Origin: Tetramitus jugosus
Taxonomy: Eukaryota; Protista; Heterolobosea
Length of the DNA: 64,000 nt
Direction of reading: 5' to 3'
NCBI GenBank assembly: GCA_937625935.1
Contig: OW569346.1
Coordinates: forward strand, 1-64,000
The position numbers and the translations under genes were made by a program. Below, one piece after another: positions 1-64,000 of this stretch (its first letter is position 1; each line of letters starts with the position of its first letter). Under the pieces are notes generated by a model, which was given only the letters and a program-made list of their open reading frames with translations, did no database searches and was not told the origin of the DNA.

Positions 1-674
1 CAAACCCAAACCCAAACCCAAACCCAAACCCAAACCCAAACCCAAACCCAAACCCAAACCCAAACCCAAACCCAAACCCAAACCCAAACCCAAACCCAAA
101 CCCAAACCCAAACCCAAACCCAAACCCAAACCCAAACCCAAACCCAAACCCAAACCCAAACCCAAACCCAAACCCAAACCCAAACCCAAACCCAAACCCA
201 AACCCAAACCCAAACCCAAACCCAAACCCAAACCCAAACCCAAACCCAAACCCAAACCCAAACCCAAACCCAAACCCAAACCCAAACCCAAACCCAAACC
301 CAAACCCAAACCCAAACCCAAACCCAAACCCAAACCCAAACCCAAACCCAAACCCAAACCCAAACCCAAACCCAAACCCAAACCCAAACCCAAACCCAAA
401 CCCAAACCCAAACCCAAACCCAAACCCAAACCCAAACCCAAACCCAAACCCAAACCCAAACCCAAACCCAAACCCAAACCCAAACCCAAACCCAAACCCA
501 AACCCAAACCCAAACCCAAACCCAAACCCAAACCCAAACCCAAACCCAAACCCAAACCCAAACCCAAACCCAAACCCAAACCCAAACCCAAACCCAAACC
601 CAAACCCAAACCCAAACCCAAACCCAAACCCAAACCCAAACCCAAACCCAAACCCAAACCCAAACCCAAACCCA
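1..674. repeat. Terminal telomeric array (CCCAAA)n, i.e. TTTGGG on the G-rich strand
   Basis: Uninterrupted hexamer array from base 1, with the C-rich strand 5' at the window start, as expected for a left chromosome end. Confidence 0.97.
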
Positions 675-1235
675 CCCAAGACCCAAAATAAGAGGTACTT
701 GAGGGAAAAGGAGGCTGTCGAAGCGGCAATGGCCAAACGACACAAAACAACTCCTTCACAGTCCACATGGGACTCTTGCAACGTGAATACAACCGTTGTA
801 TCTAAGAGAGTGAGAGATACAAAGGGTTGTACGTTAATGCAGAGTGCACCTCGCATCAAGAAACGCAAACTTGATAGCATGGACTACAAGTGGTACTGAA
901 CCATAAGATTCGTAGTCAGGATAAACCGTACGGGGTACGGCTCCGACTACAGTGCAAATCGCCAACGGCCAATTAAAATGGTCCTACGGACCATTTTTAT
1001 CGGCCCAATGGGCATTTGCAATCTTCCAAGGTTCAAGACTTTTGTGCAGCCAAGTTGACCTGCACTTTTAGTATAAATAATAAAGTTGTGGTGTAGAGTG
1101 CTCATGTTTAGGCACCGCACTAGATTTGCGACCAGCCCGAATACCTGTGTTGCACGTAAATATACCACAACTAACAAACAACAACAACATCTCACTCGCC
1201 ACTCTCGCGCCCCATAGTGGAGTGTTTGAACCCAA
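665..1235 (+). mobile_element. 5'-truncated distal copy (pseudo-LTR) of the Penelope-like element: end of the RT ORF plus 3' UTR
   Basis: By eye identical to 3180..3750 (offset 2515 bp); encodes the same C-terminal peptide ending LDSMDYKWY*. Confidence 0.95.
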
Positions 1236-3414
1236 ACCCAAACCCAAACCCAAACCCAAACCCAAACCCAAGAAACTTGACGTCAGCAATGACATCCTCC
1301 ATTCGTCGGCTCGTGCTCTGATCCAAGAAGCATGGAGAAAAAGACACAATGCTCCAATTGTTCAAAACCTGAACGGCATTGACAATGAGGCCCTATTGAG
1401 ACTCGTCACAAATGAAGAATGGATCATTTGTGACACAGACAAGAACTTGGGCACCGCTGTCTGGCACAAAGACAATTACATTGAAGAATGTAAGAAACAA
1501 CTTGAAAGCCCAGTGTACAGCATAAGAGAGAACAAAAGATACACAGTCTCAACAATCAAGATTCTCACACACTGGTGCATTGATAAGATCTCAAATTTGC
1601 ACCCATCTATGGGTGAACACCTACGGAAAACAAGACAAATTGAGGATATCAATGAATTGTCCATTCCCAAGTTTTATTTGTTGCCAAAAGTGCACAAAGA
1701 CAAACTCCAAGGTCGACCAATTGTCGCCAGCCATAGTTGGGTCAACACTGAAGCATCCAAACTGCTCAGCATTAGACTCCGTCTAATGATCACTCAACTA
1801 CAGCAAAGACGAGACCAGGGTTTACTACCAGTAATGCCCATTGTTTCATCTTCATATGAAGCGAAACTGGTTCTCAACAAATGGTGCTTGCAGAATGGAG
1901 CAACGTGGGAATTCACAGTACATCCAAAGCTGCAAACCTACAGCTATGATTTCACTGCATTGTACACCAATTTGAGACATGACGTCATCAAAACAAATAT
2001 GGAGTACATCTTTGAAATGATGCAACAACTTGAACCAAACACTTGGACAAGTCAAGAAATTGGTGCAATGAAATTGTTATTGCATTTTGTGTTAACCTGC
2101 ACATACATTAGATGTGAGGAACTCAACAATAGCATTTTTAAACAAGTAATTGGCCTTCCAATGGGCACAAATTGTGCGCCTGAATTAGCCAACCTTGTGC
2201 TACTTGCTTATGAGTTGCAACACTTGACCAAAGTCAACAGATCCCACTGCATTGCAGTGAGGTACATTGACGATTTGTTCATTGCTTGCACAAAAGAGTG
2301 CATACCTACCATTGTCAACATGTACAATGGTTCGGATTTGAAACTCTGCAAAGCAGACAATAATGTTTTCCTGGATTTGCACATCCAATTGGAAAAGTAT
2401 TATGAGAACTTTGCAGTTCCATTATGGCGCTTTCACTTCAATGTCTACCAGAAGCCATTGAACAAGTACATGTACTCCATGTACAAGTCAGCGTCTTCAT
2501 TTGCAGCAAGGAAAGGTCTGATCACAGGTGAGTTGGTAAGATATGCTCGCCTTGTTGATCACTTCAAACAATTCGATTCAATTCGAACATTGTTTGCCTC
2601 TCGGTTAATCCGAAGAGGTTATGACCACCATTTCGTTCAACGAATGTTCAAAAAGAACAATTACTTTGCACTCGTTGAACGATACTGCAAATCAATTGAC
2701 TGGCAAGCCAGAGTGATCAAGTACCAACAAAAATTGGACTTGCAACACAAACCAAAAATTCCACCAATTTGGAAAGTGTTACACTCTGGCAGTGGCATCA
2801 ATTATCGACAATTGATAAATGCCATTTCTCTCTTCAATGAGATTGACTTGCCAAAGGAATTGGTCATTTGCAATGTCAGACTTCCCAACATTAGGGAAGT
2901 TCTGCACGCATGCAAAACCAAATTCAACACTTGGGTGCAACAATGTGATCAAATGCCAAACGAAGAAGAAAAGAAGAAAATGGCAAGAACATTGATGGAC
3001 GTTGTTGTTGGTAACCACAAACGACGTTGGCAGCGTACTTCATTTGCTGCACAACGACTGATCCGATCATTTTCGGAAAGGGGAAGTGGTTATTCAACAA
3101 TTCGACGCCAGTTGCAATTGCGACTTCGCAAAACATCACGCGGGTGCGTGATGCTGACGAAGTCAGCAACGCACCTGCGCCCAAACCCACCCAAGACCCA
3201 AAATAAGAGGTACTTGAGGGAAAAGGAGGCTGTCGAAGCGGCAATGGCCAAACGACACAAAACAACTCCTTCACAGTCCACATGGGACTCTTGCAACGTG
3301 AATACAACCGTTGTATCTAAGAGAGTGAGAGATACAAAGGGTTGTACGTTAATGCAGAGTGCACCTCGCATCAAGAAACGCAAACTTGATAGCATGGACT
3401 ACAAGTGGTACTGA
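1126..3414 (+). CDS. Penelope-like reverse transcriptase. The listed start is a TTG in the upstream copy's UTR; the true N-terminus is probably missing.
   Basis: Motifs: DTDKNLG, FYLLPKVHK..GRPIV, YDFTALYTN, QVIGLPMGTNCAPELANL, RYIDDLF, FLDL, VYQKP, GELVRY, LIRRGY. Basic C-terminal tail with an NLS-like RIKKRK. Confidence 0.92.
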   Translation: MRPARIPVLHVNIPQLTNNNNISLATLAPHSGVFEPKPKPKPKPKPKPKKLDVSNDILHSSARALIQEAWRKRHNAPIVQNLNGIDNEALLRLVTNEEWIICDTDKNLGTAVWHKDNYIEECKKQLESPVYSIRENKRYTVSTIKILTHWCIDKISNLHPSMGEHLRKTRQIEDINELSIPKFYLLPKVHKDKLQGRPIVASHSWVNTEASKLLSIRLRLMITQLQQRRDQGLLPVMPIVSSSYEAKLVLNKWCLQNGATWEFTVHPKLQTYSYDFTALYTNLRHDVIKTNMEYIFEMMQQLEPNTWTSQEIGAMKLLLHFVLTCTYIRCEELNNSIFKQVIGLPMGTNCAPELANLVLLAYELQHLTKVNRSHCIAVRYIDDLFIACTKECIPTIVNMYNGSDLKLCKADNNVFLDLHIQLEKYYENFAVPLWRFHFNVYQKPLNKYMYSMYKSASSFAARKGLITGELVRYARLVDHFKQFDSIRTLFASRLIRRGYDHHFVQRMFKKNNYFALVERYCKSIDWQARVIKYQQKLDLQHKPKIPPIWKVLHSGSGINYRQLINAISLFNEIDLPKELVICNVRLPNIREVLHACKTKFNTWVQQCDQMPNEEEKKKMARTLMDVVVGNHKRRWQRTSFAAQRLIRSFSERGSGYSTIRRQLQLRLRKTSRGCVMLTKSATHLRPNPPKTQNKRYLREKEAVEAAMAKRHKTTPSQSTWDSCNVNTTVVSKRVRDTKGCTLMQSAPRIKKRKLDSMDYKWY
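1231..1271. repeat. Interstitial telomeric tract (CCCAAA)6CCCAA between the two element copies
   Basis: Directly visible; same orientation as the terminal array. Confidence 0.95.
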
Positions 3415-3750
3415 ACCATAAGATTCGTAGTCAGGATAAACCGTACGGGGTACGGCTCCGACTACAGTGCAAATCGCCAACGGCCAATTAAAATGGTCCT
3501 ACGGACCATTTTTATCGGCCCAATGGGCATTTGCAATCTTCCAAGGTTCAAGACTTTTGTGCAGCCAAGTTGACCTGCACTTTTAGTATAAATAATAAAG
3601 TTGTGGTGTAGAGTGCTCATGTTTAGGCACCGCACTAGATTTGCGACCAGCCCGAATACCTGTGTTGCACGTAAATATACCACAACTAACAAACAACAAC
3701 AACATCTCACTCGCCACTCTCGCGCCCCATAGTGGAGTGTTTGAACCCAA
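1272..3750 (+). mobile_element. Endonuclease-deficient Penelope-like retroelement (Athena/Coprina-like), probably 5'-truncated
   Basis: PLE-type RT, no GIY-YIG motif, partial tandem duplication, telomeric repeats at the 5' junction, and a 3' end of GAACCCAA. Confidence 0.88.
3412..3750 (+). other. Structured 3' UTR of the retroelement (second copy at 897..1235)
   Basis: Nested complementary segments, distal-copy coordinates: 897-902/1030-1035, 905-909/1021-1025, 912-917/945-950, 926-931/935-940, 953-959/1014-1020, 975-984/988-997, 1044-1049/1060-1065, 1085-1095/1161-1171. Confidence 0.7.
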
Positions 3751-5128
3751 GTCAACTTCAATTTTTTTTTTTCTACCTAAAAACTCAAAAAGTTTACCAA
3801 CACATTTCTCTGTCTATTTTTCACCCATATTTCAAAAATTAACCTTCTTTATCTATGTTTAATCAGTATGTTGGTTTATTTTGATCAGTGCATCAGAGAT
3901 TCAGTTTGATGTTCTTTTGTAAATCAAAATATTTTCGGGAGTTGCACCCTCCATCGTTTTATTATGTTTTTTTATTCTTTACAATAGAATAAGCAGATAA
4001 TATGTTGTTCTACAGTGTTACGCTTTTTTATCCTTCTTAACTATTTTTGTTTGCTCTGAATATCTCCCAAGCACAACTTCGAAATATCAGTGAGTTGAGA
4101 ATGACTTCTATTACAATTCTAATGGTTATATACTTTGCCTCTCGGTTAAATAATACTTCTGTGGTGACTTGAACTCATTGCAGTTATTTTTTATTCCTGG
4201 GTGCTGTGCACTCAATATCTTCATCTGATAAAAACCATCCCAAACACTTTACTATGAACAATATAATATTATCCATGTCCTATTTTCTTGAAAAAATGTA
4301 TTTTCTTCCTTTTTGCATCACCGGATTTGAATTAATACCTGACATGCTTGTTTGAAAAAGAATGAGCTCAAAAAAATCATTGTTATTTTGTCTTCCATTG
4401 GCCTCTTCTCGAAAAATGCTTCCTGGCCTCACTATTCCTTAGAAAAATAATCGACTTCCTCATTTTGTGTATTTTTACAATGATGACTAAATAGGATTCA
4501 CTTATCTTGGTATTTAGAGCTCTTTCCTATGTTTGATCAGTCATTTATCATCCACTCTTTTAAAGATAATTACAGTTGAAAATTTCCATTTGTGCACGAG
4601 TTTGCTGAATAATCGGAATACAATTTTCCAAAAATAATGGAATTTTTGTAATCTACGTCCTTATATTGACTTAGAATAGCCTTATTCATAGTCAGTGACA
4701 AATTTTGATGTATCTGGTATGCATGTCCTCTACTCTATATCTCCGATAGGATAGCATGAAGTCAAAAAAAAGAGTCGGACAAAAAGAATCAATGAATATG
4801 TGAAAGAGTAATAGAGAAACCTAATACAGTTGTTAGATCTGAAATATCATATAAATCAACTGATCTGTTAACTCGTAGTTCTGAAAAACGATTTTACTGA
4901 GCAAATGGTTTTTTTTTGACCAAAGCCCAAAAAAAAAGCTTTTTTTTTACATGAAGCAGTTTTTATACTCGAAAAAATGACTTGTTTTTATGATTGAGAC
5001 AAGAGGGTATGTCGTTACGTGCTCAAACCAACCTACATCGTCCGCATTTTTTGTGCTCTTTCTAACAACACCAGCAGCATGGCTCGAAACCGCCTGGAAG
5101 CCTGGTTTGGGTCGTAGTATAATTACCA

Positions 5129-5150
5129 CCCAAACCCAAACCCAAACCCA
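5129..5150. repeat. Interstitial telomeric tract (CCCAAA)3CCCA; a second short tract lies at 5268..5281
   Basis: Directly visible; same polarity as the terminal array. Confidence 0.85.
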
Positions 5151-5361
5151 TCTGTAGTGGAAGTAAAATCACTCTTACCATCACAAACTTTCATTTTCTA
5201 CCTCCTTTCATCAAAACTGCCAGCTATCGCTGTCAGCTCACTGCTCAGGGGCTTTACTAATGTAACACCAAACCCAAACCCTATCACAGAAGCAGCACAT
5301 TCCAGTCAACAAGGGCAAGGGCCGCGCCACAGACAATGATAGCGGATCTGGTTCAGGATCT

Positions 5362-6046
5362 GTGATTGATCGTGTACAGGATGCCACCACTGGTTCCCTC
5401 GTGGAGATGACACTACCATTTTTTAGCGAACTTCAGCAGCTGCGTGTTGACAGTTACTCTAGTGATCTTGTACACAAAATCGAAATGTTCGACCGTAAGT
5501 TGTCGGCTGCCTTGGATGTGACAGGAGTTTCTCTTGGTACGTCCACCGGTTTCAAGAATGAGATGCAAACATTTACAGCACAGGCATCAGCCATCAACTC
5601 TATGTCTGATCGTATCCAGATGTACGAAGACATGGCCCGTAAAATGTATCTCAACACAACCGGTCTTGCACACTAGGCCGAGGCAGACGAATACATGAGA
5701 AGACACAAAGCGAAAGAACTAGAGTATTCATCGCGACTGGCGAGTCCAGAGAAAAAGGAAGCCGTTGCCAAACGTCTCGCCCTAGCCCAAGAAAAAGCCC
5801 TTGATTTCACAAACATTGAAATCAAGTTGACTTTTCGTTCACACATGTATCATCCGGATCTGAACTATTTGGACCGGATGTTCAAGGATGGAGGGAATCG
5901 AGAAACGCAAACGTGAGCTGGAGAGTACGGAAGAAGACGATAGTCAAAGAACATCACAGCCTGCTGCCAAGAAGAAGAAGAAAACGGAGGGCAACTCTGG
6001 GGGACATGACATCATGGCGTCGTTCAGTCAGAAAATAAAAACTTAA
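5362..6046 (+). pseudogene. Disrupted ORF of unknown function
   Basis: ORFs 5362..5676 and 5695..5916 share a frame and are separated by one TAG. A frameshift near 5890 would continue EGIEKRKRELESTEEDD...AAKKKKK...KIKT*. Confidence 0.5.
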
Positions 6047-6047
6047 T

Positions 6048-6473
6048 TTACATTGAACGTCTCTGGTTACGCAATTCGGCGACTACACGAGGACAGGCCT
6101 CTATCTCGGCTTCGAGATAGTCTGTTACGGATTTTTCGCCAATAGTATGACCGTTTACCTTGAATCTGTTTTGAGTATATGATATTGCCCTGGCGAACAT
6201 CTTGCAGAATTCACAGAACAGCAGTACAAGAGTTTCGTTGCGCAAAGTGCCGTGACTCGGGCAAGGTGGCAAGCACTTGGCCAGCAAAAAGACGTTAATT
6301 CTGTGATCACGGAGTGCGCCAACCATCTGTTGCACACTAGCCTCTCTGGCAGCAATGTACATTGCTCTGAGTGCATGAACAATGGGGCTGCATGGTACTT
6401 CTTCTTTGTTGTTCGAGAATACACCTTCATTGATGAACAAGTGGACCATGAGGGTCACAAACTCGTCCTGCAC
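6048..6473 (-). CDS. Hypothetical protein or gene fragment
   Basis: 141-aa ORF with protein-like composition, no ATG at the listed start and no recognised domain. Confidence 0.3.
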   Translation of the reverse strand: MQDEFVTLMVHLFINEGVFSNNKEEVPCSPIVHALRAMYIAAREASVQQMVGALRDHRINVFLLAKCLPPCPSHGTLRNETLVLLFCEFCKMFARAISYTQNRFKVNGHTIGEKSVTDYLEAEIEACPRVVAELRNQRRSM

Positions 6474-6816
6474 AAAAACCCATGGTCAGGTACTGGACAA
6501 CGATGTACCACACGGACGTGCACTCACTACGCGAAGATCCAACCTGATGGATTTCCGACGGCTTGCATCGAGCGGAGTATCAGCAGTTCAGACTGTCAAC
6601 AACAAAGAGCAAACAATTACTACCAAATTAAACAGGTGGTCTTAATTTTTCAAAATCCATGCAACACACTACCAACTAATTGTCAACACGGTAACTGTAT
6701 CATAAACTACTTGAGACCATCCAGCTTTCGGAATTTCCATTGTTCCGATTTTTGCAGTAAAACCCAACTCCGTTAACATTGTGATCGTTTCACCCAACTC
6801 TTCATAGACATACTCG

Positions 6817-7977
6817 TTAGAAGTCCATCCGCTCTAACCAATTAAATGGTAATGCGAATGTAAGAAGATCGATGAAATCGTTATCATTACGGATCTGATT
6901 CAACCCCAATGTATCTCTTACCTTGTTCAATACACCACCATCCGTCTTGCTTCTTGGATATCGGTGCTCCCAATCAAAACTGATATGCTTGACTGGTTTA
7001 CCCCTGACAGACAGAAATTTAATGGTAAGATCACGCTTCCTCTGATAAAAAGAACCTTCCAAAATTTCATTGTCGTCCTGTGAGAAAGTATAAGAAATCA
7101 AAAAATCGTTTCCAATTCGAATACGACCAGTAGTGACATTGCTACTATAATTGCCACGATGATTGAATTCAGTGGATTCATTCATCATCTCAAAATTGAC
7201 TCTGCTATAGAGATTGTCAAACACTGTTTGTCTTTGAGATTGCGTCAAACTTACACCCGTTGGATGTTCGTACTCCTTACTCTCAACGACCCACTCCTCC
7301 CAAATCTTTTTCTTGTGTTCTAGGAGGGACACTGCATGAATAAACTCTTGTGACTTTGAAGACAAATTGAGTGCGCTGTCAATTTGATGTGATTTCAACA
7401 AATTGCTGTTATCACTCAAATATTTCATCATTTGTGGCACAGAGAACTTGTATTGATAGAGTGGATAATGTCTATGCTCTCTGAAGCAAGCATCAATCTG
7501 GCTACTACAAGTTCTCAAGTTCAATGCACTCCTACTACCAACTGGAATGTAGTCAAGAATATTGGTCAACAGTTCAGGTGGGATTTCATCAAACCTCGTG
7601 TCCATTGCTTCATATTTCTCATTGACGAGCTTCCATCTGGCATTTACCTCTTTTGCGATATCCTTTGTCTTCATATCCGGAAATTCTCTCTTTAATTCTG
7701 CTCTTTCTTCTTTGCAGAAGCCGACATAATCTGATGGAACTTTCTTTGCAGCAGTCTTCTTTTTCTTAATCTTGATTTCTTCCTCCTCTTCTTCTTCTTC
7801 TTCTTCGTCGGTGTCATGGGAGTAGACCCTTGGTTTTGCTGCCTTTCTTGTTGCCCTCTTTGATCTCTTTGGTTGTTTCACTTCTTCTTCCTCTTCTTCT
7901 TCCTCATCGTCTTCTTGCTCTACTTCCTCTTCTTCGTCAGATACGATTTCAATTACTTTTGCCTTCCTCTTGCTCAT
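6817..7977 (-). CDS. Protein with acidic/basic N-terminus, HMG-box-like domain and F-box
   Basis: HMG-like KKVPSDYVGFCKEERAELKREFPDMKTKDIAKEVNARWK; F-box-like FDEIPPELLTNILDYIP. Confidence 0.75.
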   Translation of the reverse strand: MSKRKAKVIEIVSDEEEEVEQEDDEEEEEEEEVKQPKRSKRATRKAAKPRVYSHDTDEEEEEEEEEEIKIKKKKTAAKKVPSDYVGFCKEERAELKREFPDMKTKDIAKEVNARWKLVNEKYEAMDTRFDEIPPELLTNILDYIPVGSRSALNLRTCSSQIDACFREHRHYPLYQYKFSVPQMMKYLSDNSNLLKSHQIDSALNLSSKSQEFIHAVSLLEHKKKIWEEWVVESKEYEHPTGVSLTQSQRQTVFDNLYSRVNFEMMNESTEFNHRGNYSSNVTTGRIRIGNDFLISYTFSQDDNEILEGSFYQRKRDLTIKFLSVRGKPVKHISFDWEHRYPRSKTDGGVLNKVRDTLGLNQIRNDNDFIDLLTFALPFNWLERMDF

Positions 7978-8227
7978 CTTAGTGGCTGATTCCTTTTTTT
8001 TCTTGTGTTAACCAAAAATTCCTTTTTTTTTGGGAAAACGACCATGGCCAAGAGTCCCATGTTTTTAAATGAGTCAATTGATAAAGACACAGCTAGTTCT
8101 CTGGCTTGGGATGCTGAACATGTTGTTGTTTTGTTTGTAGCTCTTTCATCGACCCAACAAACATTAGAAATCCTTTGTCGGCAAATCTTTGCGTCGTGTA
8201 AAAAGATTTGGGTTTCCAGCCTCACAT

Positions 8228-8294
8228 TTTGACAGTTTGGCAGTTTGACAGTTTGACAGTTTGACATTCGTGGAAAAACAAACAAACTGTCAAA
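8228..8294. repeat. Tandem 8-mer (TTTGACAG) x about 5, plus an inverted copy
   Basis: 8228..8266 reads tttgacag tttggcag tttgacag tttgacag tttgaca; inverted caaactgtcaaa at about 8283..8294. Confidence 0.8.
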
Positions 8295-8469
8295 ACAACA
8301 CTCAAACAAACATGGTCACCATGATACAGTCGGTTTTCGGTAAAGTGTGGGTTTGAAAGATATTCGAAGTTCGACATAACACATGACCGCAATTTACCCA
8401 TTGTGTCCACTGTGTAGAAAGAGGAACCAAAGTGACACCGTAATTTGCCAGGGTTACGTGCTGTCTGTT

Positions 8470-11325
8470 TCAGGGCTTCGTACTATCACGCGAAACAGCA
8501 CGTTGTGTGGTTGGTGTTTTGGTGTCTGGTGGTGGTTTACCACGTCCGCCCTTTTTCCGAGAGACAACAGACAATGTACCATTGTTGACTGTGCTGGGTG
8601 GCTTTCTCCCTCCGTCCACATGGCTGTAAATGTCAGGATCATTGATCTGGCTAACAACAGCATAGCGCCGGTTCTGAAGTATGTTTGTTGGCTTTTCTGT
8701 CATCAGTATCCCACCTTCATGAATGCATAGTGCACTCTCAGGGCTGATAGGCAGCATTTCATTATGTGGTGTGTTAGTGGTCGTTGATACACATAGAAGC
8801 AGGTCCTTGACTGAACATCGTTGGCAGACAAAGTGCCCGTCATGCACAAGCAGTGCATGATAGACGCAAAAGTTAGCACAACGCGAGCAGTACATGTACA
8901 TATCGGTCTCTCCGGTCTTGAGCATGTCAAGCACCAGATGACCAAACGCACGAAATGGCACAATTACATTGTACGGCTCAGTGCTGCATGGGCTACGTTG
9001 GCTATCACGGTAGTTGTTCATTGCACGATTTGTTAGCTCTTTGCGTTTGGACTTGCTCAGATCCTCAACAACGGGGTTGGATGCAATCAGTGGTTGATCA
9101 AGTACACCGGTGCTAAAGTCGAATTTGATTAAGGATGTACACAGTGTGTGTTGCAGAATGACCGACAAGGTACTCCACGGGTGTGTTGTTGGTTGTGGCT
9201 TCAAGCCCGTGCCCGGGTGTGTGACTCAGGGAAACAATACGACCACAGCATGGCGCATATCCTGTCGAATACAACGAAGCTGGGACACGCATTTGGTACA
9301 AATTGTGTGGTGTACAACATACGTTTGTGTAGCAGTGTTTCTTGCGCTGCAATGCGATTGCCGTCCTAAAATTTGTGGCAATACCCAGTGGTCGTCTTAG
9401 AATGTGATTCTGGTTCTGATCGCACTGCATGTAGAATTTGAGCAGCACAAAGTCCCGAGTAGACAGCTCGGAAACGAGTGCCACGAGTCGGCCTTTGCTC
9501 TTTCGTTCTTTCATTAACTCCACGATCTTGAGAGCAGTTTCTGCACCGTTGTTACTCAGGTTGCACTCTTGTTGCAGCCACGCAATGACACGTCCGTATC
9601 CACGTGAAAAATTGTGGTTGAGACAGCCTGTATCCTGCCAGGACACTATCTTGGTCTGTATTTCGGCTGGTGGGTCGGCTAACAACACATCAGGACATCC
9701 ACTTTTTGATGGTCCACCAGCACCAATACAACGCCTGACGTAAGACTGAGTAAGAGTCTTACGAAGCATTTCACAGAAGCCGTACTCGTAGGTGCGATGC
9801 TTATGATGATCAGACTTCCATGCCACTGTCTTGTGCTTCTTCCTCCGTTGTCGTCTCTTTTTGATCCTGAACAGTTCATTGTCTGAAATGAGGCATGCAT
9901 CTGGATGACCACTTTGCGCATAAAATCGGGTTCTGTGGCACACAACAACATTTCGATGCATTTTTCGCTCTGTGATGCATAGACTCGGGAACTGACCGTT
10001 GTGGGGACACGGCATGTGTTGTACTGATAGTCGATACACAATGCTCCATCTTTTCCCCATTGTACTCCATTTTCCATATACTGGAGGCGAGACGCCAGAG
10101 AGATGACAAACCAATTGGTATGAGCTCTTGTGGTGGCCTGCTCCTCTTCCTCAAAGGGCATGAACAAAGAACTCTCGAATGACAGCAATCAGCACCTTTT
10201 CGTTCTTTCCCACTTGATGCATCAGTTGATGCCTAAATTTGGGACCTGGTCTGAATGTACTGACTTGGCTCTGCTTATGACTGGCACTATACATTTGATT
10301 GTACATGGAAATGATATAACATGGATTCTGGAGCAAGGAGTGATGATTGCAGTGTGGATAAAGCCCGAGCAATGAGCACTCGAGTACCTGATTGAGGGAA
10401 CTCCGGATTACGATCGTAACGGGCCATGATCATACGTTCCATGAAACGCGAGCTGCAAATGTTGGGCAGTACCTTGCTGATGGCGTAGGTAATGTCATCA
10501 GACGACTCGCGTGAGTAATCCAAACTGTACAATACATTTTCCATAGACGGTAGCTTGTGGCAGTTGTTGAAGCGATTTGGAGTGGGTTTGATAATGCTGT
10601 AGTGCTTTCCATCCATGATGAGTTTATCGGTAAAGTGGTGTGTGTCCAGAATGTAGGTCATAAGGGGTACATGATCCATGAAGGCAAGATATGCCTGGAA
10701 TTTGAGAGCACGAATCAGTGTGAGTGGTTCTTCAGTGTGATGAACATCACGTTCGCTAAAGTCTCTATCATATGGACCACAGGCATCAAACTCCAAACCA
10801 TCAAGATCTGGTAGTTGTCCAGAGACACAGGATCGTACCTTGTTGGAATGCAATCGCAGTGTCGAGATTGCTAATTCCCACAAAGAACACCAGAAAACGA
10901 GACCCATGCAAAGGTTCATGCGCAACAGACACGCAAAGTAGATTGTGCATTTGGCCACATCCAGTATACCTCGTGAAGTGAGTGCGTCCTTCGGTACTCG
11001 CTCGTACTTGATCAGTGTGTGACGTGTTTCACATCGGAACGATATGGGATGTCTTAACGATTGACTACCTGCACAGTCCGGTCTGAAATAGACTAACAGA
11101 CTGTGTAGGGTTTCGACAGAACTTGTGTCCAATGCAAGACCGCGAAGCATGTCTGTACATTCAGTGAACGACATACCTATCGTGCTAACTGAACTTAACC
11201 GTCCAAAAAGCTGTCTGTCTTTTGCTCTGATTCTTTCGAGCTTCGTTTTGCAATACTCGCCCAGTTGCACAGCATCTTTACCATACGCTTCACTGCGACA
11301 TTGTTCCCCGTTCGTGGATCCATAG
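8470..11325 (-). pseudogene. Multiply frameshifted large Cys/His-rich ORF of unknown origin
   Basis: Chain of overlapping minus-strand ORFs in different frames (10287..11270, 10151..10372, 9876..10154, 9113..10114, 8470..9204), with CxxC pairs (YCSRCANFC, FVCQRC) near the end. Confidence 0.55.
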
Positions 11326-13405
11326 CCTTAATTTGATTCAACAGTGGATCATTACAATATGTGCTAACTAACCAATCAAACATGTCGTTTCCTTTCTCAC
11401 ACACTAGTAATTGAAGCGTACTCAAAGATTCGACATCATCCGTTTGTTCAGGCATTCGAATCATTAACTCAAGCCACGATGGTTTTGGTTGTATTTTTTC
11501 GGCTGCTACCATGCGACTTATTAACCTGTTCTCATTCACCGCACTCAATTGTTTTTCACACAAACACCATCGAATGAGGTCATGCAATTGATCTTTGCAT
11601 GGTACTATACCGTGATGAACGACAGCTGATAATGCAAAATCATAATGGTTGTTCGCTAGAGCAATCCGAACTGGATCATCAAAATGTTCAGCATGAGCTT
11701 TAGTGTAAGGCCACAAAAGAACAAACGTCTCGTAACAACCAACAGCACATGCAATGATTGCTGCATTCCTTGCCCTTCTTCCATCAACATTATCATTCTC
11801 CATGGGAGCCCTAATCAACTGGCACAATTCTTCCTTTGACCCACACCTTTTCTTCCAATGCTTGAGAATGCATTTACACAACGATGCACCTTTCTCTGCG
11901 CCGATTTGCAAAAGATTCGGTTTGGTCAATTGTGATTCATCGATGAGAAACACATTTTCAGAATACGACATGAGCTTGTCAAACATTGGTATATTAACTG
12001 GTTGCTCCAATGCAAGGTACATAGCAGGTAGAGGAGCGACTATATTAGAAGCTTTGCTTGTGTAAACTGGCATATTGGCAATATCATTCAATTTGATCGT
12101 TAATTCTCCCAATACATGTAAACTATTGGATGATCGAAGCAACAGTTGCAGAGGACTCAACCCAGAAATATCTTTGAGTCGCTCATTAGATGTTTCAGAC
12201 AGTTCATGTAGCATTTCAGGATAATGCTTCAAACATAAGAGTGCACAATGTCGTGCAACAGTATAGCTGCCATTAGAAGAAACATTATCTGAAGTAGTTA
12301 CCAGAGTCCGAACTAACAAGTGCAAAGCATTCAATCCATTTTCCATCCTTGGTCCAAGAAGTTCAGCGAGTGACTTTGATGAGATAGATGGATTTTGTAT
12401 CAAATTATTGATCATTCTATAATTATTGTTATAGAGTGCAGTAGTAATAACCGTATTTCCCTTATTGTTTTGAATATCAATGCTTGCTCCATTTCTGATC
12501 AAAAACTCTGCTATTTCATCGATGAATAGTTGATCTTGGTGAATGAGATTAAAATCATGGTTATCTGATGCTTGGTTACTCTGGAAAGAATAAAACAAAG
12601 GATTTTCTCCATTGTCATTCATGGAATTTGCATCAAAACCATGGTCTATGAACCACTGAATAGTTGTCAATTTGCATTTGGCTGACATGGCCACATGTAG
12701 TAAACTTCCACACGATGTGGGATAGTGTTGAAAGATTCCTTTCGTAGAGAAACAATGTAATTTGCCCACTTGTTCAAGAAATTGAATCAGTGAATCTTCA
12801 GAGGTTCCAACCTGAAAAACTTTTTCTAATGGAGTAATGTTCTTGTAATTCCTTGCAAACATTAGTTCTGGAGGACACTTTGAGAATAAATACTTCAAAG
12901 TATTAAACTCGATACCGCGGCAGACCAAATGAATGATGTTGTTACCATCCTTATCCACATTTGTGAGTGAGGCTCCTGATTCTACCAAACACTGAATAAC
13001 TTCCACGTCAGCTGAAGATACGAAATATTGAAGCAGTAAGTGATCTTTTTGATCATCATTAATGACTCCCTCCAAATTTCCCAAAGATATTAATTCTGGC
13101 TTCTGGGATATCAAATACTTTATCAGCTTCTTCTGGAGAGATAAATCTGGATTATGATTAACATTCATTGCGCAGACACAATTTAGAACATTATTGACCG
13201 CTAAATCTACCTTGTAGTCCTCCACAAGTGTCTTAATAACAGAGAATGTTGCCTCACTAGTGCAATACTTGATCAAGTGATTCAAGATAGTGTAGGGAGG
13301 TTCATGTTCATGCGACCCCAGTACACCATTTACATCCAGAACCAATTGTGGATATTTCATTCTGATGGGATCCATCAACAACCCCAAAGTCTTAGATGCC
13401 ATCAT
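11195..13405 (-). CDS. Ankyrin-repeat protein, possibly the C-terminal part of an F-box/ankyrin gene
   Basis: Ankyrin motifs DKDGNNIIHLVC, GSLLHVAM, NDNGENPLFYS, NNKGNTVITTAL, GLNALHLL. Confidence 0.85.
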   Translation of the reverse strand: MMASKTLGLLMDPIRMKYPQLVLDVNGVLGSHEHEPPYTILNHLIKYCTSEATFSVIKTLVEDYKVDLAVNNVLNCVCAMNVNHNPDLSLQKKLIKYLISQKPELISLGNLEGVINDDQKDHLLLQYFVSSADVEVIQCLVESGASLTNVDKDGNNIIHLVCRGIEFNTLKYLFSKCPPELMFARNYKNITPLEKVFQVGTSEDSLIQFLEQVGKLHCFSTKGIFQHYPTSCGSLLHVAMSAKCKLTTIQWFIDHGFDANSMNDNGENPLFYSFQSNQASDNHDFNLIHQDQLFIDEIAEFLIRNGASIDIQNNKGNTVITTALYNNNYRMINNLIQNPSISSKSLAELLGPRMENGLNALHLLVRTLVTTSDNVSSNGSYTVARHCALLCLKHYPEMLHELSETSNERLKDISGLSPLQLLLRSSNSLHVLGELTIKLNDIANMPVYTSKASNIVAPLPAMYLALEQPVNIPMFDKLMSYSENVFLIDESQLTKPNLLQIGAEKGASLCKCILKHWKKRCGSKEELCQLIRAPMENDNVDGRRARNAAIIACAVGCYETFVLLWPYTKAHAEHFDDPVRIALANNHYDFALSAVVHHGIVPCKDQLHDLIRWCLCEKQLSAVNENRLISRMVAAEKIQPKPSWLELMIRMPEQTDDVESLSTLQLLVCEKGNDMFDWLVSTYCNDPLLNQIKAMDPRTGNNVAVKRMVKMLCNWASIAKRSSKESEQKTDSFLDG

Positions 13406-14724
13406 GATATTCTCGAAAAAAAAGGTGCACCCAATGTAGTCTGAGAAGTCAGTTGAAACACCTTCTCACGTTCAGATAGGCACAAAAGGGGCTCAAAATA
13501 AGGATACTCACGAACCACACTATCAACTGTTGCTTCGAGTAGTTCTTCAGATTGTTCGATCGAACGATTGACTATGTGTGAAAGAAATATGCCTTCTTTC
13601 TTGGACATGTGATTCACGTAATCACCTGGTGAAACAATGGTTATGCTAGGTTGAGGAGGTATTGTATTTGATGATGCTACAATTGATACTTCAAAACGAG
13701 AATAAATGTCCCAAAAAGTCTGCCAATTGATTCGAGTCTCATTAGTCGTAGAATTAAATCCGTTGGGTTGATTCAAAAAAGCGTAGGTGATACTTAAGCT
13801 TTGGATATCAACTTTGATGGGTTGACGTCCTTTGACTCTAGAAAATCGTTTTCCTAGTTCCATCCTTCCTTTTCTTGAGAATATTTTCATTTCGTCCCAT
13901 GCAAATCTTTGGGGAAAGCTCAAAGCAATCAAGTTTAGATTCTTAGTTGACCTAGGTAAGCAAGAAACAATAGCTTCCAATTGATACTCTCTAATCATGT
14001 TTTCACGTCCTACTGAATACGATTGTCTTGTACCCAGAATATCCAAAGTTTCAAGCTGTCTGAACCGGGGTAATAATACTTTGACACAAGTTCCAAAATT
14101 TGATTGATTGAAAAACGATCCCAATCCTAGTCTTAAGTGCGTGACCTTGGGAAACACATCTCCCAAGAATTCAAAAATTGAGGTTCGGTTATAATTTCTC
14201 ATGTCTCTAATAGTAGCACTGGATAATTTCAAACATTTTCCTGTTCCACCGATAGGCTTGAATTGAACGAGTTGCTTATCGTCTCTCATGTAGAACTTTG
14301 GTCGTCCGTCGTCAACTAGATCCAAGTATGTCACACTGCGATACAAGTGTTCTTCAAACTCATAAAGCCATTGCGAGCAAACCGATCTCAAACAAAAATA
14401 ATAGGGAAATGCAGGTATAAATGACATGATGCAATGAAAGATATCCCTTGGAATTGCCTGCGATAAAAGTTCAAAAAACCCCAATACATTCTCTCGTTGT
14501 CTCTCCCTATCTCTCATCCGTTTGTTGTTGCACAACATCATCGATTCATCTGTCTCAAGGCCACGATTCATTGGAGGAGGTTGCTTCCAGTGTTTGGGTT
14601 TGTTGTTGGTGTGCTTGTTTTTTGGACAACTAGTTCTTGTCATGTGGAAATACTCCGGTTGTCCAGGTAATCCTGGAAAAATGTCGTAACAGCAAAGCAG
14701 AAACTCCAGCAAGGAGAAAAACAC
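13402..14724 (-). CDS. F-box protein; the real start is probably a downstream ATG
   Basis: F-box-like IPRDIFHCIMSFIP..YFCLRSVCSQW followed by LRR-like segments (FPKVTHLRL, FRQLETLDI). Confidence 0.75.
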   Translation of the reverse strand: MFFSLLEFLLCCYDIFPGLPGQPEYFHMTRTSCPKNKHTNNKPKHWKQPPPMNRGLETDESMMLCNNKRMRDRERQRENVLGFFELLSQAIPRDIFHCIMSFIPAFPYYFCLRSVCSQWLYEFEEHLYRSVTYLDLVDDGRPKFYMRDDKQLVQFKPIGGTGKCLKLSSATIRDMRNYNRTSIFEFLGDVFPKVTHLRLGLGSFFNQSNFGTCVKVLLPRFRQLETLDILGTRQSYSVGRENMIREYQLEAIVSCLPRSTKNLNLIALSFPQRFAWDEMKIFSRKGRMELGKRFSRVKGRQPIKVDIQSLSITYAFLNQPNGFNSTTNETRINWQTFWDIYSRFEVSIVASSNTIPPQPSITIVSPGDYVNHMSKKEGIFLSHIVNRSIEQSEELLEATVDSVVREYPYFEPLLCLSEREKVFQLTSQTTLGAPFFSRIS

Positions 14725-14730
14725 AAGATC

Positions 14731-16662
14731 ATGAAGAGAGCAAGAGAAGAAGAGAAATTACCATCTCTTATTGCATCACAGGATGTCACTTCAAAATTGT
14801 CACCAAAAGCTCTTTGTGCCATTGAATCTTTTTTAGAGACAATTATCAAAGCATTGACTGCAAACTGCATTGAAGCAAACATTTTCAATAGGATTGTGAG
14901 TGGTGACATTGTGGTACGGGATGTGAGTTTGATCAAGTCTGAGGAGCCATCTGCAAAGAAGAATGTGATTGGTGATTCATCAGAAGAAGAGTATGGCAAT
15001 GAAGAAATTCGTACTGCTGTGGTAGATGCGTGGTGTGCAGTCGCCGCGAAACAAAACCAAAATGTCGATCTTTCTGCTCAACAACTATTTCTGGACTCTG
15101 TAGAGAAGGATCCATCTTGTGGATGTATTAGTCTCAGTGCAGTAAATAAGATAATGGAAGCTTTATTGGATGAAGATGATGAAAAATTTCAGATTGTGGC
15201 CTTGTATGAAAAAGCTTTTTGTCTTTACGTACTTGATGGTATTGAAAAATGTCTGAAGAAACAAGCTGACAACAAGGTGTCAAGTTCACAGCTGCAACGA
15301 ATGGTAATCTTTGATTCAGATCTACCACACTGGTTAACCAGTAAAATTAGAGAGTCGATTGATGCACTGTTAGATTTTACAGAAGATTTGGTGGAGAGTG
15401 TTGACTATTCTCGATATGTTAACTATGGATTCACTTTTAGAGGTTCTATCGAATTGAATCCAAGATTCCATTATTCTGGGCTGGCAGGAAAACAGTTTTC
15501 TGACGCTTGTCGCGAGCACTCACAATTCATGGAACCAGTTCTCGAAAAGGTTCATAGCAAATATCCAGCTCATGTCAAAATACAAAGTTCAAGGCTAGGA
15601 TTGGACCTGTTAGTCGAAGTGAATAAGATTGAGGAAAAAGATAAGCAGTTTCTTCAGGAGATGACACAATTAATCAACAGCTCCTACCAGCATGATACTT
15701 CATTCTTCGCTACTCTACGTCAAGAACATGAGAAGGAGGTAAATAGTGCTTATATTGAGTTCAAAAACAAGACCGACAGTATGTTCCAGAGTTGTCAAAA
15801 GAATAACTATTGGTCAAATTTGAGTTCTGACAATTTCTTGACCAATGAGCAAATGTTGCTGGAAGTATTATCATTTATGGACATCCCAACATTGCTTCAG
15901 GCGAGCACTGTTTGCAAAGAATGGTTCAGATTGGTATGCTGTCCACCAGGATCAGCACACAAGCCATTAATTACAGAACTGTACTTGAAGGATTTAGTGA
16001 GAGAGAATGGAATGCACGAGCAGAAGTCGTTCGTACCATTACTATCCAGATTTGGTCACAATTTAACGCTGCTTAATTGCAGTTGGTGCATCTACATTAC
16101 TCAGGATGACTTGAATTTTCTGCCAGTTTTTTGTAACAAATTGAAACATCTCAATTTGGAGCATGTATCATTAAATGACCAAGCCATTGAAAAAATAGCA
16201 AAAGCAAATCAGGAAATAGAAGAACTTTACCTTGAAAATTGCTTTGCAGAAAATCCAGGTCCATTCTTCAAGTATTGCAAGAATCTGCGAGAGATACAGG
16301 TTACAACAGATGAATGTGATATCAGTATCGACAAAATTGGTGACGAAGAGCTGAAAATTCTGGCGGATAATACTAACGGTAACATTGAGCACTTAGATTT
16401 TAGCAAATGTTGTTCTGAAGTCACTGACGCTGGAATGGCTTACTTGGTCAGCAAATGCCCTAACCTTCACACATTCCTGTTTGTGTATGAGATGTATAAT
16501 CTGGAAGCATTGGATTCCCCTCCTCAAAACAGCAAGACTGTCGACGCACTGGTTAACTTGAACAAGAAGTTGTCGTTCGTTTCCATGAACCACATTTCAA
16601 CAGCTGACATTGCACGAGTGGAAAGAATCGCCAGACGCACTGAATTTAGAGATGATGAGTAA
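14731..16662 (+). CDS. F-box/LRR protein with a histone-fold-like N-terminus
   Basis: F-box LLEVLSFMDIPTLLQASTVCKEW; Cys-containing LRRs (CNKLKHLNLE, CKNLREIQV, IEHLDFSKC..VTDAGMAYLVSKCPNL). Confidence 0.85.
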   Translation: MKRAREEEKLPSLIASQDVTSKLSPKALCAIESFLETIIKALTANCIEANIFNRIVSGDIVVRDVSLIKSEEPSAKKNVIGDSSEEEYGNEEIRTAVVDAWCAVAAKQNQNVDLSAQQLFLDSVEKDPSCGCISLSAVNKIMEALLDEDDEKFQIVALYEKAFCLYVLDGIEKCLKKQADNKVSSSQLQRMVIFDSDLPHWLTSKIRESIDALLDFTEDLVESVDYSRYVNYGFTFRGSIELNPRFHYSGLAGKQFSDACREHSQFMEPVLEKVHSKYPAHVKIQSSRLGLDLLVEVNKIEEKDKQFLQEMTQLINSSYQHDTSFFATLRQEHEKEVNSAYIEFKNKTDSMFQSCQKNNYWSNLSSDNFLTNEQMLLEVLSFMDIPTLLQASTVCKEWFRLVCCPPGSAHKPLITELYLKDLVRENGMHEQKSFVPLLSRFGHNLTLLNCSWCIYITQDDLNFLPVFCNKLKHLNLEHVSLNDQAIEKIAKANQEIEELYLENCFAENPGPFFKYCKNLREIQVTTDECDISIDKIGDEELKILADNTNGNIEHLDFSKCCSEVTDAGMAYLVSKCPNLHTFLFVYEMYNLEALDSPPQNSKTVDALVNLNKKLSFVSMNHISTADIARVERIARRTEFRDDE

Positions 16663-16744
16663 TCCGATCACCTAGGGCACAACAAAAGGTCAATAAAGGT
16701 ACCCATTTTCATATGAATTTTTACTGACACACCAACAACATGAA

Positions 16745-18259
16745 TTAACAATACTTTTGTGTCTCAAAGTTTGCCAAGGAAAACTTGACTTCGCGTCTGA
16801 AGATGTTCGATGGTATACGAGCGAACATGTCGAGTAGCTGGCAGTTAAAGGAAGCCGGGCCAACATCTGGTTGACTACTGGCCATCTCAGCACACACGCC
16901 TGTATAAGCAAGTGCAGTTGAAACAGCTACCAAGGGGTCTGACACTGACGCAAAGCAACCCGTGATCGCACTAACTACACAACCAGCACCAGTTATGCTA
17001 GTTAAGAGAGGTACATTGTGGTGGATGCGAACAATTCTTGTGCCATCAGAGACAATATCGATGGGTCCTGTAATCGCAGTAATGCACTTGTATCTTGAGG
17101 CTAGTATTCTTGCAACCAAATCTCCATCTTGTGAGTTGCCTGATGAATCCACTCCCTTGGACATTGATGAGTCATCAAAACATAGAGATTCCATCTCACC
17201 TTGATTCCCTTTTAGTATTGTAACATATGAACTCATGAGCAACTTTTTCACTGCTTCCTTTCGAAACTTGCTAGCTCCACAACCCACAGGATCGAGTATA
17301 ACTGGCTTCCCTAAACGAGATGCATTGGCAGCAGCCATACACATTGATTCAATTGAATAATTATCTAGTGTGCCAATATTCAATACAAGGGCATTTGAGG
17401 CTGAACTTAACTCTTGCATCTCTTCATGGGCATGAGCCATAACTGGGGAAGCACCAACTGCCAAAATAGCATTCGCTGTTAATTGTGTAACCACATTGTT
17501 TGTAATGTTATGAACGAGTGGTTTTTGTTGTCTTACATTGCGTAATGCATCTACCATTTTTTCACGGAGTTCGAGGTAGACTGGACTATGGAAACGCTTA
17601 TCTAACATGAATCGCAACGCTCCGGCGCTCTTCTCACAATTATCCGATGAGGAGATTGCTGAAATGACGGCAACTCCCGTAACACCCGTATCCAAAATAC
17701 TCTGTATGTTTGACATGTTGATTCCACCAATGGCAACAACAGGTGTGCGTACCATCTCTGCCTGAGAAGCAATGGTTCGCAACGTTTCGAGACCTATGGG
17801 TCGAGCATCAGTCTTTGTCATTGTATCGAAGATGGCATCTGTTCCAACATAATCTGCACGACTCGATAACACAGCATCTAAAACCTGCTCTCTATTGGAC
17901 ACTGTGACTCCCAAAATACGATCAACACCAATCAGTTTCCTGACATCAACCGGGTCCATATCCGATTGTCCCACATGGACGCCATCAGCCCCAGAAGCCA
18001 GCATAACATCTGTTCTATCATTTATGATCAAGGGCACATTGTGAGCTCTGGTAATCTTCAACAGGGAACGAGCCGTTTGTACAAAACTACGCGTATTAGG
18101 CACAGGATCTTTCTCTCTCAGTTGAATGATGGAAGCACCACCCAGTATGGCTTGTTTGACAGTTTCCTCCACCGTGGATCCTCTATTTGCACACAATCGT
18201 GAGCCAATCACAAAATACAAACTATAGTCAATCAGACTGCGGCCAGTTGTCGAAAGCAT
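16745..18259 (-). CDS. THI6: Bifunctional thiamine-phosphate synthase / hydroxyethylthiazole kinase (ThiE-ThiM, THI6-like)
   Basis: ThiE motifs IIQLREK, LIINDR, GVHVGQSD, VVAIGGIN; ThiM motifs PLVHNITNNV, ALVLNIGTL, ILDPVGCGAS, ITGAGC. First ATG at 18259. Confidence 0.93.
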   Translation of the reverse strand: MLSTTGRSLIDYSLYFVIGSRLCANRGSTVEETVKQAILGGASIIQLREKDPVPNTRSFVQTARSLLKITRAHNVPLIINDRTDVMLASGADGVHVGQSDMDPVDVRKLIGVDRILGVTVSNREQVLDAVLSSRADYVGTDAIFDTMTKTDARPIGLETLRTIASQAEMVRTPVVAIGGINMSNIQSILDTGVTGVAVISAISSSDNCEKSAGALRFMLDKRFHSPVYLELREKMVDALRNVRQQKPLVHNITNNVVTQLTANAILAVGASPVMAHAHEEMQELSSASNALVLNIGTLDNYSIESMCMAAANASRLGKPVILDPVGCGASKFRKEAVKKLLMSSYVTILKGNQGEMESLCFDDSSMSKGVDSSGNSQDGDLVARILASRYKCITAITGPIDIVSDGTRIVRIHHNVPLLTSITGAGCVVSAITGCFASVSDPLVAVSTALAYTGVCAEMASSQPDVGPASFNCQLLDMFARIPSNIFRREVKFSLANFETQKYC

Positions 18260-18362
18260 TTCTTCCAAAAAGTAGTCTGTTTTCTGATCCCAATGTTTTT
18301 CTCCGAGTGTGGAAACTTTTTGTTAAGAAAAGATGATCCGGATGAATTTTTCAGTTCAGGGG

Positions 18363-18379
18363 TTCTAATCTGATTAGAA
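18363..18379. promoter_or_regulatory. Perfect palindrome TTCTAATC-T-GATTAGAA in the divergent thiamine-gene spacer
   Basis: Inverted repeat is directly visible; a regulatory role is inference. Confidence 0.35.
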
Positions 18380-18455
18380 GATTTGATCTCCATAAGACAA
18401 CAACAACAATTCACGCTTGTGCCCCACGAAAACACTCACCAACTACCAATATAAA

Positions 18456-19958
18456 ATGCTCTTCTCGAAAGAAATTATAGAGTCAATTACTCCACTTCTT
18501 GACCAGATATTTTCACATGATTGGACAATTCAAATGATTGAGGGCACACTGCCAACCGACAAGTTTCGTGGCTACATTATTCAAGATGCCATCTATCTTC
18601 ATCACTTCCTTCGTGTCCTGGCCATTGTTGCGAGCAAATGTTCTGTGACTGAGAATATGCAGCAAATTCTAAAGTTTTTGAGTGACACCATTCCTTCTGA
18701 AGTCCATATGCAAGAGGGTTACTTTAAGGAACTGGGAATACCACCCTTGGAGGAAATGTTGCAAGATCTCGATATTCAATCTCCAAATAATTTCATGTAT
18801 TGCACATTTTTGAAGGAAGTTAGTACAATGGGCAGTTTTGCTGAAGGTCTGTGTGCAGCTTTCGCTTGTCCATATGTCTATATGGTCGTTGGTCAACACA
18901 TCAAAGAACATGCAAAGCCAAACAATCCTTATTGTAGGTGGATCAATGAATATGCTGATCCAGCTTTTTGCGAGGCAGTACAACAGATGGCCAAGATTAT
19001 TGACCAAGAAGGGTTGAACCTCTCGCGGAAACAGAGAAATGTGTGTCGCTCCCATTTTGTTNNNNNNNNNNNNNNNNNNNNNNNNNNNNNNNNNNNNNNN
19101 NNNNNNNNNNNNNNNNNNNNNNNGCTACATTCGTCCATGATGAGTCAAAGTAGAATGCCGTGTGTTCTCACGATTGCAGGCTCGGATTCTGGTGGAGGGG
19201 CTGGTATACAAGCCGACTTGAACACATTTACAGCGAATCGCGTATTTGGTACGACTGCCATTGCTGCATTGACTGCTCAAAATTCACAGGGCATCCAGAA
19301 CATTCATGTACCACCGAGTGAATTCTTGATTGATCAAATTAATTCTGTGTTGAGCGACATGGATGTCCAGGTTGTCAAAATTGGCATGCTGCACGACCAA
19401 GAGGTCATTGAGAAAGTTGCACATAGGTTAAAGTCGGAGAACGTGAAAATCATTTTGGATCCAGTGATGGTGGCAACAAGTGGAGGTAGACTTCTAAAAG
19501 ATGCTGCCTTGGACATTTTAGTGTCAAAATTGCTCCCCATTACCTATTGTATTACTCCAAATATTGACGAAACGGAGAGTCTTTTAAAGGTTCTACATGC
19601 TCCGTTTTCTTCTGTCGACTCTATCGAGGCAATGGAACGAGCTGCCAGATATGTATCAGAACATTGTAAGATTCCATTCGTTTTGGTCAAAGGAGGTCAT
19701 CTTCCATTCTCTCAAAGATGCGTGGATGTCCTATACGATCTAGAAAATGATCGCATTCACATGTTGGAAGGTCCATTCTTTAACACTCCCAATACTCATG
19801 GTTCGGGATGCAGTTTGGCTGCTGCTGTCGCAGCCAATTTGGCTAATGGATTTCCGATGCTCGAGAGTGTGGCCAACGCAAAGAAGTATGTTTCTGGTGC
19901 CATTCAGCGAGGAGTTTCAATCGGTAAGGGTTGCGGTACCTTGAATCACAGTTCTTGA
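18456..19958 (+). CDS. TenA (thiaminase II) followed by ThiD (HMP/HMP-P kinase), probably one fusion; the junction lies in a 62-N gap at 19062..19123
   Basis: TenA motifs [28 protein letters not shown]; ThiD motifs [49 protein letters not shown]. Confidence 0.88.
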
Positions 19959-20009
19959 ACACTTGAGCTGCGACAAAATTTGGTTGTTTATCAAGAAATC
20001 AAAAATCAT

Positions 20010-23000
20010 TTATAATTCTGGTAACATTGTTCTTGACCTATCTACCATTTTCTGAGCAACAACATCGTAAGGATGCTTGGCCAAGTAATCAGAGAAAATA
20101 ACGAATGCTTGCTCGTAATCTCTTCTATCGAAACACTTGAAAGCCCTTGTATATTCGAACCAAATATCATTTTCTTTTGCTATATCCTGTGACAACTCCT
20201 GAGTCCATTCATCAGTGTTTCTGACTTCGCCCAGTTCATAGATTGACGAATCATCTGTTATTCTGTCGATAGGACGCAAGAAGTAAGAATCTTTGATCGC
20301 TTGATAAGTATCGTGAGACACCAATATTCTTGTACCCCAAGCATCATTCAGATCACATGCTGTGTTGGATTCTACTGCTGCTCTTCCAACCACAGTGAAA
20401 ATTTTGGTCGCATCTGAACCTATGTTTCCATAGAATGATGGACCTGAGCTCAACCCGATTCGAATGTCCAAAAGAGGCAAACCTTTCATTCTCCAAACCT
20501 CCTGTAACCCTAGCACAGCTTTCTGACAGCCAACAGCAGTTCTTACGGCTCTCATTCGGTGGTCTGATTGAGCAATTAAGGTATTCCAGGCAATGACTGC
20601 ATGAGAGTGCGTGTGAGACACCAGTTGGGCATTTGATTCTCGAACTTTGTCCTTAATTGCAGTTAATAGTCCCTTCATGGCTTCATTCACATCTGCACTT
20701 GAATATGACTCCAAGATTTCAGATATGTCATCAAACCTTAAGGTCATCACAGACACAATTCCACTTACCAAACCTGAAGTTAAGGCATTTTTCACCAAAC
20801 TCTTGGAGTGATAATTTGCATGAACAGCAGAGATACGCGTATCAGAACAAGTGTCCGATATGGTATTTAGCTCCACTTCCCCTTTCTTTAGAGAAGAATC
20901 TTTGGTTGAACCCTTCTTCTTGTTGACGCTAGCAGAAAGAGTTTCTTGTTTTAGAATCTCCTTGTGAGCCACTTCTGTTTCTATCACAGCTAAAATGTGT
21001 TCTGGAATAAATTGTCTAAACTGTTTCAATCTCGTAGACATTGACCCAAAGGAACTCTGCAAGCTTCGTATCTCTGAAAAGAAAGACTTTTCTTGCTGTA
21101 ACTTCCTCTCCACTTCTTCCAATTGCAGTAATTTGATTGTTTCCGCCAGGGCTGACAACTTTTTCAAGGGAGCCATGAACGCAAAAGACGCTCCAACAGA
21201 TACAATCACTCCTAAAACGAGCAATACAAATGTTACGCCAGCCATAGATCCAACTGCAATTTTGAAATCTTTAAAGAAGAGATCCTTGGATACAGCTTGC
21301 ACTATGAGCCAATCCAAACCGAATTCATCCTTAAGCTCACCAATGTTAAGGAGGTAATGTTTTTGTTGATACCTGAACATTCCATAAGCCTTCGATTCTA
21401 CCTTCTCCAGTTTGTGACCGAACTGCTGTCTGGAGTAGCTGAGCATTTTCTTAATCAGCTCATTTCCGCCAGTACTTCCATCCAAACGCTCAACGGTCGT
21501 GCCGTCGTTCGTGTAAACAATAAACTCAGGATCGCTGGTGCTGATTAGATAGCCAGTTGATCTCTCAATAATGACAATTGTGCTAGACCACTCGATGGAT
21601 TTCTTATTTAAAAATAACGAAAGGACTTCTGTTGATACATCACTTCCCATAAACAATTTCATCTGATTTGTGACAGGATCTCTAACTGAAGTCATAAAGG
21701 AAATAAAAAGAGCGCCAGGGAAGGATGGTAGTGCATAGGAGGGAGTCCAAGCAGGCCCGAGCGAGTCATTTGCAACTTGAAAGAACACTCCAAATTTGTC
21801 TTCTTCTGTTGCATTGACTAAAGACATGGAGCCAGTGGCGAGAATCTGGTCCAGGTCTTGATCCCAGAGAGATGGAACAGTACGGTACACAAATACTGAT
21901 TCAGTGGCATTCATTGTGAACACATCCACAGGGCTATGAGGATATGCGAGAACACCAATTTGATCTCCTGTCTGAGTACCCATAAAAACATCAACCGTGA
22001 AGTCAGATACGTTGTATATTGATCGAACAACATTGAATGAAAACTGCAAAGCACTTTGAAGAGAACCACTTGTATCGATCAAATTCGTTTGGAGGGCAGA
22101 GATAGCTGATAGCGATGAAACTGTGTGCTTTGAGATTCCACTATTAAGATACTGAGTAATCTCTCCAAAAGACTGATCTCTTTCTTTCTGGGTGTCCTGT
22201 TTGACACTTCTTCCATAAAAGCCCAGAGAAATAGCAGCCATGCTTATAATACATATAATGGAGATGAAGGAAAGGAGAAGCACTAGAGTAGTGGTCATGC
22301 TACTGAGCCGAGCAAAACAGTTACTTTGTTCTGATTCCTCATCATGTCTATTAATTGGCTTCAGAGAAGCGCCTGCCTTCGAGAGTGTGTTGATCATATC
22401 CTTATCAGATATGTTGACTGATGATTGAAGAGCAGTCATACCACTTGAGTCGCCTTCATTCAACTCAACTTCAGCGCACTCTACTAAAAACCTGACAAGC
22501 TCCTTCCTGGAGTTTTTCACAGCTAGTAGCAGAGGTGTGTCTCCCTTCTTGTTCATGGTGTTCAACAAGGATTCTACCTGTTTCTGATTGAACTCACGAA
22601 GATTCATATACTTCAAGAGTAACAACACATGATCAATATGCCCATCAGTTCCACATTTGTGCAAAATGTTTTTGCCAGAGGTGTTGGTGTTACAGAGCAT
22701 GCGATCTAAACCCTTTGAAGAAAACTGGACTGCCAGGTATTGAATAATCTCCAAATGAGGAAGAGCTACATACAGTACATTCTCTTCTTCATTATTCTTT
22801 CTCAGAGGAGATGCATTCAGTTTTTCAACGAGAAGCTTCACTGCGGTGATATCACCTTCGTCAGCCATGATATGCAAGACTGTGTTCCCTTTGGATACTC
22901 TCAGATGGACATCAGGTCGAAAAGAAGCCAACAACTCTGCCAAGGCATAATGTTTGTGTTTGAGAGCAATGAGCAGAGGAAACTTGGAATAGGAGTCTTT

Positions 23001-23573
23001 TGCATTGATGTTTGCACCCTTGTTCAATAGAAATAGAACAGATTCGTGACGATTCTGGGCAACTGCATAGTGCAGTGGTGTAGAAGACAACGAATCGAGC
23101 GGATCTATTGACATTTTGAGAGACAGCAAGAATTCCATGCATTGGGTCTTGTTTCTTTGCGCACAAACATGCATGAGAGTGCAATTGGAATTGTCCTTGT
23201 CAGTGATTTTGCTCACAGAGTATTTGGAGAAAGAACTGTTATCACTACTGCATGTCTCAATTAAGTGATTCAATAATTGCAGAGATACTTCATCACTGCC
23301 GTTTCTGCAAACAAACAAAAATCGAGCGTTCACAGTGTCTTGGTCGTTCATGAGATCCAGTAGTTCTTCAAAGGAACGCTCATCTTCAATCGCAACCAAC
23401 TTGGGTAAATCAGAAGAGGTGTTCTGAAACACTTTAGACTTCAATTTCTGGTCAATAGTGGCAGTCCACTCCTGGACCACTTGGAAGAATGGTTTACGAA
23501 CAATGGACTGGTGGTTGGATATCCTGTCGCTTGAATCAATGCTTTCTGCAACAACATTTGTCGTTGATACCAT
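20010..23573 (-). CDS. Protein with ankyrin repeats, TM, extracellular sensor, TM/HAMP-like region and a class III nucleotidyl-cyclase-like domain
   Basis: Ankyrins (STPLHYAV, GNTVLHIMA, GDTPLLLAV); two hydrophobic helices; cyclase-like IRIGLSSG..FYGNIGS....FTVVG. First ATG at 23573. Confidence 0.85.
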   Translation of the reverse strand: MVSTTNVVAESIDSSDRISNHQSIVRKPFFQVVQEWTATIDQKLKSKVFQNTSSDLPKLVAIEDERSFEELLDLMNDQDTVNARFLFVCRNGSDEVSLQLLNHLIETCSSDNSSFSKYSVSKITDKDNSNCTLMHVCAQRNKTQCMEFLLSLKMSIDPLDSLSSTPLHYAVAQNRHESVLFLLNKGANINAKDSYSKFPLLIALKHKHYALAELLASFRPDVHLRVSKGNTVLHIMADEGDITAVKLLVEKLNASPLRKNNEEENVLYVALPHLEIIQYLAVQFSSKGLDRMLCNTNTSGKNILHKCGTDGHIDHVLLLLKYMNLREFNQKQVESLLNTMNKKGDTPLLLAVKNSRKELVRFLVECAEVELNEGDSSGMTALQSSVNISDKDMINTLSKAGASLKPINRHDEESEQSNCFARLSSMTTTLVLLLSFISIICIISMAAISLGFYGRSVKQDTQKERDQSFGEITQYLNSGISKHTVSSLSAISALQTNLIDTSGSLQSALQFSFNVVRSIYNVSDFTVDVFMGTQTGDQIGVLAYPHSPVDVFTMNATESVFVYRTVPSLWDQDLDQILATGSMSLVNATEEDKFGVFFQVANDSLGPAWTPSYALPSFPGALFISFMTSVRDPVTNQMKLFMGSDVSTEVLSLFLNKKSIEWSSTIVIIERSTGYLISTSDPEFIVYTNDGTTVERLDGSTGGNELIKKMLSYSRQQFGHKLEKVESKAYGMFRYQQKHYLLNIGELKDEFGLDWLIVQAVSKDLFFKDFKIAVGSMAGVTFVLLVLGVIVSVGASFAFMAPLKKLSALAETIKLLQLEEVERKLQQEKSFFSEIRSLQSSFGSMSTRLKQFRQFIPEHILAVIETEVAHKEILKQETLSASVNKKKGSTKDSSLKKGEVELNTISDTCSDTRISAVHANYHSKSLVKNALTSGLVSGIVSVMTLRFDDISEILESYSSADVNEAMKGLLTAIKDKVRESNAQLVSHTHSHAVIAWNTLIAQSDHRMRAVRTAVGCQKAVLGLQEVWRMKGLPLLDIRIGLSSGPSFYGNIGSDATKIFTVVGRAAVESNTACDLNDAWGTRILVSHDTYQAIKDSYFLRPIDRITDDSSIYELGEVRNTDEWTQELSQDIAKENDIWFEYTRAFKCFDRRDYEQAFVIFSDYLAKHPYDVVAQKMVDRSRTMLPEL

Positions 23574-24808
23574 GGTGAGAAGAGATGTGAGTTTGGTTTG
23601 TTGGAATACTGCTGTTGTTCTTTGTTGGGACAATTCTCTGAACCTACCTGTACAAATTCTGAAAACCACCACCAGTTGTCACCACGTCACAAACATCAAT
23701 CACCCGTTTTCACCGTTATGGATGAAGGGATGTGAATATGGAACGAGTTTCGTTTAAGTGCCAATTTTTCTGTGAAACAGTCCAACATTCGCTCTCTGAC
23801 ATTTTCCTCTGCGGGCATCATGTCCAAAAAAGTGGATCGAGCGGGATTTTTGGGACTCTAAAAACTTTTGAGCTCAAAGCGGGGTTTATGCCCAATAGAG
23901 AATTGACCTGGATGAGAGCAAGAGTCTAAAAGAACTGACCTTTCAAAAAGTCGAGAAGGTCCGCGACAGATTTTCCCGGAGCATGCAAAGATTGATATCG
24001 TTGGTGGAGAGGTTGAAAAAAAGGAGTATGAGGATTGGAATTCACAGACGATGATTATGTTTGAGGAATCATTTTATACGAACAAGTGAGTCATGCTCAA
24101 TGAATGTTTGCCAATATTAATAAATTGTTGGGTTCTCTCAGAAGGTGTTTGGTATGGTTTGGACTCTGGCTTCTTGTCTGAATGCTTTTGTTTTACCGCT
24201 TCGTGGGTACCGGTAGTGGAGCTAACATGTTTATAGGTTATAGAACGTGTATTCTCCTCAACTAATGCAACTGCTTTCTTAGGGCTTCTTGTAATATACA
24301 CTCCAACTTCACTCATTGCTGTTATTTTTTTTGCGGTGTTGCTTTTTGTTGACACTTTACGCATAAGATAGACTGTGAGTGGCTTGTAAAGAAGGAATGA
24401 CACTTAACAATACACACTTGTCGTAACGCACCTCGTCAATCTCTTCATATGGTGCTTGTAAATCTGATTGTAGTTCTATCTCGTAAATGGTATCACATAA
24501 TCGATGCAAGAACTTGAACAAAAATTCGATAGCGATATGCAGGAGTGGGTATACACGAACGCTGTCCAACATAAGCAGACTGGTCTTATTGCTCACCGTG
24601 TTTGTTTGCCCGCTCTGTTAGCTTCATCGTCATCTTTCAACAATAACAATAACAGTACAGACAGTCAATTACAAGAGAATATCGACCGTAAGCGTTCTAG
24701 AGATGCCACTGACTCTTCGTCGCCGGACGGAGAACAACCATCATCTTCTTCAAACGACATCTCTGTAGGAGAATTTCTATTCACGCTCTCATTTCTGGCA
24801 ACAAGAAG

Positions 24809-25768
24809 TTGCTTTACAAAAATCGGTTCCGCTTTCTTCAACAAATTTGCTCCGACTTGGATTACAGGAAGTTCCCAACGTACTTTCGCGAAAAAGATAT
24901 GAAACACAAACTGGTGCCAACCACGGAACAAAGTATCGATCTGAACAACCACAAGAGACTCCGGATGACTCTGTCCACAGATGTGGTACCAGAACCAGCT
25001 CTTATCCTGCCACTCCTACCCAGTGAACTCCGATCACTCGTCATGGATTTCATTCCAACAGATGAGCCATCGTTTGTGAACTTTGGAGTCACTTGCAAAT
25101 CCAATTACAAGGTCTTTGAGAATCATCCTCGCTCACTGTACTTTTACTTGAAAAGAACTCTGCCACAGACAAAGAGATCGTGCATCCACACGTGCCACTA
25201 TAGTAGCTACTTGTCACAGTTGAAGCAGTTGATTGAGAAGGAGGAGAACAAGATTAAATATGAAACAGAGAGACAACAACTTTTGGGCAGTGGGATCATT
25301 TGGAGAGACACTGGCGTTGCGAGCTGGTCCCAAACGACGAGTCTGACCTTGGAACAAAGAACAAGAATTTTTGACAGCTGGCATTCTCGTGTGCAGTACA
25401 CTTTGCTGAGTCACTCCACTGCATCTCACTATGATGACTACGCGTGTACTGCTGAGATAACGGCTGCTGATGGTCGCAAGTTGGTATTGGACTGTTATGG
25501 TCATGATGATGATTGTGAAATTCGTTTTACAGTGAGTGTTGCAGGTTTCAATTCAGATCAACAGTCATATGAACGTAACTGGTTGATTAAAAATGGTGAT
25601 AGTGGTTACCGTGTTTCGTCAAAACAGTTGAACAAAGTGAGAGCGATTGCTGGCATTGGCAAGGACGAAGTGGATGACAACGATATGTTATCACTTGTGT
25701 TACATGCATTGCCTCATCCCTTCTATACGGAAGAAGGAGTACCCATCTATTTTGATCGCGAAGAATAG
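24809..25768 (+). CDS. F-box protein, paralogous in its C-terminal domain to 6817..7977; 5' structure unclear (overlaps ORF 24504..24902)
   Basis: F-box-like LPSELRSLVMDFIP....NFGVTCK; C-terminal motifs shared with the 6817 protein. Confidence 0.7.
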   Translation: MLYKNRFRFLQQICSDLDYRKFPTYFREKDMKHKLVPTTEQSIDLNNHKRLRMTLSTDVVPEPALILPLLPSELRSLVMDFIPTDEPSFVNFGVTCKSNYKVFENHPRSLYFYLKRTLPQTKRSCIHTCHYSSYLSQLKQLIEKEENKIKYETERQQLLGSGIIWRDTGVASWSQTTSLTLEQRTRIFDSWHSRVQYTLLSHSTASHYDDYACTAEITAADGRKLVLDCYGHDDDCEIRFTVSVAGFNSDQQSYERNWLIKNGDSGYRVSSKQLNKVRAIAGIGKDEVDDNDMLSLVLHALPHPFYTEEGVPIYFDREE

Positions 25769-26401
25769 GGTGAATAGGATGAAGCCAAGGGAATAATTCA
25801 GATTCAGCCAACTGTCAAGAGAATAAACTGGCAAGTTCCATGTGATTCTTTGCAGATCTGAAAACTTGTTTCAATATTCAAAATTGGTAAACTTGATTGC
25901 GTGACCTTGTGTCTTCAAATCGTTGCATATCTCATTGAACACATTTCCTAGATTCGACCAGAAGGTTTTTCAACCAATTGATTAAGTCCCCTTTTTCTAA
26001 ATTCCTATCATCCTTGAGATTTGGTACGACCTATCTCGTTGAACAGCCCACAACATTTAAATTTGTTCTGGAAGGAGGAAGATATGTGGACGCCACGTAC
26101 GAAACTGTTGAAGACCCAATGGGACCCTTGCTTACAAGTTCATCCAATCTCAACTCTGAATTGTGTCAAGGTCAAGATGGAACGAAAAGAGAGCCACGAA
26201 TCTTTGCATTTGCGAATAGTACATGGACTGAACTTCCGTTCCCAACAGAGATTCTTGAGGACAGAGTGTCTGTTTCATTTGACAGTATATTGACTTCACA
26301 ATTGGGTGTTCCTTGCACAAGGAGTCAATCTTGTTGTTACATCGGTTGACAGTGACTTTCAACAACAATAAAATGAATGTGGACAAGAATTTACTTTCCG
26401 A

Positions 26402-28591
26402 TCACACTCTCAGGTGCATTGTCTTGAACATTGAGATCATGATTGCACGAGTCGAAGCATCAGGTTTCACTTCATGACTATTCTTCGTCATCTCTTCATA
26501 GAGCTTTAATGCTTCAGCGAATTTCTTATTGTGTCGGCAGGTAGCCAAGATTGTGTTCCAGTGGATAATATCCCTTTTATGCGGAGGAATGCGATTGAAC
26601 AAAGACAAGGCTTCATTAAAGAGTTCACACTTGCCCAACATATGCATAACAGAAGTTGTAAGATTGAAATCACTCGACAAGGTTGGACATTGTTCAATCT
26701 CTGAGTAAAAATGACGTGCCAAGTCAGGATTGGAGATTGTAGCACTCAGTGCCATCATGATCACATAAGTTGCTCGGTCGGGCTTCACTCCATTCCTCTT
26801 CATCTCTGTATAGAACTTCAATGCTTTAGCATAATGACCATTCATACTGAATACTGTCAACATTGCAGTCCAAAGGACAGAATTTCTATCCTCAACAAGA
26901 GTTGATCGAAATATTTCTACTGCTTCTTGAATCTTTCCACACTTGCCAAACATTGCAACGGCTGCACTTTTGACATAATTTCCGTGGTTCAACTCGTGAG
27001 GAATTTCAGAATAAATTCTCTGTCCTGTTTCCAAATCTTTGTAGTCTGAACACATTTTTAACAACACTGCATATGTTCTCTGACTTGGCTTCACTCCATT
27101 CTTCTTCATTTCTTCATACAGCTTCAATGTGTCATTGTATCGGTTACTATTACGACAGGCTGTCAACAATGCATCCCAGACGATTATATCTCTTTCCTTC
27201 ACAGGTATTGTTTCAAAAATAAGGAGAGCTTCGTCTATCTCTCCACACTTGCCGAGCAGAGTCAACACCGCATTCTTCGCGTACACCGTTTGTCTCAAGG
27301 GTGGGGAAATATCAAAATAAAGTTTCTTTCCAGTTGTCAAATCATTGTTATTGGCACACATGTTCAACAACACGGAATAATTCTCCAAGGTTGGTTGCAA
27401 TCCATTCCTTGTCATTTGCTTGTACAGCTCCAATGCATCAGCATACTTGTTACATCGACTATATGCAATGAATATGGAGGAGCACACGCGGCCATCTCGA
27501 TGTGTCATGGGTATCTTATCAAATGCTGCAATCGCCTCATCAAACATATCATACTTGTAGTACATCTCGGTCAATGCAATATTGACTTGATGATCTATTG
27601 TCCCATCACCAATATGAATATTCATGAGTCGATTCATGTGTGTATGAATCCTCTTGGCATATTTCTCACTCTGAGACTTCTTGCACATGTTTATAATTTC
27701 GCAATACACTTCAGAAGGCAACGACTTCATCAATTTCACCCTGGGTTCTTCCAAAACTGGCAATAGTTTCATCACTGCACCCAATTGTTTTGCTCTAGTC
27801 AATGATTTCACTGCTTCTGTAATCGTAGGTTCATCCAACACGATTCCCTCTTTTCTCATACTCTCCAACAAGTGCAATCCGTCTTTATAGAAATTACACT
27901 TGAACAGCATGTATACCATTGTCCTCCATTCTAGCACACTAATTTGATATTGATCACTACTCTCATCACTGCTCACACTCTTAGTTAAGTTCGTGTAACT
28001 GCTACTATTCGACTTGTTTTGTTCATCGACATCACCGCCTGCAGCAGCTCGTTGATATTTTTGTCTTCTATTCTTCTTCATCATCAAGATTCTATGATTA
28101 TAAACGGACATTAATTGATTGTGCACTGACAACATTAAGTCCGTATGAATCTCTCCTCCCTTTGCCTCTTGACCTGCCTCCTGTTGTTGCTGTTGCTGTT
28201 GTTGTTCAAAACAACAATTCATAAACAATGCAATCACTACAAGTGATACTTGTTGAGGTGGCTGGGTGTGTTGATTCACATCATCATTTTCTCCAACAAC
28301 AGGGGTGGTGGTTGTATGATTGTCGGTGATGATGGCATTGTAAATTTGTTGCGCGCCTTGAAAATTTTTTTCCAGTGGCTGGTCGACAAAATATTTGGGC
28401 AAAGAGTACACCGCGGCAGAAACGTTGGGATGTTTGAAGAAACAGTCAATGGGATCATCTTTTATGATGTCTCCTCCTTCAAAGATTGGAAATCTCAAGG
28501 CATAGGGGGATCTGGTGTTGACACTTTCGAAAGGAACGAATGCATGAAGCAATTTGCCAATATCAAGCAAGGGTCGCGTCAATCGGAACAT
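26402..28591 (-). CDS. Pentatricopeptide repeat protein, PLS-like, no DYW domain
   Basis: Repeating triplets such as AVLTLLGKCGEIDEALLIFETIP / RDIIVWDALLTAC..LYEEMKKNGVKP / TYAVLLKMCS...ETGQRIY. N-terminus MFRLTRPLL resembles a presequence. Confidence 0.92.
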   Translation of the reverse strand: MFRLTRPLLDIGKLLHAFVPFESVNTRSPYALRFPIFEGGDIIKDDPIDCFFKHPNVSAAVYSLPKYFVDQPLEKNFQGAQQIYNAIITDNHTTTTPVVGENDDVNQHTQPPQQVSLVVIALFMNCCFEQQQQQQQQEAGQEAKGGEIHTDLMLSVHNQLMSVYNHRILMMKKNRRQKYQRAAAGGDVDEQNKSNSSSYTNLTKSVSSDESSDQYQISVLEWRTMVYMLFKCNFYKDGLHLLESMRKEGIVLDEPTITEAVKSLTRAKQLGAVMKLLPVLEEPRVKLMKSLPSEVYCEIINMCKKSQSEKYAKRIHTHMNRLMNIHIGDGTIDHQVNIALTEMYYKYDMFDEAIAAFDKIPMTHRDGRVCSSIFIAYSRCNKYADALELYKQMTRNGLQPTLENYSVLLNMCANNNDLTTGKKLYFDISPPLRQTVYAKNAVLTLLGKCGEIDEALLIFETIPVKERDIIVWDALLTACRNSNRYNDTLKLYEEMKKNGVKPSQRTYAVLLKMCSDYKDLETGQRIYSEIPHELNHGNYVKSAAVAMFGKCGKIQEAVEIFRSTLVEDRNSVLWTAMLTVFSMNGHYAKALKFYTEMKRNGVKPDRATYVIMMALSATISNPDLARHFYSEIEQCPTLSSDFNLTTSVMHMLGKCELFNEALSLFNRIPPHKRDIIHWNTILATCRHNKKFAEALKLYEEMTKNSHEVKPDASTRAIMISMFKTMHLRV

Positions 28592-28701
28592 AATTATGGT
28601 GTTTAGTTTTTCACACAGCGGAGAAACTGTTCGCGCCGAAAGAAAAAATACGGTGAAATGGGTTTATTTTTGGAGCGTTGTATTGGAAGCATTGAATCAA
28701 C

Positions 28702-31700
28702 TTACCATATGATCCATCTGGCAATATCTGGACTCACTTGCCTGAACATGAGTTTCCTCAGTTCGTCCATCACAAATATAAAGAGACCAAAACCAATGGG
28801 AATAAACCAGAATTGAACTGGAATGGGTCTCGTGTTAAATCTTGTTTGGAACACTGGAAGGTAGATGACAAACATGGCAATAATCACAGAGATAACTGAA
28901 GCAACTGGCAGAAACATGTTCTTGGCTTTTCCTTTGAATGGAAAATGCTGGAAGAATGATAATCTTCTTGTTCTGGTGGAGATCAAGTTACCTGTGACTT
29001 GTGTCATGACCAGTGTGACAAAAAAGATGGATTGAGCAGTCCAAACAAGTTCATTCAGCTGCTTTTGACTCTTTCCGTGATATCCATCGCTGTACTTGTC
29101 AAATGCAAAGAACAAATCTCTCATTTTGAAACCTCCGTAAGCTCTCATGAAATAGAAGTACATGCCAAAAGCACCAATCGATTCAATCATTCCCAGAATG
29201 AAGTATGCGTGCACGAGTAATTGCGGATTCACTAACTTGTCACCACTCGATGATCTTGGCTTCCTGTGCATGAGAGAGGACTCAGCATGTTCATAAATCA
29301 TTGAAAGAGATGGGAACAAATCTGTCGCAACACAGATTACAATCATTAAGAACGAACTCAATGGTAGAGGTAATCCGAAGAAGACGTTCGCTAGAATTGG
29401 TAGCAATTCTGAGAATGACCCAGCAGGTAGTAAATACAAAATGACCTTCTTCAAGTTATCAAAAACTAATCTTCCGTACTTGATACCTACGATAATCGAT
29501 GAGAATTGAGAGTCAAGCAACACCATTGCTGCAGCGTCTCTCGCTACATCAGACCCAGCACCCATAGCAACTCCAACATTGGCCTGTTTGAGAGCAGGGG
29601 CATCGTTTACTCCATCACCAGTAACAGCTACGATGTGTTTTCTCTTTTGGAACTCCTTAACAATTTTTAGTTTGTCATCAGGTGTAGTTCTGGCGAACAC
29701 AATCTCGCCATATCTGTTAATAATGTCCCATGTTTTGTCATTAAACTTGGGAATATCTACACCTCTAATCACAGCAGATCTATCATTATAGTAGTTTTTT
29801 AACTCTGCTTTCGCAGTGAACTGGGGCATGTTGTTGGTAATGTCCTCATCACAAGTAATCTTATCAACTTCTTCGTGAGTTACAATTCCAATCATTCTGG
29901 CAATTGCAGTGGCCGTACTAGGATGATCTCCAGTTACCATTAATACCTTAATTCCTGCTGTCTTACATTGAGCTATCGTATCGGCAACATCTGCTCTCGG
30001 TGGATCAATTAGAGAGACTAGACCAACAAAACATAGGTCATCAACTGGAAAGTTTCTGTTCTCTGTGTCAAAAGGATAAGTGGATGATTGAGTAAGAACT
30101 CTCCTACACACTCCCAGAACTCTCTGGCCACAACTACTCAATTCTTCTTGTTGATTCGCAATCTTTTGCTTGAAATCTTCTGATAGCATCTCTTCAGATC
30201 CATCGTCCATCAATATCGTACTACAAAAACCAATAATGATTTCAGGAGCACCCTTCATTATCAATACTGCATAATCACTCTGAGCATCTTTGTGGATACT
30301 TAGTGCCCATTTGTTCTTGCTGTTAAATGGAATTTCCGCCAACTTGGGGTAACTGTCTCTGATTGTTGCACTCTTCATAAATTCTTCTGAGAGTAAGAGT
30401 AATGCAGTATCTGATGCATCACCAAGAATATGCCTCTGTGCAAGTGGTGCATCTATAGTTTCTTCATCGAAAATAGCCTTATTGCACAAACAACAACATC
30501 TCAATAACTCATGAAAAATCTTGTTACTGTCGTTCAGTGAGCGAAAGTCTGCACCGGCGGTATACTTGATCATGTTAAGTACCACATGCATCACATTCAT
30601 CTTGTTCTGAGTTAATGTTCCTGTTTTATCGGAAGCAATAATATCAACAGACCCCAGCGTTTCAACTGTCGGAAGATGCTTGACCAGAACATTCTGCTGT
30701 TGCATCTTCTTGGCCAATAGAGTGAATGTCAATGTCACTGCTACTGGCAGACCCTCCGGGCACAGAGCCACCATCGCTCCCACTATAGTTACAATCATGG
30801 AGGATAAACTCATAAACCCAGCGTGCTTCTTTCTCAAGAAGAACAACCAAAAGAATAAAATAGCCAATCCCACGAGACACGCGAGAGAAACAATGATCAG
30901 AACAAATATCATAATCTCTCGATGGATGGGTGTTTTAGAATTACTGGACTTTGAAGTTAGTTTGGAAATCTTTCCCATAACTGTATCATTACCAGTCGCG
31001 ACTACAATTCCGATACCAGTCCCTTCTAGAATACTTGTACCCATGAACAACAAATTCTTGGTCTCCATAAAATTGCGATCTGTATAATGTAAAGCGCAGT
31101 TCACAGGTTCCGATTCCCCCGTCAGAATAGAATTATCTACTTTCAACTGTTGCGAGGATATCACTCTGCAATCTGCAGGAACCTTGTTACCAATTGCCAA
31201 TTGAACTAAATCACCTGGAACAAGTTTTGAGAGGTCAATCTCACTAGTGACACCATTTCTGATTACCAATGCCTTGCTAGGCAACATTTTCGAAATGCTG
31301 TTCATAACTTTGAAACTCTGCCAATCTTGATAAGCATTGAATGCCACATTCAAAAGGATGACTAAGAAAAGAATGATACCCAATCCCAAATTTGATGGAT
31401 CAGGTGCTGGATTACCCAGTGGCTTGTATGCAAGAATACATGCAATTGCTGCAGGCCAGAGAATCAACCCAAATCCTCCAAAAAGATAACCAAGAATCTT
31501 CCAAATCCAACCCAACTTGTTTCCATGTTTGATTTCGTTCGACCCATGACTAGATAGTGCTCTCTGAGCCATTTCACTTGTTAATCCTTCTTTGAGATTT
31601 GTATTGTACCTCTTCTCCAACTCTTCCAAAGGCACGACATGATAATCTACTGCCAGATCCACCAACACTTCTGGATCAATGGTTGGCTTACTATCATTTT

Positions 31701-31866
31701 GCGAGGCCAATTGAAGTTCATCCCTTGCCAAACTCAATGAAACTCTTCTATGATTGAAGTTCACTACAGTGCTGCTTGTTGGCTCAATCACAGTATCAAC
31801 TACATTGATTGTTTCAGTAGTAAGATCCTCTGTTGCCGTATTCTCACTATGTAATTTCTGCATCAT
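28702..31866 (-). CDS. P-type ATPase, type IIC-like (Na+/K+ or H+/K+ alpha family)
   Basis: TGES, CPEGL, DKTGTLT, KGAPE, MVTGDH and GDGVNDAPAL motifs; multiple TM helices. Confidence 0.95.
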   Translation of the reverse strand: MMQKLHSENTATEDLTTETINVVDTVIEPTSSTVVNFNHRRVSLSLARDELQLASQNDSKPTIDPEVLVDLAVDYHVVPLEELEKRYNTNLKEGLTSEMAQRALSSHGSNEIKHGNKLGWIWKILGYLFGGFGLILWPAAIACILAYKPLGNPAPDPSNLGLGIILFLVILLNVAFNAYQDWQSFKVMNSISKMLPSKALVIRNGVTSEIDLSKLVPGDLVQLAIGNKVPADCRVISSQQLKVDNSILTGESEPVNCALHYTDRNFMETKNLLFMGTSILEGTGIGIVVATGNDTVMGKISKLTSKSSNSKTPIHREIMIFVLIIVSLACLVGLAILFFWLFFLRKKHAGFMSLSSMIVTIVGAMVALCPEGLPVAVTLTFTLLAKKMQQQNVLVKHLPTVETLGSVDIIASDKTGTLTQNKMNVMHVVLNMIKYTAGADFRSLNDSNKIFHELLRCCCLCNKAIFDEETIDAPLAQRHILGDASDTALLLLSEEFMKSATIRDSYPKLAEIPFNSKNKWALSIHKDAQSDYAVLIMKGAPEIIIGFCSTILMDDGSEEMLSEDFKQKIANQQEELSSCGQRVLGVCRRVLTQSSTYPFDTENRNFPVDDLCFVGLVSLIDPPRADVADTIAQCKTAGIKVLMVTGDHPSTATAIARMIGIVTHEEVDKITCDEDITNNMPQFTAKAELKNYYNDRSAVIRGVDIPKFNDKTWDIINRYGEIVFARTTPDDKLKIVKEFQKRKHIVAVTGDGVNDAPALKQANVGVAMGAGSDVARDAAAMVLLDSQFSSIIVGIKYGRLVFDNLKKVILYLLPAGSFSELLPILANVFFGLPLPLSSFLMIVICVATDLFPSLSMIYEHAESSLMHRKPRSSSGDKLVNPQLLVHAYFILGMIESIGAFGMYFYFMRAYGGFKMRDLFFAFDKYSDGYHGKSQKQLNELVWTAQSIFFVTLVMTQVTGNLISTRTRRLSFFQHFPFKGKAKNMFLPVASVISVIIAMFVIYLPVFQTRFNTRPIPVQFWFIPIGFGLFIFVMDELRKLMFRQVSPDIARWIIW

Positions 31867-32320
31867 TGGTTAATAGAGTGTGAAATTGTGAGTGCTTTTT
31901 GTAGGTATTTGAAAGCGAGGCTTCTGTGGGATGCTGCCACTCGCTAAAAACTCTAGAAGCCATGAGATACTTCACAATACCACTTGTTAGGATCTTCATA
32001 AGTATCAAGAAGATCCTTAAGAAAATATCTGATGTAAAAATATGAGGTATCTATCCCACGAAGATCAATAAGTTTTCACCCTTCGAAATACCCAAAAACG
32101 TGGTTACAGTGAAAAACGACTGTTTAACAAGGTCTAAAAAAGGAAGTAGGTGTTGTGGGACGCGAAAACTAACACAATACGGCAGCAATCCCTGCGCCGC
32201 AGTACCCACCCACAGATACTATCGAGTTCCAACCTATGGTTTTGGCACTTGTACTGATAATATGAATAAAAATGAAAGATTAAGAGCATCTCCAAGATAT
32301 TGTACAAAAGGATTAGTTCT

Positions 32321-32530
32321 TTATTCATCGATACGATGAGCTTGATAGTTGGCCAATTGCTCCAGTTGCCTCCAACTCAAAAACTTGTCGTCAATCGGAT
32401 CATGCTGGTGCTTTGGCGGTGGAGGAGAAACATAAATCTTCTCCTTCGGTGTAGCGAAATACTCTTCCATTTGTTCATGTTGGACAGCACTGTGGAAATC
32501 TACTTCCTCACGGATTCTTTTTTCAACCAT
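32321..32530 (-). CDS. 69-aa microprotein with two FxSxxQxEQxxxY motifs
   Basis: ATG-started ORF homologous to 53307..53516. Confidence 0.7.
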   Translation of the reverse strand: MVEKRIREEVDFHSAVQHEQMEEYFATPKEKIYVSPPPPKHQHDPIDDKFLSWRQLEQLANYQAHRIDE

Positions 32531-32709
32531 TTTTCGAGATAAAACGTGGATTTGTTTGTTGTTATGATGATGGTAGGGGTTATGTATTCGTTTTGTTCTT
32601 TGGATCTTACCTGTTGATGGGCTTCATGTTCTGTCTGAAATTCTGTCCAATTTCTCGGATCTGGTTCATAGACCACTTTTAGAAATTTATTTTTATTCTT
32701 GCTGATAAC

Positions 32710-35700
32710 TCAATACAACAAGAAGCCAAAACCGGCTCTCCTGATTAACAATTTCCTAATCTCATCTACAATTATAATGAGTGGGATCCAAGGCAGATAA
32801 CACAACCAGAATCTCCATGCAACAGGTCTTGAATTCAAAATGACATCGTTGATCCAAGGCACATAGAACATGAAGCAGGCAACACCAGCAGCGTAGCAAA
32901 CACCTAACCACAATACCATGTTGCTGAAAAGACCCTGTGAAAAGAGAGAGTTGATACGCGTCTTACAATTCAAAATGTTACCCCACTGGAGCATAACAAT
33001 ACCCAAAAAGTAGACAGATTGAGCCTCCCTATTGATATCTAACTGCTTTTGCGTAGAGTACACATAACCGTTCAAGTAGAGGAATGGAGACTTGTGCTTG
33101 AAATAAGTCTTGGATAATCCAACCAATGATCGAGGAGTAAATCCATAGTATCCAAACACTGTAAAGTAACCAAAGAAGCAAGCCAAACATGTGAGGACAC
33201 CCATTTGCAAATATGAGAACGATAGCAACTGGAAGCTGACCAATGGATCCGTTTTTGACCTCGGAGGACGTTGCATAATATCGGCTTCAGCCTTTTCGTA
33301 AGCAAGAGAGATGGCAGGCAACAATTCTGTTCCCAGATCGATCCAAATAATGAGAATAGAGGAAACTGGCAGTGGAATAGCGAGAATGACATAGGCCAAG
33401 AATGGAACAATTTCAGGCATACAATGAGAGATGGTGTAGGCAATAGACTTTTTCAGATTGTCAAAGATCAATCGACCTTCTTCGATACCATTCACAATAG
33501 AAGCAAAGTTATCATCCATTAGAATAATAGCAGCAGCTTCCTTACTCACATCAGAACCGGTAATGTTCATTGAAATACCTAAATCAGCCTTACGAAGAGC
33601 AGGACTGTCATTCACACCATCACCAGTCACAGCAACAATATGGCCTGCTCTTTGTAGACGTTCGACAATTTCCAACTTTTGCTGAGGTGATGTTCTAGCA
33701 AAAACAATCTGCTTCTTGGCTAGAATTGTACGCCAGTCTGAGTCTGTAAATGTTTCAATCCTCTCACCGTGAATAACAGCAGCATCTGCACGAGCGATAT
33801 CAACATCTTCAGGTTGACAATCTTCTTCTTCCGCAATATCTTCGACTGTTCTTCCCTCGATGATACCAACTTGTTTTGCAATCGATTTGGCAGTAGCAGG
33901 GTGATCACCTGTAACCATAATCACTTGAATACCTGCATATTTACACTTTTCAATAGCTTCTGGCACACCAACCTTTGGAGGATCCATCAAACCAGTCAAA
34001 CCCAAAAAGATAAAGTTTCCAGCTGGAATATTGGCCTCATTGTACTCCTTATCCATTGAAGGAGGATATTGAGAAGGATCGAGCTCCATGGTAGCAAATC
34101 CGAGAACACGCTCACCCTTAGCAGCCAAATGCTCGTAGGCTTGTTGGAAATTGTCCTTCCATTCGTCATCTAATTTCAGCTCTTGACCTTCACATCTGAT
34201 GTAGCTGCACTTTGCAATCACACGCTCAGGTGCTCCCTTGATCAACAGAATTCTCTTTCCATTTTCGTCACCAATGTTCTTATGAATGGACAATTGCCAC
34301 TTGTTCTTTGAGTTGAAAGGAATTTCAAAGACCTTAGGGAAGGTTGTACGCATATCTTCAATGTCTGCTCGATCAGGACGAGAGACAAAGTATTTTAACA
34401 GAGCTGCCTCAGAAGCATCACCAATGCACTCTCTGTCCAAGATGGGCTTCTTCAAATTTTCTTCAGTAGGCTCAAATACTGTTCTGTTACACAGACCAAT
34501 ACATCTCTGCAATTGTTCAAATGTGCTCAATTCATCATTGTTTAACATGCTGAGTTCAACACCTTCAGGTTTCTCCTTCATGTATCTATCGTAGGAGACA
34601 CTGGCCATCTTACCATCGTACCATAAATCGACAACAGTCATTCTGTTTTGAGTCAAAGTACCAGTCTTATCTGATGCAATAACAGTTGTAGCACCAAGAG
34701 TTTCTACTGACTCCAAACGCTTCACCATGACTTGTCTTCTACCCAACTTTTTTGCTGAAATAGTCAACAACATGGTAACCGTTGGAATCAAACCCTGAGG
34801 CACATTGGCAATAATCAAACCAATGGCATAAACAAAATTCTCCACCAGATCAAAACCGAGCAAGCAAGCAAGTAAAAAGTAGAGAGCACCAACAGAGAAG
34901 GCCAACAGTCCAATTTTTCCAACAAACTTGTTAATTTCTCGTCTCAATGGAGTTTCCAAGGTGGATGTCGTTTGAGCCAAGTTTGCAATCTGACCAATGA
35001 CAGTATTGTCACCCGTACGGACGACTATACCGATACCTTCACCCTCAATGGCCAAGGTACCATAAAACATTAGATTCTTAGTTTCCAGTGGATTTTGATG
35101 AGTACACTCGACCGATCTGGACTGTGGTTCCTGTTCTCCCGTCAGTGATGCATTATCAGCCTTCAGACCATTGCAGGTCAACAGCCTGACGTCAGCAGCT
35201 AACTTATCACCACCTCTCACATTGACCAAATCACCCAAAACCACATTGGTCACATCGATTGTAACCATTTTGCCATCACGGATGACACGACACTTGGCAG
35301 CACCCAATGAAGCAAAACCTTCCAACAATTTCTCACCCTTCCTCTCTTCCACGTAAGCTACAGTCACATTGAAGGCAGTGACCGCAAATAGAACGAGAGC
35401 CAGGACGAGACGATCAATATTTTCATGAACGTCGACACCATACAGAATAATAGTGGCAACACCGGCCACAATAGGAATAATGGCAAAAGGACTTGTGAAT
35501 TGAGAGAGAAACTTGACAATTTGAGGTGTTCCCTTGGGAGGAGTGAGTTGATTAGGACCGTTCTGGGCCAATCGTTGAGCAGCTTCCTCCTGAGTCAGAC
35601 CCACAGACTGCTCTGGACTCTCCTCATTAAACTTTGTGTGATACAGTTCACACACTTGTGGAATAGAGAGCTGATGCTCTTCAATCTTGACTGCTCTCTT

Positions 35701-36288
35701 CTCAGCCTTCTTCAACACCTTTTTGGCCACTGGTTTCTCCTTTGCCAATTTTTTCATTTCTTCAGTCAGTGCAGGTGCTGCTTCCACCGATGCAGCTGCG
35801 CCCTGAATCTGTTGTTGCATCTGAGCTTGTTGCACAATGTCAATCGAGTGACGAGCCTGTGCATACAATCTTGGAATAATGTCCACAGATCCTCTTCTGC
35901 TTCCAGTGTCTAGACTGACACGAGCACTTGTTGGTTGTTGCATGTTGCTGCTATTGCTTGAAGCGGCAGCTGCAGCATTCACACCACCACCACCACCAGT
36001 TGAGCTTGTTTGACCACCAGTCACACCAGTGACAGACAATGGGGCATATCCGTCAATGGAACCTCTGGCAGATTGGGATGAAGTTCTGGGGCGAACAATG
36101 TGGCGTTCATCATGATGATGCTCATCAATCACCATGTCATGATTCAACAAGTCATTGACCACAAACTGTCGATCTTCGTCATGATGATGATCGAAGGATC
36201 CTCCTTGTTGATTGTTGTTGGAGGGATTACTGCCTCCAGTATAACTAGAGTAATTGGGTTGATTGATATAGTTGCTACTATCACTCAT
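32710..36288 (-). CDS. P-type ATPase, type IIC-like, with an atypical M4 motif (VPQGL)
   Basis: GPNQLTPP, DKTGTLTQNRMTV, IPFNSKNKWQ, KGAPER, GDGVNDSPAL, EEGRLIFDNLKKSIAY. Confidence 0.95.
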   Translation of the reverse strand: MSDSSNYINQPNYSSYTGGSNPSNNNQQGGSFDHHHDEDRQFVVNDLLNHDMVIDEHHHDERHIVRPRTSSQSARGSIDGYAPLSVTGVTGGQTSSTGGGGGVNAAAAASSNSSNMQQPTSARVSLDTGSRRGSVDIIPRLYAQARHSIDIVQQAQMQQQIQGAAASVEAAPALTEEMKKLAKEKPVAKKVLKKAEKRAVKIEEHQLSIPQVCELYHTKFNEESPEQSVGLTQEEAAQRLAQNGPNQLTPPKGTPQIVKFLSQFTSPFAIIPIVAGVATIILYGVDVHENIDRLVLALVLFAVTAFNVTVAYVEERKGEKLLEGFASLGAAKCRVIRDGKMVTIDVTNVVLGDLVNVRGGDKLAADVRLLTCNGLKADNASLTGEQEPQSRSVECTHQNPLETKNLMFYGTLAIEGEGIGIVVRTGDNTVIGQIANLAQTTSTLETPLRREINKFVGKIGLLAFSVGALYFLLACLLGFDLVENFVYAIGLIIANVPQGLIPTVTMLLTISAKKLGRRQVMVKRLESVETLGATTVIASDKTGTLTQNRMTVVDLWYDGKMASVSYDRYMKEKPEGVELSMLNNDELSTFEQLQRCIGLCNRTVFEPTEENLKKPILDRECIGDASEAALLKYFVSRPDRADIEDMRTTFPKVFEIPFNSKNKWQLSIHKNIGDENGKRILLIKGAPERVIAKCSYIRCEGQELKLDDEWKDNFQQAYEHLAAKGERVLGFATMELDPSQYPPSMDKEYNEANIPAGNFIFLGLTGLMDPPKVGVPEAIEKCKYAGIQVIMVTGDHPATAKSIAKQVGIIEGRTVEDIAEEEDCQPEDVDIARADAAVIHGERIETFTDSDWRTILAKKQIVFARTSPQQKLEIVERLQRAGHIVAVTGDGVNDSPALRKADLGISMNITGSDVSKEAAAIILMDDNFASIVNGIEEGRLIFDNLKKSIAYTISHCMPEIVPFLAYVILAIPLPVSSILIIWIDLGTELLPAISLAYEKAEADIMQRPPRSKTDPLVSFQLLSFSYLQMGVLTCLACFFGYFTVFGYYGFTPRSLVGLSKTYFKHKSPFLYLNGYVYSTQKQLDINREAQSVYFLGIVMLQWGNILNCKTRINSLFSQGLFSNMVLWLGVCYAAGVACFMFYVPWINDVILNSRPVAWRFWLCYLPWIPLIIIVDEIRKLLIRRAGFGFLLY

Positions 36289-36977
36289 TATGATGATGAT
36301 GATGATATAGTACTATTGTATATTATGCTTCGAGAATGGAGAGATCTCTCTTTGTTTGGAGCGACTGAATAAGTTTTATGTCTAAAATTTTCCTTCTGAG
36401 CTTAATAAATTAATTTTAGCACAGCAGATATTTTTCGCGTGTTTCTTGTGTTAACTCTATCTGTCAAGATGTTGTGGGATAGAGCTTTTTCTGAGAACAA
36501 GATTTCTTTTTGCTTGTTGTGTAGTGGTGCTTGTTGTTGTATATTGACGAAACAATAATAATAATAAACACGGTGTGGATTGAACCTTGGAGCTTACGAG
36601 TTGTTCATAAAATTCGCACGCAGTATGTATGGTGTGAGTGTGTTTTGTTTTTTGAGCTCGATTGTGGCACATGAGCAGCTCCTTTTTATACTGCTGCTTG
36701 GAGTGCAAAACAGATTTTTTACAAGGAAGCTCTGGAGATTTTATCGCCCGCACTGCGAACGCAACTCGTGTGATTGTTGTAGAGGCTTCGCATTTGTTTG
36801 CGCGGTATATGAGCGATTGTCTTAAAGAAGAGCAAAGTAAGCGGAGAAAATTGTTTCGTGGTATTCTCGGACCTTTGTAAAGTTCCTTTGCTTAACAAAA
36901 ACAGGAACTCGCAAACAGAAGAATCAACGAGGTTTTTGATACTTTGTGCCAAAGAAAAGAATCTGGCAAGAAATCAT

Positions 36978-39900
36978 TTAGGGTTTTTTCTTTACTATTT
37001 TTCGGGCTATTTGATCCGACAGTACAACGGCGTCTGTGTTCACACCAAATGTTTTTGTTGGTTGAGCAATGAATCGTTTTCCTCCGCTATCGTACCTAAA
37101 AAACGCCTTAATCATGTCGGCGGTCAGTGTTCGCGGTCCTTTCCCGACGAGTTTCCTTAGATTTTGGGGTACTCCAGTAGTAGAACTGGTAGAACTCATT
37201 CCGCTCATCCCGCTTTCTTGGCTAAGCTGTGCGCTATTAGTGTCGCTTGACGAGGTGTTTTCCGCGATTGTATACAGTGCCTTAAACACCGGGCTCTTAT
37301 CATCCCGCACCAATATCACAAAATGCTCGTTGTTGTCAGTTTCTTGGAGTATTGTCAGAATTTCAGACTTCTCCTTTTCGTTTACACGCCCAGCCAAGCA
37401 GACATGAGATATGGCATTCTTGATCAACTGTTTGTTTGTCCTGGCATGGGTCTTGAGATTTTTCAGGGCAAAGTTATGTCCGTTGTTGGATGCTGAGCTA
37501 GTTGACTTTTGTTGTGTCTGATCTGTTTGTTGCTTCTTCTGGTTGATCATATCTTGTTTACGTTTGTTCTCTTCTTCAATCTTTTGCCGTCTCAATTCTT
37601 CAAGCTTCTGCAGTCTCTTCTTTTTGGCAGCTGTGTTCATGAGTTGATCCTGTGGCATGATTTGGATGACACCATTTCTATTCCACTTCGATTCGGGAGT
37701 CTTGGCATCAGGTCTCGTTGCTGCAGATTCTGGTCTGCTTGAGGTACTGCCCTTGGGTCTTGTTGCTGAAGAGTCTACTCTGGGCGTGATCACTCTTTTG
37801 GGAGGTTCGTATGAACTCTGACTTGATGATCTCACCAAAATGCTTACTCGTTGCACCCTTTCCTTCTTTGCTTGCATATTAGGTTCAATGTACTTGCGAA
37901 TAGCTTCTTGTTCAATCTCATACCGTCGTTGCTCCAGTGCTTGCTTCATCATTTCTCTTTCCTTTTCGATCTGCTTTTCCTGTTCCACTAGCTTCATCCT
38001 GAGGAGAGCATTCTCTTTTTGCTTTTGTTCTAACAAACTTTTGATTTTGTCGGTTGGGTCCTCTGTCTGTTGTATCACAAGAGCACTATCACTCGTTTTA
38101 CATTGAGCTCTCCATGGTATGACACCTGATAAAGAGGCAGCAACATTGTTGAGGGATTCCTTATTTTTGAACACTTGGGAGAGATGTGCTATAGCGATAC
38201 TTTTGTTCGGTTTGGAGTTACGAGCAAACTGAATACTTTCGGACGGCAAAAAGGATGTTGAGCTGCTCGCATTTGTTATTGTGATTGGAACTTCAGTGTT
38301 TCGGTCATTCTTAACAGGGGTTTTCCCCAGTGTCATCAATGTTGTTGATTGTTTGACGGTCTTGGGTATTTGAACCACAGAGTCGCTCATATCTCCACCA
38401 AACTCCAAAATTGAGTTAGACATGTCGTTAGTACTCGGAGATAGTAATAGATTAATGCTAGTGCTCTCCCGAGGCTGCACATATCGTCTGGAACTAGCAG
38501 TTGCTGCTCTTTGAGTTATTGACGGGTTGAGTTTGATTGGTTCCAGTAAGACACTATCGTCCTCATCCTCTATCAGTGTTGTTTCATCTTCTTTGTTCAA
38601 TAGACTTAAACTAGATTGTACCTCGACTAATTGTGATTGTTTCAAACGTGTTGTACCTGCACTAACACTGGATAGTCGCAGATTCACAGTTGTAGGATGT
38701 TGAATTCGATCTTCTTCTCCGCTTTCGTATTCGTAGGAGTTAGTATCATCGGTAGTACTTGTACTATCGTCAATATTCTCCTCATTTACTTCGTATACAA
38801 GCGCACAAAACATATCTACAATATAAGCCATGAGATTGGATTTAAAAAGAGGATCATCTGCCTTCGCTATGATCAGAGCTGGAAAACTGGGTAACACATT
38901 CATGCTCTTATCACAAATCTCAATAATTTTCTGCCAATTGAACACCTTGTCCTTAAGAGAAAGATTCTTTTCGTATCGTCAGTCGCAGTTGTGGGTAGTG
39001 AATATGATTATATAAATTACATAGACTACTTACATTACCGAAAAAGGTTAAATCTTCTCCCAAAGCATCAGGTCTATAGGCTGCAATTGCTTTTAGGACA
39101 GCAATTCCATCTGACAGACCTTTCCACAAGTCCTCTTCAATTACTGGTGCATCTCCTGATTGACCAGTCGAGTTGTGAAAAATGATGGTGATTTGGTTGA
39201 TCCAGCCCAACAGTGCGTCCTCTAGATCGAATGGATAATCTCTCTTCGATTCATTTCCATCATTCATTGCTGCTATTGATTCTACGACATCCTCCACGCT
39301 TAGATTTCTATTGATGTAAGTGTACAATAGTGCTTCGATCAAGGATTCATGAGCATCCTGTCATCAATAAAAAGACTTGTTAGTGTACAATGAAGTTGAG
39401 ATTGCGTACCACTGAGCTACACTACTTACCTCTTGAAAATTCTCAATACTTGCTAATTCGTCATACGTGATTAAATCTTTTCGCTGTGGGTGTAGTGGTT
39501 TCACGTCTCGATTAATCAACCATCGCAATAAGATGCCATGTGTTTGATCTGGACTATTCGCAGAACCTTGTTGAATATAAGTCTTGCATGGCAATGTATC
39601 AATATGATTGTTTTCTTGTTAACACGAGCAATAATTGAAATAAATTGAGTAGTCCCTCATGCATACCATAATTGTAGGTGGGCTCTCTTGAAGCACAATC
39701 TCGGTCAATAACAAATAAAGAATTCCGTTGCTTAACAGATCGACCATCTCCCCCGTATCATTTTCATCCAAGAAATAATCTTGGTCTTCATCATAATCCT
39801 CACGCAAAGATCTCTGAACGTCATATGTCTCCTCTGCCAACACCTTTTGCTTTCGATCAAGTTCCTTTTCTTGAATGAGACACTCGAGCCGCATAATGGA

Positions 39901-40089
39901 GCAAAGCACCTTTTCTACATGAATGTAGAATCGATGCATCCATAGTTCTTTCGAATATTGAATCTCTTCTTGTCTTTCAATGCTCATAGCACTATCATGT
40001 GAGCTATAATCAGGTGAATGACAGGTCTGCTTGGGATTTTGAAGCACAAGTTGACATGCCCATTTCACATTCGAATAAAATTTCAACAT
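36978..40089 (-). CDS. CAMSAP/Patronin-like protein (CH domain, coiled coil, CKK domain), about 4 exons
   Basis: C-terminal CKK (IKNAISHVCLAG, HFVILVRD..FKALY, GKGP, FFRYDSGGKRF); CAMSAP-type CH (LEDALLGWIN..DLWKGLSDG). GT-AG introns at about 39615..39666, 39358..39429 and 38966..39033. Confidence 0.85.
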
Positions 40090-40172
40090 TTTTCTTTGCC
40101 GAAATCAACGCTCAATCTTGTTGTTTGATCACGGAACTGGTGGTAATATTGTAGGCCGATTTTGGCGCGAAA

Positions 40173-42143
40173 TTACCGAGCAGTTTGCATAAGAATAGGA
40201 AACAAGGACACCACAGGGATTTCTCTCTCAACCGCCTGAGAACGCAAGAATTGTTCTACAGCTTGCTTACACCGTTGTTTGGTTCCAGTGTCGGCTGTGT
40301 TCGCCTCATACAGAATACGTAGGCGACGATTGCGCTCTTCTCGTTGCTGGCACTGTTTAGAGAATTTCTGGAACTCCTCGTCAAATATTCTATTCTTTTG
40401 TCTACTCATGTACAATTGTTCAGACTCAGAGAAATAACATTGGTCAATTTTGTTTGTGATGATTGTTAGCTTGTCCTCGAGTTGCTTCCTTCTGTTGTGT
40501 AGACAAAGTTCATTCACATGACTTCTAATGGCAGTCAATAGTTGCTCTCTATCCTCAAAGTCGAAACTATCGAATTGTCCAATAGGAGATCCACTGGATA
40601 GAGAGAAGGATGGGTGATCAGAAATTTGATTCGCATTCGTTTTGAGCATATTACAATGAATTATGGATGCTCTCTGAAAGAGTCGATGAATTTTGGTAGC
40701 TATAGTCGTATGCTGCAATGCGAGGGACAGATCAGTCGTTTGAGGAACACACAGAGCTAACCACTCCTTCATCTCAATTCGATAATGGTGATTGTCCGAG
40801 TAATATTTCATGAATGAAACGCTGTAAGTGGGGTGATTCAGAAGTAAGTTCTTAATCTCGCTTTCTATGCTGTCGAGTGTTCTGTAGTTTTTACTATTCA
40901 TGACTTCCTCTAGGGAAGTTGCAGTCGTATATTTCACGATTATTGGAATAGATGCCCTCAGACCTTTGACTTTACTCTCTAGGGCTGATTTTCGAATGTT
41001 CTTGTTTTGTTTTTGGACAGAATCTATTGTGTTCTCTATCTCTTGATCAACAAACTGTTGAACATCATCAGTTATTGAATGAGATTCTTTTGGTGAATTT
41101 GGTTGTTGATTGACATATTTCTCACCCAGAATATGATAGAGAAGATGAATATTAGAATGGATCAAGGAAGCCGCGATCATGGCCAACGTGGAATCACTAA
41201 GCGTATCCATTCCTGTCAGTTGTAAATCGGTCAACATATCTCTCAATTCAGTATCGGAGTTCTCAAGTCGGTGTCTGCACATCTCTAACCATTCCCTCAA
41301 AAGACATCTCATCTTTCGTTCAAATTCGATTTGATCCAACACTAGCGCAGAACTATCGTGACCCAAATAGGTTAAGGCACACAATGGATCTACCGTAGAG
41401 TATTCAATGGTATCAGTGAGATGTACTGTAGGTTGGATGTTTCTGAGATTGATATGATAAGGTACGAGTGCCTCACCGTACAATTTTCTAAGAAACTGAT
41501 AGGCAGTCTCAGATTGACCAAGCTCAGACTCTCCCAGTAACAACTTTGGATCGTGAATCCAATCTCGCTTTTCACTCACTCTGCTAGCAGAATAACAGAC
41601 CACTTGAAACAGTTGTTTCTGATCATTCCACTCCAACTGTTGAACGCACTGAGAATTATTCTTCTCCTTTTCCACTAGTAAATGTTCCTTCCAGTATCTG
41701 ACACCAACCAACACTACCGATAGTATGAAATCAGTTTTATGAATCAACTGTTTTTGCTTCTCAGGCCTAGAATGAATAAACAACGTGAACAGTTCACATG
41801 CGACAGGATAACGTGCCTTAAACGGTTCAAAATCTTCTGAACATGACAATCGTCGCGACGAGCCAACGAAATATCTCTGATATTCCAACCGGATCCAATA
41901 ACGTATCATCCTGTATCGATCAACAAACCTCATTGCACTCACATGACATCTCAACTGAGAAACCCAATTGATGGAAGACCGGTGTTGACTCTCAGAGAGC
42001 AGATCAATCAAATAACTGTGACTGAGCCGATCGTTTCTCTCATGATTCATCCTGAAGAGTAATTTGTTGCTTCTTTTTTCATACCAAGATCTTGGTGATT
42101 TTTCGTTGAAGCAAAAAATTTGATTTTCATTCGTGCATGACAC
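40173..42143 (-). CDS. Hypothetical protein
   Basis: 656-aa open frame with no recognised domain. Confidence 0.7.
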   Translation of the reverse strand: MSCTNENQIFCFNEKSPRSWYEKRSNKLLFRMNHERNDRLSHSYLIDLLSESQHRSSINWVSQLRCHVSAMRFVDRYRMIRYWIRLEYQRYFVGSSRRLSCSEDFEPFKARYPVACELFTLFIHSRPEKQKQLIHKTDFILSVVLVGVRYWKEHLLVEKEKNNSQCVQQLEWNDQKQLFQVVCYSASRVSEKRDWIHDPKLLLGESELGQSETAYQFLRKLYGEALVPYHINLRNIQPTVHLTDTIEYSTVDPLCALTYLGHDSSALVLDQIEFERKMRCLLREWLEMCRHRLENSDTELRDMLTDLQLTGMDTLSDSTLAMIAASLIHSNIHLLYHILGEKYVNQQPNSPKESHSITDDVQQFVDQEIENTIDSVQKQNKNIRKSALESKVKGLRASIPIIVKYTTATSLEEVMNSKNYRTLDSIESEIKNLLLNHPTYSVSFMKYYSDNHHYRIEMKEWLALCVPQTTDLSLALQHTTIATKIHRLFQRASIIHCNMLKTNANQISDHPSFSLSSGSPIGQFDSFDFEDREQLLTAIRSHVNELCLHNRRKQLEDKLTIITNKIDQCYFSESEQLYMSRQKNRIFDEEFQKFSKQCQQREERNRRLRILYEANTADTGTKQRCKQAVEQFLRSQAVEREIPVVSLFPILMQTAR

Positions 42144-42177
42144 AAGTTCAAATATTTTGTTTTTTACTCAAGAACGA

Positions 42178-44040
42178 TTAAATACTGAGTGGTGCAGCAG
42201 GAGCACTTCCTCTGCCTCCTCGTCCAGCCATTGGAGCACCTCTTCCAGGTGGCATTCCTCTACCTGGTGGCATTCCACGTCCAGGTGGCATTACACCTCT
42301 ACCACCACGACCACCCATTGCTGCTGGACCTCCTCTTCCTCTGCCTCTTGCCATCATGGCACCTGCATGCTGAGGTGGCAACACTGGCAACGGATTCTTC
42401 TTTGCATCATAGAGCAACCGTTCCACATCAGGCATGCACATGACTCTCTTGGCCACATCGCCCAGAATATAGGTGGCTCCCTTGTTGGGTGCTACAGCAG
42501 CCACATGCTCCATAAAGGCAAAGTCCGATCCGGGAACGACATCGAACCACACACCACCCAGTTTCAATCGAGTCTTACCAGACTGATGCACCACCATTTC
42601 TCCAATATAACCGTTTGGTATGGACGTGAGTGTGTTATCGAACGGAACTGTCCAAATATTTTCCTCGTCATCCACGCTGGCTGATTTTGTGCCTTGTTCC
42701 TTGTCCAACTTTTCCTTTAATAATCGTTCTTGTTCCTTTTGTGCTGCCAATTGACGATTCTTGGCAATCGAGTCACCAACGTTTCCTGCACCTTGTTGCT
42801 GCAACTCTGCAGCTTGTTTTCTTCTCAATTCTTCCAATTCTCGTTTTTCGCGCTCTCTTCTCAATTTTTCTAGATTGATGGGCAGAGAGGAGGGCAACTG
42901 GAGAAACAATAGCTCATCCGAACGATTGGAATCCCTAGTGTCTCTAAACAATTGTCTCGTTGCTTCATTTTCCAACTGATTCTCCAACTGTTGATTTTGA
43001 CCAATGGACAATGAGACTGTTTCTTGATTTTCCTCTTGATTTTCTCCCTGTTGTTCCTGTCGTAGTAGTTGCTGTTCCATGGTCGTCTTGTTAAATGGAA
43101 GAATCGTCGGTGGTTGACGAATGCCTTCAAACACATTTTTCTTTTTTCGCTGTTGTTGTTGTTGTTGAATGCTGAGTTGTAGTTTTGCCTTGGCATCCAA
43201 ATCATCACCATCATCATCATGGTCAGTGTTCATTCTCATGTCATCACCACCAAAGCCATTGTTCTCAGATGATTGAAGCAACATGTCTGATGTGGTGCTG
43301 TTGCCTGGTGGTGCAATACCTCCCATTGCAAAATTGGGCATGACAGGTGCTCTCTCTATTTGTAATGTTGTTGTTGTTATTGTTGTTGTTGTTGTTGTTG
43401 TTATTGTGATTGTCATTAATGATCAAAATGTGTTCCATCATCATCATCATCGTCATGCACAAAATAGTTTTAAAAAAAAACAGTGTGTGTTAAACCAATG
43501 GAGACATGCAATTACATCAAACAATCAAGTGAAATCCATACCTCTAGGTATAAAAGCAGGTCTATTCTGTTGTTGTCTACCACTAGAACGATCAAATTTA
43601 GGTCTAAAGTCTCTTCGTTGTTGTTGTCCACCACCACCACTGCTCGCATCAGCATCACCTCCAGTTGCTTTCCGTCTCTCTACGACTTTTGGTGCAAAAT
43701 TGGGTGAAAAAGCAGATGATGTTGAACCACCACTACCACCACCAGCACTACCACCAGCACCAAAAGATGATGAAGGAGCACTCAATGGTGGTGATGATGA
43801 TGATGGTTGATTGAGAGAAAAGTTGGGTCTCAATGAACGCAATCGATCGACTCCTCCACTTGGTATATTTGATGATGATAAATTGTTGGGAGTGAATGAA
43901 AGTAGTTGTGAAGATGTTGTGCTGGAGGTGGTGGTGGTGGAGGCTGCTGTTGAGGGCAAATCGACTGTGAGACGAGATGGATCATATCCGTGTTCTCTTC
44001 TCTGATTTTGTTGTTGTTGATTGTTGTTGTTGTTGGACAT
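42178..44040 (-). CDS. RPC4: RNA polymerase III subunit RPC4/C53; two exons (intron about 43356..43541)
   Basis: LLFLQLPSSLP and GYIGEMVVHQSGKTRLKLGGVWFDV match the Rpc4 domain. A GTATGG...AAATAG intron joins the two ORFs in frame; RG-rich tail. Confidence 0.85.
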
Positions 44041-44213
44041 ATTTTTTGTGTGTGGTTGTTGTGATAGTTGTTCGTTGTATGGTTTGATTGTTTGTTAAAC
44101 GAGTCGGTGCAATTTGTGAAATCGGGGAGTTTTCTGTTTTCGCGCCGAGAAAAGTGCGCAAACTGGACCGTAGACCAAAAAACCCGGAAATTGATCCAAT
44201 ATGCTTTATTGAT

Positions 44214-44333
44214 GTCTACGTTCATACAATGGTGGAACCACCTCTTCCCATTTCGAATAGAGAAGTTAAGCACCATCTGGCTGAGTTAGTATTGAGATAG
44301 GAGACTACTCGAGAACCCTCAGTAATGTAGGCT
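44214..44333 (+). rRNA. 5S rRNA gene (single copy in this window)
   Basis: About 119 nt; 5' GTCTAC pairs with 3' GTAGGC; conserved CATAC, CCCAT..CGAA, GAAGTTAAGC and TTAGTA elements; followed by a TTTT Pol III terminator. Confidence 0.9.
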
Positions 44334-44510
44334 TTTGTTGGTCGTTTTGAACATCCAGGCGAGCAGCCAGATGAGCAGATATAACGAAGCAGGCGATGCA
44401 TAAAGTGATATAAGTGTGCAGTCTTTTGTTTTGGTATTTATTGTTTTTCCCTGCCCACCATTGTATTTACATATTTACAAGTTAACAAAGCAACAAAGTA
44501 CATGTCACTT

Positions 44511-45116
44511 TCATCTCCTTGGTACGATAGATCCACTTTGACATTCAAAATGTCTAGCATCGAAGCAAACTCCATTGCAACAACCGTCGTTCCTTCCACA
44601 TAAGCAATTGTTTTGTGGGCGAAAACTATCAGGGATGCAGTGATGGGTGTTTGGAGAATAGCACTGATGTCTGTTAGGGCCAATAGAATTGTTAGAGCAG
44701 CACAAATCTGTGGATCCACATTGGAATTGCCCACAGTTGTTGTTTGTTGGTGGTGGAGATGGAATTTGCTTCAGTCTACCAGTGGAAGTGTCGCAAGAGT
44801 AATGTCTAGGATCGAAACACACTTGGTTGCAACATCCATCGTTAACTCCGCACAGACAATTCTGAGATGGCTTGAATTCATCGGGAATGCAATGATGAGT
44901 GCTTGGGTTGTAGCATTGATTTCTATAGACCCCAATAAAGTTGTTGGAACAACATCTGTCAGAGGCACCACAATTAAATTGACCGCAATTGTTACCACCT
45001 GTCTTAATGGATCTTACACTTGCTCTACGCAATTGCTTCACTGGTTTGCTGGCAGCAATCTCCAATGTGAAAGCAACAATGACAATGAAAACTAATACAG
45101 CGAGGAAAACTCTCAT
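44511..45116 (-). CDS. Secreted Cys-rich protein with two tandem ~70-aa repeats
   Basis: Signal peptide MRVFLAVLVFIVIVAF; repeat NNCGQFxCGxxDxCCSNN..QCYxPxTHHCIPD..NCLCGxNDGCCNxVCFD occurs twice. Confidence 0.85.
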   Translation of the reverse strand: MRVFLAVLVFIVIVAFTLEIAASKPVKQLRRASVRSIKTGGNNCGQFNCGASDRCCSNNFIGVYRNQCYNPSTHHCIPDEFKPSQNCLCGVNDGCCNQVCFDPRHYSCDTSTGRLKQIPSPPPTNNNCGQFQCGSTDLCCSNNSIGPNRHQCYSPNTHHCIPDSFRPQNNCLCGRNDGCCNGVCFDARHFECQSGSIVPRR

Positions 45117-45688
45117 ATTTAGTTATTGGCTATCTTGTATTTGTTGTATTGAATTGAACCAATGGTTGTAAAGGTGATGGATAGTCTTTTATATGGGTTT
45201 ACTGTTATTCCTTCCATCAATCCTCGCAAAAAAAGCCCCTTCAGTTCCTTGCATGTCCTTTTTAGCATAAAAAAAGATAAGGAGCAGTAATTCTTGTATA
45301 TCTCGAGAGAAGTCACAACAACAGTTTTCAACTAACTGACTGTCCACGTCACTCGTTGGTCAGTAGATCAATTCCTTCACGCTGTTTCAACAATCATGTC
45401 ACATAATTGGCCCTTTTTCTGAGAAGCTAATAACTTGTTCGGGAACGTGGAATTACTCTTGACTAGCTCGTACAAGAACGCATGATATCCGTTTTTCGCA
45501 CAGGCAACATGGAGTTCATTATAAAATGAATTATGTAATTCCCAAGGCAAACGAACTTCAGTCACCACGAGGCTATCCTGAGATATGGATGACGAATGTT
45601 CCTGAATCGAGAGAGGTATGAATCCCTCTCTTATTCGTTTGTTCGAAGTGAGGAGTGTGAGTCAAAGGAAAGTGAGCTATTGTGTGAG

Positions 45689-46837
45689 CTATGTTATTAT
45701 AGCCTTATAGAGATGGGGGATAACATACCGTGGATCACCCAATGCATAAGCCTTTCCCTCCTTTGTCGTGAACACAGTTAAGTTGGCCCCGCAGTTGTAA
45801 TCGAGAACAGTTCCAATTGACAACGAAATTTGAGTAGGTGGTAGGAAAGCATCATGATAAAACACTCCACAGCAATAGAAATGGTTCGATTCTGTTCGAA
45901 ACACTGTAAAACTTTCTCCACACTTTGCATCCACAATTTTCTCAGATGAGAGCACACCAGTGATCAGAACCGGACTAAGTATCTCCGAGGAAGGAGTGAT
46001 TAAGCCACATTGGTTATGGTAATTGTACCCCCAAGAGTAGGCTGACCCTTCCTCTGTAATCACAATGGAGTGCCATTGACCACACGCCACACTCTTGATC
46101 ACCACTAACCCACTCCCAAGTTCAGGATGATCCACCTTGACAGGTATTGAACTCTTTTGACTAAAATGGCTTTGACCGAGAGAACCCAATGCACAATATC
46201 CGGATGTATAAACACAATTATCAACTGTCACAAACACTGTATGCAAGGAACCGGGCTCAACCAACTTTAACGTTTTGCCGTCAACACTCTCCATCTTTTC
46301 TAATGTTGATTGTCCCCGTTCTGTGTTCGTTAATCCACATCGGCCATACTTCTTGTTCCCTGCTACATACACACAGTCATATCCTTCACTGATAAAGAAC
46401 GAAAAGTCACTCCCACACTTTGTCTCAACAATGTTACAATCGGTCAACTCGGGTATCAATGTCACTTGTTCCAGAGATGAAATCGACTCTGGCAATGCAC
46501 ATCGACCATTCCCATTGTTACCGCAACTGAACACACGCCTATGATTGGTCACGAACAGTGAATGACTATCGCCACATGATATATGGACCACGTATTCATC
46601 CCGTGCCAAAATATCCTTGTCTGACGAAAATTCTTGTCCAATTGAGCCGTACTGAATCACTTGGGCAAACTTCTTCACATGCCAAAAGGTATCAGTTTCA
46701 CTTTCAAAGTCCAGATAGTGACTCTTGTTGCCCCATTGACCATAGTATGAGTGGTTGAACCCAGTTTGATGGAGGTGAGCTCGACCTACACCAAAAACAT
46801 TGAAATGTCTTTGGATCTTGTGTGAGCTTGAGAGCAT
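45689..46837 (-). CDS. RCC1-repeat beta-propeller protein
   Basis: ISCGDSHSLF, SCGNNGNGRC, VACGQWHSIV and YSWGYNYHNQCG repeats. First ATG at 46837; the longer ORF runs into the tRNA. Confidence 0.88.
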   Translation of the reverse strand: MLSSSHKIQRHFNVFGVGRAHLHQTGFNHSYYGQWGNKSHYLDFESETDTFWHVKKFAQVIQYGSIGQEFSSDKDILARDEYVVHISCGDSHSLFVTNHRRVFSCGNNGNGRCALPESISSLEQVTLIPELTDCNIVETKCGSDFSFFISEGYDCVYVAGNKKYGRCGLTNTERGQSTLEKMESVDGKTLKLVEPGSLHTVFVTVDNCVYTSGYCALGSLGQSHFSQKSSIPVKVDHPELGSGLVVIKSVACGQWHSIVITEEGSAYSWGYNYHNQCGLITPSSEILSPVLITGVLSSEKIVDAKCGESFTVFRTESNHFYCCGVFYHDAFLPPTQISLSIGTVLDYNCGANLTVFTTKEGKAYALGDPRYVIPHLYKAIIT

Positions 46838-46872
46838 GACCGTTCGCGTTTCTGTAAAGCCGTAAAAAGGAT

Positions 46873-46969
46873 CTCCCATACCGGGACTCGAACCCGGGTC
46901 TTCCGGGGACTTTTGCATTTCAGCTTGGAAGTGAAAGCCGGATATCCTAACCAGCTAGACTATATGGGA
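46873..46969 (-). tRNA. tRNA-Glu(TTC) with a 24-nt intron at position 37/38 (46908..46931)
   Basis: TCCCATA...TATGGGA acceptor stem, D arm TAGTCTAGCTGGTTAGGA, anticodon arm TCCGG-CTTTCA[intron]C-CCGGA, T loop GGTTCGAGTCC, downstream TTTTT. Confidence 0.93.
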
Positions 46970-47213
46970 TCATATTAATTATTCCGACTTCAATAGTCTC
47001 ATAATTCAAGAACGACAAGAAGCTGCTTACGCAGAACCAAAACGAGTGTCGCGTGCTAGTCGAGTCATCGATAGATACAGTAACATCGTCTGTTGAATGG
47101 AAAAACAACAACAAAAGTTTGACCATGATTGCTCCGACCCAATTAATAATCGATGCACAAGTTCATTGAACTTTTCAAAAAAATTCACACAACAAAACAA
47201 CACATCCAACAAC

Positions 47214-49757
47214 ATGGTGAAACGACGAACGAACAACAACTCTTTCCGAGGCAGGTTGGCATCGACTGCCGCTGCACTTGCAACACAACAACCAGAAGAG
47301 ATTGACACTACCACTCAACAACAACAACAACAAGAAGAGTCATATGACTATCAATACCATGACAATCACAATGATTACTATAGTAATAATGATCATGGTG
47401 ATGGTTACTATGATGAAAACAACAACAATAACATGAATGGCGAACAACAACACTATGATGATCATTACTCTTACGACAATAATCACAGTGCGTCCTATGA
47501 TGATGGTCAGTATAATGAGGGTGAGCAAGCATCGGCTTCGTCATCATCAACAAAGCGCAAGCACAATCACACAAACGAAAATGGTAATGGTTCATACGTG
47601 GATCAAAAATCGCGGAAAAAGCGGAGAATCACAAACAATAATGAAAATGGCGCCAAAAATCGTTCCCGCCATGACATGCGTCGTCTACAGGTTCAAGAAA
47701 AAGCAAACACGGAAGCTTTTGAAAAGATTCAAAGTGAGCGCAAGCAACTACCCATTTTTGCGGCAAAGGACACTCTGATTGACTATGTCAAGAACAATCA
47801 AGTGTTGATTGTTGTTGGTGAAACAGGTTCTGGCAAAACAACTCAATTACCTCAGTACATTCATGATAGTGGTATCCGTTCTGACAAGACATGCATCGCA
47901 GTGACTCAGCCAAGAAGAGTGGCTGCCATGTCGATTGCAAAGCGTGTGAGTGAGGAGATGGGTGTCTCATTGGGTCAAGAAGTCGGTTATAGCATCCGTT
48001 TTGAGGATGTGACGAGTCATGACTCTACAGTCATCAAGTATTTGACAGATGGTATGCTTCTGAGAGAGTCTCAGGTCAATGCTCAGCTAGAACAGTACTC
48101 TGTCATTATTCTGGATGAGGCTCATGAACGTACGCTTCACACAGATATTCTGTTTGGTGTGGTGAAGAAGCTGCTGAGGAAACGCAAGGATCTCAAGGTT
48201 ATTATCATGAGTGCTACACTGGAAGCCAGAGCATTTGCAAACTTTTTTGACGGAGCAAAGATTGTCTACGTGTCAGGTAGGCAGTACCCCGTACAAATCA
48301 TGTACTGTGCTGAGCCACAGTCTGATTATTTGGATGCGGCAGCCACTTCTTGCTTGCAGATTCACTTGGATGAACACAAGGGAACCATGGAGAGCACGGG
48401 AGACATTCTTGTCTTTCTAACGGGTCAAGAAGAGATTGAGACTGTGGCGAGAATTTTGGAGGAGAAGGCTCAATTCCTTCCTCCCGAGGCACTCAAGATG
48501 ATCATTTGTCCAATTTTTGCTGCATTGCCATCTGAAAAGCAAATGGAAGTGTTTGAGAAGACACCAGCAGGTTGTAGGAAGATTATTCTTGCAACCAACA
48601 TTGCAGAAACATCGATCACCATCAATGGAATTCGATTTGTGCTTGATACTGGATTTGTGAAAGCAAAGGCCTACAATCCAAACAATGGACTCGAAGCCCT
48701 AAAGACCATTCCAATCTCGAAGGCATCTGCCAGACAGAGAACAGGTCGTGCTGGTAGAGAAGCACCTGGCAAGTGCTACAGACTATTCACAGAAGACACG
48801 TTTGATAGTTTGGAGGAGTTTACTGAACCTGAAATTGTTCGTTGCAATTTAAGCACCGTTGTGCTTCAGTTGAAGTCAATGGGTGTTAAGAACATTCAAA
48901 AGTTTGACTTTATGAGTCCTCCATCAAAGCAATCACTGACCAAGTCACTCCAGATTCTGTACATTCTGGGTGCGATCAACAAGAAGGGTAAGCTATCTGA
49001 TTTGGGTGAAAGAATGTCCCAATTTCCTCTGGATCCCATGTATGCTGTGGCATTGATCAAATCTGAGGAATTTGGTTGCGTTGATGAAATATTGAGCATC
49101 GTGTCCATGCTTTCCGTTGAAACCATTTTCTATTCACCTCACAATAAGAGAGATGAAGCCAACAAGGCTAAAATGAAGTTTGCCTCAAAATCTGGGGATC
49201 ATTTGACACTACTGAAGGTGTATCAGGGTTACATTGAAGTAGCCAATGCGGCCATTGGTCAAAGAGAAATAGATCGTTGGTGCTTTGATCATTTTATCAA
49301 TGCCAAGTCCATGAAGAAGGTTGTCGAAGTTCGAAATCAGCTCAAGGATTATGTGACAAGAAACGGACTAGAGGTTAGCTCCTGTGGTCGCGATTTGAGT
49401 CTTATTCGCAAGTGCCTGTGCTCCGGATTCTTCATGCACGCTGCTGTTCGAGTGCCAAACAAGCATCACTATGTCACAGTGACTGATAATGTCGAAGTTA
49501 GAATTCATCCGTCCAGTGTGATCCACGATCCATTGCCAAACTGTGTGATTTTCAATCAAATGGTCATGACGAGCCGTGAATACATTAGAGATGTGTGCGT
49601 TATTGATCATACATGGCTCTCCGAGGTTACACCTTCTCTCTATAAGGAGAAGATTGCATCTAATGCCAATACCCTGATGGACGAAGTTGTGAAAGCAGAT
49701 CTGGAGAAGAAAAAGAAAACGAAAGAAGAGTCTTTCCAAGTTCAACGATCAGCATAA
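47214..49757 (+). CDS. DEAH-box RNA helicase, DHX33/Dhr2-like
   Basis: [43 protein letters not shown]. The subfamily call is tentative. Confidence 0.9.
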   Translation: MVKRRTNNNSFRGRLASTAAALATQQPEEIDTTTQQQQQQEESYDYQYHDNHNDYYSNNDHGDGYYDENNNNNMNGEQQHYDDHYSYDNNHSASYDDGQYNEGEQASASSSSTKRKHNHTNENGNGSYVDQKSRKKRRITNNNENGAKNRSRHDMRRLQVQEKANTEAFEKIQSERKQLPIFAAKDTLIDYVKNNQVLIVVGETGSGKTTQLPQYIHDSGIRSDKTCIAVTQPRRVAAMSIAKRVSEEMGVSLGQEVGYSIRFEDVTSHDSTVIKYLTDGMLLRESQVNAQLEQYSVIILDEAHERTLHTDILFGVVKKLLRKRKDLKVIIMSATLEARAFANFFDGAKIVYVSGRQYPVQIMYCAEPQSDYLDAAATSCLQIHLDEHKGTMESTGDILVFLTGQEEIETVARILEEKAQFLPPEALKMIICPIFAALPSEKQMEVFEKTPAGCRKIILATNIAETSITINGIRFVLDTGFVKAKAYNPNNGLEALKTIPISKASARQRTGRAGREAPGKCYRLFTEDTFDSLEEFTEPEIVRCNLSTVVLQLKSMGVKNIQKFDFMSPPSKQSLTKSLQILYILGAINKKGKLSDLGERMSQFPLDPMYAVALIKSEEFGCVDEILSIVSMLSVETIFYSPHNKRDEANKAKMKFASKSGDHLTLLKVYQGYIEVANAAIGQREIDRWCFDHFINAKSMKKVVEVRNQLKDYVTRNGLEVSSCGRDLSLIRKCLCSGFFMHAAVRVPNKHHYVTVTDNVEVRIHPSSVIHDPLPNCVIFNQMVMTSREYIRDVCVIDHTWLSEVTPSLYKEKIASNANTLMDEVVKADLEKKKKTKEESFQVQRSA

Positions 49758-49800
49758 AGCTTCACACCAAAATTTTACCTCGTTTCGACTTTTATCACCA

Positions 49801-50124
49801 ATGAAAACAAACGATCCCACCATCAATTCTCAAACATTGAGAAGTGAAGAAGATTTAGAGCTCGTAACCGCTCTCACTTCAGGAACAATTCACTCCAAGG
49901 ATACAGAAGTGAAAACTTTGATAGACAAGAGATATAAAGAGCTGAGAAACAAGTACAAAGATCTAAATGAAGAAGAGTTTCGAGAGAAGATGGTGGATCT
50001 TATCGGTGGTGGAGCAACTGGAGTCCGATTGAAGACAAAGCTCAATCTAATATTTTTTATCCTCATTGCCGCAGTACTTTTCTTTGCTATCGTTTATCAT
50101 CCCGAGAATAGTGTCCCTGAATGA
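49801..50124 (+). CDS. Small protein with a C-terminal transmembrane helix
   Basis: 107-aa ATG ORF with hydrophobic LIFFILIAAVLFFAIVY. Confidence 0.6.
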   Translation: MKTNDPTINSQTLRSEEDLELVTALTSGTIHSKDTEVKTLIDKRYKELRNKYKDLNEEEFREKMVDLIGGGATGVRLKTKLNLIFFILIAAVLFFAIVYHPENSVPE

Positions 50125-50234
50125 CATGCAATTTGGAAGATGACATGTTTGAATGTAATTATTTATTGTACTATAATTCAATCTACTGCAGGCAATTGTA
50201 CAGAGTTGCCGCTATTCTCTGTCTCTATTTACGA

Positions 50235-52582
50235 TTATTGTTCTGTCATTTCAATTTCTTGAACTGTTCCTTCGCCAGCTTGTTCGTTTGGCTTTGCTTC
50301 TTCTGCTAAAGTGTCAACCACAGAAGCTCTGATAGTAGAGTTCATTCGACTCATTTGGAACGATCGGAATGCGTCTTGCTGTAGCAGAGTACAAACCGCG
50401 TTGTAAACTGTGTCGAACACATCAGGTTGCCCTAAACCATTCTTTAACTTGCTTTGCTCACTTTGAACCAAGTTTCCTGGCAAGTTCAACTCCTTCTTTG
50501 CCTTCCGTCTCAAGAATGTCTCATAAATGTACGCTTGTTTCTCAATACGTTCCACAGTGTTCTTTGTTTCTCTGTATTCGATCACAGCTTCAATGAACAA
50601 GATACTTTCATCATTGTGCATCTGAGTACAGTATTCCTTGAACTTGGCTCTGGATTCACCGTCTTGAATCGTCCGATGGAACAACAAATCACTATTGTCA
50701 ACAAAGGTGACACCTGATAGAGGAGAGGATGGACTGAAGGCATTGGATGCAGTCGTTGCTTGTTTCATTGCTTCGCTGCTTGCCTTAATAATAATGATGT
50801 ACAAATGATCGTCTCTGCTACCAACCATGGCTTGTGATTTGGTCACAGAAATCTCACTAGGAATCTTGTTGCTAAACTTTGAAGTGAGCTCCATGGGGAT
50901 CATTTGAATCGTGGACTGCGATTGATTCACCTCGTTCACAAACGTGTCATACAACATCTCAGGATCCTTGTAATTGGGGAAGATTTGATTGAATGACATC
51001 TTGGATAGACCCTTGGAACCTTGACCAAACACTGTACGGAACAACTTGTTAAATTCAAGGAATTTTCCATTCTTGTCAACGACAAGCACCGCAAATGGAA
51101 CAGAATTCATGACACCTCTAGTTCTGTGCTCCTCAATAGCGATACGATCCAACAAGTTTTCCAATTTGCAATTGTTCTCTTGCAGTGCATCGACACGTTC
51201 ACGGAAAGCCATTTGCACATAGTTTCTGACCACAAAGTGCTTGACAACAACTGCTCCAGCGACACACAAGCTCATAACGATAAAGCATATGAGAATGACA
51301 AACAGACCAATGAATTGGTTACGTCTAGAGTCATCTCCCACTGTCAAAAAGCTTTCTTTTGGTGCATAAATCAGAGTCCAGTTACGATCAACAATCATAA
51401 CCGTTTGAACAGTCTTGAACTTGCTCTTCTTGATTTTGCCGCGAATATCCCCATAATCGGCAATGTTACTGTACACGAAAGCTTTTCGTTCTTCTTGATC
51501 ATTAGGATCCATGCTCACGCGATCAGCACTATACGAGAGCAATACAGAGTCATAAACAACGACATACAAGCTCGAAGTATCGTACCATTCTGTAGTTTTG
51601 ACCAACTCTTCCATCACGAGGACACCACGAACGAAACCAAGGAGAGTTTCAATCTTTGGCTGTCCCTCGTAATAGGGAGCAGTGAACACTGGCTTGTACA
51701 CTTGGAAAAACGGTTGATCACCTACTGGAGCAAGGTTGGGCGTAATGGTGACGATACCGTTATTTAGATACGAATTCAACATGATCTCACCTCTGACTGA
51801 GCCAGAGCTTGGATCAAAACCCATCATTGAAGTCACACCATCAGCATACGGGAAGAGGTAAGCTGTTGGAAACATGCCATACTTTTGCACAGAGGTATCA
51901 TTATCCGAGCGCACAACAATCTCATTGGAAGTGCCGTTGGAATATCCATAAATTTCATAATTCTTGTAATTGTCATCTACAGCGGCAAAATTTCTCATGC
52001 GCGCCACAAATTCTTCTCTCATGAGACCAGGGACCACTCGCGGATGCCACGACAAACTAATGATGCCATTGACAAGCAAGTGAGAACCGTTGACAAGTGT
52101 GGCATACTCCAATGGACCAAAAGGATCAGTTAATGTCTGTGAAGAGGAGAGATTAAAGCTCGTGTGGAAGAGCTTTGCCATGGTGGCCATAGTGTCCATG
52201 TTGTAAGTGAACAAGTTGATATCAGAGGCGAATTGGGTCGCTCTTGCTTTGGCAGAACGGTTCAGAGCTTGTTGGATAGTCCTGTGTGTCGTTCGTTGAA
52301 CCTCATAAAAGGCTAAGCAACCAAATCCAATGCCCATGCAAATGAGAACAAGCATGAGCAGGATAGCAGGTATATCAAAGAAGAATTTACTGTAATAGTG
52401 GTATAGTGGTGGTGGACAATGTGTGAGTGTGAGTAAGTGAGTGAATTGGATAAAGATGAAATGAGAGAAATGAGAGAGCTTTGAGCTTACCTCTTGTTGT
52501 GCCACTTGGCCAAGGTAGGATGCTTGATTTGGTCAAAGTCCTCTTGAACATTCTTGAAGAATGATGATGTTGTTGTACTCAT
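50235..52582 (-). CDS. TM - CHASE-like extracellular domain - TM - PAS - RGS protein; intron about 52390..52490
   Basis: CHASE-like SLSWHPRV...REEFV..MR, FPTAYLFP..MMGFD; PAS VMNSVPFAVLVVDKNGKFLEFNK; RGS FKEYC..MHNDESILFIE..IYETFL...ELNL. A GTAAG...TACAG intron joins ATG 52582 in frame. Confidence 0.82.
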
Positions 52583-53306
52583 TATTGTTGTTCTTGTTCT
52601 TCTTGTTCTTGTTGTTGTTGTTGTTGTTAATGGGAAACGATGGACCTAGGTCTCTATGGTTCACTTCACACAAAGCTCTGAGATTAAAATGTGATGATTG
52701 TTCTCTGGTTGACCGACGACCCTTTCACAACAGCTAATATTTCAAAAACTTGATGAATATTGGGTGGTTTGTTTGTGTTATTCTGTGTTAGTTTGGTTTT
52801 GCTGTGAGAGTATAGAGAAGCTCTTGTGTCGAATATTTCAATTTGCTACTCCGAGAGTGTCAGTGTGTGACACTTGGACCGGATGTTCGTGCGTCGACTA
52901 TCCACGCAATATTGGTAACATGGTTCCATCAAATGTCATGATTGTAACGCGACGGGCTGCACAAATCTGGTTTTATCACACAAACACAGTTGTCTCAACC
53001 CGCAACTCAATAGCCCGACGGTGGTTTGACAGGAGGAGCTCGGTAGAAAAGGGGTCCACCTTTTGAGTTCGGCAGAGCTGCACATTTCGAGATGCAGAGT
53101 CCATTTTGATTGCAGTTCTCCCAAGGGAGTGTCGGATAAAAATGAACAACCGTCAATTACCAAATGAAAAAAGGTCGACAAAAACGAAAATAGGTGACTC
53201 AACTTATTTTGGCAAATATACTAAGGTGTCAATCGCTCACGCCTCTCTCAAGCATTAAAACTATACAACAATGTGTTAGTCAACCAAAAAACAAATACAA
53301 CTAACC

Positions 53307-53516
53307 ATGAATAACTTCCAAAGCCACGTTCAACAAGAACAAATCGAAGATTATTATCACACACCTTGTTCTTTTTCCAAGCAAAAACCACAGGGGGAGG
53401 AAGCAGCTGAGGCCAAAATGGCTCCACAGGAGGAGAGGGATGATGGAAATCATGAGAATGAGTTTGTTAGCCGAAAACAAACCGAGCAACTGAGTGATTA
53501 TGCTTGCACAAAATAA
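53307..53516 (+). CDS. 69-aa microprotein with two FxSxxQxEQxxxY motifs
   Basis: ATG-started ORF homologous to 32321..32530. Confidence 0.7.
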   Translation: MNNFQSHVQQEQIEDYYHTPCSFSKQKPQGEEAAEAKMAPQEERDDGNHENEFVSRKQTEQLSDYACTK

Positions 53517-53938
53517 ATGCTTCACCAAACTTCAAAAAACCAAATTATTTTTTGGCAATGTGTCTTTGCGGAAATTACGGTCAAATATTGTTCGTACTTT
53601 CATGAGAAACGCAAGCTTTTAGAGCACTTGTGGTTTCCACTCGTGTTCGCACTTTCTATCTGGCGTGAATAGATCATCTGGATGCTCTTGCTTGTCGTTT
53701 CTCACATGGACAAAGATTTGAGAGTGGATGAGTGTAATCTTCTGTCAGTTACTTGTAACTGATGACCTGTAGCAATACGCAAGATGACTCAACTTAGTAA
53801 ATGAATCACACAGCACTGTTTTTTTCCAAAATTGCCCATCGAGGTTCATTGGCTGCGTCTTGTCATCTTTATTGTGATCTTGTTTTCACAACTCCTACAT
53901 GAAAAGAGATATCTGTACAAGAACTTTAAGTTCCCTAG

Positions 53939-55921
53939 TTAATCATCGTGTGAATCTTGCGAGTCTTGGTCATCATAATCAGAATCACTGCTGCTCTCTT
54001 CTTTGTAAATATAGACGTATTCATCGTTTTCAGCCATGTTTGTCTTCAGTTGATACCGCAGAGCTGATGTCATATCAGATTCATAGCCATCAGGGAAAGT
54101 GTCCAAGTAGGCAGATTTCTGACGGAGACAAGGACAACATCTCTCCATGCATCCATTCATCGATTCACAAACATTAGCAACATGGTAGCTGACATCACAA
54201 CAGCGACTGCAATCATAGCAGGCACTCGAGGCAGATTTTTGAGGATTGCATTCCTTGCAGCAATAGCAGCAACAGAGAGTGCAGCAAACAGCGCAGCATA
54301 CGTTGAGAGCAATCAGTACAATAAATCCACCTGCAATTCTCTGTTTTGTAATGATTTCAAACAGTGGACAGAGTGGTAAAATGTTTCTGCAATTCTTGGG
54401 ATCCATAGCAATGATACGGAACGTTGTGTCATCAGTTGCTTCCGCTGCCGAGAAGATGTACCGCGTTTTCGATCCTTGGATAGGGCTCTTCCAGGAGTGG
54501 TACCGGAGTCCGCAATGAGACGGAGAGATACCACTCTGTCCATACAACATGATATGATTGATGGAAACGCTATCCGAGGAGAGAAGAATAACATTCTTGC
54601 TCGTGTCAGAAAGAGAGAGGAGATCAGTTGGATAACTGCCCGATTTCTTGGACATGGAGTCTGTCCAATACGTTCCATTGATCATTATACTTTGTTCATA
54701 TGTTCCATTGACAGAAGTGTGATTGACCATTGAGGCACAGAGAGTAAAGAGACCATCTTTCCTTGATACCAATATAGCTGTTCCGTTAGCACAAAATTGA
54801 GAACGCTTTCCATTCACTTGTGCAACACTTAAAATTGGTGCATTAGGTGTTAAGAACTCAAAGAAGGAACTATGATCAAACTCAATCTCTCCATTGTCAA
54901 TATTATAGGCAACAGTGTAATACACATTTGTTGTCTTATTCACAGCGGATGCCACGAGTAATCTCTCACTCTCCAGTAGTGTAAACACTCGTTGAAACGA
55001 AAAATCAGACGTGTGCTTCCATAGGACATGACCACTTTGTGCATCTAAGCAAACAATCATGTTCGAATGTTCTGCACCAGTCTCATTGACGTATGTGACT
55101 CCCAAGTAAACTCTTTGTTCTGAAACAACCATACCACCAATCGTATCACCAAAATACGTGGCATCCCAGATGTGATGCCCTGTTTCCAAGTGCAACGCAC
55201 TCAAATGGAGTGCATATGGACCTGCAAAATAAACAAACACTTGTCTCGTTTGTTCATCAACAATCAACTCAAATTGATTCGAGATCCGAAGTGCTTCATT
55301 GGCCCAAATCAATCGCAATGGCTCTTGTTTCTTCTTCTTCTTTGCATCTTGTTCATTGCCATCATTCAATACATAGGCAGAGAGAAGCAATGAGCTTGCT
55401 CCTTCAGAATCAGCAGGCTTCAATGTCAGAAACATGGTCGTCGTCCGTTCTTCCGCTCCTGTTGTTGCTACTCCTGTTGAATCAACTGACAATTGTTGTT
55501 GCTCTTGATGTGAAGACAGTGCAATCACATAGCCAAACGTGTCCAAGCTCCATTGAGTCACAACAACACCAGTCTCCTGGTTGAGTATCACATTTTTGTA
55601 AACAATAAAAAAATTCCCCGATGTGTCATTTGTCTGCAAAACCGAGAATTGAGGAATTTCCTTCATTTGCACCAAAAGCTTTTTTTTGGTTTTGGGACTG
55701 GAGAGGGCAACAGAGGTCCACATGGTGCACACACCAGACACGTCATCCACATTGTATGGTGACTCATTGGAATGGATCGAATTGAAGCTTGGTTGAAGCC
55801 ATTGTGCTTCAGTCATCATTGTAGTGAATGACAATAGAATCATCATGATGACTAACAACGACATGAATACCACCTGTCGACATTTAAAGGTGTAAAAGCT
55901 ATGGTGCATTCGCATGGTCAT
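53939..55921 (-). CDS. Type I membrane protein with a PQQ/BamB-like beta-propeller and Cys-rich juxtamembrane tail
   Basis: Signal-like hydrophobic N-terminus; ALHLETGHHIW and CLDAQSGHVLW repeats; TM followed by CCAVCCTLCCCYCC. Confidence 0.75.
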   Translation of the reverse strand: MTMRMHHSFYTFKCRQVVFMSLLVIMMILLSFTTMMTEAQWLQPSFNSIHSNESPYNVDDVSGVCTMWTSVALSSPKTKKKLLVQMKEIPQFSVLQTNDTSGNFFIVYKNVILNQETGVVVTQWSLDTFGYVIALSSHQEQQQLSVDSTGVATTGAEERTTTMFLTLKPADSEGASSLLLSAYVLNDGNEQDAKKKKKQEPLRLIWANEALRISNQFELIVDEQTRQVFVYFAGPYALHLSALHLETGHHIWDATYFGDTIGGMVVSEQRVYLGVTYVNETGAEHSNMIVCLDAQSGHVLWKHTSDFSFQRVFTLLESERLLVASAVNKTTNVYYTVAYNIDNGEIEFDHSSFFEFLTPNAPILSVAQVNGKRSQFCANGTAILVSRKDGLFTLCASMVNHTSVNGTYEQSIMINGTYWTDSMSKKSGSYPTDLLSLSDTSKNVILLSSDSVSINHIMLYGQSGISPSHCGLRYHSWKSPIQGSKTRYIFSAAEATDDTTFRIIAMDPKNCRNILPLCPLFEIITKQRIAGGFIVLIALNVCCAVCCTLCCCYCCKECNPQKSASSACYDCSRCCDVSYHVANVCESMNGCMERCCPCLRQKSAYLDTFPDGYESDMTSALRYQLKTNMAENDEYVYIYKEESSSDSDYDDQDSQDSHDD

Positions 55922-56084
55922 ATATCGTTACTTCATCCAACAATGAACGATCATGCAAAGGGTTTTGTTGTCGCTGTTATTGGCGCGTTTTTCGGAGGAA
56001 TTGGAGGAAACCCCGCGGAATTCTTTTGTTTCGTGCAGACTTCAATTTCCATATTTGTTCAAGCCGAACAGAACTACGGAAAGA

Positions 56085-58172
56085 TTATTCCTCGTCTTCT
56101 TGATGATTTCTCCTTCTTTCCATGACTTGTCGATATTGATTGGTGGTGGAGAATCTGGTGAATGAATCACTGAGACGAGAGAGGACATGTGGGCCAATAG
56201 CAATACTCACCCGAAGAGAAATGTCGTCCTTTCGTTCATCTCGATAGTACATTAGCATGTGTCTCACTCGTCTTCGAACAGAATTTCTGCAATCGATCGC
56301 GTACGCAGAGCTATCTGTGAAGTAAATATTGATAATGGCATTGAGCTCGGCTCGCTCAATCTTATCTCTTCTCACAAACTTGAGCAGTATGGACCACATG
56401 TACAGATTCTTCACTGTAAATTCATACTTGCAATACTCTTCTACCAAGTGATACATTTCTTCGTCTGCTAACAACCTTTGCAGTTGAAAAAGATCAAATT
56501 GTCTCGTAGCGTCAAAATATTGAAATGAACTGGAGTTCTTATGACGCATAAGTTGAATGATGCAACATAGTCCACCTACATAAATCATTCTCTCCACTAT
56601 ATTTTGAATAGCACAGAGTATCACATATCCAATCGAGAATATCATGTGATTCTCGGTACTAAGGCTACCGTCATTGGTGAGAGAAAACAAGTTTAGAGAA
56701 GAGAATAGAAACACTGAGAGTATGACCAATAGGTTCTCCTTTCTGAAAATGAGGGGATCTTGAAATTCAAAGAAATGCCTCAAGCCCTTTGATTGGATAT
56801 TCTTTGCATGTAATATCATATCCACAATTGTTGACATCAGAGCAAAACTACCAACTATTGCCATGTAACAGTACCAGTGAATAGTAATAATTTTCTTTCG
56901 AGTAACGTCTCTGCCTGATGCCGTCATAACAATAGATGCTGACAAAATTGAAAAGCCAACAATCGTACATATAAATCCCCAAAGCCATATGCACTTGTAC
57001 TGTGGGAACCAATTATGAACTCCTGGAACATCATCTGGATTATCTGTTAGCAGTGGATCTGGTGACAAAACATAAAAGTATTGAATATAGTAGCATCTCA
57101 TTCTCATCAGCACATAGGCACAGATGACAGCTAAGAGAGATACTGATTGCACGAACTCTAGAATTACCACATGCATAGCACTTGCATAATCTAGAATAAA
57201 ATCAGAATATTGATACTTCCACAGTGTAATTACAGACAGAATCAGTTGTGACAAGTCAAAAATAATCAGACCTGTGAAACAAAAGTGAGCGGACGTGATC
57301 CTCGGTTTCGTTAATGTTTCATTTCGAAGTTTGTAGAGCGACAAAAGAAACAAGGAGCTAAAAGTGATACTAATGATTCTCAGTAATATCTGACATGTAG
57401 AATCGATCAATTCACTGGATCTCCTGTGACCAAAGTAGCTATCCTCGTTGTGACAAGATATGCAAGCATCATTCAACAAATTATCTTCTGTGGTTGATAT
57501 CCGGGTGTTGTTCACCTCTGGAATAAACATACTCTCCAATTCATAGTACTGATATTGGTCGTATGTAATTTGTAAGGTGATTAAACTTAATGGTCCTGTG
57601 ACAAACTTCAACCCTCTCTGATACTTTGCCTCAATGCCAATCATCTCCTCCTTTTCCATGTCACGCATCAATAAAACCGAGCACTTCATTTTATCTCCTT
57701 CAGCAATCATGCTGAAATTATGTTCTTCACTTCTTATTTCCCAGGACACTTTATCTGTGGTCATCACATCAACCAAAATGGTGAAACGATCCATCATTTC
57801 ATCTTCGTTTTGTCTCGAAAATTCATTTCCCTTCTTCAATGCAAAATCCAGCTCTAAACTCAATATTCCTCTCTTTTCCAATTGTTTCTGATCCATGGAC
57901 AGCATGACAATGTTTGAGTTATGTTCCAGTTCGAGTCCTGATTGTCCACTTGGCTGCACCTTATTCCCGAACGCGATCAAACTACTTTTGTCATTATGAA
58001 TGGGACGAAAACACTTCAAGTTTCCAATTTCCAGAGGTCTATTCGCACTGTTGGTACTGTTGTCACTTTGACCAAAGATTCGACCAATGGACATTACATG
58101 ACCATGAGAATCACCTGTCAGTAATGTTAGAAGAAGACAGAGAAATAACATTCTCGCTACTTGTGCTGTCAT
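56085..58172 (-). CDS. Protein with signal peptide, ectodomain, multi-pass (about 7) TM region and RGS-like domain
   Basis: About seven hydrophobic segments followed by LVEEYCKYEFTVKNLYMW...IINIYF...AID...LSDSFTRF. Confidence 0.75.
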   Translation of the reverse strand: MTAQVARMLFLCLLLTLLTGDSHGHVMSIGRIFGQSDNSTNSANRPLEIGNLKCFRPIHNDKSSLIAFGNKVQPSGQSGLELEHNSNIVMLSMDQKQLEKRGILSLELDFALKKGNEFSRQNEDEMMDRFTILVDVMTTDKVSWEIRSEEHNFSMIAEGDKMKCSVLLMRDMEKEEMIGIEAKYQRGLKFVTGPLSLITLQITYDQYQYYELESMFIPEVNNTRISTTEDNLLNDACISCHNEDSYFGHRRSSELIDSTCQILLRIISITFSSLFLLSLYKLRNETLTKPRITSAHFCFTGLIIFDLSQLILSVITLWKYQYSDFILDYASAMHVVILEFVQSVSLLAVICAYVLMRMRCYYIQYFYVLSPDPLLTDNPDDVPGVHNWFPQYKCIWLWGFICTIVGFSILSASIVMTASGRDVTRKKIITIHWYCYMAIVGSFALMSTIVDMILHAKNIQSKGLRHFFEFQDPLIFRKENLLVILSVFLFSSLNLFSLTNDGSLSTENHMIFSIGYVILCAIQNIVERMIYVGGLCCIIQLMRHKNSSSFQYFDATRQFDLFQLQRLLADEEMYHLVEEYCKYEFTVKNLYMWSILLKFVRRDKIERAELNAIINIYFTDSSAYAIDCRNSVRRRVRHMLMYYRDERKDDISLRVSIAIGPHVLSRLSDSFTRFSTTNQYRQVMERRRNHQEDEE

Positions 58173-58349
58173 CTTTGTTATTTGTTCAACGGAAACTTTT
58201 AGTATTGACTTCTTTTTCAGAACGCGCTATCCGAGCAAAAAACTCCCATGCTTTCTTTTTTCGGCAAATTGAGTGTCAGAACACACCGTACTTCTTCAGA
58301 GAGAAGTGGTGATGATATTATCAGATTATTTTGTCTCAGATGATACTCT

Positions 58350-59408
58350 TTATTGACTGGTTGAACCAGTTTTCAATTGTTTCTTTAGTTCTTCCAGGCG
58401 AGAAATCTTTTCACAGTTGAAGACACTGGCTGCTGAGACTGAACCTCCTAAATGTTCAAGCAAGTTGCTTCCATCGGCTCCTCTGTCCAACATTCCATCA
58501 ATTACTTTGGCCAACTCCTCCGTGTTGCCCTTCTTGACAAACTTGTACTTTTGAATCAACTGTTCACTCAAAAACACTTTGACAAAGCTCCATAGGATAT
58601 TGAGCGTCCAACCCGTGTTACAAATGATGGCTGCGCTCAACCGATCGGCATGACACTCACCCAACTGAACAAACATGTCCTTCATGCGCTTCACCAGACC
58701 CAAGCCAACAGAACAACCATCCATATCAATAATCCATAGTGCTTGATACACAAACGGATGAGTCTGCTCCATTCTCTCAATGGCACGCTCCGTAATATAC
58801 ACAAAATACTTGAATTTCAACAGCATATTCTCCTCGCTGTCCCACCCTGATCCCTCACTATCCAAATTCTTCATATTGGCATAAATAACGGGTCTAAACT
58901 CTCGATCGTAACCATACACTTGCAATAAGCGACTAGGACCGACCTGTTTCAGCGTATCTCTAAACTCGTATAGATCTGGTCTTTCGCGTGACCTCCACTC
59001 GATCATGGCTCTCAACTTTTGTCGTGCCAACTCAAAATTCCACTCGTAGCCACTCAAGTAACGATAATAGGTCATCTCGTTGTGCAACAATCGTTCGATA
59101 TCAGAATTGGGCAGATAGTTGGATACTCTCTAACCATCATCATCGTTGTCATCCTCAGTGTCATCTTGATCGTTCAACTCGCCCTCGTCAGAATTCTCTT
59201 TTTCTGTGCTCTCACTGTTTTGGTAGACATCGAGACCCTTGGTAATGGAACGCTTCAATTTGCGTAGTGTCTTGAGTTGTTCTGGTGTGACCTGGGATAG
59301 TGGATCTGTGAGTTGCTTGTCGCTTGGAATGGTCGGTAGTTGACCGTACAGCTCAATAGTCAATCGTTGAATTTCATCTTGAACAGAAAGATTCTTGTTG
59401 TCCGTCAT
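58350..59408 (-). CDS. CRAL-TRIO (Sec14-like) lipid-binding protein interrupted by one in-frame TAG at 59130..59132
   Basis: YRYLSGYEWN..A, GYDREFRPVIY, WIIDMDG, LWSFVKVFL. ORFs 59130..59408 and 58350..59090 share a frame. Confidence 0.75.
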
Positions 59409-59621
59409 GTTAGCTCAGTAGTAGTGTTTGTTTGTGTGGAGTGAATTGGTTTTTTGGGTGATAAGCTCTTCTGGCCATTGAGTTCTGTGATAATGACACA
59501 CAGAAAAACGCACATCAACTCTGGGGCAACTTCCAAGGAGCGGAGTTCCAATGATTGATGACTGGTGACAAAAAAAATTTACAGGAAACAAACAGGGACA
59601 AGCTTGGCACACAAAAATATT

Positions 59622-60965
59622 TTACTGTTTTTGCTGCTTGCTGAGATGGAGTTCAATGGATTTGTGACAGATTCTGCAAGTGTTCTTCTTCCAGATGTTG
59701 TCCTCATAGGGACAATCTGTCATTTCATTGTTGATCGACGACGAAGACGTTGGGGACGACGACGATGGTGAATGGGACTTGGTCGTCGCGAATCGAGGTG
59801 AAGAACTCGATGGAGACAAAGTAGTAGGCGAAGATGAATGCACTAAACTTGCATTACGCGGACTCGCTTCCTTACTGTTACTCGCGCCAATTGTAGGGGA
59901 AACCGGCGGAGAATCTCCTCTCAGCCACCTCGGAGAAATTCCTCGCTGATGATGGTTGCTGTTTACAGCTACATTCCAACGGTCTCTAGGGGACAATGAC
60001 GCCCAAAAATGACTCTTTTCATGTGAGTGAGCCTGCTGTGCATAATGAGGATCATCCAAACTAATTTCCTGATTGACCGACGAAGTTCTTCTCGTCTTCT
60101 CTTTCAAGTGCAAATGTTTTTCTTGGAAACAATGCCTACAGAGTCCTCTCTTCCAAATGTGTGGTTCAAACTTGTGCGTTGTAATCATTCCCCTACTACC
60201 ACCACCACTACCACTACTACTACCATTGTTGTTATTATTGTGATGATGATGATGATGATGACTGCCTTGATTAAATTGATTGAGAGCTAACATGGAATTG
60301 GAGTAAACAACTGTATCACGCAATCCCAACTCTGGAGAAGTTGCACTCATGGCATTCGATGATGAATGAGATGATGAAGGTGATGGACTGACAGCTCCCA
60401 TCATCATCATTGCATAGGGTGAGTGCCTTGGAGGAGTCGAAACAGAACGAGACCTTCCTGTCATTACATTTGTGTTTTTTCTAGATGGTGATTTCATCAT
60501 TGATGTGTTTGTTGTTATATGATGATGATGGTCATTGAAGTTGTTGTTGTTGTCAGCGGCATTTTCAGGAGAGCAACAAGAAGATGATTCTTCAGAAGTG
60601 CCGACAACGACATCAATTGTTGGGTAGTTGTTTGCTTCTTCAAGCACATCAATGTTGTTGTTGTTGTTGATATTGTTTTCAGCTTTTGAGTTTTTTTCAT
60701 TCATGGAGCTATGTATGTAGATGGGAGTGGATGGTTCAATGTCGATATTGTCATTGTCATCTGTGGTGGTGGTGGTGGAGGTGAGTAGCAGCTGTTTTTT
60801 TTCATCTTCCAACAGGAGAACCGCAGCCGACAAGTGATATCCGTGTTCCAACAGTTGTGCAATCATGTGGTTGACATTGAAGAAATGTGGTGATTGCTGT
60901 TGAGTAAGTAATAATGACTCTTTGGAGGAAGAAAAAGGTTCGTCTGGAGAGGGTTCAGACAGCAT
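59622..60965 (-). CDS. Low-complexity Ser/Pro-rich protein with two Cys/His motifs
   Basis: HKFEPHIWKRGLCRHCFQEKHLH and CPYEDNIWKKNTCRICHKSIELH. Confidence 0.75.
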   Translation of the reverse strand: MLSEPSPDEPFSSSKESLLLTQQQSPHFFNVNHMIAQLLEHGYHLSAAVLLLEDEKKQLLLTSTTTTTDDNDNIDIEPSTPIYIHSSMNEKNSKAENNINNNNNIDVLEEANNYPTIDVVVGTSEESSSCCSPENAADNNNNFNDHHHHITTNTSMMKSPSRKNTNVMTGRSRSVSTPPRHSPYAMMMMGAVSPSPSSSHSSSNAMSATSPELGLRDTVVYSNSMLALNQFNQGSHHHHHHHNNNNNGSSSGSGGGSRGMITTHKFEPHIWKRGLCRHCFQEKHLHLKEKTRRTSSVNQEISLDDPHYAQQAHSHEKSHFWASLSPRDRWNVAVNSNHHQRGISPRWLRGDSPPVSPTIGASNSKEASPRNASLVHSSSPTTLSPSSSSPRFATTKSHSPSSSSPTSSSSINNEMTDCPYEDNIWKKNTCRICHKSIELHLSKQQKQ

Positions 60966-61580
60966 GGTGAATGGGTGGAGATGTGTGTTGTTTTGGTTTG
61001 GAGAGTGGTTTTAGAAAAGAAGCCAAATTGAATCTGATCACCCACGGGATGAGGTTGTGAAAAAAATCTGGGTGATGGGTGGCGAAAAGCAGAATATGGT
61101 CAACACAGGATGCCGTCCAATGAACGAAACGGATCGTGGGAAGGTTCCCTTTCGGCCGCAAGGAGTAAAGAGCGGAGTTGTTGGTTTATGATGCAAAGTT
61201 CACCATTTTAACTTTCAATTATGTCAAAGTTCTTCATCACTCATTGGTATTTAAGCACATCCAACATCGGTGGAAATACCCTTGCTTTGACCTGCAGCAC
61301 ACTTGATAGCTCCAGAGACCAAGTGACTGTTTGCAGTTGTAGTACCACAGCTACACAAATGGTCTCCAGAAATACACTTGTTGTACTGAGAAGTGACGTA
61401 ACATTGGGTTCCACAGAGAAGCTTGCCCAGTTCCGCAATTCATTCATTCAACCACCACTTTGAACTTTGCACTTCCACTCGCTCATGGAACAAAAACCAG
61501 TCCGTGTCTTGTTGTTCACATTTTTTCATTGCTCCATTCACTCTCAAACAACAACAATCAGAAGAATAAGAAGAAGACAA

Positions 61581-64000
61581 ATGTCATCCTCTCGCAACCA
61601 CCAATCATCATCAAAATCAAACAATTTTGAAAGATTTGAACACACCAACACCAACAACAATAATAGTTTATCATCAACAACTCCAGACAATAGTAATGGA
61701 GATGATACGACAATCAACACACTTTCAGGTGGTCTTCACATTATCAAGAACAACAACAACAACAACAAGAATAATAATGATCAACAACAACCATCATCAT
61801 CATCAACATCATCACTCTATCACATGTTATTGACTCGATCCAAAATCAATTTTGTTTCTTCATCATCATCATCATCAACAGTAGCAGTAGCTCCAAAGAA
61901 TCAAATGGATAAAAATGAATCATCATCACTATTATCATCATCAGCATCATCATCATCATCCAATGTATCTATATCCAACACAAATAACACTGACAATAGA
62001 AACAACAAGCGAATGAGAGAAATGTTACCTCCACCTCCTCCTCCATCATCATCACAGTCATCACAGTCATCATCTTCACAACTCATCAACAAGAAGAGAC
62101 GATTGACATCATCAGTAGGAGTAGATGATTCATCATCATCAACTCATCGTTCCACCAATGATCAAAGTAGAAATAGCAGTAGTAGTAGAGATTATAGGGG
62201 TAGTAGTCATAGTAGTAGTAGTAGTCATAGTGGTGGTGGTGGTGGTAGAATTCGAAATGAACGAGATGAAGATGAAAGTTGGAAGCGCACTCCTGTTCAT
62301 CGATCCTCTTATCATGATGATGATGATGATCATCATCAACGCAGTAGTAGTGGTAGTAGTAGACGTGCGCAGATGAGAGGTGATCGATATAGTACGAGAG
62401 ATGTTGCGAAAAGCAGTAGTCGAGATGGTAGAGATGATCGACCATCCTATGGTGACTATAATAGGAGATCATCTTCGCATCATTATCATCACCATCATCA
62501 CCATCCATATTCTAATGATTCTAGTGATCAAAGTGACAAGTATAGTATGCAAAGAAGTAGCAGTAGTAGTTTTAGAGGTGATGGAAATCGAAATCGAGTT
62601 GATGCGACTCCAATCTCCACGCCGAGTCATCGTTATAATCGATGGGAACAAAGTCCTCATCACAACAAAAGACATCGAAATGAAAATTCCCGCGATACTA
62701 ACAATAGTAGTGGTGGTAGTAGGAATCGAAATGTTGCTGGATGGGAAGACGATGAACAGACAGATGAAGAAGAAATGTTGGCGGATGATGAGTTGAACCT
62801 GAATTGGTATGGCGCTGAAGAGTCGGACGCCACAGATTTAACAAAGCAAATCTTTGTTGGCAATGAAGAGAAAATGAGGAAGAGGGAAGAGGATTATGCA
62901 AAGAGAACAGGAGCGTACAAGGTATCTGCTCGAAAGAGTCAAATGATCAAAGACAATGACGCATGGGAAGAGAATCGAATGAGACAGTCTGGTGTGGTTA
63001 GAAATCGAGAAATTGACATGGATTTCAACGAAGAAGATGAAAACAAGGTTCAAATTATAGTTCATGATGTGAAACCGCCATTCTTGGATGGTGACATTAG
63101 TTTCACATCACAAAGTGAACCGATTTATCCTGTTGCTGATCCTACGAGTGATATGGCTGTCATGTCACGTAAGGGTAGTTTGTTGTTGAGAGAGGTGAGA
63201 TCTCAACGAGAGAGAATGAAGGCTGTGAAGGCAAAGTTCAAATTATCAGGAACGAGTCTTGGTAAAATTTTGGGCATCAAGGAGGACAATGCTGCCGACG
63301 ATACGACCCAGAGCATTTCAGACAACACAGCACGTGCCAATATGAGCAATCAAGAATCAGACTCGTATGCAGTGATTCAACAAAAGCGAAAAACATTGCC
63401 CGTGTATCAGTGTCGTGACGAACTGTTGCAAATTATTCGCGAGAATAATGTGATTGTGATCGTTGGTGAAACGGGATCGGGCAAAACGACTCAACTGACA
63501 CAGTATCTCCATGAGAGTGGATTTACAAAGAATGGCAAGATTGGGTGCACACAGCCTAGACGTGTCGCTGCCATGAGTGTCGCAAAGAGAGTGAGTGAAG
63601 AAATTGGATGCAAGTTGGGATCGACAGTTGGCTATTCTATTCGTTTCGAGGATGTCACATCAGACGAAACACTCATCAAGTACATGACAGATGGTGTCTT
63701 ATTGAGAGAATCTCTGCATGATCCTGATTTGGATCAGTACAGTGCCATTATTATGGATGAAGCTCATGAGAGATCTTTGAACACTGACGTCTTGTTTGGC
63801 ATATTAAGAAAGGTGATTGCAAAGAGACGTGATTTGAAATTAATTGTCACATCAGCCACCATGGATTCCACAAAATTCTCCAACTTTTTCGGCAACGTTC
63901 CGGTCTATACAATTCCAGGCCGAACGTTTCCTGTTGATGTATTATACACGAGAGCGCCAGTGTCTGATTATATTGAAGCATCTGTTAAACAAGCGCTCTC
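61581..64000 (+). CDS. PRP16: Pre-mRNA splicing helicase PRP16/DHX38, 5' part (runs off the window; absent from the ORF track)
   Basis: ATG 61581 is in frame with [47 protein letters not shown] and [15 protein letters not shown]. Confidence 0.92.

Follow-up and report, generated by a model that had tools for sequence, protein, structure and literature searches.

A chromosome tip in a heterolobosean very probably layered from two truncated copies of an endonuclease-less, telomere-attaching Penelope-like element

The window analysed here is the whole stretch of 64,000 nucleotides (G000:C3:1-64000), so that position 1 is the contig end. From the tip inwards, the telomeric (CCCAAA)n array is followed by a 571-bp 3' fragment, a (CCCAAA)6.8 array, a 2,479-bp copy ending GAACCCAA and unique DNA. 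All elements of the order reported in a preliminary description of this DNA, including the 5' end of both copies facing the tip, were present in the sequence. The features, all on the forward strand, are as follows:

1-674: terminal telomere, C-rich strand, (CCCAAA)~112, about 670 bp with the chromosome tip at the left
665-1235: distal 571-bp 3' fragment with the last 78 ORF2 codons, the stop codon (897-899) and the 3' UTR
1229-1271: telomeric spacer (CCCAAA)6.8 separating the two copies and continuing, in register, the CCCAA tail in which the distal fragment ends
1272-3750: proximal 2,479-bp copy, 5'-truncated inside ORF2 and followed by non-telomeric DNA starting GTCAACTTC
1273-3414: ORF2 remnant, a stop-free frame of 713 aa with the C-terminus MDYKWY and the stop codon at 3412-3414
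1438-1452: Penelope-like N motif DKNLG within the ORF2 remnant
2260-2280: RT active-site motif RYIDDLF (RT5), with D355/D356 invariant in the 40-sequence alignment A2
3144-3174: perfect nested hairpin GTGCGT..CTGAC-GAA-GTCAG..ACGCAC, 5 nt upstream of the seed
3180-3189: telomere-like internal seed CCCAAACCCA, the exact 5' end of the 571-bp fragments at C3 and C10
3415-3750: 3' UTR, predicted to be strongly structured (MFE -109.3 kcal/mol, z = -4.85 versus shuffles)
3587-3599 (proximal) and 1072-1084 (distal): TATAAATAATAAA box, the only invariant block of alignment A3
3737-3750 (proximal) and 1222-1235 (distal): 3' terminus GTGTTTGAACCCAA of both copies
3751-5128: AT-rich, ORF-less subtelomeric block directly proximal to the 2,479-bp copy
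5129-5150: telomeric relic (CCCAAA)3.7 with the polarity of the tip, closing the block 3751-5150

Tandem Repeats Finder reported an array of period 6 and 114.7 copies (99% matches) at 1-687 and a further one in the spacer at 1229-1271 (period 6, 7.2 copies, 100% matches). The boundary between telomere and distal fragment can be placed only to within 10 nt, as CCCAAACCCA is also the element's own sequence at 3180-3189, and it is with this internal seed that the 5' end of the fragment coincides. The impression that the two copies are identical was borne out, since 665-1235 and 3180-3750 match at 100% over 571 bp; a 571-bp fragment with an identical 5' junction is also present at C10:609698-610268. 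The proximal copy contains neither ORF1 nor the first ~520 ORF2 codons, has no start codon and matches the 3'-terminal 2,479 bp of the full-length C10 copy at 100% identity. The reported 2.5-kb copy is thus present, at 2,479 bp, but it is not full length and begins inside ORF2 of a 5.04-kb element. A recently active element had been suggested; the window's own copies are dead and 5'-truncated. The block 3751-5150 is the older layer that received the proximal copy; beyond its first bases, the part at 3751-5128 exhibited no detectable relationship to a 991-bp terminal block family described below.

The two copies share the same 3' end, as had been noted before, and the terminus GTGTTTGAACCCAA is identical at 10 of the 12 genomic 3' junctions printed, the exceptions being an old copy on C22 with two substitutions and the right-end copy on C9, from which the terminus is missing. 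The last five bases are complementary to TTGGG of the G-strand. As the terminus of the proximal copy directly adjoins non-telomeric DNA, CCCAA is part of the element. Telomeric repeats joined at 3180 were also found in contigs of run X1, which derives from the same organism, and the hairpin just upstream may act as a pause site for the RT. The last ~170 nt of the 3' UTR are conserved in old and young copies (alignments A3/A4), and covariation for the predicted fold is weak (3 of 32 pairs). The T/A-rich core of the TATAAATAATAAA box is unchanged in all copies compared, including two elements from another organism, and the box is a putative promoter.

The intact element was found only once, as a copy of ~5.04 kb with two ORFs at the right end of C10 (G000:C10:604655-609694). 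Its ORF1 encodes 309 aa with a helical N-terminal half and an Arg/Ser/Lys-rich tail and exhibits no sequence similarity to the upstream ORF of the relative L036. ORF2 is open over 1,232 codons in this copy versus 713 in the window copy, and consists of ~490 unassigned residues followed by the PLE N motifs, the RT, the thumb and a family-specific C-terminal extension of ~230 aa, which occupies the place where canonical PLEs have GIY-YIG and is conserved in the relatives P0001-P0003. The ORF2 of P0003 (35% identical) begins at the first PLE motif and does not contain the N-terminal region. AlphaFold2 models of the N-terminus and of the C-terminal extension reached a mean pLDDT of 33 and 50, respectively, and the folds are uninformative; the model of the extension is all-helical at low confidence. 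In addition to the N motif, the remnant in the window contains LPKVHK/GRPIV, YDFTALYTN, GLPMGTN, RYIDDLF, FLDLHI, VYQKPLNKY and the thumb-like block KGLITGELVRYARL, so that the RT with its PLE motifs and intact YIDD, as previously reported, can be read from DKNLG through the thumb in the frame 1273-3414. Residues D78, K79, N80, G82, D355 and D356 are invariant across 40 relatives (alignment A2), and ORF2 also contains an NLS-like basic patch, KKRKLD. Pfam returned a weak RVT_1 match for the remnant and nothing else. The first in-frame ATG of the window copy lies at nt 1609, past the DKN motif, and the open frame through the upstream telomeric spacer is due to chance only.

Neither ORF1 nor the N-terminus of ORF2 nor its RT-to-C-terminus part produced a Pfam match to GIY-YIG at E<=1, and no other nuclease family was matched at this threshold in the ORFs of the element. 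The strings GIY..YIG, CxC, CxxC and CCHH were not found in the element proteins, and GIY..YIG was absent from 259 of 259 sequence matches compared. No GIY-YIG gene lies near a copy of the element, the only two such loci of the genome being on C16 and C42, contigs that carry no RT copy; the profile search agrees with the absence of this domain noted at the outset. Athena and Coprina elements are all described as carrying a hammerhead ribozyme beside their 3' telomeric repeats (PMC8557442). Here, Rfam found none at E<=1 in window positions 1-5000, nor at E<=10 when the full-length locus was scanned in its entirety, a test of low power because Rfam also found none in a Puccinia relative with a CUGAUGA..GAAA string. 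The only CUGANGA..GAAA string of the element is part of a plain hairpin.

Judged from its sequence motifs (DKN, RT1-7 with YIDD, thumb) and from its RT grouping, the RT of the element is classed as Penelope-like. The RT tree comprised 80 sequences, including 11 EN+ and six animal sequences. The element and P0001-P0003 form one clade (SH-aLRT 99). A split with an SH-aLRT of 98 puts 11 of 11 EN+ and 6 of 6 animal sequences on one side and this clade on the other, endonuclease-less one. RTs of Puccinia sorghi share this side and sit in a different subclade; the element from this fungus is followed by (CCCTAA)11 and then by host genes, with like polarity. Identity to fungal RT sequences amounts to about 25-30%. 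Profile A2, built from the element and its kin, retrieved proteins with DUF8422, HTH_animal and GIY-YIG (PF01541) as well as animal PLE-type proteins, with E values from 1e-60 to 1e-130, and the element and the retrieved PLE proteins all align to one RT-core HMM of 511 positions. The host TERT (L038) did not match this core HMM and was therefore unusable as an outgroup. When the PDB was searched with the RT of the element, Tribolium TERT was the sole eukaryotic RT match (E=3.5e-4), among generic prokaryotic RTs. Protein-atlas rows naming Rotifera are regarded as leads only.

Copies of at least 99.5% identity are located at C3-left, C10-right, C17-left and C48-right, always with the 5' end tipward, and 6 of 6 pieces at this level are oriented as expected and no more than 8 kb from a contig end. 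About 15 older fragments obey the same rule of terminal location and polarity. The exceptions are two degenerate internal remnants (C50:168.6 kb and C7:598 kb) and a few inverted old fragments near ends (C29, C21, C6); terminal-only location and fixed polarity, as anticipated, hold for all young copies. The assembly contains four 5' truncation points (reference positions 2571, 2845, 3275 and 4481, the last seen twice) and a fifth, at window position 2624, is present in contigs of run X1; in line with the anticipated variable truncation, each of these points is capped by CCCAAA repeats. The 3' flanks vary from 0 to 3 or more telomeric repeats, in register. C17 and C48 share six substitutions absent from C3 and C10, indicating a second source lineage. 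In groundwater and soil metagenome contigs the same 3' end is joined to telomeric repeats or to other DNA, and in relatives with amino-acid identities of 59%, 44% and 35% the 5' caps are of the CCAAACCC type or the contig terminates in ...AAACCCAA. The host genome encodes TERT. A 991-bp element lies directly beneath the terminal telomere at 40 ends at least. It shares the polarity of the PLE, varies in its 5' truncation but not in its 3' end, and occurs in stacked chains whose units are spaced by ~25 bp. At C10, C17 and C48 this non-coding block is distal to the young PLE copies, so that later terminal additions or end-to-end recombination are also needed.

Taken together, it is very probable that the tip consists of two dead, 5'-truncated copies of an endonuclease-less telomere-attaching PLE in a heterolobosean host, layered by the following cycle. 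From the anatomy of the element and the published Athena/Coprina model, an RNA ending ...GAACCCAA would pair with the TTTGGG 3' overhang at a telomere that is short or has become exposed, and the RT of the element would then extend the G-strand by copying this RNA, an event after which the 5' end of the element would point to the tip. We infer that copying would frequently stop early, as may have occurred twice at the CCCAAACCCA seed just 3' of the strong hairpin, and that telomerase or a new element would subsequently add repeats or another layer. The layered end state itself is seen in the sequence, and the history of the window would read as an older subtelomere that received the 2,479-bp copy, ~7 repeats, the 571-bp copy and finally the ~670-bp telomere. 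The layered structure and the TERT gene suggest that chromosome ends may be extended alternately by the element and by telomerase.

A distinctly unlikely alternative is that the chain arose mainly from DNA-level copying between ends, by break-induced replication or subtelomeric recombination seeded in telomeric tracts, with the element as an old passenger. Such copying would account for the common 5' junction of the 571-bp fragments at C3 and C10, for the 991-bp block that is 100% identical between C10 and C7 and forms identical-score groups among other ends, for the position of this block distal to young PLE copies at three ends, and for the six variants common to C17 and C48. Recombination would, however, carry junctions along, and the long copies differ in 5' truncation point, 3' repeat number and proximal flank; the 3' end is always the same nucleotide, a full copy has both ORFs open, and further distinct junctions exist in other environmental samples. 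Inter-end recombination and retrotransposition could coexist.

We consider it very improbable that the tandem of fragment, seven repeats and copy is an assembly artefact from collapsed or mis-joined reads of different ends. No Logan contig bridges 1222-1277, where the tandem junction is as given by the assembly only; the contigs break at 640-683 and 1222-1277, and every part is repeated elsewhere at 100% identity. Yet a comparable fragment-plus-copy arrangement with a different junction was assembled independently at C10, contigs from the same organism join telomeric repeats at 3180, and all sampled contig ends were each resolved into a telomere of about 0.7-0.9 kb. It is likewise very improbable that the element is a site-specific inserter in place of an end-primer, with telomeric repeats targeted by an unrecognised nuclease that would reside in the N-terminus of ORF2, in its C-terminal extension or in a factor of the host. 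Such a nuclease could be sought in the about 490 and 230 ORF2 residues that have no assignable fold, and interstitial insertion could likewise place three young copies between two telomeric tracts with the 991-bp block distal to them. Against it stand the searches for nuclease families and Cys/His motifs reported above, the N-terminal region missing from P0003, the all-helical, though low-confidence, C-terminal model and the distal copy of the window, which directly adjoins the terminal telomere.

A wider reading of the retrotransposition cycle, put forward tentatively and in our estimation rather unlikely, is that the PLE is the autonomous half of a two-part system building most ends. The PLE RT would copy the 991-bp element onto G-overhangs as a non-autonomous passenger, a TATA box conserved in every 3' UTR would serve to drive the following unit in the manner of HeT-A, and the hairpin and CCCAAACCCA seed would form a built-in stop returning the end to telomerase. 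If true, this would constitute hybrid end maintenance by retroelement and telomerase in a culturable protist.

Among mobile elements, endonuclease-less PLEs are the closest relatives of telomerase, for whose origin they have been proposed as models; to date, most records come from rotifers, fungi, a lycophyte and a diatom. The basic phenomenon has thus far been described in rotifers, fungi, plants and diatoms, and our literature search found no report of an endonuclease-less telomere-attached PLE in the Naegleria group of amoebae. The element extends the range to Heterolobosea (Discoba), very distant from the known hosts, and thus supports an ancient and broad distribution. The evidence is unusually clean, with a near telomere-to-telomere assembly, one intact two-ORF copy, several 99.5-100% identical copies stacked with telomeric spacers and further junctions in independent environmental samples. 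If the host can be cultured, telomere-primed reverse transcription and its interplay with telomerase would be directly testable. Two features deserve the attention of specialists, namely that a hammerhead seems to be lacking and that truncation recurs at a telomere-like seed inside the element.

Coprina comprises endonuclease-deficient PLEs of fungi, found also in Selaginella and Phaeodactylum, e.g. Coprina-1_Alen of Ascochyta lentis, whose coil-containing ORF1 (PMC13159263) is comparable to ORF1 of the intact copy on C10 with its helical N-terminal half. Compared by description, Coprina shares with the window element the lack of GIY-YIG, the location at chromosome ends with telomeric repeats on both sides, the 5' end facing the tip, and an ORF2 with DKN, RT1-7, thumb and an NLS-like basic patch. 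The window element differs in its heterolobosean host, TTTGGG telomeres and CCCAA 3' tail, and in having its own C-terminal extension ending MDYKWY and an unassigned N-terminus of ~490 aa; neither a hammerhead motif nor direct repeats of 63/255 bp were seen in it. Athena elements (Gladyshev and Arkhipova 2007, as cited in PMC8557442) are endonuclease-deficient PLEs of bdelloid rotifers. By description, they resemble the window element in their two-ORF layout, with an ORF1 of coiled-coil type in Athena and a helical, basic-tailed one here, in the extended N-terminus before the RT, in their telomere-attached, stacked 5'-truncated copies with short telomeric spacers, and in the reverse-complement telomeric repeat at the 3' end; unlike the window element, they are described as rotifer-specific with hammerhead motifs by the 3' repeats (PMC8557442).

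The canonical EN+ PLEs (Penelope/Poseidon, Neptune, Nematis) and Naiad/Chlamys with an N-terminal EN have the RT core, N motifs and thumb in common with the window element, and the partial tandem of a 5'-truncated upstream copy and a longer one is similar to the pseudo-LTR arrangement that PLEs typically show. In contrast to these groups, the window element carries GIY-YIG at neither end of ORF2 and lacks CxC and CCHH linker motifs; it is further set apart from EN+ PLEs by young copies restricted to chromosome ends and by the SH-aLRT 98 split. Head-to-tail terminal arrays with fixed polarity and variable 5' truncation are also formed by HeT-A/TART/TAHRE of Drosophila. The 3' promoter of HeT-A drives the next element downstream, and the TATA-like box in the 3' UTR of the window element could act in the same way. 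The RT of the Drosophila elements is of the LINE class and that of the window element of the PLE class, and Drosophila is without telomerase, whereas the host studied here retains TERT and perfect (TTTGGG)n tracts, with which its elements, unlike HeT-A/TART/TAHRE, alternate.

In Tetramitus jugosus, a Penelope-like element (PLE) is stacked in layers with telomeric repeats at chromosome ends, with a fixed polarity and with variable, telomere-capped 5' ends, and the same genome holds an intact source copy with two open reading frames (ORFs). The assembly comprises 26.35 Mb in 56 contigs, and the window is the initial 64 kb of contig C3, whose tip is organized as follows:

1-687: terminal C-strand telomere (Tandem Repeats Finder: period 6, 114.7 copies, 99% matches)
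665-1235: distal 571-bp copy, 100% identical to 3180-3750
1229-1271: (CCCAAA)6.8 spacer between the distal fragment and the proximal copy
1272-3750: proximal copy of 2,479 bp
5129-5150: telomeric relic in the polarity of the tip

Both copies share the terminus GTGTTTGAACCCAA. The proximal copy passes directly, with no telomeric repeats between, into AT-rich non-telomeric DNA that begins GTCAACTTC and runs to 5128. The order telomere, 571-bp fragment, (CCCAAA)6.8 and 2.5-kb copy given in the preliminary description proved accurate in every particular by repeat finding and self-comparison, and the two copies, described there as identical, are so over all 571 bp. The recent activity that it claimed holds for the family but not for the two window copies, which are 5'-truncated and dead, because the proximal copy starts inside ORF2 (at codon 520) and has no start codon ahead of the DKN motif. 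At a distance of 17 kb from the telomere (16745-19958) the window carries two neighbouring divergent genes of the thiamine pathway, both fused, one encoding TMP synthase and hydroxyethylthiazole kinase and the other TENA and phosphomethylpyrimidine kinase. A DEAH helicase encoded in the window is closest, among named organisms, to proteins of Willaertia magna (65%), Acrasis kona (63%) and Naegleria fowleri (60%), which places the host in Heterolobosea.

When the host genome was searched at the protein level, the same reverse transcriptase (RT) emerged in an open frame of 1,273 aa on contig C10, at its right end (locus L022). From the tip inward, this end consists of the telomere, a non-coding block of 991 bp, ~12 copies of the telomeric repeat, a 571-bp fragment whose 5' junction is identical to that of the window fragment, the letters AACC and a complete element of ~5.04 kb with the following coding regions:

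L022:7149-6220, minus strand: ORF1, 309 aa; N-terminal part helical, tail rich in Arg, Ser and Lys
L022:6190-2492: ORF2, 1,232 codons, first in-frame Met at codon 84
ORF2 residues 1-490: no matches; missing from a 35%-identical relative
ORF2 residues 490-950: PLE N motifs, RT and thumb
ORF2 residues 950-1232: C-terminal extension kept in three relatives, including the terminal SMDYKWY

ORF2 opens 30 nt past the ORF1 stop in a different frame. In the terminal telomere of C10, an irregular C-rich run (CCCCCCCCCCCACAACAACCCCACCCCC...; L022:9480-9560) breaks an otherwise perfect array; it is probably long-read noise and could also be real repeat variation.

Young copies were surveyed in the terminal stretches of 12 contigs and by BLAST against the full element.

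Young copies of the element (length; identity to the C10 copy; contig end)
C3 copy (window): 2,479 bp; 100%; left end
C10 copy: full length; reference; right end
C3 and C10 fragments: 571 bp each; 100%; left and right end, respectively
C17 copy: 2,207 bp; 99.5%; left end
C48 copy: 1,777 bp; 99.6%; right end

As the preliminary description had anticipated, every young copy is terminal, lying at most 8 kb from a telomere-bearing contig end with its 5' end towards the tip, and 5' truncation is variable: the assembly contains four truncation points (reference positions 2571, 2845, 3275 and 4481, the last common to both 571-bp fragments), each capped directly by CCCAAA, and Logan contigs add a fifth. 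At their 3' ends the young copies reach one invariant nucleotide, which is followed by 0, 1, 2 or at least 3 in-register repeats and then by differing DNA; the CCCAA tail is invariant and is retained where no telomere follows. Target-site duplications were neither seen at the copies nor expected. Six substitutions are common to the C17 and C48 copies and missing in those of C3 and C10, and the family has therefore had two or more active source lineages. Fragments of greater age, at 70-92% identity, are found with this polarity close to many further ends, and the exceptions are all old: an internal remnant at 168.6 kb on C50, a 172-bp 3' piece at 598 kb on C7 and some pieces in reversed orientation close to the ends of C29, C21 and C6. 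The C50 remnant (168443-169755, midway along a contig of 329 kb) is a degenerate, internally deleted copy of 71-92% identity that retains the terminus GAACCCAA plus ACCCA, followed by TTTGAGTAG, which resembles the 5' start of the full element; a chromosome end that became internal may have left it behind.

Other samples were searched as Logan contigs from four runs with a query of 3,761 letters. Runs of the same organism contain telomeric repeats joined at window positions 3180 (the fragment junction) and 1974 (the C48 junction), as well as a capped truncation at 2624 that is absent from the assembly, and the variant letters of C17 and C48 were dominant in all four runs. In a groundwater metagenome the 3' end at 3750 is joined to ACCCAAACCCAAACCCAAA in one case and to unrelated DNA in another; in a soil metagenome it is joined to ACCCCA and other DNA. 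Close relatives in other assemblies behave like the element: two short contigs of GCA_037189345.1 (59% and 44% identity) carry 5'-truncated ORFs with CCAAACCCAAACCCAACCC caps, and the contig of an element from SRR22870111 (35% identity) terminates in ...GCAAACCCAA. Two ENA metagenome contigs of 4,403 bp each (L039 and L040) hold a related two-ORF PLE without endonuclease; both contain the same 4,403-bp unit in circularly permuted form, implying a head-to-tail tandem, and the unit junction reads CCCTTAAACCCTAA, so that the tail fits another host telomere type.

The 991-bp non-coding block (L022:7841-8831, equivalent to C10:610340-611330) lies directly beneath the terminal telomere at at least 40 contig ends, none of them in the window; for C12, C19, C20, C21, C35, C37, C40, C49 and C52 the contig extents are inferred from the positions of this block only. 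It is always on the plus strand at left ends and on the minus strand at right ends. Some of its variants match at 100% identity from one chromosome end to another, many copies lack part of the 5' side yet reach a common 3' end, and chains of it have spacers of ~23-32 bp. On C10, C17 and C48 it is distal to the young PLE copies. From its sequence, the block reads like either a non-autonomous telomere-primed element or a subtelomeric repeat spread by recombination.

End-to-end copying by recombination certainly occurs in these subtelomeres, as the 100% identity of the block between C10 and C7 attests, and could be proposed to have built the PLE copies as well. It may account for the fragment junction shared by C3 and C10, but it leaves unexplained why every long copy has a truncation point and flanks of its own. 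That the chain in the window is an assembly artefact is unlikely, given the independent structure on C10 and the existence of junction contigs; the spacer junction itself (1222-1277) is unbridged in the Logan contigs, which break at the repeat.

Assignment of the RT to the PLEs, as originally proposed, is upheld by its motif set, which is that of PLEs, by profile searches and by its position in an RT tree. Pfam returned a sub-threshold RVT_1 match only. An exhaustive phmmer search yielded 4,127 relatives, and a GIY..YIG string occurred in 0 of the 259 sequence hits examined. A profile built from the element and 39 relatives retrieved proteins combining GIY-YIG with DUF8422 and HTH_animal, two PLE-associated Pfam families, as well as animal PLE-type proteins. 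Look-ups in a protein atlas gave sub-threshold leads only, to rotifer DUF8422/HTH_animal clusters, and a direct phmmer search of the PDB gave no matches to the RT. The tree was computed by maximum likelihood (IQ-TREE, LG+C20+F+G4, quick search) from 80 HMM-aligned RT cores over 501 columns; it was midpoint-rooted, for drawing only, because the host TERT was unmatched by the PLE core HMM and unusable as an outgroup. The element and three close relatives form one clade (SH-aLRT 99) inside a set of nine sequences without endonuclease (96), and a split with a support of 98 separates the element from all 11 GIY-YIG-bearing and all six animal sequences. Two RTs of Puccinia sorghi fall on the element's side of this split.

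[quoted passage not shown] The two GIY-YIG loci of the host are on C16 and C42, both free of RT copies. A nuclease recognizable only at the fold level might still hide in ORF2, within residues 1-490 or the C-terminal extension, where the predicted structures are poor (pLDDT 33 for the N-terminus and 50 for the extension); we consider this unlikely.

For attachment to chromosome ends, the published model for Athena and Coprina (PMC8557442, PMC13159263) suggests a cycle in which the CCCAA tail of the element RNA would pair with the TTTGGG overhang, the element RT would extend the G-strand, and the new end would be capped by telomerase or by another element; a TERT gene is present in the host. 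A perfect nested hairpin inside ORF2 (window 3144-3174) lies 5 nt upstream of the telomere-like seed CCCAAACCCA (3180-3189), exactly where both 571-bp fragments start. An RT stalled at this seed would leave the cDNA end TGGGTTTGGG, a ready telomerase substrate, and hairpin and seed may act as a programmed stop.

The 3' UTR was aligned across all copies in the genome together with two elements from another organism. A single block of it proved invariant, the T/A-rich core of the TATAAATAATAAA box (window 3587-3599 and 1072-1084), ~150 nt from the 3' end, which is too far upstream to be a polyadenylation signal for an RNA ending in CCCAA. Judged by sequence, the box could be an outward promoter reading into the next unit, which, if so, would explain the 571-bp fragment ahead of both longer copies. 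Compared with shuffled sequences, the 3' UTR has a far stronger predicted fold (z = -4.85); the consensus fold is weak (-9.96 kcal/mol, compensatory pairs 3/32), and the idea of a structured UTR therefore relies on the single-sequence z-score and a recurrent hairpin with a GGG loop. Near the stop codon this hairpin reads CCGTAC-GGG-GTACGG (window 3440-3456), and relatives have other stems around the same loop (TGCGAAC-GGG-GTTCGCA and GTTGTAC-GGG-GTATAAC; L034, ~2340-2365, and L035, ~2800-2830), which hints that an RNA element is conserved here.

Hammerhead motifs are described from Athena and Coprina, next to their 3' repeats (PMC8557442). Rfam matched no hammerhead ribozyme in the window, the full-length locus or eight related loci, a negative of low power because the Puccinia positive control, which contains a CUGAUGA...GAAA string, was missed by the Rfam hammerhead models too. 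The single regex match of a core-motif scan (CUGANGA..GAAA at 3154) was rejected as a plain hairpin.

In full-text searches of the literature, neither PLEs nor Coprina elements turned up for Heterolobosea or Naegleria; the hosts on record comprise rotifers, fungi, Selaginella, Phaeodactylum and a shrimp (PMC13159263). Among named organisms, Puccinia sorghi has an element with the same telomere-attached polarity, its contig consisting of an RT gene, ~115 nt, (CCCTAA)11, a gap, (CCCTAA)10 and ordinary genes. Possibly distinctive of the Tetramitus element are the apparent lack of a hammerhead, its C-terminal extension and a truncation directed by the seed.
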